Shown one piece after another: positions 1 to 64,000 of a DNA stretch of 64,000 nucleotides. Made by a program: the position numbers and the translations under genes. Each line of letters opens with the position of its first letter. Positions within the stretch are counted from its first letter, which is position 1. Below the pieces are notes generated by a model that was not told where the DNA came from, searched no databases, and saw only the letters and a program-made list of their open reading frames with translations. This stretch comes from Psilocybe cubensis (lineage: Eukaryota). Location of the stretch: assembly GCA_017499595.2 (NCBI GenBank), contig CM039005.1:1426001-1490000 (forward strand). The letters are read 5' to 3'.

Positions 1-913
1 TGTATACAGTTTACTAGAGCAGATGTGCTGAAGAGTGAGATGGCGACTGCTCAGAAAGAAAGAGGTATTTCAGAGGGGGAACTACACGCCCCAGATGTGT
101 GTGTAGATCTTTGAGTGGCGCGACGTTATTTTGGACAAAAGGGTGCTTCGACTCGGAGCGGCCGATCCCATGGATTAGGCGTTCTGTCACCTGAAAGGGG
201 TACCTTATCTCTCAAAGTGGACGAAACAGATATAAAAAGACAGAAGATCCCGGGATCACAGAAATTCTCCATGATTTTGGACTGTCACATTGAAAGCCTT
301 CGACGTTCGGCGAGTTGCACGGAAAAGGCAGCAAGTTGGTGTGATCGTGGACGCGGTGAAATTAACACATGTGAACCTGCCAAGTTGCTGATGTCATCTT
401 ACAGAATCCAAAAAAGGAAAATAACTGAAGAGAAGAGTGTGGTCAGTGACAGGTTCACTGCCTTTTCCACTCACCCTACGTACGCCTTCTCAGTGCCTTG
501 TTCCACCCTGCCCGACCCCAGATTTATCAGATTGTCTTCTCTCCAGTGTTATTACCCAGCTCTCTCAGTCTTTCTCACAGAGCACACAAGTTGCAATCCA
601 TCGATAAGGGACTTGTGTGCGACGCCGAAGATGCAGGACTAACGGGTACGGCCGCCCGACGCCAGTTATGTGTTCTGAGGTCCAGCTCGTCCATAGTCCA
701 CAGTCCCCTCGGAACTCACGGGAAAGCGTAGTGTGGAATCCCTGATTCATTCGACAGCGGTGAGAAATAAATGCCATTCAAGTCCCCCTCCGGGGTTCTT
801 TTTCTACAAACGGTTTTTTCTGATAGATTACAGTCGCCTTGACTCATACCAGTATGTGAAAGTGCGATTACAATCTCTTCTGCCTCCGACCGACCCTAAC
901 CCACGGCCATTGT

Positions 914-1794
914 TCATGCCTTGTTCGCAATCGACCCTGCAGCCTTGAAAAGAATTCTCAACGGGTGTGCTATCGAGATGTCAGAGTAGGTAGGAAAAGG
1001 TTCACGACGATACTCACATAGTCCAAAGAAGAACACAGCGGTGCTTTAAGGTGCTCATGATGAGCACGAGTTATATTCTACGAAGCCCCTGACTCACCGA
1101 ACCCAACCCTTTCCAATCCCGTTAAAATGAATGTAAATCGTGTTATACACGAGTCTGGTCGCGACACTGTAACGAGTCAACACCTCATCAGCACCCAGAA
1201 CCAGGAAACTAAATTATTCCCCGGACATCGGGAGCACTCACTACGTCAACGACATCGTGTTCAGATATCGGTTATCCAGGCCCGCGATACTCCCGACTAT
1301 CTGTACACACAATCAGAAGCGAATCAGCCCCTGCCCACTGAGAAGTCGAAGTCGAACCGGAAACGGCTCTCACAAGCCAGTGGCGACGAGCCACTCGGTT
1401 CGCATGCGGTATACGATACTCACGATGGCTGCGAACCAGATGGGCATGTTCTCGTTCCCGTTTAGATGTGCTCCTTCCATCTGGGATAGCGTCTGGGAGC
1501 TGCTCGCGGTGACTCGCCCTTGCAGGTTCTGAGCCCTCGGAGAGACGCTACACGCACATCATGGCGTTATTAGTCAATTTGATTATCAAACCCTCAAGGG
1601 TGGACTCGGACGTACTTGTTGTACCCGACTGAGTTGTTGATTTTCATGAACTATGTGTATTACTTATTAGGCATCTGCTTCTGCGCGAGCGGCGAGCAGA
1701 AATGCCTCACCCTCAATGAGCCAGGATAGAACGCCGAGAACCACACGGCGGGGATGGAATAAAAGTACAGAGGCTTATCGAGAAGGCTTGCCAT
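914..1794 (-). CDS. MAPEG-like small membrane protein, copy 1 (multi-exon)
   Basis: Manual GT-AG splicing gives MASLLDKPLYFYSIPAVW...MEGAHLNGNENMPIWFAAI...YVATRLVYNTIYIHF...LFKAAGSIANKA*. The AHxNxxEN and RxxYxxxY motifs are typical of fungal MAPEG-family proteins. Confidence 0.8.
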
Positions 1795-2397
1795 TGTGCC
1801 AGAAAATGCTTGGGGGGAAATGCGTACTGTGAAAAGCTTCACCGGCCGACTTCTGTCTGCCTTTTTATACTCTGGGCCGTGCGTATTCATTCATGATTTG
1901 TGCGTTAAGATGTTTAATTCCGGTCATTTCTTGTGCACGCTTGACTTCGACACGGGAACATTATTCACCCTAGCTCACCTTTAGCGAATACCCAGTGACC
2001 AAATTACTAATAATAATCACATTCACGAGACACAATCCGTCATCCACAACGCTTATTTAAAAACAAAGCAGGTCAGATTGGCGCTCTTGGGCACTCTCAT
2101 CAAAAGCGTACTCACCACTTGTATTTGTGTATTTTATCTTTTCGATATTGCTTACCATGAATCAACGGTGTTTTAGAGAAAGGCGTCACTTTCGTCATTC
2201 GGATGAAAGGCATCCGGCGCCAATAAATAGACTCCATAAAGAACCTTATACTATGCTAAACTATTAAGTCCATTTGCCAGCCGTGTGATGATGCAGATTA
2301 TTTCGAGGAAACCTTAATTTCAAACCTCCCATTACCCAACATTCATGAAAGTTCCCAGGAGGATATGACTGGGGTGGATGTTTTGGACGACTCGATC

Positions 2398-3229
2398 TCA
2401 GTAATATCCACGTCCGGACCTATTGTAGACTGATCCCGCAGCTTTGAACAAAACACTCAACGGTTGCGCTGCCAAGATGATAAGGCTACAAAATCAGAAT
2501 CATGACTGTTAATGCGCCACGTACATAGTCCGATGTAATATATAGCAGTTCTTAAAAAATTTGGGCAAATGAGTCGGTTTTCGCTTACTACGTGTAGTTG
2601 AATCAGTCACTGACCTGAGATATCCTTTGCCAATGTGATTGAAATGGATGTAAACCGTGTTGTAGACGACTCTTGTCGCTACGCTGATGCAACACATCAG
2701 AGCTTCAGTATCTTCTGTTCGATGTATTCATAACGCTTACTATGTCAGCGACATGGTGTTTAACCAGCGGTGACTCAATCCCGCCATGTTGCCAACGATC
2801 TGTGAAGGGATAAATTCCAAGTAAGCGGCTGATATCGGAGAATGATGGCGCATATATTCACGATAGCAGCGAACCAGATAGATAGATTCTCGTATCCATT
2901 CAGGTGAGCGCCTTCCATTCGTTCAAGCAACTGGGAATCATGTGCTGTGACTTGGTCGCCCAGATTTTTCGCGGTGTTTGACCTTGGAGAGACACTGTAT
3001 GCAAGCAAAAGCATTAATCAAAGACCGACAAGCGGTTGGTATTCCGTGTACTTGTTGTATCCAACGGAATTGAGCATTTTAAAATACTGAGGGACCCACA
3101 ACGTAAATATATGCGCGTCTATTGTGGAATTTGGGATGTACGAACCTTCATCTCTCCTGGATAAACCGCTGTGAAGAAGATCAATGGGATGGAGTAAAGG
3201 GAGAGGGGTCTATCCATAAGGCTACTCAT
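2398..3229 (-). CDS. MAPEG-like small membrane protein, copy 2 (tandem paralog)
   Basis: MSSLMDRPLSLYSIPLIF...ERMEGAHLNGYENLSIWFAAI...YVATRVVYNTVYIHF...LFKAAGSVYNRSGRGYY*. Exon structure matches copy 1. Confidence 0.8.
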
Positions 3230-3714
3230 CCTGGTAGGTAGACGTTTGAAATGGGAATTGAATTTTGAATTTTTGAATCGGCTCTTCTTATAGCGACGTG
3301 CACGCGTGGCTATGTCTCAGATTTTGTCCGTAGGGACTGGGTCTTCCCTATTATTAGCTCAAAAACCATGACTTCGTTCAAGAATGGGTACAAAGGTATG
3401 CACCCGTTATTCATGATGTGGCTTGTGTAATTTTTCATTGTTCCGTCCAAGACTATCACTCGCGATTCTAATTTACAACACAAGTATACACTTGGAGCCA
3501 TGTCAGCATACAAACCATAACCGCACGGCTGCGCATCCAATATTTAAGACCATAGTAACATGCATTGTGCTCACTGGCATAAATTTGCCAAAATGGTTAA
3601 AAAGATCAGACTTCCCCGCCACGATGACCTCGAGAAGCATCAATATTCCTGAACAATATTTTCTGGGTTAAAACACAAAATTCCCAAATCTACCGCCATG
3701 CTTACCTCGCTAAG

Positions 3715-4871
3715 TTAAAGCCATTCACTTGTTGTTGATGAGCCTGAACATGCGCGTCTACGAGAGAAGATGCAGTGTAAGAAGTTCCATCGTCCCCGGG
3801 CCTGATAATGAAAGAAGAAAAGTTGGCTGTTAGGCGGATGATCCTCAATGCGTACCAAACCAGAACGCAGAACGCACCTTACATATGGGCCTGGGTAGTT
3901 GTTAGCTAACTCTGCGTTGTCAGAACATTTTTTAAATAGATTGGCCAGGTTTTTGAGAGAACACTTGGTACGAAGAATAGGACCTGCATGTGCTGCCTTA
4001 CCAACCGACACATGAGGAGCGGAGGTGCTTTGCTCCTCGAATGCTTTACCAGCTCCAGATTTCTGAGTCCCTTGATGGGAAACAGAACGAGCTGGGTCAG
4101 AGTTCGACGGATACTCTTGTACCTCTAAAAATGTCTTGTTTCGGGGATGGGATGGTTGTGTGGCGGACGACCCTGAAGTTCCAGTCTGAGCGTGGAAGTA
4201 GTTCTGTGGGTACCTAAATTCTTCTGGAGACATCTTTCGTCTACAAGGGGTATAACAATCGTTATTCTGCTGCTCTGTAGCTGTTAAAACGTGTAGACCC
4301 ACCCAGGCGGTAAGTAGAGCGATTCTGAGCTCGTGCTCGCAAACATGGCACCAATGGAGCTGTTAGATCGCCTATTGAGCCGTTTGGCTTCCATGGCTTC
4401 TTGTTTTAACCTTTTCTGCTGTGCCTTGGTACGCATGAGCTCCCGATAGTAGCCCGAGTCGTTCTGTTGACATTCAATGTTATGCTCAACGGAAGAGTAG
4501 AATAAGATGGATCTTTGCACAACTCACCTCGTATTCTCTAAAGATTAGTTCGATTCCCTGTTCCAATGATTTCATTGCAGCGTCAGTGGGTAAAACTCTG
4601 TTTTCTAAACCTCTTTTCTCCAATAAAACGCCTTTTTTCAGGCTTACAGCATGTTGGTGAGACAAAAATTGGACTGATATACCAGTGCTTACTTTTCAAT
4701 GCGTGACTTGTATCTAGCCTTTATTTCATCGTTTCTCTCATCAATGAGATGACCTTCCAGCTCATTGATTGCAAGAAGAACTTCGTTCAGTTTGTTGAGA
4801 TACGAAACATGGTCGGTCGCTTTGTGACTGCTGGGAATCAAATGTTGCTGTTGGCTGCTGTGCGAAGACAT
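3715..4871 (-). CDS. Hypothetical protein, helical N-terminal half; 3' end uncertain
   Basis: ORFs 4689-4871, 4284-4520 and 3715-4302 are separated by GTAAGC/GTGAGT-type introns. The first junction is in frame (…RIENLKKGVLLEKRGL…IFREYE). No family recognised. Confidence 0.55.
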
Positions 4872-5719
4872 GGGTATGATTTGACCTGGGGAGTGTCGTC
4901 AAACGTAGTAAAATGCTCACCTTTATATCGAACACAAATGTACAGAGGGCCACCATTGGCACCAAGCGCACAACGAAGTCTCATGGCCCGTATCATCGAA
5001 TATATGTGCGGCCCATTACGATTTAAAAACGTTTAAACCCTATGGAAGTGAGCCTCAACACAACGATTGAATATTAAACCCAGTCGATGGCCTGTGAGAT
5101 GCAGTCATTTGTTCTGTCTCGTATGGAGACGAACGATACCTGTCAGATTCAATGTCATGCCGGGAATGCATAAGGCCCACATTCAATCGGACGAAAGTCG
5201 AAAGCGATAAGATCCTAACTGGTTAAGCATCAAGTAAGTTTGAAAGTAAACATGGCTAAGTTTAGTAGTACCGCTGGACGATAACAGACGAGAGGTCTTA
5301 ATTGTGCGTGGTGGTTCAACCTCAGACTGCGCGGCATGCATCGCCTGCATTAGATACTTGGCACAAGCTCGCGGGCCGTCACGCAGCTCTTTTTCCCATT
5401 TTACCAGTAGCACCGGTGGCCCAGCGTATTCCCATGCCTGAGTATTTCTAGGCCACCGTCGTACATATTGGTGCAGTGGGTGAAGCAAGTTGAACTTTGG
5501 CAACTGAAAAACCGGCCCTTCATTAAATTGAATTCACATGATCACGTGCAGTACGCGTTTGCGCACGGTCTGATCAGATTTTGGTCAGGTCAGTTTGAGG
5601 CCATTTCTCAAATCGGACTTCCTCACTTTCAAAAATGTCTCACTCGTTGCTCTGGTTTTCACCACGTTCTGCACATCCAAGTGCAGCATCAAGTCACACT
5701 AGTAAACTGTATATGTGCT

Positions 5720-8435
<2,716 letters not shown>

Positions 8436-9568
8436 TTTTTGTTGTAATCGTAATCATTCTTCTTTTACATTCTTATGTTTTTTGCTGGTGGATAAGTCTA
8501 CCTGCATACGCATCCATCACTTGTCGACATTGTGAATCCCAGTCACTCTGAAAACTCCCTCGCTGTTGCGCACTCACATATAATTGCAAGGGGAAAACAG
8601 TATCAGAGAAATTACAAGATGAACATCATTTCTGCCTTCGAGACGTTTCACAGCCATTTATATGCATACCGCTGTCTTTGTTTCTTGCTTTTAGAACACT
8701 CTCACCAGCAGACATTGAAATATTCGGTGCCGGTGTATACTTACCCCGGAAGTTGCTGATGCCATGTTACTTATATCTTTCACTCACATCTGATTCATGG
8801 CGACAACGGAGCGACAACTGTTCGTATTGTGTTGTCATCTTGTTCAATATCAATGTGCCAAAAGTGGCCGTTCTAATTTATCCCTCCCTTCAACCTTGAA
8901 ACTGCCAACCTCCCTCAATAATTCTGTAGGTTCGTCCGTCATCAGTTCTTTAGACCTCACCTAAATGGCATATTCAGGTGCATTACCTCTCAAACTTCCC
9001 ACAAGAGCGTTAGTTCTTGACCTTAACCTTAGGCTATTCTCAGTTGAACTGTGATCTGCCAAGAATATACAGGAACCTACTCAGTTGAGATCTCCAGACC
9101 TGGAGGCAAGAATCCATCAATAGGCTTTTATTGTTGATCAATCTTGAACTTTATAATTCAGCATTACTATCTCACTCTGACTATCAGGTAAGCAATTTAT
9201 TATCTTTGACTGTTGTGACCAAATTCCCTTTTCTGTGGTGTATTTTATTTGAGATAGGGACTCACTAGCACTGCGTACGACGATCACAACAATCAGTTTC
9301 CAAGCTGGCGAATTATATCTAGCACCTACCATGGCGTTGCACGGCTGAGCATTCTTCAAGACAAGAGCTTCCTTTTCTGTTAAGGATTAGCATATGCCGA
9401 TGCTGCAAGTGAAACGGATTCCTTTCGATCATGTTTGTGTCATACTCTGGGATCTTGTCCAATTTCGTCACCAGTGGTTGGCCGGCATCAAAAAATAGTC
9501 CGTCTGTGCATATATAATGTCACGACATGTATCCTTTGGCTCGACATCGGACACACACACCCAGAACC

Positions 9569-11243
9569 ATGGACGTTATTCTCTTCTTTGCTAAGCCGCT
9601 CCTTGAAGAATTACAGCTCATCACGTACTTGAGAGGTGTGTTCATAATTCATTTTAATATTATATCTTTACTTCTGCTTATGCATTCCCACCCAGCAATG
9701 TGTTCAACAATTGTGTTGTATGAACATGGTATGTTCAAAAGCTGCCGAAGCATACTGGTCAATTGATGATTCCATAGTAATTAACATGGATCAGGAAGTG
9801 AGGTGATATTCTTGTCTAGATGGGAGATTGACTGCTGATGCCGCAATACCGCTTTAGGTTGATCTCGTCTGGGTAGGAAATGACCACATTATCTTTTGTT
9901 CATTTACTGACTTGCGCAATAGAAATCAAGATGGAGTATCTTGAAAGTCGTCTATCTAATGGTCTGTTCATTTTCTCTACCTATCCTTTTCCATTCCCTT
10001 ACAAACTGAATTTCCAAGAACCGCTATTTGACTCTTTTGGGAATTGCGTCAGTTGGAAATTATGTTTGAAATATAAGTCCATCTTAACAATATTTATTTC
10101 TAGCATCTTAGGATTTGGTGGTAGGCCAACTTCCTCCTCGGGACACGTCATTATCTAGAAGCTCTGACAATTTTCTGAAATGATTAGATATATTTCTAGA
10201 TGCTGGCCCATCTCTTATAGTAAGCCTTTGAATTCGAGCTAATGGTAGCAAAAAAGACGCACTGACATAACTAACAGCTGTAAGTCATTATTGTCCATAA
10301 GCTTATTGCTACTCTCAATACTTACATATAGTTGTACGTAGCTTTCTTGAGTATTATTCTTTCGATATTGTATCTGATCATTCAAATAGGCTCAACATAC
10401 TACCAACTGGGTGCATGGTGCACCATGGTAGCAATTGTTTTGGCCCAAAGTACATCAACTCTTTTGTGCTGTGTAAGATAATAACAAAACACATTTTATC
10501 TAGTCATTTTCCAAATTCGATTATACGCTATCTATGAATTGAACAGGTCATTCCTGTTGATTATTGTTACAGCGTTTCTGTCATGCTCTGCTGCTGCTGC
10601 GTGGATACTTTGGCAGAGTACGTCCGCTCTTACAGGTTTGCCAAAACTTCCCATGATTTTGCCAATTACACTTGACATCTTTGTATTCCTTCAGGTTCAT
10701 TAATTCAGATTCCTTTAGTCAAAAATCCACTGTGTTATCCAGCTGGTCTGTCAGACATGATCAGGTCTTTTTGGATACCTGTTCTAGTGTTTGAAACACT
10801 ATTGTGTGCATTAGCCCTGTGGCGAGGATACCAATATTTCAACTGCACAGACGTGAGGTTTGGAAATCGACTGATGCTTATCCTTGTCCGCGACTCCCTG
10901 TTTTACTATGTCTTGTAAGTAGAGGCGGGAATACACGGTCGGGGACCTTACTTGCTAACTATTATATTGTTTTCTGTTACAGAATGGCATCTACTCACGT
11001 AGTTTCACTGGTTATCAGCTTTGTTGCTTCGGTAAATATTCCTTATTCAAGTGTTCAATAGTTTTGCTAATAAAATGGAGGCCACAGAAAGGCTATTTAG
11101 TGGTCTCAATCACCTTTTCCTCTACCATGTCCTGCATCTTATCGTCTCGTGTAATTACAAACCTCCGTGCCGTAAGCAAGGAAACCATATACACGGATGA
11201 TTCACCATCGCATATGGACCTACCACACTTCTCCATACGCTGA
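9569..11243 (+). CDS. DUF6533-type multi-pass membrane protein, copy A
   Basis: Many short exons encode CSTIVLYEH...DQEVDLVWKSRWSILKVVYLMNRY...FQIRLYAIY...FWIPVLVFETLLC...LVRDS...SRVITNLR, the typical agaricomycete DUF6533 pattern. Confidence 0.8.
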
Positions 11244-12125
11244 GCTTCAATCAGAATCACTATATTACGTTGGATTAACATTGGGGCGCCGTAACCTACC
11301 GTTTAATTATAAAAACTCCCTACCATCTGACTTCGCATCAACCTCGGATATCGGCGCTTACCGGAAAAGCAAGTTGCTGCAAGCCCAACAAATCGCACAG
11401 TGCGTCCCGTAGTTGCTTTAGCGCCTCTGGATCGAAGTGAGCCATGAAACCAGGAGCATACCTACCAAGCTCACCCAGAGCTTAAAAGATTACTAAACTG
11501 CCCTCAGCAGGTCCGCCCGGCGTACCGCAGCGGGAGAATTCGGGAACCTTTCCTATACATGTACCGTAGAGCACAACTGTAACTTGAAGGGGAGAAACAG
11601 ATCTCTGTCCCATTTGGTCTCCCTGATTAGCCTTTGCTAGACTTTAAGCGCAACTACTCAGTTGTAAGTAAAAGGGGTGATAGTTTTTAAGGTCTAAGTA
11701 CTCAAATGCATAGCGAGGACATCACGCTTTGCCGACAATTTAGAATTATCGAGTCAATGCAAAACACCGGTGGTAATAGACAATATAGCAGCAGGTCCAG
11801 GCAAGGCCGTTGACTCACTTTAGGGTCCTAACATTTATGACGTCATGATCCTCGGATCGTCATGATCGTGTGCATGATTCGGCAGCCATTCAATATTCAA
11901 CATCGAATATTGAACGTTGAATCTCGAACACTCAAGCCGTCGAGGAAGGTGCAATGGTAACGAAATGCTTCAATCATTAGAATATGTGGTGAGTGGTTAT
12001 TCATATGATGCAGGCGCTCAAGTTCAAAGGGAAGAGAAACGTCATGCCGCTTCTTTCGCAAACAAGGGAATCGAAACATTGTCGCCAATGTCCCTTGCAT
12101 GCCAAGTGGCTTGCGGTCGGATACA

Positions 12126-12162
12126 ATCGGGTCGAATAAGTACCATCTAGGACTATAAATCT
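12126..12162 (+). promoter_or_regulatory. Promoter elements shared by both P450 paralogs (ATCGGGTCSAAT plus TATA-containing CTAGGACTATAWATCT)
   Basis: The same two motifs occur in the same order upstream of P450 copy 2 (47526-47572, minus strand). Confidence 0.55.
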
Positions 12163-12229
12163 TTGGAATTGAATGCCATGTAGGGACACATTCTAAATCT
12201 CCATTGCTACTACCAGCTTTAACCAACTC

Positions 12230-15027
12230 ATGATGGTCGCACCAGGGATCAAGTATCTTCTGCGAGCGTCTTTTCATTTCGGTGTACCATCAGCGACAAC
12301 GTATTGCCTGCTAAACTTTGTGCAAGGAAGGCAGTTCCTTCCATTCAATCTCCCTGGATGGGCTGTTATAAGCATTGCCCTTGCTGCAAGACCCATTATA
12401 GCCATTGCATCTCGATTCTACTGGAAGTGGGCAAACAAAAGGGCAGCGGCTGCAAAGGGAGCAGTCATTCCTCCCTATCTACCGGACTCTTCTTTTGCTA
12501 TCATTTCTGAACTAGGGAAAAGCCTTCAGGATGGGTACCCAAGTAAGCAATGATTTCCGCAGGCTTTTACTAGCTGATGCTGACGTCTGACATTTTCTAA
12601 CACGTAGCGGATGTGCTTAAACGCTTCAATGATCAATATGGCAATGTTGTCAACTTCGATCTCATGAATAACTCATTTGTATGTCTGTTTAGCTCTATTC
12701 TATTTGGATATAGCAGTGATCTTATCATACTGGATGACCCAGTTGGTCACGAACGAACCGGAGCACATTAAGGTTTTTGTTCACGTTTTATTCTTCGACT
12801 ATCTTTAAATGACTCATTTTTCTTGTTTATCAAGGCTATGCTTTCTACGCAGTTTGAATCATTTATAAAAGGTGTGTGCACATGTAGACAGGCTAAAAGG
12901 AAATGGTTGTCAATGATTCGATTTATAGGCCCTTTGGTTCTGTCACAGATGGAATCCTTGTTCGGAGAAGGAGTTTTCAATTCCGAAGGTAAGTACTTTT
13001 CCCAAAATAAATTTTCCGTATTTAACGACCATTATTCAACGTTTAATAGGAGAAATGTGGAAGTAGGTATACGAGCCGCTCTTAATAACACGGATTTTAA
13101 TTATTTTTTCTGTTCAGATTTCATCGTGCAATGACTCGTCCCTTCTTCAGTCGAGAACGCATTAGCGATTTTGAGATTTATGATCGAAATTGGAACATAT
13201 CGTTGACACTGGCAAAGGATCGTCTGGCAGAAGGGTACTCTATTGACGTCCAGGTATGTGAAAGCCACAGCGTAGAACATCAGCAACATTTGACTCCGAT
13301 TTTCAGGATCTCATTGCACGCTTTACGCTCGATTCTGCTTCAGAGTTTCTATTCGGCAAGAACGTGGAGTCGCTCTCGGCAGGATTACCGTATCATCAGA
13401 GTGTCTCAAAGAAAAACTCGAGCGAGTTCTTTGACCATCCTTCTAACCAATTCGTTAAAGCTTTCTCGTCTGGGTTGCTTCGCATCGCAAGCCGTCTCAC
13501 AATGGGAGAAGAGTGGCCCTTGGCTGAATTCATGGGTGATAAAATAAAACCTTTCCGCGAGGTTATGGACGATTTTGTGGAACCCATGATGAAAGCCGCA
13601 TTGGCAAAGAGGGAGCAAGATATCTTACTGAAGAATGGCCAAAGCGAAAAGGAGGAGTTAAATTTACTTTCTCACCTTGTGAACCACACGCAAGGTACGA
13701 GCAGAGGTTCATCCACAACGCTGTTTCATTGACGACTCCAAAAATTTCTTCAGACCCGAAAATCCTGAAAGACGAGGTAAGAAACCATCTTCTATCTCAT
13801 GTCGAGTACAAAATTCATGTTTGCAAACTATAGGTCATCAATCTCTTGATTGCTGGACGGGACACGGTACCTTCTAATATTTTTTTCATTGCACAATTCA
13901 ATATCTTACCGTTGGCGCTTTTACAGACCATGTCGCTGATTACGTTCTCGATCTACATGCTCTCAGAGCATCCTGAAATTGAGAAGCGGCTCCGTCAAGA
14001 GATCTACGAGAAGGTTGGGCCCTTCGAGGCGCCGAAGTACGAGCAAATGCGAGAGATGAAGTATATGAGGGCTTTCTTAAACGGTAGGCAGATTTTATCG
14101 AGTTTATGTTCTGCTCTCGCTGATGGACCGTGTGGTCTAACATTACAGAGGTTCTTCGATTATACCCTTCAGTGTAAGTATAACCCAAGGCCCAATGCTC
14201 CGGTTTGAATTTTTAATTCATTTATTGCCCTGTGCAGTCCTTCTGATATTAGGTATGATTCATTTTTGTACTGAATTTATGTGCCCTGTCCTATCATTCT
14301 CACTCCGATGACGCTCTTTTAAAGGAGGTGTGCGGCACCTGCTGTTCTTCCAGCCGCAGGACCTGGAAAAAAGCCGATCTATGTTCCAAAGGATATGATG
14401 TAAGAAAGCTTTCACCTAGATTTGTGTGCCTATACGGATGCTGATACCGCTGTACTCGCAGTTGTATATATGCTACTCTTAACATGCAAAGGCGAACGGA
14501 TCTTTGGGGGCCAGACGGTCCGTACCTCTAACAGTTCAAGATCTTTTGTTGTTTTAACAGACGTTTCAGCCCTCACCTTTGACCCTGATCGGTTCCTCGA
14601 TGAGCGGGTACAGAAGTATTTGGTTTCCAACCCGTTCATATTCTGTCCCTTCAACGCTGGACCACGCATATGCCTGGGGCAACAGGTGAGACTTTTAATT
14701 TGTTAAAATTTACTTGCAGACCAAACTCATGCCCGCTTCTTTAGTTTGCTTATCACGAGTCATCGTATTATCTCATTCGTTTACTTCAGAACTTTACCGA
14801 GTTCACCCTTGATTCGTCTGCAAATGTACCACCTCCGGCAAATTGGAAAAATGAGGAAGGCATCAAGGCGACGGAGAAGGTTTTCCCGGCGGTACATCTT
14901 ACGTTGTTCGTCAAGGCAAGTACTGGATCGAAATGACTGTATGTCCGATCTTGCTGACTTTTTAAACTATTAGGGTGGATTGTGGCTTCGAATGAAGGAA
15001 ATCCAGCCCGAGAATGTTGGAATGTAA
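12230..15027 (+). CDS. Cytochrome P450, CYP63-like (CYP52 clan), copy 1
   Basis: [32 protein letters not shown]-helix AGRDT, EVLR (ExxR), FDPDRF, heme motif [13 protein letters not shown]; many short introns. Confidence 0.92.
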
Positions 15028-15374
15028 ACGTGATATTGTTTTTTTACAATAACGCAAAGATTCTGGTATCATATTGTATATTTATCAGACGTTTTTCATT
15101 CGCTTTTAATGTAAGTTACCTTATGTGCGAAGACAGAATACCATGGTTGTTTATAGATTATTTACCTTGCTATCACCCCTGGGAGTTTAGCCAAAGTGTT
15201 GAACGTTGAGCAAGGTTCTGCACATTTGATCACGCAAGCGATCTTCGTAAAAGCTTACACATCAATTATGAGTTTTGAACAGAAGCAACTCAACGTCGTC
15301 GGGCAGAATTTCTCTCATCATAGACAGTGTGCCCTCAGGGGTAATAAGGTCAGGCGGTACGTACTGAGATCCAG

Positions 15375-17060
15375 TTAAATCTCTCCTACACCCTCCACAT
15401 CCTGCTTCTGTTCATCGTTAGGCGCAATTCTCAGTTCCCCTGAATCATCGTGCTCTTCACCCCACTTTACAACTCGCCACATGAGATCCACCCACTCTTC
15501 TTCCCCACTCCTCCCACTTGCACCTGTCCCCACACCACGCACCCATTCCTCAGCCTCGCCCCGGGCCTCAATGAGGCGCCATGTGCGTCGCAACGCGAGA
15601 TTATGGAGATAGATAAGAAGTTCCCAGTTTCTCGTTCGCACTCGCTTGTGCTCATCAGTGCGAGAGAGAGAGGAAACGAGGTCATCCAATTCATCACGGT
15701 ACGCGAATTGGTCGGGTGGTTCAAAGTGGTGCCATCTGTGGGAGAGAAACTGGCGAAGGGGGAGGTTGGAATCGGGGGTATTTGGTGAATCGGAGTTCGA
15801 AGGTGAGGATTGAGACTCGTAAAATTTGGAGGTGAGGTATAGATGGCGTGTTGAAATGAGATTAGACTCGTGCACCCAATCTATCTGCGGGCGTGTGTAG
15901 TCGTTGGTATTCGTCGTTGAGGTTGCATCTACGCCTGAAATGCTGTCAGTAGGCTCAATAGAGGAGCGAAAAACTGCCAGAGCAGCACGCGCTTGTGCTT
16001 CCACAATCGGAAGCGGTGCAACGCGCACCAATAACCCAAGAAATGCTATCGAAGTGGGTGGAGGAAGGTTGTTTTGTTCCTGGCCCTGGATATGAGAACG
16101 AAAACCGCAACCAGGGAATCCAAAAAGGTGCCGCGCCAAGGGGAAGAGCGAATATGAAGTATTTATTAGAGAATGAGTTGAATCCTCAGGAGGATCGGAT
16201 GGTATCAACGAGGGCACAATTTGGAACCCTGCATTAGAATCATTTTTGAAGAAGGGAAATGTGACACTGTACCCCGTGGCAAGAACACAGTAATCAATAT
16301 TCTCGGTGGTACCATCAGAGAAATGAACGGTGGAGGATGATGAGAACGACGTTGTACGTGGCTTAATTGTGCACTGCGATGGAGGCGAAGGAGGGGCGCC
16401 TGTAGATGTCGATAAAAATACTCGCCTTGCGAGGGGAAGGAGCTCCGCTGAGATATCGAGCCCACTTGGGCCACTTCCAACAACGAGAATAGAGGCGTCC
16501 TTGAGAGGAATGGGAATGCTATGGGGATTGCGGTACGTTTGGGAATGGGATGCGCGCGAAGAAGAAAGCCAAGAATCTAGACCTGGGATGGAAGGCACAC
16601 GCGGAGTGTTATGGTGTCCATTGCAAACCAAGAGAAGCGAGCATCTATACACCTCCGAACTATTCTCAGTCAGTATCTCCCAGCATGGATCCCGCCATTT
16701 AATGTCCACTACATGCGCCTTGAACTTCACATGTGAACGAAGCCCAAAGGTATCCGAATATGCTTCCAAATACGACTGCACTCTGTCTGCATGTGGGAAC
16801 AGCGGTGTGTTAGGGGGAAAGGGAAAAGATGGAAACCCCATCAGAGGATGTGGTAGGTTTGTCGTCAATGAATCGTAGAGGGGTGATGAGACCGAGGAAT
16901 GCCAGACGCCGCCAACGGTGTGCGATGTCTCGAACACGGTAGGTACCCATTGTCCCAGGGCATATTCGGGAGATTCGAGAATAGATTTGAGAGCAGCAAG
17001 CCCCGCAGGACCAGCACCAATGATTCCTATTCTCTTTGGCGTCCTTTCCAACGTGGTCAT
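15375..17060 (-). CDS. Flavin-containing monooxygenase (class B FMO), single exon
   Basis: 561-aa ORF with FAD GAGPAG, GGVW, LYDSLTTN, CNGHH, HSxxYR (FMO motif), NADPH GSGPSG and ATGY. Confidence 0.92.
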   Translation of the reverse strand: MTTLERTPKRIGIIGAGPAGLAALKSILESPEYALGQWVPTVFETSHTVGGVWHSSVSSPLYDSLTTNLPHPLMGFPSFPFPPNTPLFPHADRVQSYLEAYSDTFGLRSHVKFKAHVVDIKWRDPCWEILTENSSEVYRCSLLLVCNGHHNTPRVPSIPGLDSWLSSSRASHSQTYRNPHSIPIPLKDASILVVGSGPSGLDISAELLPLARRVFLSTSTGAPPSPPSQCTIKPRTTSFSSSSTVHFSDGTTENIDYCVLATGYSVTFPFFKNDSNAGFQIVPSLIPSDPPEDSTHSLINTSYSLFPLARHLFGFPGCGFRSHIQGQEQNNLPPPTSIAFLGLLVRVAPLPIVEAQARAALAVFRSSIEPTDSISGVDATSTTNTNDYTRPQIDWVHESNLISTRHLYLTSKFYESQSSPSNSDSPNTPDSNLPLRQFLSHRWHHFEPPDQFAYRDELDDLVSSLSRTDEHKRVRTRNWELLIYLHNLALRRTWRLIEARGEAEEWVRGVGTGASGRSGEEEWVDLMWRVVKWGEEHDDSGELRIAPNDEQKQDVEGVGEI

Positions 17061-17434
17061 CGATAGTGTCGGAGGCTCGGAGCACTCAGCGGTAACGGTT
17101 GGATGCAGTTAGATTACGAGATCTGCTTGGCTTTGTGTACGCGTCGTGTATCTGATTACATCATTACATAGTGTCACCGTCACCCGGATTTTCCCGGAAT
17201 TGTGAACTCTGCGGAAAGTCGCATCCACATGCTGCAGCAAGTGTTCCCGAGTCTACCTCTGATCGAGTCTCTGCAACCTCCATTTTCACTACGTCTGAGC
17301 GAAGATTTCTCTTGGTTATCTTCAACAGACTTAAATGTCTCGAATCTGCTTTGCAACTACATGCTCAAAGCTTGCTAGGATCTTGGGCTTGCTATTACAG
17401 ATATATCTGCAAAAGTTTATAAGCTATGTACATA

Positions 17435-19184
17435 CTATGATGCATCACGGATTGAACGGTTGAACCACAACTCTCCTACTGGCGTTTCAATGTCGTCGCA
17501 GCTTTCTACCGTTTTGTTGTGGATTTCACGAATGTTTAGAACAATCCGAGAGGATAGTATACATGACATGGCCAGTGAGAAGCTGACGGTGGCGGATAAA
17601 TAGCCCTCCTTGAATTAATCTTAGGTTAGAATTTGAGGCCCATTGGACGAATACACACGCACCCATGAGACTATAGAAATGACCAGAGAGGCCAAATGCG
17701 TGGACACCATGCTAATGGTCAAGCGGGTTAGAGATTATTCCTCTCAAAGATGAACCTACTGATATAATTCTGCTGGAGACAATTTACTCACAAAACATAA
17801 TAAATGGCAGAGTCGCGTATGAGGATAGTCAAGAGACGGTTTGTACGACTACCCAGCCCTAGAGCTCGGTCCTCCGGATCATAAGATTGATAAGCTCGTA
17901 TGAGAGCTAGAACACAGAGGAGGGTTTCAAACACAAGGAAAGGTATCCACATGTCCCTGAATAGAAGAGACCCTCCTGCTGAGAAGCACACTGATGTACT
18001 AGCCTGAGGGATGTGTATTACATGCCCTTTGTGAAGCACCAAATCAATGGAACTTCAATTCTGTTTGAAATATTTTAAAGAGTATCATACCCCTCAGTCC
18101 AGCGGTACTTCTTGCAATAAGCCATGCCGTGATAGCCATGCAGGTTAAGAAGATCGTGAAGACGACGGAAAACAGTTTCTTGTTCATCCCGTAGATCGCA
18201 TACAAACGGATTTGAAATATAACTACAAATCAAAAGAGCACACACACATAAGCTTGAATCTTTACAGAAGGGATAAAAGTCTTACTTTGGGCAAGTCCAA
18301 ACGTAAGTACAGTCCAACCTTCCCATTGAAGATATGTAGAGCCTGTAACCAAAATTCAGTGCTGTTTATGCGTCCCTGGATAGCGATCCATGTATGCACA
18401 TCTGGACGGCCGGATTTGGTTAAATTTATATCTATGCAAGTTTTTTTCAAGAAATCCTACATCTACACTAGGTTTACTTTAGTTATACACATACAGATGG
18501 TGGTGGACTCACTGCGCTTGTTGTGTTACCATAGTCCAGTTCTTGAATCCAATTTTTAACTTTGTGTATTTGCGTTATATAAAACAATGAAGAAAGACGT
18601 ACCACCATATCCTGCTGCTCTATAGACAATACAAAGTTTGGTACACTCGAGCCCCTGGTCACGAATTTAAAAACTCAAGCTCACATGCTTCCAATAAGGG
18701 TGTAATAGCGGTTCTGACAGACGAAGGCTTAGGTATAGCTATTTCAAATGATTGATATTAATCTCACCAACAAAAAGACGACCTTTACAACGGACCACTT
18801 GGACCTCTGTATAGGTAAATTCAGAAAAAGATCAAGTACCCCCAATAGTTTCAAATTTGACCCATATTAAATTAACCTGGCGCAAGCAATCAGTGTAAAC
18901 ACTAGAACATGATATTTACTGAAACTCACTTCCTGCCGGAACGTGATCACTAGTAAACAGTTGAGGTTACTGGTCAATGTAATCAAAGCGCCTGAATACT
19001 CACAGTGGTCATATAGCACGATTGTTGCACAAACCCCTGGTAGATATTTAGGATAACGTTCCAACCTGTACAATCTGGAGAGCAGTGTTGCTCAAGCAAT
19101 CATACCTCTCAGGTACACGACCCGTTGGATTTGCGCGAGCTGTACGGCAGTGAACTGCGACTTTGGTGCGATCAAGGAATCCAT
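17435..19184 (-). CDS. DUF6533-type membrane protein, copy B
   Basis: MDSLIAPK...CATIVLYDH...WSVVKVVFL...IRLYAIYGMNKK...WIPFLVFETLLC...LIRDSAIYYVL...SRIVLNIRE. Confidence 0.8.
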
Positions 19185-20885
19185 TTCCCTATAGTAAACT
19201 CCAGATTCAAGGTCACTGGATGCAGAGGGGAGAAACAGATTGAGAATGGATACAAAATCTCGGAACTCAGTGCATAATGGTCCTAATATATGCCCACAGA
19301 ATGTCCAGATGTTAACGAATGATGCTAGATGAAGGTGTAGAGACAATTTCTATAGATAAAATGTTCGAGATAAAATAGCTGATTGGAGTATGTGCCTGTT
19401 GCGCCCTGATGAACGTTTCGGAGTGACCGTCGTCTGGCCCCGTAGCTGGATTTTTAGAGAATGTAGGGCATGGTAGATTAATTTACATACAAATACATGT
19501 TGAATAAACTGGTAACTATCATGAAAACCTTTGCTCCTGTGCTCTTATTCTATGCACTACAAACAAGAACGATTATCTTGCAGGATTGTGAGAATGTTTC
19601 CCATTTGGAGTGATCTACTTTTATGGTCTTTTTTTAAAAAAGAAATGACACGCAAAAATGGGTTGATTTGGTGCTGGTTAGCAAGGTACTTGAGAATGAA
19701 TTATGAAGGAGGCATTACTTACTGAGGTAATTTAAACCCTTGCAGAGCGTTAGAGTAACACTCATGCCAACCATTAAACTTATCAAAAACAGTGAATGAC
19801 GTATGGGGTAACATCTCATCTTAACGCGGTCAGATTTCATGAGAAAGTATGCACGGATCCGCAGAGATGCGGAGATTGGGGTTCCATCCTTGATTTCACT
19901 CCCTCAGCTTTCAATAGAGTCTAAGTCTACCGTCACCACAGTGTCCGTTCGATGTAGTAATATTAAGACTTTATTTTTAACCAATTGCACCCTACGGTAT
20001 CATAAGGTAAGGAAAAGGAAATAGATTGTTCATTCGCGTACCGACCCACATTATTTCTGACCATTGGACATTAAAAAAGGAGCAGAATCAGATATCAGTC
20101 AACGGACGTAAGATTTTGACATAACATCACATCTTTGATTTGCTGACTATGTGGGTATCTTAACTGGTGGAGACAAAAGCAATGGGCAAAACCGTCTATT
20201 TTTACCGTAGCATTGCAATTGATAATGTCTGATAAGTGGTACCTTTCATGTTTGCTTTCCAAATAGTACCAATTTGTACTAACTTAGGGCCCAACACAAC
20301 AATAGTCCCTCAGTCGGTTGACAACAAATATGTAGTCCAACTCCTCCAAACTGTGTTAGAGCTCTGTAACACCTCGCTGGATATGTGATATGTTGACAAT
20401 CCGATTTTCGCGCTATTTAGTTCAGGGAAGGGTTGAAACTATACCCTAGCAGCTTTACTCCACTGTTGAATGCAATATTACTCGGAACTGGGAAGAGCAA
20501 AATTTGGAACGGGCAACGTGGCTGGCTGTGCAGTATGGGGGCAGGTTGAAGAAGCTTCGGCCTAAAGCCGGTGATGGCCCCAACTAATCATAGTGAGCAG
20601 GGTTTGTGAAGGTGCCGGTGCATCGCCGTTACAGCATTTGTATCCCCCATGCAAGCATTCAAATCTTCCGGCTCCGAGTCTCCCTCAGCCACGCTCAACG
20701 CTCACTGGTTCTGCTTGGCTCTCATCAATACACACAGAATGTTTCGCCACAAGTTAAAATTGATTTTTCAATACTTTTGCTGAAAGCCATAAATCATTTT
20801 ACCACAAAGCGTAGCATTAGTCAATAAGTAGAAGCAGGACCTGACTACATGGTATTGTAAAATATACATTTAAAATACTGATTCT

Positions 20886-22739
20886 CTATGCCGTTGTCTC
20901 CCTGGTATTTACATGCCAAGATATTTGGCCTGTTGAGTTGGTGCGATTAAACCATAAATTACCCACACCACTGGATGAACTGTGCAAGCTTTCGATCTTC
21001 GTAATTTCTCGAATATTGAGGACAACACGGGAAGATAGCACACAAGACATCGCAAGGGAGAAACTGACAGTGGCGGATAGGTATCCTTCCTGTGAAATAT
21101 GCAATAGGTATCATGATCATGAGGATGTCAGCAATGCAATGGTTTTCCAAGAAAATGTAATTCTTACCCATGATACAATGGAGATAATCAACGACGCTAC
21201 ATGCGCAGACGCCATTCTAAAGTGATACAGCAGCATCATTATTAGCCAACATTTGAGCTAGCACCAAGTAAACTTACAGAAGATAGTATATGGCAGAGTC
21301 ACGGATGAGGATAGTCATAAGAAAATTGCCGTTCATGTGGGATCCAGGATCTGACGTTTGGTAGCCTCGCAAAAGCGCAAGTGCACAGAGGAGGGTCTCA
21401 AAGCATATTGTGGGTATCCAGACAGCTTTGACAAGACTAGGCGCAATGGTTGGTAAGCACATCATCATATTGACCCCTGGGGGCTGCAAAATAATAGCTA
21501 TACCGTCGAGAGATTAATATGAGATAGCAATGTAAGGAGCTTTGTCATTCAGTCTACCTCACCTGTGAGGCCTTTGGTGCTTGTAATAACGATCCACGCC
21601 GTAAGACCCATAGAACACAAGAAAACGGAGAAAACGGCAATACATAGTGCTTTTTTCATTCCGTACAGTGCGAAAATGCGAATCTGAAAGATAACTGATG
21701 GGTGTTTAACAGCTTGAGCAAATTATTTCTGATTAATGCCTCCAAAGAAAAGACCCACTTTGAGCGAAGGCAAATCCGAGGACTGCCCATGTCTCCAACT
21801 GATAATAGTGTGAACCTGTATCGATCAGAATGATCGGCATGAGCATATTGTCTGATAGAAAGATTCTTCTGTGACTAACGACTTACATCTAGAGTCGCAT
21901 GGCAGGAGGTGAATGAAAGGTAATTATATCAGTATCAGGCGATATAAATTGGGTACCGAGCTTACATCTGGAGAAAGATTAGATGAGATTTTTGATCAAT
22001 TCGTCTACACGCTTGCAAAGCTTACTTTAGCAGAGAGATTAGGACCGAAGTCAAGGTCTTAAATTACGAACAGTTCGTCACTAAGCTCGGATGAGGAGAT
22101 TATATCAACGTACAACGACCGCCATATCCTATGACACTAAAATGAAGACAGAGTTCAGGTTTACGATCATTCAAGGGAAAGTTAAGGACGATTTCTACTC
22201 ACACGGCCCCCAGAAACGTATAATATCGATTCTGCAAAACAATGCAGTGTCAAAATTTAAACTATATCGAATCTTTGAGAAGCGACTGACAATAAGAAAT
22301 AGGGCCTTCACGACCGACCACGGCGATCTCTGGAGCACATTAGTTAGCTATTGATATCTTCAACCTAGCAGAGCAATCGAATGCTCACCCAGACAAGATT
22401 GACCTATGTTTGACGTAGCGATCAGTAATGGAATAATGTATATAGTCGGTGAGACCTGCCTCATTGTCGAATGTAATGCCTTCACAAAAACTCGTCTTTA
22501 GAAAAACGATACTGAAAGCACAGAAAGAACTAACAGTGATCATAAACAACGATTGTGGCGCAGATAGCTATGAATAACAAGATCAGTCCGAAGAATAATT
22601 GAGATTGATTGAAATTCGATGAATCCTGACCTCTTAGGTACGCGAGAAGCTGGTATTCGGATACCAGTTCAATGAGCAAACGGATGCCGTCGGAAATTGT
22701 GAGGCCCTTTGTAGACTGAATAACGGTACCCAATGACAT
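20886..22739 (-). CDS. DUF6533-type membrane protein, copy C
   Basis: MSLGTVIQ...CATIVVYDH...WSVVKALFL...FQIRIFALYGMKK...WIPTICFETLLC...LIRDSAIYYLL...SRVVLNIRE. Confidence 0.8.
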
Positions 22740-23432
22740 CGGTGGCCTCTAGAAAGACAGAGGAGGAAAAGGGTCTGATTCCCAACTCCCCATACAAGCA
22801 ACACCTCTTTTATACAACGGCCGTGGAGGCAACGTTGAATTTTGCATGCCTAGATTCACCCTCCGAGACGGATATCAAGTTGAAAAGGGTTCGTGATGAG
22901 GAATGTACCCTTGGCATCCGTAAATAATGTGTATAGAGTTATTTTGTGTGGCGTAAACGTCAATATGAGTAGCGTCAGTTGACGCACTTTCTTTTCCTAC
23001 AAGTTAACACTTGATGTGACTTCAATGCAAGTTCAAGAGACTCCTACACCCATGAGTGTTATAGAAACCGTAAATCAAGTTTCTAGACAACTACTTCGGT
23101 GTTGTTATTCACGGTGCAGTAGTAATTGCTCATGGCCGACGCCATGGCTGTGGGCACTGGGCGGTGAGTTCATGCACAGTGCCAGTTCGCTGTCAAGCCG
23201 GTGCCCAGTGAAGTGCGGGGGTTAAATTCGGAGATCAAATTTAAAGCCGGTTACCGTGGGATCGTACACAAGGTTGTCGTTGATTGGCTGGGCTCAGCGG
23301 AGAAAAATTAATTAATTTGTGCAGAATTTAGGGTTGTTTACGCGTTGTGTACGCGCGATTGCGTTGAAGGCTGTCCCCAGCTCCTTTATTGGCTACACCC
23401 ATCCATCTCGTCCCTTGCGTCCTCTGGGTGAC

Positions 23433-26400
23433 ATGGACAGGGTCAATGGACAAAATCCTTCCAAACCCACAAAGGAAAAACAACGAGAATTCCAAAACAT
23501 ATTCTCAGTTCAATTTCGTTCACGACTTGCCCTCAGTTCAGAATGTCTCCCAGGCCCTTCAAAAAACGGCTATCATGTACATTGTATGCTCGTTTTTAGA
23601 CGGAAAGCACGCTCACACGCATCTATGTAGAAACCTGTACCTCAAAATGCTCCAAAATTACCGTTTGTCGCGTCAAGTCCCTGAATCGACGCGGTTTTTG
23701 CTAACAAGCTTGTATCCAGCGGAGCCCCTTCATCAAGTGCAATACAACGCTCAACTTTACCTTCAAAGGTGCTTTTTGATCCTGTAGGGAAACTCCGAAT
23801 AGTAAGTACTACTGAATTTAGTTTTTTTTCTCTCCTAAGCGACACAACTCGAGTTTTCGAGGTCTAACAATATAATTCCTTGTTCTTTTTTCCTCCACAG
23901 GCCCTTTCAAATGCTTCAGGAACTGCATCCACGCATCGACAGCCCGCATATATCGACGGAAAATCCCATGGTGTGCGAATATCCAAGATCAATGAGCACG
24001 GCCCTGGGCCCAATTCCAAAGCGATCGACGACGAAAAGGGGGAGAGATCACTGAAGCGCACTCATGCGAAGCTGAAAGAGTCCAAAAGGCATGACAATTC
24101 AGAAGAAGATGAGGAAGAACCACCACCCCGCAAATACAAGAAGATGGTTGTCGAGGATGATTCGGATGAGGAGCTGTCGCATTATAACAGCGACAGTATA
24201 TCGAGGACAAGGGTGCTTCCTCAAGTAGCCGATGAGACGGACGAGCAGGAGACTTCAGATGAAGACGAACGGTCGAGTCATGCTTCAGGCGTCAACTCAG
24301 ACGAAGATCAGTCGTCGCAAGGCACAGCGAGTCCGACGCCTCAGTTATCTGAAGAAACGGGAGATGAGGGAAGCTCGGATCGGGGTGAAGACCAGGAGTA
24401 CGACCTAGAAGTCGATACAGGTAAAAAAGAATCGCGAACATCCACGAGGAGGTCTGTTGTTGTGGTGGAAGAGTCCTCCGATGAGGCTGAGGAGGATGAG
24501 GAGGGTTCATCTGAGGGAGGTGTAGCCGGGGATCATTCGGAAGAGGAGAAGAAAAAAAGCACGCAACGGACGGAGCTGATACCCGGTTCAGATGAAGATG
24601 ACTATATGCAGCCTCCCCCTCTCCCTGTTATTGATTTCGATTCAGATGAAGAGGATGCAAAGCGTTCCTTTAAGGGAGGCGTCGTAGTGGGTCACTTGGA
24701 AGAGAAGCGAGAGAGCACGCAACCTACGGAGCTGATACCCGATTCAGATGAAGATGATTATGCGCCTCCCCCTCTTCCTGTTATTGATTTCGACCTAACC
24801 TCTGAATCATCATTGCCCTGTGAAAAAGTGGCGGCGACGGAGGAGGAGGAGGAGGAGGAAAGCGAAGAAGAGGAGAAAGTGAGAGGACGGAAGATGTTGG
24901 TGGTCTCTGATTCTGAAGGGGAAGATGCGAAATCCGCCTCGGGAAGTATGACGGAAACGGATGATGAAAGTGCGGGGCAAGAGAATGCTGAGGAACAAGA
25001 TGAAGAAGAGGATCAACTGCAGTCGGAGAATGTCACAGTTCTTACGGAGCCTGAAGGCGACAGTCTTTTCTCTGCTGATAGCCCCGGCGATGACATCGAC
25101 GAGTTGGGTGCCGATATAATGAGCCGAGCTCTGAAGCTCTTCCTAGGCGATGAAGACGCGAACATGCAGGTAGCCACTACTGCACTTGGATCTGAAAATA
25201 AACAAATGCCTGTCCCAGTACCTACCCATCCCGCGGCGTCAGCTTCTCATTCCCTGCCAGGTGTGCTTAATCATGTTATTCCCTATATCCCTTTTGCTGA
25301 CCTACCTCATCTATCCCATCTGTCGTTTCCTTCTGCAGATCGAATTCAAGCACATTCTCAACCGCAAACCTCTACGCTTGATATCCTTGATGCCATTACG
25401 CGTCTAGAGAAAAAACTCGAAGATAATATACGCGTTACCTTTGCTGAGCAAAACGCCAAATGGGAACAGGAAATTTTACTACGCGCTGAACGAGATAAAT
25501 CCCAGTTGTTGGAGATCACGCGGAGAGAGGAAGAGAGAAAGGCGGAGCGCGAGAAGGAGAGAGCAATGGCTGAGGCTAAGGAGAGGGAAAGAGAGAGGGA
25601 AAGGGAATTGGAGAGGCAGATACAAGCCGAACGCGAGTCGACGCGTCAAGCTGAACAGGAACGCGTCTTGAAGGAATTAGAACGCGAGAAAACGCGTCAA
25701 ATGGAACAGGAACGTGTTGCACGAGAGATGGACCACGAAAAAGCGCGTCAGGCTGAACAAGAGCGCGTGGCACGCGAGTTGGAACTTGAGAAAGCACATC
25801 AGGTCGCGTTGGAGCGCGAAAAGGCGCGTCAAGCTGAACTGGAACGCGAGTTAGAGAGGCAGCGGGAGTTTTCGCGGCAGGTGGAGAAAGAACGTGATGA
25901 GGAGAGACGGCGGAGGAGCGAGGAGATGGAGATGGAGAAGGCGAAGAGGTTGCAGCAGGTCTTGGAGATGCAGCGCGAGAAGAAGCGGCATGCGGAGGAA
26001 CTTGCAGCTACGAATGCGAATGCGAATGTTGTTCCTGCACCGGTGCCCCAGTTGGTGGTCCCGCCTGAGATTGAAGATCGGATTGCGAAGCGGATATTGG
26101 AGATCTTGACACCTGCCTTGGGGGAGATGTTTCATGCGCGGTTCGAGGCGGACAAGATGGCGTATCAACAAAAGATGGATCAGGAGAGAGCACAACAAAG
26201 GGAGGAGAATGGACGTATGCATGCTGAGTGGCAGAGACTTCACGAAGAAAAGCAGAATGCACGCGACGAGCGAAGGGAAAGGATATGGGAGGAGAGGCAG
26301 TCATTGCGTGATGAGCAGCGGGAAAGGGCATGGGAAGAAAGAGAGAAACTGCGTGAAGCTAGGGAGGAGCAGGGAAAAGAGGACAGATTGGAGGTTATAA

Positions 26401-27708
26401 AAAGTATGATGATGGCTTGGGAGAGTGAACACGAGGCCAAGGAGAGGCTGAGGAATGATGCGGAGCTGCGAAGGGAGGTCCAGCGTATGCAAGAAAAAGA
26501 AGATTTGAAGAGACGGGACGAGGAAAGAGACGCCAGAGAGCAAGCACGTTTTGAAGAGTTGCAGCAGAAGATTGAGGAGCGCTATTTGCAGAAAGCACAA
26601 GACGAAAAGAAAGACAAGCATCTCCAGAATGTGGCTCGAGCGCTTGGTATATTGGGAGATCGCCTGGGGGTTGTACTCAACGTCCTTGGAGTAGGACTAG
26701 ACGGTAAATTTATTGGCTCTGGGTCCATCAACATCACCACAACAGCTTCCTCTGCCGAAACGCCGTTTGCCGCTATAGGGAGAACGAGGAGAGGCCTTGC
26801 GCGCGGTGAAATCCAAGAAGATGATGAGGTTGAAGTCATCGACGTCGACATGGAGGAGACCTGGCCCACGGCGTCGACTTCGACCACGGCGCCACATATC
26901 AAGAATCCGGAGGTCAAGAGCGTGATGGAGAGGCTAACGAATGTTGAAATGGACCTTCAAGAATGTTTGGAGCGACTGAGGGATCCATTGGCGGAATTTA
27001 GTACTGACATACAGACCCTACTCCAGGCTGGGGTTAGACCAGGCATCCAAAACCAACAATCCACTGATGGTGTGTCTCCTCTCTTCTAGTTCTTGCTTTG
27101 GAAAGAGTCACCAAGACTTAATTCAGCCGACAAGTCGACAAGAATCACGCACGAGATATGGACGAGTCCTGTTAGGTCTGGAGATGTTGATACACCGAAA
27201 GCAAAGAGGAGGAGCCCTTCTATTGGTCAACAGGTCACGGCAGAGAGTTCTTCGATCATACCACAACAGCTACCCAACGATAAAATAATGGAACAGATGG
27301 GTACTTTGTCTACTTTCTCACTGGTTAATATGCAGCCACTGACCTACATTACTTTCAGACGGCCTATCTGAATTAATCTTCAACAATTCACAGATCTTCC
27401 AAGGTCAAATCCTGGAATTGAAAGCAGAAATAACGACCGTAAAGGAGCTTGTGGGCAAGTTTAATCTTCTTATTTCGATATCTTTTACTGACCCGAGATT
27501 TGTACAGGATCTATCACTTCCAGAATTGCGACACGAAAACCATCCAAGTTCCTGCAGGAACCCCCTTCCAGTCAGCGAGGATATGATGGAGATCTGTCAG
27601 AAGAAGACGATGAAGAGCCTGGGGAAGATGTGTTTGGTCCCCTCGTCGCAAATTCGTCGCCTTTCGGGATGCACGGACCGCTGGTGGCCCCTATCCCGCA
27701 TGCACCCG
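23433..27708 (+). CDS. Large acidic low-complexity/coiled-coil protein; may be the 5' half of a gene that continues into the PHD-chromodomain ORF
   Basis: Frame-consistent exon chain from ATG 23433 through the 1069-aa ORF (exon 23901-27069), then 27127-27300, 27359-27454 and 27508-27708, ending at a GTATGT donor (27709). Long E/R/Q-rich helical region. Confidence 0.7.
24525..24795 (+). repeat. Internal duplication of about 110 nt (STQxTELIPxSDEDDYxxPPPLPVIDFD, two copies)
   Basis: Near-identical DNA agcacgcaa..acggagctgataccc..ttcagatgaagatga..cctccccctct.cctgttattgatttcga at about 24558-24640 and 24714-24793. Confidence 0.85.
25628..25860 (+). repeat. Degenerate 51-nt (17-aa) tandem repeats in the coiled-coil region
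   Basis: RESTRQAEQERVLKELE / REKTRQMEQERVAREMD / HEKARQAEQERVARELE, with recurring cgcgtca...gaaca.ga.cg.gt. Confidence 0.75.
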
Positions 27709-28273
27709 GTATGTCCTTCTTTCCAAATCCGACCTTGTGGGCGACCTTGCGAACATTAGAACGACATGCTAACGACTTCTTCTTTCTCTTCCTGTATCAC
27801 TATCTCCATGGTCTCTCTCTGCCCTCCAACTTTCTGGAATCTGATACACTTGAAATTTCAAATTATCCCCAATATTTTGTTCAATTCTCTATTTTTGGCC
27901 TATTTTCAATCAAATCGGGCAATATGCCGCCCCCTGACTTTCGTCGGCTACGTCGACCTCACCTTTCTTCTTGATTGCCACCTTTGAACTTGCCCTTGCG
28001 CATTTTCTGGGTTTACCTTTCCCTTTCCTTTCTTCTGTCGTCTCTCCTTGACGACACCCGCCCACCTCAATCCGTCCTTTATACTATTGTTTGCCTCGCT
28101 TCGGTCGCTTTACATCTGTCATCTTGAACATCTGTTGGTTTTTGCTTTTGTGGTGGTATCCCTTTCCTTCTTTTTTTTGTGTTTGGATCGTTTTTATTCT
28201 TCATGCGCCGCCGTTACACTCGCGGCGATTCTTTCTTTCACCCTCTTTTGATTGCATCTGATACCTACCATCC

Positions 28274-31200
28274 ATGGCGGACTTGCCTCCGTCTCACCCA
28301 ACCAATGCGAACACCATATCGACATCGACCGACGCGCCAACGACGTCGACACATCGTGATTCGACACATTCCAACTCGGCATCGTCTACTCAACCGCATG
28401 CATCGACATCTTCCGCACCCGCTGCGCACTCGTCGACAATTTCACCCGGATCCACGACACTAATGTCGACAAACGAAATCATCGCGCGCTTCATTCCCTT
28501 TCTCAATCCTGTCCCTATTCCAATTAACTGGGATATGGGTAATAATGTCGCGTTACGACAATTAGTTTCCACTCTTCTTGGTGACCCTACAGTGTTTGAC
28601 ATGGTAGATGAAGGAGCAATGGAACAGAGTGCGACACCAGCGGAAGACCTGACAATGCAGGATGGAGCTCTGCTGCCCGGAGCGCCTTCGGCCACAGTGG
28701 AAGAGGAGCCACAGGAGCTGGTTAGCGATACCGATGCCGTTATAGATAACATGGTGCCGGTGGAAGATAACAATGCTCCTCTTGGTTTCCGAGGCGAGAA
28801 TGTGGCTCCCGATGTCGCGGTCGACAACGCGCAGGCGACTTACGAAGAGCAGACGGACGCTTCTCATGCCAGCTCCAGTTCTTTGCACCGATCTGGCTCC
28901 CATCGCCGCTCAAAACCGCCCAGAGGTCAATTTTCACCTGTCGATTGGTCCACAACGCCGAGAACTGAGACGAGAGATGGCAACGTCATACTGAACCTTA
29001 GCCCGACTGCCAAACTACTTCTCGGACCTCCCTCTACGTCTCCGTCTCCGTTCCAGAGAAGCACATCTAGCCCGATTGCAAATCCCAGTATGAACCCCAG
29101 CGCGCTGCACAATCTCGCCAGTTCTTTATCAGCAAGTAGGCATACGATAGCAACGACACCTCCGCTGGCGATGACCCCCACCAGATCCTACACACTGCCG
29201 CCCCCGATGGAAGGCTCAATCGCTGAGCTGAGGAAGGCGACGTTAGGGACGGCGTATACAGATGCATATGTATACGGAGAAGCGCTGAAGAGAGAGCGCA
29301 GCTTTGGTGGTCATGAGACGGGCGATGGAAGGGAAGGCAGAGTAGACATGGTTATGGGTGCAGAGGCGGGCGAGAGAATGTTGAGTCCCCAGAGCGAAGA
29401 GGAGGAAGACGAAGAGGACAACGGCGATGCTGAAGAAGGAAATGAGGATGAGGATGAGGACGATGATGATGACGAGCAGAGGGATGAATTAATGGACGAT
29501 GATCAAGACCAGACGGTCCAGGGGTCGAAAGGTGCTGCACTCGCTTCCGGCGTGGCGTCTATATCTCTGGAAGGGGAATCAACCGCGGACATTGTGTTGA
29601 AAGAGACCACAGAGTCCAATGCATCCTCATTGTCAACTCTCACATCTTTGGCTCCTTCGACTGTTGGATCTACTCCCGAACGTGACATACAGACAAACCC
29701 TACTCCGTCAGCTCAGGCTGATTCTTCATCTTTGCCTACGATCGATGCAACAACAACCAATTTTGTTTCTCTAAGAAAGGATTCTACTATACGTCCTATC
29801 TCTACTGTCGAACCCTCGAACTCGGCTGCCACTTTGTCTGTATCTCATACCGCTTCAACTGCGACTTTGTCAACGTCCGCCACTACAACGATCCCATTCA
29901 CAGATTCTCAGCAATCTCAGACGATAGAAGACGAAGATACTGTGCACGCCTTGGTTATGGTGGGATCTCAGGATTCACAATTCAACGAAGAGATGTATGA
30001 TGTCAATGCTGATGATACGATGGGTAGCGCGCTCACATCTTACGGATACGAGGATGATGAAGATGTGACAGCGCCTGTTCCGGAAAACACATTGTCACCG
30101 CTCTTCACAACACCTTCGCAGACCCCCGCCCCCCAAGTTTCCTCTGCTGGCCCGTCCTCGTCACTTCAACGTCAAGAATCTGCTCATGGTGGTTCTTCAT
30201 TCGATGAAGACCACACGATGGACACGTCTACTCCCATCAAGGCCAAATCTGCAGCTTTCAAACATGGTTCTAATCTCGACGAAGAGGAGAATTCAGAAAC
30301 GACGAGGATTGTCCAGGCGAAGAAAGAATTGAATAGCCCGATAACTGTTCCAGCGCAGATTGGACGAAAGTATACGTATATCCCGTCCGAATCGCCCTCA
30401 CCCAGTAGGATGTCCAAGCCTGCTAAATTCATAGCCCAGGCAAATCCGAAAGCGTCGACGTCGAAAGCCCATGCTACGAATGAGATTGCGGAAAACGTTT
30501 CTAATGCTCCTGGAACGTCGTCTCAGCGCGCACCCATGAAGCCCAAGAAGGAAGCTCTGACCATCAAGAAAGAGAAACCAAGCACGTCGCAGCCCCCGGA
30601 CGATGTAATATCCATTTCCTCTGATACCGACGATGAAATCGTGGTTAGGCCATCTCAAACTCAGACGCAGAAAAACCCTCCGACACTTTCGCAGAAACCT
30701 TCTACGCAGTCGAGAGCGACTGTTCCGAGGCCAATCCCTGATGCGAGACGCAAGGCTTCTGCTAAGACCAATTCTCCTGAAATTGTCGACCTTACAACAC
30801 CTGTGAGGGCTGCCCCTGCGGCAGCAGCAATGAGTTCTCGCCCACAAGTGCGAACTTTTGACCCTCTTTCTCATCTCGCGTCAACTTCGAAGGCTCTGTC
30901 TGAAAATCCTAAGAAGCTTGTAGAATCTGTAAAGCCTGTGCCCGTTCAGGAGAAACCAACGACACACAAACCCGAGGATATCAAAGGGAAAGGGAAAGAA
31001 ACTGCCGCACCGGCACCCGTGCCTGAACCTGAACCTGCTCCCGAATCCCGATTTTCCTCCCCATTGACCGAAGAGGAATCTGAGGTCGAGGAACCGGCCC
31101 CTCCTGTGCGCTCCCCCTTTGACCTCGTGAAAGCTACCGCGCGCATAATACAGCCGCCCAATGCCTCCGACGAAGATGCCCCTGTCATAAGGAATCAGAC

Positions 31201-32643
31201 CAAGAAGAAGATATCATTACGACCCGCCCCTTCTTTTGCCTCAGGATTGTTCGACAGCAACCTGACGGGACAGAGCAAAGCAACCGGTACGACTGGAGCG
31301 CCCCCAAAAAAGAGCACCTTTACCGACCGGCTGACAGCAAAGTTGGGTAAAAGCGTGGCAGCTACGAGGATAAAGAAGCGTAAGCGCCCCGAGGCGAGCC
31401 CTGATGTGTCTAATGAAAATGCAGCAGCTGAAGATGTGCCTGAACGTGAGCAACCGCCCTTAAAGAGGGCAAGGGCGCGTAGTGCTGCTACTACCGCGTC
31501 TTCCTCCTCTGTGCCCCCAGTAGGTAAAGGGAAGGTGGTGGATCTGCGGCGGGCAAGTCTGAGAAATAAAGAAATGGTAATTAAGGAGGAAGCCTCATCA
31601 ACAAGGTACCCAATGCGGTCACCCCGAAAAGATTCTGTCGGAAGCTCCGCTGCTTCTATATCGACTCCCACTTTGAAGAAAAAGCGCGAATCTGATCTGG
31701 TGTGGCCTAAGATGCAGAATCCTAATTTTGATCGCGTACGTATATAGCTTTCACAATCAGAGGATTTAATTTAACTCGATTATCTCTCGACACATACATA
31801 GTTTGTCAAATGCGACGAGTGGGTAAACTATCCTTGAGTGGCATGTAGTTTTATACTGACCATGAACTGCTTACTATCTGCCTAGATGCGAGACGTGGTA
31901 CCACATTGGGTGCGTAGGCCTGGAGCCGGACGACAAACACCTACAAGATACAGAACATTATGTCTGTCCGGTGTGCACAGCTGGCATCCCCAAGTGCGTT
32001 CAATACACTTAGACTTCCATGTGTATTTTCTGATGGATAGCTACTTCCTATTCTATTGTATCCTTGACTTAATCAGAAGCAGTGAGTCTTTTGCACGATA
32101 TTTCTTTCCTCAAAATTCTAAATCAAAATCATGTCTGGATTTCGTAGAATCCCCTGTCAAGAAAATCAACGATGAGGAAGTCAACGGCCTCAAAGCACCT
32201 TGCGCCAGGCCGCGCTGTCTCCTAACCTATGTCAAACGGCGCACCAAGAACAAGAATTCACAGCAACTGCTTCAAGAGCCACAGGTATACCTCGTGGAGG
32301 CCCTCGTAGGGCGGCGCAAGACGGTCGTTAGTGGAAAGGGGATATCTTACGAATATCTAGTTAAATGGCAAAAGTAAGGCTCTTTTCCAGTACCCGTGGC
32401 TTATCCGAGACCTCTTCATTTTATTGATTCACCATCTACTTTTTACATAGCTACGATTATGTCGACGCAACTGTTGAAAACCTAGACAGCATGGGGATGT
32501 CTAATCCTGGCCCTCTTGTCGAAGCTTTTGAAAATCAGGCCATTGCTGAAGGTAACAACTTCGAAGCAAGTGACACTGTTATCCTCCAGGAAGCTGTCGA
32601 AGCCGGCTGGACCAATGACATGGTCTATACAAAGCCTAAATGA
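28274..32643 (+). CDS. Large disordered protein with C-terminal PHD-like finger and chromodomain
   Basis: The 1157-aa S/T/P-rich ORF splices to FVKCDECETWYHIGCVGL...YVCPVC (PHD-like), then YLVEALVGRR...YEYLVKWQNYDYVDAT (chromodomain with Y/W/Y cage residues). Stop at 32641-32643. Confidence 0.85.
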
Positions 32644-33352
32644 TTTCTTGCCCGAATATCTTTCTTGCCCTATTTTTTCCCTTTTCCAAGTTTTGGTCAT
32701 CGCTTATATGTCAACTTTCTTATCAGATATCTCTCGAACCTCTTTTCTGTGTCATTCCTCCTCGTTTCACTGTACATAACACAATTGTCATCACTACGCA
32801 TTATCGCTATCCATCATCGTCTACTACGCTTTTTTCTTGGAATTTTCTCTAGATACCTCATCCTATACCCTCTGCTTCATTGTCCAGTTTCTAGCCATCT
32901 CATCATCTTGCTACCACTTATGCACCTGTATATACGGTATATGCTCTCGAATTCCTATGTTTGTTTACCTTGTTCATTGCTCAGCTTGCTTTTACAACCA
33001 TGTGTATTCACCCTACCTGATGGTTAATTTCCTAGTCCGTTAATCCATATTAGAGAAATGTGTACATAGTAAATGCGGTACTAATATGAACGACTAAATT
33101 ATGGTGCGTCCTGGTATCGTGCTCAAATAATTAAGGAATAAATGGATGTGAGCAAAGTATGCAAAGAAAAAAAAAATAGAACGTGTGATCGGGGTGGACA
33201 TTAATAGTTTCCAAGGATTCTCATGGGTATGGATGAAGAAAGAGGAAAATATAGAAAGAAGGCATCTCCAACCAAGGTCGATGTGTAAAGTATCACAGAA
33301 ACACAGGTTGACTGACGACCACCATGTGCCGACCCCGACAGAGAGTGGAATG

Positions 33353-34475
33353 TTATACCAAAATGACGGCCAGCAGTAGCGCCATGAGCACGATCATCAG
33401 AATGATGATGCACCACCCGCTGCCCTTTTCTTCTGAATCGCGTAGGAATTTTCGCATACGTCGCATCGCGTCGTTGAGCTTCTGATCTGACCGGTCCACG
33501 TTCGCCTCAAGGTCAGTAAGCATTCTAGTGAACAGAGGCATAAGCTGCGGGATTTGCACTAAGAAGTCTCGTCACCACGTACTCGTTATGCTCTTCGATT
33601 TCCTGGCCCATCAAGCTCGCTTGCTGTGCTAGTGTGTTTAGCGTGCCCGCTATTGAATCCATCGTGTGGTCTTGCTGTTGAAGCATAATCTACGAATTAA
33701 TTAGCACTGGTTCCCGCATCGTTGAAGTATGCACGGAGGTGCAGAGGGGTGACAGTACCTGCTGCTCTTGTCGAGCCCATTCCGATTGGTGGTCGTCCCC
33801 ATATCTCTCTGAGAATGGTGAACCAGGGCCTGCTCGAGGAGAAATTGCGTGAAGCTGCGTACCGGACCCTGATGGCTGCGAGGCAGATGGGGATGAGGAT
33901 ACGTTGGCTCTCATGTTCTGGACTTCCGAAGGGACATTATTAGTGGTCTATTATGCAAAAAATGAAGAACATGAAATGAAAGACAGGATCGCGGAGTCGC
34001 AGAGTCACGGAGGAGCATGGAAGGGTGAAAGGTAATGCGATGAACAGGCAGACGCACCTCTATTTCTTTTCGTACATGCCCCACATATCTCCGCCGTTTT
34101 TGAACCTCAGCATCATCAAGTCCGAACATTCTTGCATCTGTTGACTCTACAATCCTTCATAATTTGTCGCCTCGTCAAATAACTGGAATTGTCTGGTGGA
34201 TGAAAGCACATACTTGACACTCTCCTCCAGATCTTCAAGGTCTGCCTCTAGCGTCGCGAGTGTGGCCTTCAACTGTTTGATAGAATGCCATTTGAAGCAT
34301 GCCCTCTTTGTGCAGTGACATTGACAATACTCACCTCATTCCTGGCCCACATCAACTCTTCACTATCTTCCCTCGCCATATTCCTTATACGAAGAAATGA
34401 CGACTGCAGCTGTGCAGCGGTCTGCAGAGAGTTCTGGATCTCTTGTTGCACAGCATGGTAAGGGTCTACAGACAT
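33353..34475 (-). CDS. TLG1: Qc-SNARE Tlg1/syntaxin-6-like
   Basis: MSVDPYHAVQQEIQ (syntaxin-6 N-terminal domain), LEADLEDLEESV, SNARE motif QQDHTMDSIAGTL...LEANVDRSDQKL and a C-terminal TM (WCIIILMIVLMALLLAVILV). Confidence 0.9.
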
Positions 34476-35753
34476 GACGCCAGTACCAGGTGGCGTATAA
34501 CGAGCAAAATTCGTCTGAAATTGAACACCTCGAGCGTCTGAAGGCTTGAATGTTTAAGTGGTTCTGGGATTCCTGAGGTAGTCGACGGTCTGGGACTGCG
34601 CACAGGTCGGACTCTCCGCCTTAGAGTGAGTGGTATCAAAGACGTCTTATTTATGACGACAATTCTCACGAAGTGACTGTTGCACTGGTAGGGCGAGGAT
34701 TATGCGGTTGGAGGAGGTGGAAAGATGGACGTGTGCCCATCATGCCGAGTACAGGAGACTTTTGACAAACACGGAATTCTCTTATTTGTTATTAATTATC
34801 AGAAGCTTTAAATTTATTACATAATTTGTCAGCTGCGATCTTTTCTCCGCTTGAACAATGAACCAGGCCGCTTTGCTTGTGCTCTGTTTTCAACCGCCAC
34901 TTGCTGCAACCCAACAACACCGTCGACCTGATTCTCCTTGCTCTCTATGCTCTATGCTGATTCTGCATGTATATGCCTCAGAATCGTGCTTCTGGTGGCT
35001 TCTAGCGGCATTCGTTTGGCTTTTCCTTTCGAAACAACGATGGGGATTGGCAAGCGCAAATCAAGAGTCAAGTACCTGATGGTCTGGATACAGCTGGATA
35101 CCCGAGCGCTCCGTGCAGAAATAGAACGGAATAAAGATGTTCGGTTATGGTACACTTCTGTTTCCAAAAATGCTTCAATAGGCTATCAATGAAGTGCACT
35201 AGCATTTGGCGACCACTGCTCATTCATCTGAGCGGTCAGAAATGAGAGGTCACTTTGACTGGAGATATGCGCAGATCGAAACATTATTAACGAGGGAAAA
35301 AAAGATTGAAAAATTAATTATTCAACGGTTTTGATGGTCGCTCATCGATTGGAGAACTTCCTTTCATATGGCTTTTTGGCAATTTCAAAAAGTTGGTGTC
35401 AGTCTTGACTCCCCTAGTAGGAAAGTGTCCACATACGTTCAAATGGAGGTTTAGGACCATAAGGGCCCGAGGCGGGAAGGCTCTGCGTGTCCTGTGTACA
35501 GCGGTTCAATCAATAATAACGTCTATGTTACACCCTACCGACTACATCTCCTGATTACGATGTGAGTGAGGTTGTGCAGACACAGGACTGATAACCAAAT
35601 TGTATAGTCTTTCCTCCCTCAAACCACAAATTTTCGCGTTATGAATCACATTTTGCACACATTGATTCCACCAAATGATTAATACAACCGACGCCTATAC
35701 TACAGCTACATTTCCGATCGAAAGGCCTATAGTTGAAATCAGCAATGTAATGG

Positions 35754-36446
35754 CTAACTAGGTCGATGTGCCGCATTCTTCAAAGATTTTTTGGCCTTGT
35801 GTGCATCGTACTTTGACAAAATTATTGACTTTATAGCCTGAGGAACAGTAGCCTTAACACGTGGAAGGTCAGGGTGCGCCTCGTTAAGATGAGATATTGA
35901 CGCTTTTTCGTGGGCCAGGGCCATCCCTGCGTGTTTTTCCGCTTCTGTATTCTCATCGTGAGCTGCAATGTGGTTCCCAGCATTGAGGTGCTTCGTGGCA
36001 GCTTTTGCGTGATTATCCTGAACCTGTCTATGGGCGGCAGCGGCCTTTGTATGGGCCTCGCTGGCTTGCTTGTGAGCTGCTTTGATCTGTTTCTCCCAGA
36101 TACGCCTGACAAGCATATGTTTCTGAATGTCGTTGGCGGGCACGATATCCTCAAGATGGCTAAGACGCTTAACCGCCTGGTGGCTTGGCACCTGCACCAA
36201 GTCACCGTGAGAACCACCATCTTCAGAGGCAATCTTCCGGGTAAAGATATCAGGATTGAGAACGTTGTGTAAATATCTGTGATTCTGAAGACAGTTGTGT
36301 CAGTTTGGTACCTTCGTTCAGAGAATATGTAATACCGAGACGAAGCTGGTATTTTTGGAAGCAGTATCTTTAAGGCGAACAGGAAGACCAACGACATCTA
36401 CAGCGGCCACCGCGGACACGATAAGAATAGTGATGATGAATTTCAT
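35754..36446 (-). CDS. Small secreted His/Ala/Lys-rich helical protein, copy 1
   Basis: Signal peptide MKFIITILIVSAVAAVDVVGLP, one intron, dibasic KR/RR sites, then a His-heptad region and KSIILSKYDAHKAKKSL. Confidence 0.75.
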
Positions 36447-37084
36447 AGTCGTCCAGCGATTATGCGAAGTTTACTGCAGCAATGGGTGGGGTGCGTTATG
36501 ATGAGACCAGCTCTATTCTTTTGATCTATGTTCATGTTGGAATATATAGGTGTTCAGCTTGGTAGATCAATCATGTGCATCATTGGCTAGATTTCGGTGC
36601 TGTGTGTTTGTCGAATTACAATGCAACCACGGATCTATCAAATCTACATGTAGTCTACACTCAAGAACAGCCTTTTACGTTTCAATGGAGTTCTAATGAC
36701 TATAAAAGGCGCGAGGCTATCATACACCACCCAAAAATAGTTATTGTAGATGACATGACTCGGAGCGTCGTAGCTGGGTCATAAATGGCATATTGGTGCA
36801 CAGGATTTACGCTTTCAATCGAGATGTTCAATATCTAAAAATGTCTTTGGGTGTAATCCTGCCGCCTTGCTACACTACCGCTTCTGCTGTGTATATACTA
36901 TCCATGATTAAGAAACATATCGTTTCTTAATTGGTTCTGTTACCTTACCGGTTTGAGTGTTACTGCGGTGGTCGGACAGATAGCAACGTAACATTATAAG
37001 TGCCTGTAGCAATTTGCAAGCGCCCCGGAAAAACTGCACAAAAACTTCATTGGGAATCTACATAGTAGTAGTTTTCTACAAATG

Positions 37085-37753
37085 TTACGTCGACGCCTTA
37101 TGTAAAGACTTCTTTGCTTTGTGTTTGCTGAATTTGGACTTTATGATGGACTTCGCCAACTTGAAAGGATACAGGACACCATGCGATACAGGTTGATGAG
37201 CCTTTTGTAGATGATGGTCAGACTTTTGTGTGTGTTCAACCGCCTGTTTTCTGTGTTCCTCGGCTTCGTGTTCAAGCGCATGTGCATGTTTGACATATTG
37301 GGTGCTGCCGTCTTCCAAGAGATTAATTGCTGAAGCCGACATCATGGATGCCTTAAAGGCATGAGCACCTGATGCCTTGTCATGGGCCTGGGCAGCCTTT
37401 GTGTGCGCCTTTGTCTTCAGATGCGCTAGCGAACGTCGGTAAATCGGATGGTCGTATTCGGATGAGACTCTAGCGAACGGGTATTGATGCAGTGATTCCC
37501 CTCTGACTTTTGCTTCATCGATAAATGTTCTGCAAATTTGGTTTTCAGTGCAAGCACGTTTGCCTACTGACACGGACTCGGAGTTCTAATCAACATATGA
37601 GTACGCAATTCGGTAAGATATAAGATAATATAAGGCTCCTACTGTAATAGCAGGATCATCATTAAATGTAGCCCGTTTTGACAAGGAGGGTAAGCCATAG
37701 ACATATCTGATAAGTGCAATGCACAATGTGAGGCAAATAGCGAAAGGCTTCAT
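37085..37753 (-). CDS. Small secreted His/Ala/Lys-rich helical protein, copy 2
   Basis: Signal peptide MKPFAICLTLCIALIRYVYGLP, one intron, KR/RR sites, AHTKAA, and KSIIKSKFSKHKAKKSL. Shares the 5' leader motif ATAATCGCTGG(A/T)CGA with copy 1. Confidence 0.75.
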
Positions 37754-38247
37754 GATAATCGACCAGCGATTATAAATATTCCCGACTTTAATTGGTTGTC
37801 GAATTAGAAGGAAGCAGGAAATAACTGATCGTTTCTTTGCCCCACACTGGTCTTTATATATTTCTCCAATTGACAAAAGGCGACTGGTAAATCCACACTC
37901 ACAGAGCCCAGCACAGCACGAAAAATAAATTCTGAAGGAAGAGCCACAATTTTAAGCAAGAGGGTTACAAAACCGGTTCCCGAAAACTCCGAAGACTACA
38001 AAAGCGATGCTCCATCATGATCAGTACACCCACTAGTGCGCGATGAGTTAGTGTGCACTTGTGGATGCAGGCAAGAAATGATATACGATGCATTTGAAAC
38101 TTTCGGGTACAAGCATGTGAACACAATTCTCTGTTATCTCCTTGAGTAGATTCCGAAAGCAAATGAGAGTATTTCAATAGCCCCGTGTTCCACGCTTCCT
38201 TCTTGATTTTCTGTGATATTCAAGTTGCTACGATTTTCTCACCTTTA

Positions 38248-39774
38248 CTATGACATCCAAAAGTCTTTCCATTGCTCAACTTCCGCTCCCAATCCATCCT
38301 GGAAAAGCTCCTCAGGTGAGTGACCCATCATATTCTTTCTCTCTTTCCACACATTTTCGCCTCCCTCCATTGCACGGAGCTCATTTAACAATTGCACATT
38401 GACCGACGCGGCTGAAGCCAGGTAGTGCATAATCGTATTACCGTAGACATCCTCAGCCGCAAGGTTTTGGGTCCCGCTATCCAGAAGCCACAGAATTAGT
38501 TCATGTTGCCTAGTTTCGTCAAGCTTGTCTTCAGCGCTTCGAGTACGTGGAAGTGGAACATTATCGTTTTTAGAGGTGAGTATTCCCCGATTGGCAGGAT
38601 TCCGCCTATGCAAATCCATTGGTACCCAAATTTTGGTATCAAGAGTCCGCACGTCGTGCACGCTCTCGAAGACCTTTTGACTGAAGATATTGACGTGTAG
38701 ATCAGTGAGCGGAAGTGATGCTACGTGGAGAAGGGTGTGGCCTAAAGCAGTGCACCCAGCGGAACTGAGCGGTGTGGCGGTGTGTCTGCATAGTCTTTGC
38801 AACAGACTAATATCGAGCAGTGCGGCGGCAAAATGCAAGACGTGAACCGAGTAGATAGGTGTGCGAAGAGCCAAATCAGTGTGTGGATCTGAGGCAAGAA
38901 TATCATAGGCAACTTGATTGGGAGGACGGCACAAACCAATAGCTGCAATATGAGGGGGAATACAACAGGTGGGAGCGGCAAGAGGTAAAATATTTGGAGA
39001 GTAGCCAATAGCTAAAAGGTGTTCCAGCATTTCATTTTTAGTGGAGATTATTGCCTCATGGATCGGCGAAGAAACCGAAAGTGAGGAATGTGTCAGAATG
39101 TCTGGCAATTGAGATGGAATCCTTCCAGAGGTCCACCAGGATTCGTCCGGGTTTGAAGCACGCACCTGGTCGAAGATAGCAATGTCTCCTTTGCTTGCGG
39201 CTTCTTCAAGCGCAGTGCGAGCAGGTTTGGATTTGAAAGAGATGGTGGGAAATGCTGGTTCAGTCCAAAACCGCGAAAATCCTTTTCGGCGTCTCAAAAT
39301 TTCTGTCTGTGTAAGAGGCGATATCTGGGGCTTGACTACGGAACTGATCGCTAACACCTTGCTTCTCGGAGGACACGCGACAAAGCTATAGGTATCGTAT
39401 TTTGAGTCCCTGCCACGGATAAAACGGACGGAATACTCGTCGAGGTAGTCAAGAGGGATGCCATTTGGATCCGCACCCGCCTGAAGTAGTATTTCAATGT
39501 TCCCAGGTAAAGATGCCCGTATTGCTTCCACCAAAGGTGACGTGTAATATCCGTGAATTGCACCGGAGATGTATGTGTTCGCAGAAAATCCACGAAGCAT
39601 GCTGCTACGGCGAGCAGGAATCATGTCGTCTGGAATTTGTGAGTTGAGTTGGGAATGATGCCTGAGGATTGCAGAGATTACCGCGGGATCTGGGTTTCGA
39701 GCAGCACGAACACAGGGTGGATCATCGTCGATGTCGTCATTCAACTCATCTTCCGTTAATTCGTGAGTTGACAT
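38248..39774 (-). CDS. Ankyrin-repeat-like protein, single exon
   Basis: Uninterrupted ORF (likely ATG at 39774, MSTHEL...). Ankyrin-like motifs SPLVEAIRA..IEILLQAGADPN, TALEEAASKG, SPIHEAI, GHTLLHVA, GNTIMHYLA. Confidence 0.8.
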   Translation of the reverse strand: MSTHELTEDELNDDIDDDPPCVRAARNPDPAVISAILRHHSQLNSQIPDDMIPARRSSMLRGFSANTYISGAIHGYYTSPLVEAIRASLPGNIEILLQAGADPNGIPLDYLDEYSVRFIRGRDSKYDTYSFVACPPRSKVLAISSVVKPQISPLTQTEILRRRKGFSRFWTEPAFPTISFKSKPARTALEEAASKGDIAIFDQVRASNPDESWWTSGRIPSQLPDILTHSSLSVSSPIHEAIISTKNEMLEHLLAIGYSPNILPLAAPTCCIPPHIAAIGLCRPPNQVAYDILASDPHTDLALRTPIYSVHVLHFAAALLDISLLQRLCRHTATPLSSAGCTALGHTLLHVASLPLTDLHVNIFSQKVFESVHDVRTLDTKIWVPMDLHRRNPANRGILTSKNDNVPLPRTRSAEDKLDETRQHELILWLLDSGTQNLAAEDVYGNTIMHYLASAASVNVQLLNELRAMEGGENVWKERKNMMGHSPEELFQDGLGAEVEQWKDFWMS

Positions 39775-40086
39775 TAATGTAAAGAAGCAAGCTATGGTCG
39801 GAATTTGTGAGTTGTCACTATTCAAGGGGTGTTGAAAGTGAGTTATTCGACTGGCGTCGTCTTTGCGGTGGTGGTCAAGAATGGAGTGCGATTTCATTTG
39901 ATTGCCACGTAATCGGGCGAATCCGAGCGGGCCTTGAAAGAAAATCAGTTGGTCATGTGATATCAAAACTTTAAACTTTTCTCTCAGGACGATGAGTGAG
40001 ACTGCCGCTGAGTTGTGTCAACCTAACCAAGAACTTATGCCACGATTGAATGATAGCGCATATGTATCGAATTTCATATACATATA

Positions 40087-42172
40087 TTAAGAGTCTTCTG
40101 TAATGATGGGAAGAGATATCCGAGAGTCCTGTTCAAGATTTGTGGTAATCCTCGGTGCCAGACCTGTTACATCATGTGCAGAGTATGCCCTATCCCGCGC
40201 ATTTCCTCCCTCCCGTGATACGACGGTCATTCGCCGACGAATAGATGGTCGACGGCCTTCTGTGGGTGCTAATGGAGGCGCCACTTCACGCTCCGACACA
40301 GGTGTGTCAACATCTGTTCCGGTTGAAATTTCCGCAATTCTAAACTGCCTGAATATAACGTCTTCATTGAACGTCGAATCTACACAGGTTTCTCTGTAAG
40401 CAGATTCGCGAAGGTTCAAAACTAAACGTGTTCCCTATAATAATTAGTGCGTCTTTAGGCGTTCAACATGTCTTTGTTAGGAGAAGTTCCTACCGCAACG
40501 TCGAATCCAGCAACAGCCCATCTGTTTCTTGTTAGCTAGGATAACTTGCTAATTATCAAAATCACTTACGGAACAAGTAATGCTGTTGAATAACCTTCTA
40601 TAAACAAGGAGCTCATAGCATAGGTTGCCAGAACCCCTAGAACTTTGTGGTGAAACAGAAAGATCTGATTAAGCAATGAAGGCATACCTATGATGCTAAT
40701 GATGTAGCGACATTACTAACTTCATACTGGCGCTAAAATAGATAAAACGGCTCACAATAAGAAGCATGCGGTGCCATCTCGAAGAAATATCTTGTAAATT
40801 GTCCGAAGAGTAAAACGGGTGTCAATTTTACGCTCTTCTTTTCTTTCTAGATAGAGTTTCGTCACAAGCATGCTATAAAATATACCTGAGTTATGCAGTT
40901 ACTGCTCATAAGATGCAATTACAGATAAGCACCAGAAACTTACAAGCAATACATAGATCTGTTACCCTGAAGTGTACATTAGGCCGAGTACAAAAATAGT
41001 TCCAATTTTGAATACGACGCACCAAACTGGGATTGTAACGATCAAGTTTATAGTGGTAAAACAGCCTGGTAGCTGTGTTCCCGATGGCGGTAGTAATTCC
41101 GCTTTGACAGCAGCAATAGCAGTCATAGTCCCAATATAAATTTGGATCTGCAAATTATCATTTCATTGAACCAGAGTTTGTAAATTTTAATTCTTACGAT
41201 AATTTCGCCTAAAAGATGTAGTGGGGTCAAGAGGACCGTATTTGTGCATGTAGGTCCAGATACTTACTTAGTACTGCGATCAACAAGAAGACCAAAACTG
41301 GGTATCACAATGAATAAGCAAGCACGGCAAAGCGTTTGTCTGAGTATCATACCTTTAATATTTCCATGGTAAAGCGCATATATTCTCAAGGCTAATATCG
41401 CATTTGTGAGGTCCATCAACAGCATTGACCTACTTGAGTCAGTCTCAAGAGGTTGAGCGCGATGCTATGAGCTCACATCAATATACTATACGACAAGTAT
41501 ACTCCGCATCTGTAATATTTGACAGTTTATTTTTTTCAACTGAGAAACCGGAGCGAAAATGGACTCGTAGCATACCCCTAGTGACTTCAATTATCAGGAA
41601 GTCAAATATAATTAGATCTCATGACATACGAGGATCGAACGCTGCAAAGTGCAAAATACTTGGGTGAATGCAAAGTCAGTTATTCTATTTCAAACACAGG
41701 TCCACTGTTTACCATAAGAGCTAACTCTGTAAAGGGCACGCCACGACAATTAGAATAGTCACATTTTCCGAAATTTGAAATGCTTACATCCCATATACCA
41801 CGCACCCGTATCGCAAGAGAAGATATAAAACTTTTGGGAATGTCCAACGAGTCCTCGATAGCGAGTGTAAAAATAATTAACACCACAAGCCAAACGGCAG
41901 TATATCGAAAATTATACTCACTTCCATATATGAGTTATCTATAACATCGCGTTTTGAGCCATTGGAATAGTTTCTCGTATAGAAGTTGCCCCAAAATTGT
42001 ACTCACCTCAAGGGGAAGAGTAGCCACAGTATCGCAAAGAATGAATGTAGAAGCAGAAACTATTATGTTTGAGGTGATATCCGGAACTTAGAAGAACGAA
42101 TGTTATCTTACCCCACAGATACGCCCCTGTATAGGTTTGCCTGGCGGCCGACACAGCAGAGATGGGGTCCAT
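40087..42172 (-). CDS. DUF6533-type membrane protein, copy D (more distant)
   Basis: MDPISAVSAARQ...FILCDTVATLPLE...WDIPKVLYLLLRYG...LRIYALYHG...IFLRDG...RLVLNLRE. Confidence 0.75.
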
Positions 42173-42929
42173 AACACTTCCAGGAAGACCAGCTACCTAT
42201 GCAGTAAGAAGGAAAAAGAGAAAGAAACACATATACCTTTTGATGAGAGCATAAATGTACAGAATCTTGGGAAAGACGATAGTGATCAATCAGAATAGAA
42301 TCCCAAAAGATGATCAAAAGCACTGCTATGAAGCAAAATAATCCAGAAAATATTGATATAACCACCTTGCACCGCCCCCGAAGCCCGGGTATTGGATTTT
42401 ACCTTTTCACAACGTATCGTAAGTGGAGGAGTTGTGACCTTTGCGCACGGCTGTCACTGGGGTGCATTGGAACCTCGAGCACATGATTCTGATGACCTGT
42501 TCTTCGAACTGATGATTGATGGGGATCGAACATTCAGGGAAATTGGTTTTGAAAAGGGACAACAGTCTGGGAAAGTATTTTAGTAGCAGAATGCGTCCTA
42601 CTCGTGCCGGTCCATGCGAAGATGGGATGACCAGGATGACCTTTGGTCGAACGATTCAAAACGTGGGAAACCCAAGAACCGGTTTGTTCCGAGTGGAGAA
42701 TATTTTCCCATGGTGGACGCAAAGGTTTTCACGTCAACCACATCATCAGGATGGTCAGCCTCACGACTGCGATATGTATAAAGTACAAGGCCCTTTTGAA
42801 ATTTGGCCAGGTTCGCCTCTTTGTGTTTTTTGCTCACATCTGCTATCTTCATCATAGAAAATCGAACATTCCTTCATCTTTAATCCAAGCCCACACGGCA
42901 CTTTCTTTCCTTCCTGTCAACTCTCGGTG

Positions 42930-44339
42930 ATGGCTCCTCGTACTCTCATCTCAAAGATACCAATCTGGCTTCTCATATCTACCCATGCGCACTATGTATT
43001 ATCTCTGGCTGTTCCTGCCGTTACCCCGAGTCCAAGTTACTTTTCAGTCAGCAAGAGGGCTGACACCAGCATAGCCACGCGCTACGGAATTCCTGGTCCT
43101 TTTGAATCCTCTGGTCCAGATGATGTTGTAAACGATTCCGATCTTGCTCGTATATCTGAAGTTTTTATGGCGATTGCTCAACTCCCAGATGGATCTCTGT
43201 CTTCTGTCGATTCCTCCGTTGCGCCCACTCCTACCCCTACGAACCCTCTTCCATCAAGTACAGTGTATCCGGAATCACCACCACTTCGTGGGCCAGGGCT
43301 TGTTGTTCTTTCTCAACCATTCCCTGCAATTGGATCTTCTACGCCGGTACCTACTGCTGCGTCAAGTACGACGTCTTTACCTGCATCTAATAGGACCGCC
43401 AGTCCCACTAAGCGAGTGGTCATCTTGGGATCTGTCATTGGAAGCATTTTACTCTTCACACTGTGCTTATTCTTTATTCTCGATCCCGCTATTACTGGAC
43501 GGTTGTTCCAACTTTGTCATTCCCGTCGACGTTCCGCAAGTAGAGTGAAGGAGAATAAAGATGCTGTATCATCTGAGGATAAGTGGGTGCCTGTTGCCCC
43601 TCTCACGAACGCAGTGCCTCTGCAAAGCGATCGACAAACCACCCAGTGTATCAGGAATGAAGGGGACTTGTTCACCGAGACCGCTGCTCCCTCACCTCCT
43701 TCTAAATTTTCTATGTGTTCCTCAGAGTATTCGGAGCCCAACCGTATATCTGCCCTGTCGTCGAACTCTGCATATACGTCCACTCCAAGCAGACCTACTG
43801 TAAGCTTTGTGTCTGGGCCAACACCCACCCGTCCGCCTCGTCCGCCCACCGCAGATAGCCCAGCACTTACAGACTCAGTTTATCTCGCATGTTCCGACCA
43901 GCCATACGTAATTGTTGCTCCACAGAGTCTCACCGAGGCGGAATTGAATTCCAATGCACCCTCGAAACCGCCACGTCGCATGCTGACTCCCAGCGAATTC
44001 TTTGCTCTTCACGTTCCAGGGATTCTCAGTGGATTTGGCTCCTCGGGGGGAGCCCCGTCAAAGAAACAAGAACGGAGCTCCACGTGCGAGAGTCATCTCT
44101 CCAGTGCTACAAAGCGAGAATCGTTTCATTCACGGACCAAGAGCGCCCCTTTACTAGGGAATGTGACGATCAGTGAGAGGGGTTCTACCTCTAACACCGA
44201 GCTGGAGTTCAGTATTGAAGGTGTTCGCGAAGAGAGCATGATACAACGCATTTCGAAACATCGTAGAAGCCGATCGGCCTCTGGTTGGGCGTATCCAGAT
44301 CGCTCTATCCCAAAGAAGCAGCGCAAAGAGAAAGTATAG
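42930..44339 (+). CDS. Single-pass membrane protein with signal peptide, S/T/P-rich ectodomain and disordered tail
   Basis: 470-aa intronless ORF with a hydrophobic N-terminus, a KR site, TM VVILGSVIGSILLFTLCLFFIL and a Ser/Pro-rich cytoplasmic tail. Confidence 0.8.
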   Translation: MAPRTLISKIPIWLLISTHAHYVLSLAVPAVTPSPSYFSVSKRADTSIATRYGIPGPFESSGPDDVVNDSDLARISEVFMAIAQLPDGSLSSVDSSVAPTPTPTNPLPSSTVYPESPPLRGPGLVVLSQPFPAIGSSTPVPTAASSTTSLPASNRTASPTKRVVILGSVIGSILLFTLCLFFILDPAITGRLFQLCHSRRRSASRVKENKDAVSSEDKWVPVAPLTNAVPLQSDRQTTQCIRNEGDLFTETAAPSPPSKFSMCSSEYSEPNRISALSSNSAYTSTPSRPTVSFVSGPTPTRPPRPPTADSPALTDSVYLACSDQPYVIVAPQSLTEAELNSNAPSKPPRRMLTPSEFFALHVPGILSGFGSSGGAPSKKQERSSTCESHLSSATKRESFHSRTKSAPLLGNVTISERGSTSNTELEFSIEGVREESMIQRISKHRRSRSASGWAYPDRSIPKKQRKEKV

Positions 44340-44675
44340 CCGGCAATCGCACCCTCCCAATGATCTGAATAGACAATTTGCGACATAGAACGCGAGTGAG
44401 ATACTATCAAGCCTGCCTACCTTTCGTTCAAATTTTTTTTCTTTCTTTTCGACTTTTCAATTATGGGTAAACAACCCAATTTTTTCTTCTGATTCCTAGA
44501 TCTTGATGTGGTATTTGTACTATTAGCATTATATGTAGGTGAAAAGTACACTGAGATTACGGGATTGTAAGTTCAATGCCGCTATCATTGTAAACGATGC
44601 AGTGAGTGGTCATTGAACATATTGTGTCCTACTAAGTAATGTCGCAATTTTTGGTTAAAAAGTGACGGTTCAACA

Positions 44676-47455
44676 TTACATTCCAGAGTTTTCATACTTG
44701 ATTTCTTTCATGCGGACCCACAATCCTCCCTAGTGGCGAAAGGACTCAGCACTAACAGCGTAAACAGTCATCCCCTGTATTTACCTTGATGAACAACGTA
44801 AGATGTGCCGCTGGGAAAATCTTCTCCGTTGCCTTGAGTCCTTCGCCGTTTCTCCAGTGTGCGGGAGGCGGCAAGTTGGAAGTAGAATCAAGAGTAAACT
44901 CTGTAAAGTTTTGAAGTAAACGGATGAGATAATATGAAGCCTCGTTGTAGGCAAACTGAATTAAAGCAGGATTTTTGAATTGAGATTTTGCAATGACAAA
45001 TGAATATTCGATATAAGCAAGACGTACTTGTTGACCAAGACATATGCGAGGGCCAGCGTTGAATGGACAAAAGATGTAAGGGTTGGAAACCAGGTACTTT
45101 TGCAACCTCTCGTCGAGGAAACGGTCAGGGTCAAACGTAAGGGCTGAGAAAATCATTAAATCAAGGGAATTAAATTATTTTAGTTGCGTACCGTCTGGAC
45201 CCCACAAGTCCGTTCGTCTTTGCATATTTAAAGTAGTATATATGCATCTGTAGGCAAGAAGTGACGACGTGAGCATGTGGTAGGCCCTCCGAAAAAGCTA
45301 CACACATCACATCTTTTGGAACGTAAATTGGTTTTTCTCCAGGACCTGTTGCTGGTAGGACAACGGGTGCAATGCTTTTTCTGCCAAAGCGCATTACGAT
45401 GAATGTCATATAAATAGAATGAGTGCATCGAAGGTGGACTGTACCTTGCGTTGGATGGTCTGAAATGGGTAAAATGAGAAATAAATTAGCCTGACTTCAT
45501 CGGACATGCAGCGTGAGACCATGTCTTACACAACAGCGTATAAGCGTAAAACCTCTGTAAATGAACCAATATGACTCAGAGAAAATCGTTAAACCAAGAA
45601 ATAATATTTACCATTTATAAATGCCTTCATGTATCTCATTTCTCGCATATTCTCGTACTTCGGTGCCTCTGAGGGGCCAACCTTCTCATAAATCTCTTCG
45701 CGAAGTCGCTTCTCAATATCAGGATGCTCTGAAAGCATGTACACTGAGAAGGCAAGTAGTGACATAGTCTGTAAATTAACTGTAAGATATATAATCACGT
45801 ATTGTGTGAATGAGCTCCGAATGTACCGTGTCCCGACCAGCAACAAGGAGATTGATAACCTGATTTACAAGAATATGAGTTAGTATAATTGAAAAAGTTG
45901 TATATATGCACACCTCATCTTTGAGGATCTTCGGATCTGAAGCAAGGATGTCAGAATCATGAAGTAAACAGTACTGTAGGCAAACTGCGACTCGCACCTT
46001 GCGTGTGATTGACAAGGTGAGAAAGCAAGTTGGACTCCTCCTTCTCGCTCGGATCCTTTCCAAGTAGGATATCTTGCTCTCTCTTTTCCAAAGCGGCCTT
46101 CATCATAGGTTCCACAAAGTCTTCCACGGTTTTGCGCAAAGGTATTATTCTATCACCAGTAAATTCTGCCAAAGCCCACTCTTCTCCCATTGTGAGACGC
46201 TTTGCGATCAGAAGCAGTGCGTCCGAGAAGGCCTTGACAAATTGATTAGAAGGATGGTCGAAGAACTCTCTAGAGTTTTTCTTGGCGACCTCCTGGTGAT
46301 AAGGTAACCCTGCTGAAAGCGACTCCACATTTTTACCGAACAAGAACTCCGATGCAGAATCGAGAGTAAATCGTGCAATGAGATCCTACAGATCAAAGTC
46401 AAGCACTGTTGATATTACAAGCTGTGGTTTTAATATACCTGCATGTCGATAGAGTATCCCTCTGCAAGACGATCCTTTGCCAATTTCAAGGAGATATTCC
46501 AATTGCGATCATATATCTCAAAGTCGCTGATACGTTCTCGAGTGAAAAATGGACGGGTCATTGCGCGGTGGAATCTGAACACAGAAAATAGTAAATACAG
46601 GGTCATTAACGATCTTTGTAGCACCTACTTCCACATTTCTCCTATTGTATGTTCAAAATAGAACGTTGGTTGCATGGTGAGCACACCGAAATAACCAGGT
46701 CTTACCGTCGGAGTTGAAAACCCCTTCTCCGAACATGGAGTCCATCTGCGAAATAAATAAAGGGCCTACAAAGAAAGTCAATTTTTACACTTGTTTATGG
46801 CTCCCCTTGTTCATACCTTTTACAAATGATTCGAACTGCGTCGCAAGTATCGCCTTCGGGCAAAAAGGGCATGAAATGCTTAAGTGATAATTTGACTAAT
46901 CGAATAAAATAAGCCAAACCTTAATGTGCTCCGGCTCGTTTGTAAGCAACTATATAGTTGAGTATAATCAAACGACTGTCATAATTGACAAGATATTCTT
47001 TAAACATGACCTACAAATGAGGTGTTCATGAGATCAAAGTTAACAACATTGCCATATTGGTCATTGAAGCGCTTAAGTACATCCGCTATGCATCAGGAAA
47101 GATCAGATATTGTCCAAGAAACAAACGTAGAAATCCTTTGCTTACTTGGATACCCGTCCCGAAGGTTTTCCCCCAGTTCAGAAATGATTGAAAATGTGGA
47201 GTCTGGAAGGTAAGGAGGAATGACAGCTCCACTCGCCTCTGCCGCCCTTTTGTTCGCCCATTTTGCATAGTACCTAGATGCAATGGCTATCATGGGCCTC
47301 GCAGCAACCGCAATGCTGATGAGTGCCCATCCAGGTAGATTGAACGGGAGGAATTGTCTTCTTTGGATTATATCCAACAGACAATATGTTGCCGCTGACG
47401 GTATACCAAAGCGAACGGAAGCTTTCAGCAGATAATTGATCCCTGGTGCAACCAT
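44676..47455 (-). CDS. Cytochrome P450, CYP63-like, copy 2 (close paralog of 12230-15027)
   Basis: MVAPGINYLLKASVRFG..., [40 protein letters not shown]. Intron positions match copy 1. Confidence 0.92.
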
Positions 47456-47525
47456 AGTCGGTTGGACAAGGCTGAGGCTAGCAATGAAGATTCAAAGATG
47501 CCAAAGCAAAATGTTTAGACACTAG

Positions 47526-47572
47526 AGATATATAGTCCTAGGAAGTAATATATAGAGCCGATTGGACCCGAT
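47526..47572 (-). promoter_or_regulatory. Promoter elements of P450 copy 2 (ATCGGGTCCAAT ... CTAGGACTATATATCT)
   Basis: Matches the motifs at 12126-12162 upstream of copy 1. Confidence 0.55.
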
Positions 47573-48631
47573 CCGTGAAGCCCGCTGAAGAATTCCAATA
47601 ACATCGAGCAGACTGTCAGGAAAGAGACATGGCCGTTAAACATGATGTCACCGTTTGGCTGTTTGCTATGGCCTCAAGATAACCGGGTTATCGTTTTGTC
47701 GCCTCTATGTTTAGACAATTAAAGGATGAACACTTGATCCATCAAGATAGGTCAAATGTCGGTAGTAACACAGTCCAAGGCAGTTGAATGTACGTGCCCG
47801 GCTGCCATCAAAGTATATATGAAACAGAGAGGCGTTATTTGGGTATCATGCCGGTGAAAGGCAAAACAACCATGGAAATACTCGGCGGGCATGCATCCCT
47901 AAACCAAGCTTGATATTCCAAGACTCCCAAGTTGAGCGTTGGTCGACATGCCGAAATTCAAACACGCAGACAAGAGTCAATGCTATGGATTGTGTAACGG
48001 CTTGAACTCGAATGGCCTCTCCAAAAATTTTTAATAAATCCTTTGTTCACGTTTTTCCAATATATCATCAATACATTAAGTTTTAATTGGTTTACAGATG
48101 TCAATTATAGCTGCTCTACGTTCAAATATGTGAGGAATCGGAGATTTATCAACCATAATAACATTTCCCGTACTTACAGCGTATTGTAATTGTGATACGA
48201 CGCACCGCGTGGTAGATGAAAAATAATTCAAACCACCAAAACGTCTCGGTAGCATTGCACAAAGAAGCATGGTTACAGAGGCGGCAAAATAGAAATCCTA
48301 GTACACACTAAATACGACGAAGGTTTCAAGTTAAAGCCTGACAATACCACAAACCATTTACCACCAAATAGGACTCGCCCATAGGAACTCGACGGTGCTT
48401 TAGACACAGTTCAATAAAACCCCGAATTCGTTTTGATGAGTTTCATCATTTTTCTCAGTAGTTTGATGAGCCTTGATCTATACCAATATGCCCACATATT
48501 CACCAGTAACCAAAAAATTGTAAATCAAATCACCGTCAGTTTTACACAGAGTCGGGTTTAGAATTAAGAATCGAAGTGACTTTCATCTGAATCGAACCAA
48601 GAATTCCTGCTTTCTGTTTATCCGCCGACCT

Positions 48632-49438
48632 TCAAAGTTCTGACAGTGCATCTAGCGCTGATTGCCTGGCTTCATCAACCGGTCTGAATGTCTGAATAAT
48701 TTGGCTCGTCACTTGAATATTAGTCTGTAAAAATTTCATCAGTGTTGGCGCATATTCCACGCAATGATATCAGATAAACTGGATAACGGAGGATATGGGT
48801 CAACTAACCGAAGACGCTGTTATCAGAGCTGATTCAAACTGTTCACATGAGGCAGCCGAGTTTAACAAATCAGTCGTGATTGTGGAGGTACCGCTTAAGG
48901 TCTTGAAGAAATCCGCATTCTGGGCGACTGAATTCAAGTAAGAGAGAATTCCATTAACAAGTCCACTGTACAACTCTAGGATTTCTTCAGTTTGAGACGA
49001 GACAAGACTCCCGGGGGGAAGTTCCTTGAAATGGCAAAGTGTTATGGTAAGAGGATTGATTTATATGATAAACATTTTTGGATGACTGACATTAAGATTG
49101 GTGTTGGCGTCCTCGAAGAAAAGGTGAATGGCCTCTGCATCCGCATGGGTTGCCTGCGTGCGACAATTTCATTAGCAATCTGGTAAAGAAATGATGAAGA
49201 TAAAAGAGCGTACATCTATGGCTTGAATTCCAGATCTAGGAATACTGGAGGCGTCTGAAACTATTTTGGTGAAGAGACCTCCGAGCGTCTCCAGGTCGTT
49301 TATGACAAGCGCAAATGCCTGGGCTGGAGGGACAGAGGATGTTGTTGCAGCAGGTGCAATTGATACTTTGGTCGCAGGGATGGCATGCACAGTGGGGACA
49401 GCCATGCAGGATATAATAACAGCAAGGGAGAATTTCAT
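48632..49438 (-). CDS. Secreted helical protein, HsbA (hydrophobic surface binding protein A)-like
   Basis: Four exons: signal peptide MKFSLAVIISC..., VINDLETLGGLFTKIVSDASSI, SSQTEEILELYSGLVNGILSYLNSV, TDLLNSAASCEQFESALI, ...SALDALSEL*. Size and amphipathic helices fit HsbA. Confidence 0.7.
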
Positions 49439-50835
49439 GGTAGAAGTGTGATGATAGAGCGAGTAAAATGTGCTGAGAACTATGAGCTGAAGACAATCTG
49501 CATGATATACTAGTTAAATACCCTTGTTGCATCCCTTCGTTTCTTGAGAGTAAGCTAAAAATAAGCCACAGCCGGGGGAAATAGATTGCATTTTATATTT
49601 AATTTTTGGCATGATTTATGAGCGATTAGCCGTTTGCGACCATACAACTTGTAGTGTTTTTGCATAATAGCGCATCCGTTTGTCCGCACAATGCGAAGTT
49701 AAAGGGCCTACAAGGTTATTATCATGTTGAACTTCGTTGCCATTGTTGATTTTATCTCTTACATTCAGTAAGATATGTGCTATCTCGTCCTCATAACCGT
49801 GCATAAATGACTAATGATTAATGAAAGATTATCAATAATCACTGAGAAAGTCGGGAGAAGAGGTCGGGAGAAGGAACGCCCACCCTCGCTATCTTTTGAG
49901 TGCGAAAAGGGGCACAAGACTCGGCCTTGCCATATGTATAGGAAAGCGTTATATTTTTTGTGTGATTTTTAATTTTATTTCTAGATATGGCTTGTGTTTC
50001 CGACTCCTATCTCTGGAAGGTGTTGGAGGGAAGTGTAAAAATGATAATATTCGGGAAGGTGGGAGCTGCCCGTTAGGTTCATGGGCAGAACCGATGATGT
50101 AAGTTTCACAATATCACTGTTTGGACAATTTTCAAGTGATACTTTCACGTCAGCGGTCTAGATATTGAACCATAGAACTCTCTGCAATGTTCCGATAACT
50201 TGCGTTCAAAGCGACAGCGACAAGCGCCGCTGGGAATTTTTCCTATTTCGGTGTTTCTTTACCAGAGCAATTGTAGCTCAATTAAATCTGATAAATAACG
50301 AAAATGAGAGATATGTACAATGAAAGCCCACATACTGTATACAGAATCGTGAACAACCGCAAAGCGTATCGTGGTCTGTCTACGAGAGACTAGTTTTGAG
50401 TGAGCTCTAAATAAATCGTGAAATAGGGGCATATTTGCCATTGTCATTAAATCCAAACAGACGGTAGCATCGTGAGACATCCAGCTTGCGCGTACTCTCA
50501 AGATACCATGCCATCACACAAATCTTGTTTACAAGTAATATGCACGCTGAATTCGCCCAAAGACCACGAGCCTTGCCATTGGCATAAGGAACTTTACTCA
50601 GGCGTCCACTGTCGGCAAACGGCGCGCGTAATAGAGAATCTGTTGTAAGGATGAGAATATATCCACACAGGAAGAGCACACAGGGGTCATACTAAAAATT
50701 CTGTTTAGTGATACACGGTTCAATTCAAAGAAGACCTTTACTGGGTGCAAATACAAATCAATTTATGAATACCGGCTCTGGCATTTTTTACGCTTCTACA
50801 GGTTCAACTTTTCCCAACATCAAACTTTTCAATCA

Positions 50836-52101
50836 TCACTTTGACTGTGGGACACTCAGGCTTTCGCCTCCAAAGAATGCCCGAGCTTCGACACTGGCTG
50901 CATCAAGCTCGACGTGAGGTATATCGTTCTGTTATTGTAAATCTTCAAAACACTGAAACTATCCCCGATCACAGAGTCACGGCGCACCACGGATTTGAGA
51001 TGATCTCTCTCTTTCGTATGAGTTACAATAACCTCCAACGGAGGTGGATTCGAAAGATCAAAGGGTCCCTGATGACCTTCCTAAAAGTTGCAGTATTTTC
51101 TGATGAAGTCAATCACACGCGACTCCATGAATAATTTACTGACCCTGATCCGTACATTCATCCTCGTCCACGCAGTGTTCGACAGTCCTCCGAACCTCGA
51201 CATTGTCGGCGCATGAGGGTCCAGCTTCAACAACGCCGATATCAGCTCCGCAATACACAGCCCATGGCTCGCAATCGCAACATGCACGCCGTCGCCGCTA
51301 CCACACTCTCCCTCCTCCTGTACTGACATCTGCGCGCCCTCCGGGTGTAGAGACCGCTGCTGCTGCAAATGCGGCAACACACACTCCCTAATCGCAATTT
51401 CCGTCCGCTGCGCTAGCTCATCCAGACTCTCCGCACCGGGATACTTCGCCTCGCGCCCATAAAGCACCGGGAAAATCTTCTGCTCGTACAGCTCCTCCAC
51501 CGACACATCTTCCGGCTGCTGCAGGACCCACGGATGGCCTTCTGCGATGCCGAAGTGCTGCTCGCGCAGGTGCGGGTTCGTTGTCAGCGGGGGTTTGGGC
51601 GCGCGCTGGTAGTGCTGGACGTATTGCGCGGTTGTGTAGGCGCGTTGGAGCGGGGAGGCGTAGATGTGGGTTATGCGCGTCGAGGCGAGGCTTTGGCCTA
51701 GGGCGTTGGCTTGCTGAGGGATTTATTTGGGTCAGTTTTTCTTACGTGTGTATGAGCTTGTTTTCGTGTTTCGAGTTTACCTTTTTTCCTGGATTAAGGT
51801 AGCAGCAACATAAGCTTACACTTGTGCGGATGATAAGATTGGAACTGACCGTGTTCAGATAAAGGCGAATCTTTCCACCCAGCCCATATATTTTTCTTTC
51901 CAAAATTTCTTAGTCATTTCCTGCCCATCTGTGCGATTGGTCAAGGCCCCTCACCACATTATCCTCGCTTTGCCCATGCCTGATCTATAAACACAAAGGG
52001 AACAAAACATCGGTACGATTAGGCACAGAACACTCCAGATTTGACACCGCAGGTCAACACAGAGCTCAACACAGAACACGCACGAAAGTGACCGTGATCA
52101 T
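50836..52101 (-). CDS. Histidine phosphatase / phosphoglycerate mutase-like protein
   Basis: MITVTF|IRHGQSEDN (RHG motif), WAGWKDSPLS, LREQHFGIAEG, AESLDELAQR, VAIASHG, LSNTAWTR. Confidence 0.9.
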
Positions 52102-52806
52102 CCTAGATACCGATAGCAACTGATCGAAGAATCCCTGCACACTCTAGCAGATCCAGATGTTCAGAATACGTGCGTTGAGGCTGAGGTTGAGGGGGATCCG
52201 TATTGAACGAGGAAAAACAACGAAGAACGTGGTCGTCACCCACCCATCGTTTTTTTCGCTTTTATATAGATGGATAGATCATAGGACTGAGGTGAGGCAG
52301 TGAGGCAGTGAAGCAGGGGACTCGTTCTTGCGAGGCATGTATGTATGGGGAAATTTATAAATTTAAATTTAACACTTAGACCCTAGGAGCACTGGGGAGC
52401 ACCCGGCCATCTTTTGTAATTGATTTGATTGCGACGGTGATCGTTTCGAGGTATGACGCCAATGGGAACTTGTTAATTTTGTCAATTTGGTAGAGGTATG
52501 TCATGTGAATCGCTGTGTGAATAGTGTGCGTACAGTTTAATTATTGCAGTAGGCCCAGGATGGCGGTTTACCTGTCCGGCATCCGACTTCGGGTTTTTAG
52601 ATCAGAAGCCGAGAGGACTCACTTGCGCCCGATGGTGTATTCATAACTCACTTTCAATATCCTTAAAAAAGAACGGCGTCTGATACGATCAGGGGATTGA
52701 CAAGGTATTAATATATATTTGATGCGATATTTTTGAAGTCTACAGCGATCTAACATAACATGTTCAACATTTGATAAACAGGACGAAAAGATAAAACAGA
52801 TCGGTA

Positions 52807-53908
52807 CTAGCAGGCATCCTCGCAGCTACTCCAATCGATAACAGAATCCATAAACTCGTCGAGCTCATTCTCATCGACAGATTGATCTTCACGCGCTTCG
52901 TTATTGACCAACAGCACAGGTCGATCTACACGTTGCCGCCAGCGCTGGACAGGAAGTTTCGGAGCTGCGCTGTGTTCAAGAACCACTCGAGCACCAGAAG
53001 CGAATTTCTTGAAACTTTCATTGCAAAAGGGATGGAAGAGCGATAGGAGCAGGTCGTCGGGGTTCTTCAAATAGAGGACTATAGCGTCCTGTAGGACCAC
53101 CTCCGCGAGGTACGATGAGATGGCTAGGCATCGGAACATTGCAATTTTTTCATGTCGTGACACCGTGTCCACGGACAGCATCCCGCGTACGTAGTCGTAC
53201 CACGGGAACATCCACTGCGTCATTTCGCGTATATGGTTTTTGTAAACATTATTGCGTTTGCAGTAACGGCCAAGATTGATTCGGTTATAATTGTACTGAT
53301 ACAGGAGTTTACACTCGGCTTCTTCTTCTACGGATAGTGGGGTGTATTTGTTAGCAGTTAGGGCACTGTACCACTTGAGGTAGAACGATGAAGATCCTGA
53401 TTCTGACACCGTCATTGTCGAGCGGAGGTCCACCTGGGAAACACCAATGGTAGGGTCGAACAGCGAGTCTTGGAGGAATCGGGGTCCTGTGAGGTTAGGA
53501 TGCGGATTGTTCATAATACCAAAAGATATGAAGAATGCCCAGCCTAGTGCGCCTACAGGGCACATTTCTGCTAGGGCATGGCGGGGAATATGTACCCCTC
53601 GAATCCTGAGCCGCTAGATTAAATATTCTCAGCGAGTATATTCGCGAAATATGCGTAGGGCTACTCACTTGGTGGTGGCACTTGTCGTCCAGCCCTAGAC
53701 TGAGATCAGACCACTTGAGATTGTATACTTGACCGAACATGTGCGCTTCGAGATCGAAGTTGCTTAGGAAGGTCAGCATCATTTTGAAATACTGTTGTAT
53801 AGTCCACTCATTGATTGGGTCCCATAAGAGTTTGATGGCTTTTAGGATACGTAGAGTCTTTTGGGGGGCTGGGTTGGGTTTATATGCCGACAAGTTTGAA
53901 TTGAACAT
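52807..53908 (-). mobile_element. Crypton/NDC10-domain-II-like (tyrosine-recombinase-derived) gene, degenerate
   Basis: Two ORFs join in frame through intron 53614-53668. The motifs LKWSDL, PRHALAEMCPVGALGWAFF, WMFPWYD and YLAEVVLQDAIVL..P....FCNESFKKFA occur in the order I recall for fungal Crypton/NDC10-II proteins. Confidence 0.6.
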
Positions 53909-55117
53909 GTCTGGAATCCTGGTTTGTCGCGTCAGGACCTGAGATGAACGCGATAAAAGGCGATATACAGTACCTTAGCAAAAGAGGCGATGTGATGGTT
54001 GTAGAAGAAGAAATGGCCAAAGGTGTGCAGTAGTGGCCGAATTTTTATACGTTGAAGCAAGGCGGGCCACCATGATACGTAAAGGCCATGTCGAGGACAT
54101 TGATGGGCAGCGAAAACATTAGGATAACTTATAGTCGCATGTAGCGTTCCCCAACAGCACATTTGTGAATTTTCGACATAACGGGGAAATATGTACATTG
54201 CGATTGAGGAGAGTAAAGAATCAAACAGCAATGTGGCGTGACTGATCCAAACACGCATCAGGTGTGACAGTACGGCAAACACCGAACGATCTGATTGCAA
54301 TTTGTGTGCACGGACCTCTGAAGATTCGGGAGATCATGGAGATGAACGAGAGCGATAACACGAGAAATGCTGATAATGATGCTCGGCAAGGTATTTGACA
54401 TGGACGTCGGCGATTTTCGCTCGTGAATTGCTCCTGCATGCATTGCACAGCTCTCAGTATCTATCTATTTGCAAGCACTGCAGTTCTGGACTCGGTAGTT
54501 TTGGAGGTATCAATTGACATCAGTCGTTAATTTTACTGACGATAACTCGATTCCCAGAGCTGTGAAAAAGAACAATATCCCAGCCTTGCATTTTGGCGAA
54601 TCAAGAGTGATGGTTCTAAACTGTTATAGACATGACATGCCGTGCTAGCAGCTGTCTGTGGCGGCTTCTTGCGAGTTTTATGCACATAGAAGGAGAAGTA
54701 TTTGAATATATTTGGCGAGATGGTTTGCGGATGCGATGGTGAGCCGAGAGTCAAGAATAACATATCGCGTTCTGGAGAAGACGATAATAATCACAAGTTG
54801 GTCAAACGGGGCGGAATCGAGCCACGAGGAAGGTCCAGGAACCACTCTTTGATGATGGCTGTTCGAGGCCTACCGTTCAGCATATCGAATGCCCACTCGG
54901 CGTTGATTCAACCTGCAGGCTGTGGTGAGTGACGTCGGTGAGGCGGGGCACGGGATTTGAAACGAAAAAGGAGAAGGAATGACGATGAATGTGAGACCCA
55001 CGGCTTATCCCCATTAGGCGTAAATCAGGGTCTGAACCTGAATGCAAGACGTCAATAAGAGACGAATAACTCGATGCCTGCTTCTCTGTCGCTGCTCCTC
55101 TTTCTTTCACCACCACC

Positions 55118-58100
55118 ATGTATGTTTTCTTTTCCTTTCTCCCCTCAAAATCTTTGCTGACCCCCGCAGGTCTGACGTTAGCCAGACACAGGCCCAGTCC
55201 GCGTCCACCGCGACGTTCGTGACTGCCCTTGTATTCAACGCCGCTGTCTTTGCCGCAGAGTTGGGGGTCTTCACCCTCATACGTCCATACTTCAAGTCTA
55301 TCTATGAACCAAGAACATACGTGCCCCCATCGGGGTATGTCTCCTTTCATTCTCTATACCGCGCTGTAGCTGAGTCTTGGTCGCGCACAGCAAGCGGATC
55401 GGCCCTCTGTCCCGCAACAGATTCCTGTGGCCACTCGCTGTTTTCCGTGCAGACTATCGCGCTATCATTTCTGCCAACGGGCTAGATGCATACTTCTTCG
55501 TGCGCTTTCTGCGCGTCATGGCTATCACATTCCTTCCCATCTGGTTGCTTTCCTGGGTCGTCCTTCTTCCTCTCACGTCCGTGAATACTTCTGTGCCTGG
55601 TTTCACCGGCCTGAACAGGTTCATCTACGGAAATGTGGCTCCCGACAAGTCGGCACGCTACGCTGGGCATTTGATTTTGGCCTGGATTTTCACTTGTGCG
55701 TAATTTCATTTCTCTCATCCTCGGGAAATATTCATTAAATAAGTAGTCTGGATTCTGTATATCATCAAACGCGAGATGCAGCATTTCATTGTTACTCGTC
55801 AACAACACCTGATCGAGCGTACACACGTCAAATCCGTTCAAGCTAGAACCATCCTCATTACGGGGATACCAAAACGCTACCTCAACCAAGACGCTCTCTA
55901 CAAACTATTCAATTCCCTTCCCGGTGGAGTCCAAAAAATATGGATTAACAGGTAATCCACCCGTATTTTATCGAAGAAAGACAATTCACAGTCTCTTTAG
56001 AAATCTAAAAGATCTCCCCGACATCTACGATCGACGCACTGCTGCAACAAACAAACTCGAAGCCGCAGAAACTGCCCTCCTCCGCACTGCAGCCAAGCTC
56101 CGTCTCAAAGCAGAGAAGAAGGCCAAGAAAGGATCAAAAGCCAACGCGGACGTCGAAGCTTCAGTTGCAACTGCCGAGCAGGAAGTCCCCGAATCGGAGC
56201 GTCCTACTCACAGATTGGGTATGATCCCTTTCTTTGGTGAGAAGGTAGACACCATCAACTGGGCGCGTAAGGAGATCGCGGAGTGCACCAGACTGCTGGA
56301 TGAGGGACGTGCGAAGATTAATGAGAGTGAAGAGCGAGGGAGGTCGTCTCCTAGTATCGGTGAGGCTGATGGTGATGTACAATTGGAGGGTGCGGCACTC
56401 GATGCGGATGGGAACCCAAGGTTGCAGAGCGAGTCGCGTCATGGAAATTTGTTGAACCCTGTCAACGTTGGTAGACAGGCTGTAGGTGCTGTTGGGGATG
56501 TGGCGAAGGGGACGGTCAGTGGAGTGACGAAGGGCGCGGGAGCTATCAAGGGACGCGTTGTCGGAGACAAGATTCCGGAGGGAGAGTACCCCCCACTCAA
56601 CAGTGCATTTGTCACGTTCAATAAACAGGTCTCGGCGCATCTGGCTGTCCAAGTGTTGGCTCACCACGAACCATACCGCATGAGTGAGTCCATTATTAGT
56701 TTCTATATGCGCGTTCGAGACGATTAATCACTCACCGTTCATAGGCAATCGATATATTGAAGTCGCTCCCGCTGATGTCATTTGGGGTAACCTTAATTTG
56801 AATCCATACGAGCAAAAGGTGTGTTTAGAGCCGCATATACGCCCGTCTCTTTGATTCTAGCGCGTGTTCATTCCCTCCTAATCGCGTGTGTATTCCTTTC
56901 TTATAGATCCGTATTGCTATTAGCTACGCGGCAACCGCGGGTCTGATCATCTTCTGGGCTATCCCAGGTACGCTTTCTTTCACCACTGATGATGATGTCT
57001 ATCTCTGATTCTCTCTGTTCTACCCTACAGTGGCGTTTGTCGGTATCGTTTCGAACATTTATACCGTTTGCTCCACGGCCAAGTTCTTATCCTGGATTTG
57101 CGATCTGCCAAAAGTGGTAGTTGGAATCATCTCCGTGCGTACAACCCCATCAGAATGTCAAGGGAATTAGAAATTCTAACATGTTCTTGATCTCTAAAAT
57201 AGGGTATTCTACCTCCCGTACTGTTGGCGATCCTTATGATGCTTCTCCCCATCGTTCTACGATTGTTGGCGCGCTTTGAGGGAATCCCGAAGTATACCGG
57301 TCTAGAGCTGTCGTTGATGACCAGATTCTTCATTTTCCAAGTTATCGTGAGTTTATTCCCCGTTTTTATTTACGTTTACCTTGATGGAATTAGGATGCTG
57401 ATACTACCGTGTTCTAGCACTCTTTCCTGATCGTTACGGTTGCGTCTGGAATTATGGCTTCATTGAAGCAGCTCATCAATAACCCAACATCTGTACCGTC
57501 TATCTTAGCACAGAATCTGCCACAGGCATCCACTTTCTTCCTAACGTTCGTATCTTTTGTCTATTCGCACAGCTACCTTGAGCTGATTTATAACATCTTT
57601 ATTCTACAGCTACATTGTGTTACAAGGTCTTTCTGGTGTTGCTGGAGGATTCCTCCAAATCGTTCCTTTAATCATCTACTATGTCAAACTATTCATCTTG
57701 GGATCGACTCCTCGGTCTGTTTGGGGTATCAAGTATAACCTTAGAAATCTGGATTGGGGTACAGCATTCCCTGAAATGACTCTTTTGGTTGTGATTGGTA
57801 CGTTCACCTTCCCCATCTACGTGTTTCCCAATAAACTAACCATCCGCTTTGTCCCATCCCTCCTCTTTCCAACTTGAAGCTCTGGCCTACTCCGTCATCG
57901 CCCCTATCATCAACGGGTTCGCGTGTGCGACCTTTTTCATGTTCTATCAACTCTACAAATACTTGTTCTTGTATGCGTATCAGCAGCCTACGACTACAGA
58001 CACGGGAGGATTGTTCTATCCTAAAGCGCTACAGCATATCTTTGTTGGACTTTATGTCGAACAGATCTGTCTCTGTGCATTGTTCTTCCTTGCGCAGAAT

Positions 58101-58672
58101 GAAAATCGCCATCCGAGTGCGATTCCAGAGGGCGCGTTGATGGTTGTCCTCATTGTTATCACCGTATGTTTTTTTGGCATTGAATTGCCGTGGCAGTGTT
58201 AACTGACGACGATGGGGTATGATAGGCCGGGTTCCATATCATCATCAATAACTCCTACGGTCCTCTCCTTTCCGCTCTGCCTCTGAGTTTGCAAGACCGC
58301 ACACTCACCGCCACCGTCATCGAGGCTCAGCCCAGCGGCACAGCCGGCCCATCCTCCGACGCGTCCGCTGTCAACGTCGAAAGCCGACAAAGCACAGACA
58401 AGAAAGATTCGTCTGAAGAACGGCTGACGAAAGATAGAGAAGCGGCGGATACGGCTGCTGCGGAGGAAGAGGAGGAGTCGTATGGGTTCGCGCAGCCTGC
58501 TGCGTCGAGGCCGCAGAGGACGGTGTGGATACCTAGAGATGCGTTGGGGTTGTGGAGGGAGGAGGAGAGGGGGTGTGAGCAGGCGGGAGTTAGGGTTTCG
58601 GAAAGGCATGCGGTTATGGATGAGAAGGGCAAAGTGGATGTGGATGGGGGTCCGCCGGATTTGCTGCAGTGA
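55118..58672 (+). CDS. OSCA/TMEM63 (Csc1/Rsn1, DUF221) calcium-permeable channel
   Basis: FVTALVFN, IYEPRTY, NGLDAYFFVRFLR, SAFVTFN, APADVIWGNL, LAQNLPQASTFF, YSVIAPIING, DTGGLFYPKALQHIFVGLYVEQICLCALFFLA. Confidence 0.95.
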
Positions 58673-60006
58673 ATTTGAGGCTGCGGCTGCTGCATAGCAT
58701 CTGAGGGATCTTGGTCTCCATGAAAAATGTTTTTACTATCTTTTTTTTTGACGATCTTTTTTTGATGTGGCTCTGACGTTTCTCCATTATACCCCCCACC
58801 CCTGTTGACGACTTTACGATTTCTTACTTGTCTTTTTTTTGCATGCGGCTTCTTGTTGTACACCCCTGACGCGACGTCTGTGGTGACTGGAGGACGGACG
58901 CTCTTTTTTTGGTTTTTACATTACTTGATTGTAGCTTGGTGCTTAAAATCTGATGACATGTACTATGTATATCTCTACTACTATCTACTTGTTCTCCTTT
59001 CTCATAAGTCCCAGGAGCGGGCCCGGTGTTCTATTTGTCCGACGCATCACGCATATCTCTCGAGATTCGCTTGTCTTATTCTTAAGTCTGGTGTACTGAC
59101 ACAGTTGTGCCTTGAGGCCTTGAGGCTTGAGCGGCATGCAAAGCCGTTGTGTCAAATGGAAATGTCAAGTGTCATGCCATGTCTTGTTATATTGGCCTTG
59201 GGCGATGGCCGACAGTGGGTGGGCGCCGCTGGATTTAAATATGTATGGTGTTAGCCTGTTTCTTTTGGTATAGTACTACCGAAGGCCGGAGGATTAACGA
59301 TTAATGTTGCATAATTACCCGTTTCTGTTTGAGTGAATATTACACTACTAGTAGTACAAAAGTATCCCGAACTTTGGATTTTCATAGTCATTCAGTCGAG
59401 ACAGTCCAGCAGCAGCCTTACTCCCAGTTGTCATCCACTGGCATATCTTTGTTACAATATCTCTGTGGCTCATGGCCTGACAGCTCCGCGGCGTATTAGT
59501 TACCTATTCTTGAGTTGGAACTGCTTAGCCTGAGGCTGCGATCGAAGCCTTAAACTCGAAGCTTGATGGCCTGAAATTTTCAATTTGAATGCCGGTCGTC
59601 ATTGTCAATGAAGGACTGTACTATGATCTCACTTGAAGACTCCGTCTCTCCGTGTCCTGGACGGCAATCGCCGTAACTGTCAGCGCCCTTTCAATGGTCT
59701 TGCGACCTTTTTTTAGCAGACATTCAGCCTTTTCATTTATCCGGTGCCTCCTTCCATGATGTATCTGTGCTTATATGCCGACCTTTACTTCCCGTTCTCG
59801 AGTGGAACCGCACTTGTGGGATGAGATTTGTCCAAGACAAGTTTAGTTGAATAACCGGGATCTACCTTTGGATTGATTGAGTCGCCTACTTACCGGTGAG
59901 TCTGTCACATATGCCCCCATTTAACGGAATATATAGAGTGTACTTTAATATATGACTGACATTAACCACCACTTCAGGTCAACGCGACACCACAGACGCA
60001 CCGCGT

Positions 60007-61908
60007 ATGGCCACCATGCCCGTTTCAACGATGTTTTCTTCCAGTACAGTTATCACTGGTGGAACTTTTACACAACATGTCTGCACTAGTCAGCAGCATC
60101 GAGCCAAAGGCAAGCTATCAATCTTTGACAGGGTTCAGTTTGTGCAGATAGCTACTTACCGTTGTTTTGTTCAGCCCCCATAGAACTGCTACAAGATGCA
60201 ACCTCGTCGAATGCGTTTCATAATGCAGGAGAAAGACGAGATCCCCCACGATGCCATCGCAATACACGGGTCGCAATACTGGAAAAAATCTTGCTCTGGA
60301 TTCGTAAATGCACCCCCTTGAATCAAGAACGGGTGGTTTTGTGGATATACGGGCCAGCTGGAGCTGGGAAGTCAGCCATAGCGCAGACTATCGCAGACTT
60401 TTGTTTCTATCATAAACTGCTACTCGCAGGCTTTTTCTTCGCGAGGTCGGACCCCACGAGGAACCACTCTCGATCACTCATTCCGACACTATCATACCAA
60501 ATAGCGGAACATTTCCCCGACGTGCGCGACTGCATTCTCAGAAACATAGAACTCGATCCTCTTATCTTCACGCGGTCTTTAGAAGCCCAACTCCACTCAC
60601 TCATACTCGAGCCACTGCGGCCTCTTGTTCAATCAGGATATTTTGCAACGGAGAACTCGAGGCGCGTAATTGTCATTGATGGCCTGGACGAGTGTATAAG
60701 ACGCGACGAGCAGGTACGGATACTGGATGCTCTCTCGTGCGCTTTACAAAACTTCAATCTACCTCTACTATTGCTTTTCTGCTGCCGACCAGAACATGAT
60801 ATTCAGGCTTCCTTTCGGTCTGGATATTTGCACAGGATCACTACTTCCTTGCCGTTAGATGACGACTACCAGGCATATGTTGACATTGAACGCTATTTGT
60901 GCGACCACTTTGCGAACCTCAGACGAACACATCCGTTTAGGGACCATATACCTTTAAATTGGCCCAGTAAAGAGGTCATTGGACAGCTGGTGGCCAAATC
61001 CTCAGGTCAATTCATCTATGCCGCTACAGTCGTGAAATTCGTGTCGTGCCGTCGTCACCGTCCTACCAGTCAACTTGATATTGTTCTTGGAATTCGTGCC
61101 GCCAACAGTGCACTGCCATTTGCAGAGCTCGATGCTCTATATATGCACATACTTTCCTCCCTCGATAACCCGAATCCTGCCCTTCAAATCCTTGCATTCC
61201 AGATTCTGTCAAAATCCAAGCAGGTGGAAATAATAGATCACGTCGGACACATGGAGAAGATACTTTGTATGAATACCGGCGACGCCGACGTAGCTCTTTG
61301 TGACCTTGGCTCAATCCTCAAATTGACTAATCATGGTACCGATACTGGGACACAAGATAGACGTCTGCATATTTTTCATGCATCTATTGAGGATTTTCTT
61401 CTTGACGAGGCTCGATCGGGAATATTTCACATCGATGCGCCTTCAAAGCATGCCGAGTTCGCGATTTTATACATGCAGCATTTCAGCAGTGAGTATTTAG
61501 TATTGATATTTTCTCCCGTCAAATCCACTCATCTAGCTCCTTCCAGGAACATCTGAAGTGCTTCAATTAGGAGGTCTCTTCTACATCAACTCTCACATAA
61601 AGGAATCGCTTCCGCTACCCTCCTTGCGAGCAGAGATTTTAAAGTTCACGGAGTCCGTTCTTGTACCCGATATTCCAAAGAACCGTCAGTATCATGCACT
61701 TTACATCAACAACGATCTCCTGGGGTTCCTGGAAACAATCTTGCAATCTGTAGGATCTATATCTCTTACATAGATTGGTTTTCACCACTGATCATTTTAC
61801 AAACAGAAATTTGAGGACGCCGCAGCACTGCACGAAAGCGTTCGTGTACAGCTGAATCTCTGCGATGAAGAGGCATCTTTTCTTGATACTTTGTTCGTTG
61901 GCCTTTAA
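60007..61908 (+). CDS. NACHT-domain NLR-like protein with a short N-terminal motif and no C-terminal repeats
   Basis: PPRCHRNTRVAIL, Walker A GPAGAGKS, FFFAR, Walker B VIVIDGLDEC, SSGQFIYAATVVKF, LDALY, HASIEDFL. Exon 1 (60007-60109) joins in frame through a GC-AG intron. Confidence 0.9.
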
Positions 61909-62811
61909 AATATTAATGATTTCAAACACAAGATGTACTACTTTCGTTTATATCTGAAATGCCTTTCCAAAATGCGGATTAGGATAAGTGGGTTAAGTCC
62001 AGTAACGACGATAGTCAGTCTTGATCAAGCATGATCGAGACCTTAGATTGGGGTTTGTTTCTAAATAACCAATCACACATGAGGCTGACCAAATCTGGAA
62101 AAAGGCTTGCCACTGTGTGCCATCAGTCATCCTTTCAACTTTCCAACCCGATTCCAACCCGCCTTTCTTTGAGGTTTCTCAGCACAATACATACCATCTA
62201 CACACACCATGCAAATTGGCTATTCCATGTTCCTCAAATCTTCGTCAATCTCAATCATCGAGGGACAAATATAGAGAGATAGGGAAGCATGGCTAAATCA
62301 ACCAATCGTGAGACGTTACCGGGTTGTCAGCCCACGCCCACTCAATTTGATCCAAACTCGTCAAAGCGGCAGCGAGCAAGATGCAATCTGGAACGAGATG
62401 ACATATGAAGGAGGTGAGTCAAGTTCATATTCAAACAGACAGTTTAAGTCTGACACTACTTAGTACCAATGCAACGCGAATAACAGTGCTGGCTGCAGTA
62501 TCATGCGTTTCGGGGACCATCTGTTAATAGATTACTACCTCTCGGCATCTTGTGGCTCTCAGCTTCTGCATCACATAGAACGGTCCAGAATTCAATCGTG
62601 CGGTTTTTCAAGTTGGATTCTCCACCAATCACGCTGTCGGCCCCTTATCGTCCGATGCCCTTTGTGAATCCTCGTGTGTGCTTCACCATGCAAGGCCACA
62701 TGACTACCTTGATCCATTCGATAGCACTAAGCGCCCACATCTCTTTGTTCTTCCCCGTCTCAATCTGCTATCCAACTGCAACCATATACACCTCACAGCA
62801 ATTCGAGTACA

Positions 62812-64000
62812 ATGGCCTCAAGGAATCGGAAGAAATGTGACTTCTTCGCTCGTGGAAACTGTCGAAAGGGAAATCAATGTAAATTCATTCATGACAACCC
62901 GGCACCAGCAACTCCTACGCCCACGACTTCACAAGCCACTGCCAGCCCTCGAGGTGCGACCAGCCCGAGATCTTCTCCATCTGCACCCCGTCAAGTCTGC
63001 AACATATTCTGGCAAAGTGGCGCATGCGATCGTGGTTTTGATTGTTCATTCAAGCACACCCGTAACCCACAAGCAACGCATACGGCATCGCGCTCAGCTA
63101 TCAACAGTGACGAAGACCCGCCTGATTTCTATTCCATCGACGGGCTCGTTCCAGATGGCCGTGAACGAACGCAACGAGGAAGCTACGACCCTGCGGAAGT
63201 CCACAATCATATCAAACCCTTTTTGAAGGATAATTACACTTTTGAAGGACCAAGAAACATTGAAAGTTTTGTTCGAATCATATCAAGCATCAATGATCAC
63301 AATAAAAGCTGGGTGCGTTGTACATGTGGTGCCTTAGAAATGCTGCGGCTGACTGAAATCGTTGACTTGTTCCAGAATACCGATAATGCTCAGGCAAGTT
63401 GAAACTAGTCTTTTACAACGCTTGCTTCATACCTATAATCGATCCAGGCTTTTCTTTCCCTTCTAGTCAAGGTGGCGCTATTAAATGTCTATCCTACCAT
63501 GTTATTAATATGTCTACAGGACAATGGTATTACCCGAATTGGAGAGATACTGCGCTTCAAGCCTGTCGATGACTGCACGAATGTTTTTAGAACCAGTCTT
63601 TCTTTCCAACGCGGTTATTTTCCTATTCTCGAGGTATATATTATCGGTTTTCTGCGATATGCAAATGAAACTCACATTGAACAGTATCTATCGTCAAGTC
63701 TTGTTCTGAAAAGTACATGGCACAAGAATATCAAGTGAATGACTCATTTTCACTGTGACGTGTGCTCAAATCTTAAATATATATAGCCATTTATATACAG
63801 TTGTCGAGGACAACTACGATGATTTACACGCTGTTGTCGATTCTTGCATGAATTCCATGATCAAGCGAAACTCGTGGAGGGATCCGGGCTCAGCTGCAAA
63901 CCTCGATGGCGCGAACGTATTCAAAACACTGACCACTGTCTTTCTTCAGTAAGTCGTTTTCATATACGTCAGTTATATAGTGTTGTTATCATTCCCCTCT
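62812..64000 (+). CDS. 5' part of a gene with two CCCH zinc fingers, probably a large ZNFX1/NFX1-type helicase-AAA protein; runs off the window
   Basis: CDFFARGNCRKGNQCKFIH and CNIFWQSGACDRGFDCSFKH, followed by SFQRGYFPI..YLSSSLVLKST..NI..LYT, which I recall as the N-terminus of agaricomycete ZNFX1-like proteins. The helicase domain is not in the window. Confidence 0.65.

Follow-up and report, generated by a model that had tools for sequence, protein, structure and literature searches.

Gene content of the locus

Within the analyzed window, a 64-kb stretch of Psilocybe cubensis DNA, the NCBI annotation places two genes at the locus, an upstream gene for a coiled-coil protein and a downstream gene, JR316_0008964, for a protein with a PHD finger and a chromodomain (Table 1). 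The upstream frame is open from ATG 23433 and carries the conserved motifs EMD.QE (26943) and DVFGP (27627). An earlier note on this DNA had made this frame dependent on a GC donor at 27455, and a joint in an RNA-like contig confirmed the corresponding intron, which runs from GCAAGT to ACAG and contains the branch motif TACTGAC. Pfam gave no match on the large exons or on the related proteins P0005 and P0008, so that the name "RFX-type winged-helix", which a source gives to the Gymnopilus junonius ortholog of the coiled-coil protein, is not confirmed by it. A protein word search with P0001 returned its own NCBI record and the ortholog P0004 and nothing else, and an HMMER search with the first 400 residues returned four proteins. 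When the donor at 27709 is left unused, the upstream protein ends in a read-through tail that is not conserved: its counterparts stop after ~16 codons at the orthologous metagenome locus L001 and after ~19 residues in Agrocybe pediades (P0008), and a protein word search with the tail (27510-27971) found no match among longer proteins.

Table 1. Features of the locus, with positions counted from the first letter of the window.
Feature	Positions	Strand	Basis
Upstream coding part, 8 exons, 1273 codons and 1 base (phase 1)	23433-27708	+	RNA-like contig joints of X1
GC-AG intron, 53 nt, setting the upstream frame	27455-27507	+	X1 joint 27453/27507, 2 ambiguous letters
Candidate alternative intron, 857 nt	27709-28565	+	Donor, branch heptamer, first downstream AG
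5' splice site GTATGT of the candidate intron	27709-27714	+	Direct reading of the sequence
Last AG ahead of the zone	27758-27759	+	7 nt upstream of the branch heptamer
AG-free zone, 804 nt	27760-28563	+	Dinucleotide count, shuffles, codon-based test
Candidate branch heptamer TGCTAAC	27767-27773	+	Branch A 27772, 793 nt to the acceptor
Pyrimidine-rich non-coding part of the zone	27776-28273	+	C+T 62-76% per 100 nt; 4 upstream ATGs
TGA ending the upstream protein if the donor is unused	27972-27974	+	88-codon read-through tail
Alternative N-terminal coding stretch, ATG 28274 and 97 AG-free codons	28274-28565	+	Start of NCBI model P0003
Candidate 3' splice site TTAG|TT, first AG past the branch point	28564-28565	+	Sequence
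Exons shared by the fused and short forms	28566-31735, 31802-31818, 31886-31993	+	X1 and X2 joints
Further shared exons (stop TGA 32641)	32077-32081, 32148-32373, 32451-32643	+	X1 and X2 joints; micro-exons located

The exons shared by the fused and the short form encode the C-terminal PHD finger and chromodomain (precomputed Pfam matches PF00628 and PF00385 on P0003). Exon structure was taken from X1 and X2, contigs of two runs from one study whose RNA origin is presumed; they were taken to derive from RNA because every one of the 12 joints falls in X1 or X2, and X3 and X4 have none. Of the 14 bins of the upstream gene, X2 covers 3. Such blanks count neither for nor against a fused form, and the X1 contig depths of ~6-13 upstream and 40-51 downstream are not a measure by which the two genes can be ranked. 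Over the zone, the contigs begin at 27758 (X1) and 27782 (X2), contig ends that do not mark RNA starts, and two of them (X1 record 4, 27758-29960; X2 record 8, 27782-28671) run straight through the candidate acceptor, colinear with the downstream ORF.

The AG-free zone and its splice signals

Between the two annotated genes, the + strand shows a gap of 806 from one AG to the next, compared with a runner-up AG gap of 187 and a largest gap of 321 (CC) for any other dinucleotide in the 64-kb window; the background for AG gaps comprised this window and eight loci. The zone within this gap (A.19, C.31, G.15, T.34; purine 34%) would be expected from its composition to contain 23.6 AG, and it contains none, bearing out the earlier note. 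In 20,000 mononucleotide shuffles of the zone the lowest count was 9, so that zero was never reached, and in sliding 800-nt windows the ratio of observed to expected AG was 0.04 at the zone and at least 0.55 elsewhere on both strands. The depletion is specific to the dinucleotide and to the strand, as the zone contains 33 GA and 77 CT. An equally pyrimidine-rich stretch of 3' UTR (32650-33050), which the earlier note had offered as a control, does contain AG, with 7 observed vs. 9.2 expected.

The zone holds a conserved alternative coding start that the earlier note missed. The downstream ORF opens inside the zone: its codons 1-97, which fill the last 291 nt of the zone, have an ATG of their own and an N-terminal sequence kept among species, and both the NCBI and JGI models begin there. 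A motif around I-P-x-I-N-W-D, encoded at ~28472-28564, is common to P0003, P0004/L001, P0006 and P0007. The N-terminal 63 residues of the downstream protein are S/T/A/P-rich, and the coding part of the zone specifies almost no Lys or Glu. Given the downstream protein and the codon usage of the locus, the probability that this coding part would be AG-free is 1.65e-5, with a mean of 8.9 AG expected.

The splice signals named in the earlier note, a GTATGT donor and a TGCTAAC heptamer, are both in place. The heptamer begins 8 nt into the zone, and ~500 nt at 62-76% pyrimidine come after it; the last AG ahead of the zone, being 5' of the heptamer, lies upstream of the candidate branch point. As had been claimed, joining 27708 to 28566 keeps the frame (G|TT), since a Val codon of the downstream ORF begins with the acceptor G, and the protein that had been put at roughly 2,500 aa comes to about 2534 aa. 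The heptamer class TGCTRAC occurs 11 times in the window, the shorter CTRAC has a frequency of ~1.3-1.5 per kb, and TGCTRAC serves as the branch motif of two RNA-supported introns in the gene (A 23704 and A 25300, 15 and 38 nt from their 3' splice sites).

The ten measured RNA-supported introns of the two genes are 53-99 nt long, compared with 857 nt for the candidate. In models of 3' splice-site choice, the spliceosome uses whichever AG comes first after the branch point. This rule holds locally, since in the 6 of the 10 introns with a CTRAY motif (branch A 15-38 nt from the acceptor) no AG intervenes between the branch A and the acceptor except within 5 nt of the A. The P. cubensis zone contains four further CTRAY motifs, the nearest to the acceptor at 102 nt, and a second TGCTGAC lies ~65 nt from the acceptor in the L001 zone; the branch actually used is therefore not fixed by the motifs. 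A short intron ending at the last AG ahead of the zone (27709-27759, 51 nt; 52 nt in L001) was rejected as the main reading: it has no CTRAY inside in either species, and the L001 version ends in AAG and has a length not divisible by 3.

Searches for a structured RNA in the zone gave no Rfam match in 27000-29000 at E up to 1. RNA folding z-scores, from 20 shuffles each, were -2.5 for the window zone and -0.14 for the L001 zone; therefore, no consistent fold brings the branch point and the acceptor together.

Orthologous loci and gene models

The layout is shared by a distant relative at L001, an 18.8-kb metagenome locus of ortholog P0004, which has no nucleotide similarity to the window zone; blastn between the two zones gave a best E of 0.15, with 12-nt matches. 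Nevertheless, L001 has an AG gap of 785 nt (5079 to 5864; zone 5081-5863), compared with a next largest gap of 288 for any dinucleotide in the locus. This zone would be expected to hold 27.9 AG, the lowest count in 5000 shuffles was 11, and for its 114 codons the probability of being AG-free, given the protein and codon usage, is 2e-9. As no similarity is detected between the zones, the absence of AG has outlasted complete sequence turnover.

The anatomy of the two loci is the same throughout: a phase-1 donor after DVFGPL..NSSP (GTGAGT at 5029 in L001), a last AG 51 or 52 nt on (5079-80 in L001), a 7-nt spacer, TGCT(A/G)AC (TGCTGAC at 5088-94 in L001), the AG-free zone, and an acceptor whose G is codon base 1. 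Because this G is the first codon base after a phase-1 donor, both species keep the frame across the fusion; by chance, an in-frame acceptor would be found with a probability of 1/3 per species. The distance from branch to acceptor is 773 nt in L001 compared with 793 nt in P. cubensis, and the L001 zone contains 10 upstream ATGs compared with 4. The earlier note's AG exclusion zone, with the branch point ~790 nt from the acceptor, thus recurs with the same layout in L001, whereas its proposed switch between fused and separate proteins lacks a 27708/28566 joint in the X1 and X2 contigs, assemblies that drop rare forms and, in the case of X1, have no cover over 27646-27757, where the donor lies.

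In three further taxa, species B (L003), C (L006) and D (L008), the homologs of the two halves meet at that place across one phase-1 intron, 214 nt long in B, 53 nt in C and ~50 nt in D. Since this single short intron joins one reading frame, the halves are one gene in these taxa and not two independent neighbouring genes. Across the eight loci scanned, an AG-free zone was thus found in one of the four other taxa with DNA, that of L001; in B, C and D an ordinary short intron takes the place of the zone. In a seven-row tree built on the conserved block, B and C+D fall outside a group formed by the four taxa whose layout is split or long-intron (support 83/96).

For Agrocybe pediades and Gymnopilus junonius, the gene models include both fused and split forms. 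The junction residue in A. pediades is Ala (G|CN) in the split model P0007 and Pro (C|CN) in the fused model P0009, and the C-terminus R-E-F of the upstream-only model P0008 fits read-through of C|GT GAG TTT, a GTGAGT-like donor. At the protein level, the A. pediades models thus appear to fit the donor and acceptor layout of P. cubensis. A protein word search with the P0009 junction region returned only P0005, the fused model of G. junonius. The annotation behind P0009 over-merges, as the prediction also takes in an unrelated GH47 mannosidase, and the fused models are to be read as predictions. In G. junonius, the N-terminal exon may be spliced on and not contiguous, because the junction residue of P0006 is Pro and not Ala. 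Combined, the comparisons suggest that a single ancestral gene probably underlies the two annotated ones, a point missed by the earlier note.

Proposed mechanism and alternative explanations

The stretch 27709-28565 is most likely an unusually long optional intron that fuses two genes into one protein. Put in full, we consider it probable that it is an enlarged, optional phase-1 intron joining the halves of one older gene, and that its freedom from AG has been selected. The spliceosome would pair the donor with the branch A at 27772, ~63 nt on, a spacing normal for short fungal introns, after which the first AG downstream of the branch point would be the obligatory acceptor. Selection would keep the next 793 nt free of AG, directing splicing to the in-frame acceptor at 28565 and yielding a fused protein of ~2534 aa with coiled coil, PHD finger and chromodomain. 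The same stretch between branch and acceptor would double as the leader of a shorter, downstream-only form and as codons 1-97 of its protein; the use of AG-free codons only, with scarce Lys and Glu, would follow from this stretch also being intron interior. On this reading, the fused mRNA would be made in P. cubensis, A27772 would be the branch used, the short form would start at a promoter inside the intron, and the choice between fused and separate forms would be regulated. A distance of 793 nt is mechanistically demanding, as S. pombe reporter introns with a spacing of at least 30 nt are already reported to be poorly spliced (PMC9508853). A more specific version is put forward tentatively: a branch near the donor followed by a linear AG search of ~800 nt might make the second step slow and tunable, giving upstream-only, ~2500-aa fused and downstream-only products, and the protein-coding alternative first exon might have been held AG-free across agaric genera.

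A composition effect can be set aside. The purine content of the zone and the S/T/A/P-rich N-terminus could evoke a pyrimidine-rich intergenic tract running into low-complexity Ser/Thr-rich coding sequence, yet the shuffles, the codon-based probabilities in both species and the recurrence of the zone at the orthologous place in L001 refute chance, and the equally pyrimidine-rich control has 7 AG of 9.2 expected. It is also improbable that the downstream mRNA avoids AG in its leader and 5' coding region for purposes such as binding of proteins, stability or control of translation, with the donor and branch motifs incidental. The zone does form the 5' part of contig RNA colinear with the downstream ORF, and its many upstream ATGs in both species suggest a regulated leader, but contigs cannot show RNA starts. 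Furthermore, we know of no mechanism besides 3' splice-site choice that reads a bare AG on RNA. Such a leader would also leave unexplained why both zones start within 8 nt of TGCTRAC, after a consensus donor at intron-like spacing and with CTRAC being infrequent, and why both end at an in-frame AG.

An unlikely though more serious alternative is that splicing stalls after the first step and the read-through RNA is cut or discarded, through TER1-like cleavage or spliceosome-mediated decay, so that the zone acts as an insulator, the genes stay separate and no fused protein is made. The contigs, in which the zone is retained and the fused junction lacking, and the separate genes annotated by NCBI and JGI agree with such stalling. 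In S. pombe TER1, a long distance from branch to acceptor combined with a strong branch site releases first-step intermediates (PMC4299874), and the fission yeast limit of at least 30 nt for impaired splicing (PMC9508853) points the same way. Against stalling, both species with DNA have their first AG in frame, and in the more distant taxa an ordinary intron makes the gene continuous, so the fused protein would be the older state. A cleaved 5' exon would be an mRNA without a stop codon or poly(A) tail, and stalling needs no AG-free stretch of 800 nt. TER1-type cleavage pairs a long branch-to-acceptor distance with full complementarity of the branch site to U2 (PMC4299874). The distance here, 793 nt, is long in this sense. 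The fully U2-complementary branch consensus is UACUAAC; UGCUAAC departs from it at 1 position and UGCUGAC at 2.

Relation to known systems

The P. cubensis zone would be a variant of a type described in vertebrates, the AG exclusion zones with distant branch points. The description of those zones, for example at alpha-tropomyosin exon 3 and PTB exon 11 (Gooding et al. 2006, PMC1431707), shares with the present case a long AG-free stretch before the 3' splice site, a consensus branch sequence and pyrimidine tract at its 5' end, an AG-free length kept between species without alignable sequence, and an association with alternative products. Verified branch points reported there lie up to ~400 nt away (PTB exon 11 at -351), with -566 predicted in Fugu, and a human zone of 1126 nt has a mouse ortholog of only 229. 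By comparison, the P. cubensis distance of 793 nt (773 in L001) occurs in a fungus with local introns of 53-99 nt, the candidate branch point lies beside the donor so that the zone is almost the whole intron, and the zone carries a conserved protein-coding alternative start purged of AG. A literature search for AG exclusion zones in fungi returned matches on human splicing only.

Two fungal systems are also related. The fission yeast factors Sde2, Cactin/Cay1 and Tls1 (PMC9508853) likewise concern a fungal second step limited by the spacing of branch and acceptor, which accessory factors could regulate; "distant" there means ~20-40 nt, with at least 30 nt in ~40 of ~5250 S. pombe introns, so that the present spacing is >20 times longer. 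TER1 (PMC4299874) similarly combines a long branch-to-acceptor distance with a strong branch site, which there uncouples the two steps; in contrast, TER1 is non-coding and its released 5' exon is the product, whereas the 5' exon here is an ORF that continues in frame across the intron. The locus further resembles intron-internal alternative first exons and gene fission or fusion, in that a long protein and a shorter one with its own N-terminus share C-terminal exons and annotators split or fuse the locus by species. Unlike the usual alternative first exon, the one here is unspliced and runs through the acceptor, with G. junonius a possible exception; because the candidate acceptor lies inside its coding sequence, AG avoidance would be forced.

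If true, the tentative reading with a slow, tunable second step would give the longest functional branch-to-acceptor distance known to us and the first fungal AG exclusion zone to be described. The locus bears on the reach of the first-AG search and on distance as a regulatory timer. In this tractable fungus it would be a natural, conserved case, its distance being ~20-50 times what is usual locally, and therefore a single inserted AG should redirect splicing. The comparisons also suggest that in P. cubensis the annotation divides what was a single ancestral gene, and scanning for AG-free stretches could cheaply detect hidden long introns and gene fusions genome-wide in fungi. Within the zone itself, a splicing signal would constrain codon and amino-acid choice over ~100 codons.

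The AG-free zone and the genes on either side

Between the AG at 27758-27759 and the next at 28564-28565, the + strand has an AG gap of 806; over the 64-kb window, which served as the background, the next-largest AG gap is 187, and gaps of the other 15 dinucleotides reach at most 321. The earlier note's claim that 27760-28563 lacks AG therefore held: for these 804 nt (A.19, C.31, G.15, T.34), 23.6 AGs were expected and none observed, with a minimum of 9 in 20,000 shuffles. The donor GTATGT at 27709 and the TGCTAAC at 27767-27773 were likewise confirmed by reading the sequence, and the pyrimidine-rich control at 32650-33050 does contain AGs (7 vs 9.2 expected). In sliding 800-nt windows, AG observed/expected was 0.04 at the zone vs at least 0.55 elsewhere on both strands. 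Both GA (33 occurrences) and CT, the reverse complement of AG (77), are common, so the loss of AG is specific to the dinucleotide and the strand. CG was observed 55 times vs 38.9 expected, and TA 29 vs 52.

At NCBI the downstream ORF is protein JR316_0008964 (P0003; 1358 aa; Psilocybe cubensis), with PHD and Chromo domains in precomputed Pfam. It starts at ATG 28274, and the zone is therefore made up of the first 97 P0003 codons and, ahead of them, 514 nt that are pyrimidine-rich and non-coding. Given this peptide and the codon usage of the two large exons, the probability of an AG-free encoding is 1.65e-5 (mean 8.9 AG expected). The 97 residues include no Lys and one Glu, compared to 5.5% Lys and 7.9% Glu in the remainder of P0003. 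The upstream gene (ATG 23433, 8 exons, 1273 codons) reaches a phase-1 end at 27708, with exon joints taken from the contigs of the RNA-like runs X1 and X2; these include a GC-AG intron at 27455-27507, bearing out the GC donor on which the upstream frame had been said to depend. Joining 27708 to 28566 leaves the frame open as predicted (G/TT, the slash marking the junction), and the computed product of ~2534 aa agrees with the roughly 2,500 aa proposed.

Ten RNA-supported introns in the region measured 53-99 nt. Six contain a CTRAY motif, with 15-38 nt from branch A to acceptor, and the only AGs in between fall within 5 nt of that A. Two of the ten have TGCTRAC as their branch motif. In the candidate intron (27709-28565) the heptamer lies 63 nt past the donor, yet 793 nt from the first AG.

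Several smaller features were noted. The AG-free coding part at 28300-28470 is CpG-rich with many TCGACA/CGAC repeats. The 130 nt ahead of the last AG (27628-27757), which are coding sequence of the upstream gene, are also AG-free (gap 132, fourth largest in the window), and the equivalent exon of the metagenome locus L001 has normal AG density. Among the variants listed within the species, neither T>C at 28249 (X1, X2) nor a 4-nt deletion at 28262 (DNA-like run X4) makes an AG.

Conservation of the zone and its absence from other taxa

A metagenome scan returned eight loci, with a large AG gap only in L001, the locus of protein P0004 and the one species outside P. cubensis whose DNA displays the zone. 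Its upstream exon carries a DVFGPL..NSSP motif followed by a phase-1 end; the G of the next AG (5864-5865) opens a codon of the downstream ORF, giving an in-frame candidate intron of 837 nt with 114 AG-free codons (P = 2e-9). No similarity between the two zones was found by blastn (best E 0.15). The same anatomy without sequence similarity indicates that the AG-free state, boundaries and frame are conserved though the sequence is not. In both the window (27758-27773) and L001 (5079-5094), the last AG lies exactly 7 nt before TGCTRAC and 51 or 52 nt past the donor, a match that may be a coincidence, at odds of roughly 1 in 20, or a piece of a conserved element.

Features of the ortholog, relatives and downstream gene
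Feature	Locus	Position	Details
AG gap	L001	5079 to 5864	785 nt; AG expected 27.9; fewest in 5000 shuffles 11; next-largest gap, any dinucleotide, 288
Donor GTGAGT	L001	5029	
Last AG	L001	5079-5080	
TGCTGAC	L001	5088-5094	7 nt after last AG
Species B intron	L002-L005	2526 to 2739 (L003)	214 nt; GTAAGT to TTAG
Species C intron	L006	7440-7492	53 nt; TAG/TT
Species D intron	L007/L008		~50 nt in L008
Micro-exon AAGCA	window, +	32077-32081	5 nt; CAG acceptor before, GTGAGT donor after
Micro-exon	window, +	31802-31818	17 nt; codes part of PHD finger start

Counting AGs in orthologous intervals, a check proposed in the earlier note, thus gave a divided answer: L001 is AG-free throughout its gap, whereas species B, C and D have a short intron instead. 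In these three, homologs of the upstream and downstream motifs lie on one strand with a single phase-1 intron between them, and the two halves form one gene. The downstream motifs used were FSPVDW, SYTLP and RMLSPES; the upstream motifs were EMD.QE and VVRHEM in species C, VVRHEM alone in species B (the EMD region being seen as a tblastn hit), and just looser forms of both in species D. No internal start or N-terminal motif was found in the species B, C and D loci.

A conserved-block tree clustered P. cubensis, Gymnopilus junonius, Agrocybe pediades and L001 (support 83/96); species B and the pair C+D (98/95) fell outside this cluster. It comprised seven rows, omitting L002, L004, L005 and L007 (species duplicates), P0004 and P0006 (duplicates of rows used), P0008 and P0009. 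On this unrooted tree, the long form is presumed to be the derived one.

When the first 400 residues were used in a full HMMER search, only four proteins matched. In G. junonius, one model (P0005, 1571 aa) is fused: the P. cubensis upstream protein matches its residues 443-543 (E 4e-9) and the downstream protein its residues 935-1161. The separate model of this species, P0006, lies on another contig and has the same sequence as P0005 from one point onwards. At the junction P0006 has Pro instead of the Ala expected from an uninterrupted reading, so splicing may attach its N-terminal exon to the shared acceptor, with no run through that acceptor; the G. junonius layout may therefore differ from that of P. 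cubensis. The A. pediades models are upstream-only (P0008), downstream-only (P0007) and fused (P0009). The junction residue is Ala in P0007 and Pro in P0009, a pair suggesting a phase-1 acceptor within a continuous ORF (G/CN vs C/CN), and P0008 continues R-E-F past the junction, as C/GT GAG TTT would give. In P0009 (2350 aa) the coiled-coil and PHD/chromo protein is fused to an unrelated alpha-mannosidase domain of the GH47 family (residues 7-410), and this model is probably over-merged. As the models are predictions and P0009 carries GH47, the fused models alone are weak evidence.

RNA-like contigs

Although no run is recorded as RNA, all 12 listed joints come from X1, X2 or both, the DNA-like X3 and X4 have none, and GT..AG ends are seen in most, indicating that X1 and X2, which belong to one study and supply the RNA evidence as contigs, contain spliced RNA. 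X1 record 4 is colinear across 27758-29960 and X2 record 8 across 27782-28671, both crossing the acceptor unspliced; RNA that runs on into the downstream ORF therefore includes the zone. The 27708/28566 junction, for which RNA evidence had been sought, was absent from the X1 and X2 contigs, which omit rare forms and show no RNA ends; X1 lacks cover over 27646-27757, leaving the donor itself unobserved. The RNA form seen is the colinear one, and the fused mRNA, branch-point use and an internal promoter are predicted. X1 contigs end at ~27645 and restart at 27758, the very position of the last AG, and X2 restarts at 27782. Low cover may explain this 112-nt hole, with the donor inside, as may a variant bubble, RNA starting close to the branch point or a lariat-intermediate effect.

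Proposed origin and function of the zone

By the definition of Gooding et al. (PMC1431707) this is an AG exclusion zone: it shares with the zones described there the absence of AG, a 5' consensus branch site and pyrimidine tract, and conservation where the sequences cannot be aligned. The simplest explanation would be a single ancestral gene whose phase-1 intron lengthened between branch point and acceptor and gained an internal start bearing its own conserved N-terminal motif, with AG kept out so that transcripts begun at the upstream gene could still reach the in-frame acceptor. In the chief alternative reading, the device may do no more than stall read-through transcripts or cleave them, like the TER1 processing outlined in PMC4299874; the conserved frame and the relatives with a single gene make this less likely.

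In PMC1431707, verified vertebrate distant branch points extend up to ~400 nt, with -566 predicted in Fugu. According to PMC9508853, a branch-to-acceptor distance of at least 30 nt already impairs splicing in fission yeast, where only ~40 of ~5250 introns reach 30 nt. A literature search combining AG exclusion zones with fungal terms returned papers on human splicing only, and broader searches brought up no fungal case. Combined, these distances and the search suggest a new form of AG exclusion zone, differing from the vertebrate ones in its ~790-nt length, its conservation in fungi and its overlap with a coding alternative first exon.

Micro-exons and assembly observations

Both micro-exons of the downstream gene are supported by X1 and X2, whose contigs have exactly 5 letters between 31993 and 32148 and 17 letters between joint sides 31735 and 31886. 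A 22-residue stretch of P0003 at the shorter micro-exon is absent from the A. pediades ortholog P0007, and the NCBI model thus seems to retain 32082-32147 as coding.

A 24504/29444 joint in X1 and X2 skips 4939 nt with GT..AT ends, has only 25 letters on one side and connects two acidic low-complexity stretches; together with loose contig ends clustering at 25580-25617 and 29442-29476 in all runs, it most likely represents repeat-induced assembly chimeras. Additionally, a 24-nt insertion after 33302 is present in X1 and X2 and not in X3, X4 or the window, and one base at 33167 of the window is missing from all four runs.

Follow-up and report, generated by a model that had tools for sequence, protein, structure and literature searches.

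Why would a coding sequence avoid one single dinucleotide over its entire beginning? At this locus of Psilocybe cubensis, a reading frame for a protein with a PHD finger and a chromodomain starts with 97 codons that are free of AG. A preliminary description had proposed two possible uses for this segment, as the first coding exon of a short isoform and as intron of a long isoform, with codon choice constrained by splicing. Positions are those of the window, the whole 64-kb stretch of DNA that was analysed. The segment in question is the following:

28274-28564, + strand: first 97 codons of the predicted short isoform (MADLPPSHPT...), all of them within the AG-free zone; the ORF opens at 28262.

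The database protein P0001 (NCBI JR316_0008964) starts at the same ATG, 28274, and is 100% identical to the ORF. Within the 97 codons, all 17 serines are encoded by TCN, all three arginines by CGN, both glutamines by CAA and the only glutamate by GAA; lysine is absent. The rest of the two large ORFs at the locus uses AGY for 45 of 218 serines, AGR for 67 of 153 arginines, CAG for 65 of 105 glutamines and GAG for 139 of 267 glutamates. The 97 residues were redrawn with synonymous codons according to the codon usage of the locus. None of 20000 redraws was free of AG; the mean was 8.9 AGs and the minimum one.

The gap is larger than the coding segment:

27760-28563, + strand: AG exclusion zone of 804 nt, bounded by the AGs at 27758-59 and 28564-65.

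From base composition, about 24 AGs are expected in these 804 nt, and none is present. GA, which has the same expectation, occurs 33 times and CT 77 times. All 15 other dinucleotides are present with at least 22 copies each (GA, AA and GG with 22-46), hence the gap is specific for AG on the + strand. In the 64-kb window, the runner-up among AG-free runs measures 187 nt. The longest run without any other dinucleotide is 321 nt (CC), and the 804-nt run is the longest without any dinucleotide. The 5' part of the zone, upstream of the ATG at 28274, comprises 514 non-coding nucleotides with 70% pyrimidines. The coding part is not pyrimidine-rich, yet AG-free. Mononucleotide shuffles of the whole zone, the non-coding part and the coding part never yielded an AG-free sequence (0/5000 for each). 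Downstream of 28565, AG has a normal frequency, with 233 copies in 3182 nt versus 216 expected. The codon biases and the missing AGs of the preliminary description were thus reproduced, as was the return of AG-containing codons after 28565. Its extent of the gap was right for the 291-nt coding stretch and too short for the zone, which includes the non-coding 514 nt.

What surrounds the zone was examined in the gene structure. The upstream neighbour, the zone borders and the downstream exons are, in order:

23433-27708, + strand: upstream half 'A' of the putative long isoform, 8 exons, ending in phase 1 (joints in X1 contigs, open frame).
27709-27714, + strand: strong 5' splice site G/GTATGT after the last A exon, read directly from the DNA.
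27758-27759, + strand: AG that precedes the zone, located 13 nt 5' of the candidate branch-point A at 27772.
27767-27773, + strand: TGCTAAC, the first branch-point-like motif (YTRAY) after the donor, with its A at 27772 (+63).
27776-27793, + strand: 18-nt all-pyrimidine tract right behind TGCTAAC, read directly.
28524-28528, + strand: TTAAC, another candidate branch point, proximal to the putative acceptor (38 nt upstream of it).
28564-28565, + strand: putative 3' splice site, phase 1, first AG after the candidate branch point; its G is the first base of the Val codon GTT.
28566-31735, + strand: large exon common to both isoforms, disordered, with conserved FSPVDW and ERMLSP blocks.
31802-32643, + strand: downstream exons 31802-31818, 31886-31993, 32077-32081, 32148-32373 and 32451-32643 (joints in X1 and X2 contigs).

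The A product is charged and coiled-coil-like. It had no match to a Pfam domain, and a homolog search with the upstream (A) protein gave no match. Its seven introns are of the GT/GC..AG type with 53-99 nt, including one GC-AG intron, according to joints in X1 RNA contigs. The downstream exons encode the PHD finger and the chromodomain and end with the stop codon at 32641-43. On single exons of the window, the PHD finger was recognised with an E-value of 2.6e-5 and 24.6 bits (Pfam cut-off 24) and the chromodomain with 0.0042 and 17.4 bits, under the Pfam cut-off of 25.1. Both domains are above the cut-offs in the ortholog P0005 and are precomputed for P0001.

The segment between A and the large exon has the borders of an intron. 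Joining the G at 27708 to the TT at 28566 keeps the frame and rebuilds the Val codon GTT. The resulting long ORF is uninterrupted over 2512 aa from the first Met of A to the stop at 32641-43. This putative optional intron, 27709-28565, is a phase 1 intron of 857 nt and about ten times as long as the other 12 RNA-supported introns (53-99 nt). In the other introns of the gene, a CTRAC motif lies 15-38 nt upstream of the end. Here, the putative acceptor AG sits 793 nt downstream of the A in TGCTAAC, and the zone starts 13 nt upstream of this adenosine. The AG at 27758-59 is an unusable acceptor for a branch at A27772, because it lies upstream of that A. Between the 5' splice site at 27709 and this AG, no YTRAY motif was found. 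A 51-nt intron, 27709-27759, was considered and rejected. It is in frame, and the upstream ORF then stops at 27972-74; it has no internal YTRAY and no joint in the contigs. Its counterpart in the orthologous locus described below has 52 nt and shifts the frame.

In splicing, the first AG that follows the branch point serves as acceptor. At the sequence level, the idea of an acceptor search that proceeds downstream from the branch point rests mainly on AG exclusion zones. Ordinary long introns tolerate AG because their branch point is near the acceptor. A constraint on AG over a whole intron therefore needs a special reason, the likeliest being a branch point located at its 5' end. The coiled-coil gene A and the PHD/chromodomain ORF would form one transcription unit, joined by the optional intron 27709-28565. 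The branch would be formed at TGCTAAC, 63 nt after the donor, and the acceptor would be the first AG downstream. Since splicing uses the first AG it meets past the branch point, selection would act against every AG between branch and acceptor. The same stretch of 800 nt would be the 5' UTR and the first 97 codons of a shorter protein without the coiled-coil half. As intron and short coding start share these 800 nt, the codons of the short isoform would be limited to AG-free choices. We consider this reading, a distal-branch AG exclusion zone in an 857-nt optional intron that doubles as 5' UTR and coding start of the short isoform, to be the probable one. TGCTAAC may thus be the branch point that is actually used.

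An independent view was provided by the one orthologous DNA locus compared, L001, an 18.8-kb metagenome locus that encodes P0003 and belongs to another genus-level lineage. The protein identity is 29-38%, depending on the comparison. Synteny is visible in the order of a GH47 mannosidase, an A-like gene and a B-like gene, the latter corresponding to the PHD/chromodomain ORF. Position 5028 is the end of the A-like exon, in phase 1, and the donor C/GTGAGT comes next at 5029. The first YTRAY after the donor is TGCTGAC with its A at 5093 (+64), and T-rich tracts come next. The last AG, 5079-80, lies 13 nt before the A of the branch motif, the same spacing as in P. cubensis. The AG-free zone 5081-5863 measures 783 nt and has no AG versus 27.8 expected. 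In L001, the runner-up AG-free run has 134 nt, and the longest run without any other dinucleotide has 286 nt. The first AG after the zone, at 5864-65, has phase 1 and continues the frame of the upstream exon. P0003 starts inside the zone, at 5523, and its first 114 codons are without AG. Synonymous resampling of these codons gave no AG-free sequence in 20000 draws (mean 14.9, minimum 5), nor did shuffles of the L001 segments (0/5000).

The two introns share 45.6% identical positions, and shuffled controls reached 40.7-44.7%; the introns are unalignable. The AG gap was thus maintained through complete sequence turnover and not inherited. Single substitutions that create an AG are frequent among those possible: 277 of 2412 in the zone of P. 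cubensis and 295 of 2349 in the zone of L001, or about 11.5-12.6%. An AG-free stretch of about 800 nt in two distant species suggests an unusually long acceptor search.

Protein models of relatives were collected with an exhaustive single-sequence search using the large exon (four) and with word-indexed searches (three and six, the six from a profile search). Judged from these sequences, the PHD/chromodomain protein is fast-evolving. Fused A+B models make up four of ten collected proteins: P0002 of Gymnopilus junonius, P0007 of Agrocybe pediades, P0008 of Cyclocybe aegerita and P0009 of Agrocybe chaxingu. The fused as well as the short forms in relatives are gene predictions. The junction of A and B could be placed in two models, P0002 and P0007, and in both it is at the position of the zone. 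P0007 aligned with L001 up to 5018 and again from 5880, and the zone was skipped. A motif of the A type (..RL.N.EMDLQECLE..) is common to the A product, P0002, P0006, P0007, P0008 and P0009.

Alternative beginnings of the protein are also present among these predictions. P0004, from a second contig of G. junonius, matches P0002 with 100% identity across the 282 aa that follow the junction; their upstream parts are unrelated. In A. pediades, P0005 and P0007 are alike downstream of the junction and different upstream, and P0006 is a model of A only that runs into the intron. Some models of relatives start inside the zone. The N-termini of the short forms range from 48 to about 132 residues, and in four species a motif of the form phi-phi-x-x-phi..(I/L)P..(W/F)D(L/M) could be aligned immediately ahead of the junction. 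The copies read TNEIIARF..IPFLN..INWDM, MSRIMSLL..IPTING.DWDL, TSQILSVL.LPTVIW..EFDL and TDTFLT.IPNIDWTEFDL. The remainder of the short-form N-terminus is unconserved among the four species. The junction codon starts with G in four of four species (Val, Asp, Ala, Gly), as an AG straddling the codon boundary would require. The proposed double use of the short isoform's first exon as intron of a long isoform, with splicing acting on codon choice, gained support from the L001 locus, the motif in four species, the reading frame and the models of relatives. The preliminary description had suggested orthologs as a test of AG avoidance together with protein conservation. Both were observed, the first in the 783 nt of L001 and the second in the N-terminal motif.

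Transcript evidence came from runs X1 and X2 of one study, which are presumed to be RNA. Ten spliced joints in the gene indicate that they hold RNA-derived contigs. X1 record 4 (27758-29960) and X2 record 6 (27782-28671) cross 28565 unspliced. The contigs are unspliced through the zone, therefore a form with the zone as exon exists. The contig starts at 27758 (X1) and 27782 (X2) are near the start of the zone, and the start site of the short transcript may be there, at the 5' end of the zone; contig ends are not mapped transcription starts. A short transcript starting near 27758 would have four upstream ATGs ahead of the ATG at 28274. The depths are means over whole contigs and were not used to rank isoforms: 40.3 for X1 record 4 versus 10 for record 3, and 17.9 for X2 record 6 versus 56.7 for record 7.

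A joint from 27708 to 28566 or from 27708 to 27760 was not found in the contigs of X1 or X2, with X1 uncovered at about 27646-27757 and X2 uncovered upstream of 27782. Contigs drop rare forms. For this reason and due to the uncovered stretch in X1, the missing joint 27708 to 28566 is weak evidence and not decisive. In P. cubensis, the long splice from 27708 to 28566 is a prediction.

How the splicing machinery would bridge this distance is a separate question. A spacing of 793 nt between branch and acceptor would be extraordinary, far beyond what is documented for fungi. RNA structure that bridges branch and acceptor was searched for in both species and gave no consistent signal, with z-scores of -2.7 in P. 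cubensis and -0.06 in L001 (20 shuffles each). A tentative reading, which we hold to be possible, is a linear search. In these Agaricales, the spliceosome might commit to a branch 63 nt after the donor, with a tiny lariat loop, and then search linearly through about 790 nt for the acceptor, and the intron might act as a kinetic switch. Exon ligation would wait for the transcription of the alternative promoter, the 5' UTR and the first coding exon. Outputs of such a switch would be the full-length chromatin protein, a version without the N-terminal half and a truncated upstream product. Such a search would be about 20 times as long as the spacings that model yeasts tolerate, and the largest human zones named in the available portions of the published reports reach about half its length.

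The strongest alternative retains the dual-use intron and moves the branch point. TTAAC, close to the acceptor, would be the branch, and AGs would be purged as decoy acceptors for a strong donor and branch, in an intron rich in pyrimidines and branch-like motifs and an organism that defines introns across short distances. We regard this as unlikely. In its favour, TTAAC is present in both species, at -38 in P. cubensis and -44 in L001; nine and 13 YTRAY motifs, respectively, lie between donor and acceptor; and the usual spacing of branch and acceptor in the gene is 15-38 nt. Long spacings splice poorly in S. pombe, according to the available part of the reporter study (PMC9508853). However, TTAAC is at the same time coding sequence for the Ile-Asn in the conserved peptide motif, which makes its conservation ambiguous and possibly one of the protein level. 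Avoidance of decoys predicts a depletion near branch-like motifs, not an absence over 800 nt with a sharp start at the first motif. AGs are present between the donor and that motif, one in P. cubensis and two in L001.

Two separate genes that are never joined would be another arrangement. The AG-free zone would then serve the downstream mRNA, by protein binding or translation control, or reflect promoter composition. Annotations are in line with separate genes: NCBI has P0001 as a stand-alone protein of 1358 aa, and in the JGI annotation the A. pediades locus is divided between P0005 and P0006. The contig starts near the zone start and the missing spliced junction 27708 to 28566 in X1 and X2 also agree. 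Against this stands the specificity of the gap: to our knowledge, the only process that excludes AG alone is 3' splice-site choice, and GA, AA and GG are abundant in the zone. Moreover, in both species the zone starts at a module of donor and branch motif and ends at an AG that preserves the frame of the upstream exon, four models are fused, and the coding part is AG-free despite its lack of pyrimidine richness. Separate genes are thus improbable. A RIP-type mutation bias, which depletes CA/TG, was rejected as a cause, as it would not deplete AG. Chance or an artefact of base composition in a CT-rich stretch can hardly be credited: the non-coding part is 70% pyrimidine, but even so 11.3 AGs are expected there and 13.1 in the coding part, GA was seen 17 times in each, no shuffle of any segment in either species was AG-free, and the gap is repeated in an unalignable ortholog.

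The probable distal-branch exclusion zone would have consequences beyond this gene. In it, a splicing rule would govern the choice of synonymous codons and codon pairs over a long coding stretch. About 800 nt with about 100 translated codons, AG-free in two unalignable lineages, make the zone unusually clean as a natural experiment. For the distance of branch and acceptor, it provides a new upper limit to test. If the linear-search reading is true, nature itself would have supplied a proof, tested by evolution, that 3' splice sites are chosen as the scanning model holds. The zone offers a simple assay, in which one synonymous AG is introduced and the shift of the acceptor is watched. The annotation of P. 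cubensis probably splits one gene of 2512 aa in two, and dual-use introns overlooked by gene prediction could be discovered by searching genomes for long stretches without AG.

Distant branch points with AG exclusion zones are described for human and rat, with PTB exon 11, nPTB and alpha-tropomyosin exon 3 as examples in the available text (Gooding et al. 2006, PMC1431707). The largest zones named there have 381 and 438 nt. Many large zones have a candidate branch sequence toward their upstream end, and the worked examples have an adjacent pyrimidine tract. The arrangement is kept in orthologs and linked to alternative splicing (PMC1431707). By analogy, the sharp zone start at a donor-proximal branch motif with pyrimidine tract and the end at an in-frame AG fit this published signature. 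Likenesses to the passages available are the long AG-free stretch upstream of an acceptor, the branch consensus and pyrimidine tract at the upstream side and the conservation in an ortholog. Unlike the zones named there, that of P. cubensis has about 800 nt. The host is a fungus with introns of 50-100 nt, the branch motif adjoins the donor, and the zone is nearly the whole intron. In contrast to the zones in these passages, it includes an alternative protein start with about 100 codons, which places the constraint on coding sequence.

Fungal introns with distant acceptors are described in yeasts. In S. pombe reporters with spacings of 24-39 nt, those of at least 30 nt were already poorly spliced, as far as the available part of the report goes (PMC9508853). 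Targets of Sde2, Cactin and Tls1 in S. pombe (PMC9508853) and COF1 in S. cerevisiae (PMC3239191) have 3' splice sites distant from the branch point. These cases, in the portions accessible, resemble the reading proposed for P. cubensis: whether an acceptor in a fungal intron is used depends on the branch distance, and a long spacing leads to weak, regulatable splicing and retention. They differ in scale, with tens of nucleotides there and about 790 nt proposed here, and in the absence of a consistent bridging structure in P. cubensis and L001. Among the titles and abstracts from full-text literature searches, no fungal AG exclusion zone and none with a coding first exon was found.

Alternative first exons from intronic promoters are a third related system. 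As in those, the shorter protein would begin within an intron of the long form and continue into a shared exon. Unlike those, the first exon at this locus is contiguous with the shared exon and unspliced, and its whole length would be under the constraint of the acceptor search of the long form.

The start of the AG-free zone (27760-28563) has the same spacing in Psilocybe cubensis and in the metagenome ortholog locus L001. In both species the branch-motif A is preceded by the last AG at a distance of exactly 13 nt (window 27758-27782; L001 5079-5093), and the branch point is 63 nt from the donor in P. cubensis and 64 nt in L001. The branch-motif A at 27772 is flanked by contig starts at 27758 and 27782 in X1 and X2, respectively, two contig sets of one study presumed to be RNA. 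These starts may represent a transcription start, the end of a lariat intermediate or an assembly break. Strain differences also occur within the zone. X1 and X2 carry a T>C substitution at 28249, which creates no AG, and X4 has a 4-nt deletion at 28262, 12 nt 5' of the ATG of the short isoform.

The second-longest AG-free run of the 64-kb window has 187 nt (58705-58891). Within 58532-58945, it overlaps with long AA-free (219 nt) and AC-free (204 nt) runs; this region is probably a low-complexity T/C/G-rich tract. Another compositional feature, a strong purine excess on the plus strand at 24001-27000 (GC skew 0.20, AT skew 0.25), matches the part of the upstream gene that encodes a repetitive coiled coil rich in E, R and K, with ER..ARQ.EQERVA repeats. 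The upstream gene also contains a GC-AG intron of 53 nt (27455-27507, G/GCAAGT...CAG). An X1 joint supports this intron after a shift of the cut by 1 nt.

Extra letters between joints in the X1 and X2 contigs match two micro-exons, each bordered by genomic AG and GT:

31802-31818, plus strand, 17-nt micro-exon
32077-32081, plus strand, 5-nt micro-exon AAGCA

With the micro-exons included, the short isoform has a length of 1336 aa. At 1358 aa, its database protein P0001 includes translated intron sequence at the micro-exon region (..AGIPKSSESFARYFFPQNSKSKSCLDFVESPVKK.. vs. ..AGIPKSKSPVKK..). The public model therefore appears to be wrong at this position.

Further downstream, the X1 and X2 contigs have a 24-nt insertion at 33302 relative to the window. 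The insertion falls within the 3' region shared with an ORF on the minus strand (33353-33571), whose product is similar to one encoded in L001 (10119-10391).

In L001, a GH47 alpha-mannosidase gene (1-1400) adjoins the upstream side of the gene resembling the coiled-coil half. The Agrocybe pediades gene model P0007 (2350 aa) fuses a GH47 alpha-mannosidase to the coiled-coil and PHD/chromodomain parts of the long isoform, and is probably an over-merged prediction at its GH47 end.
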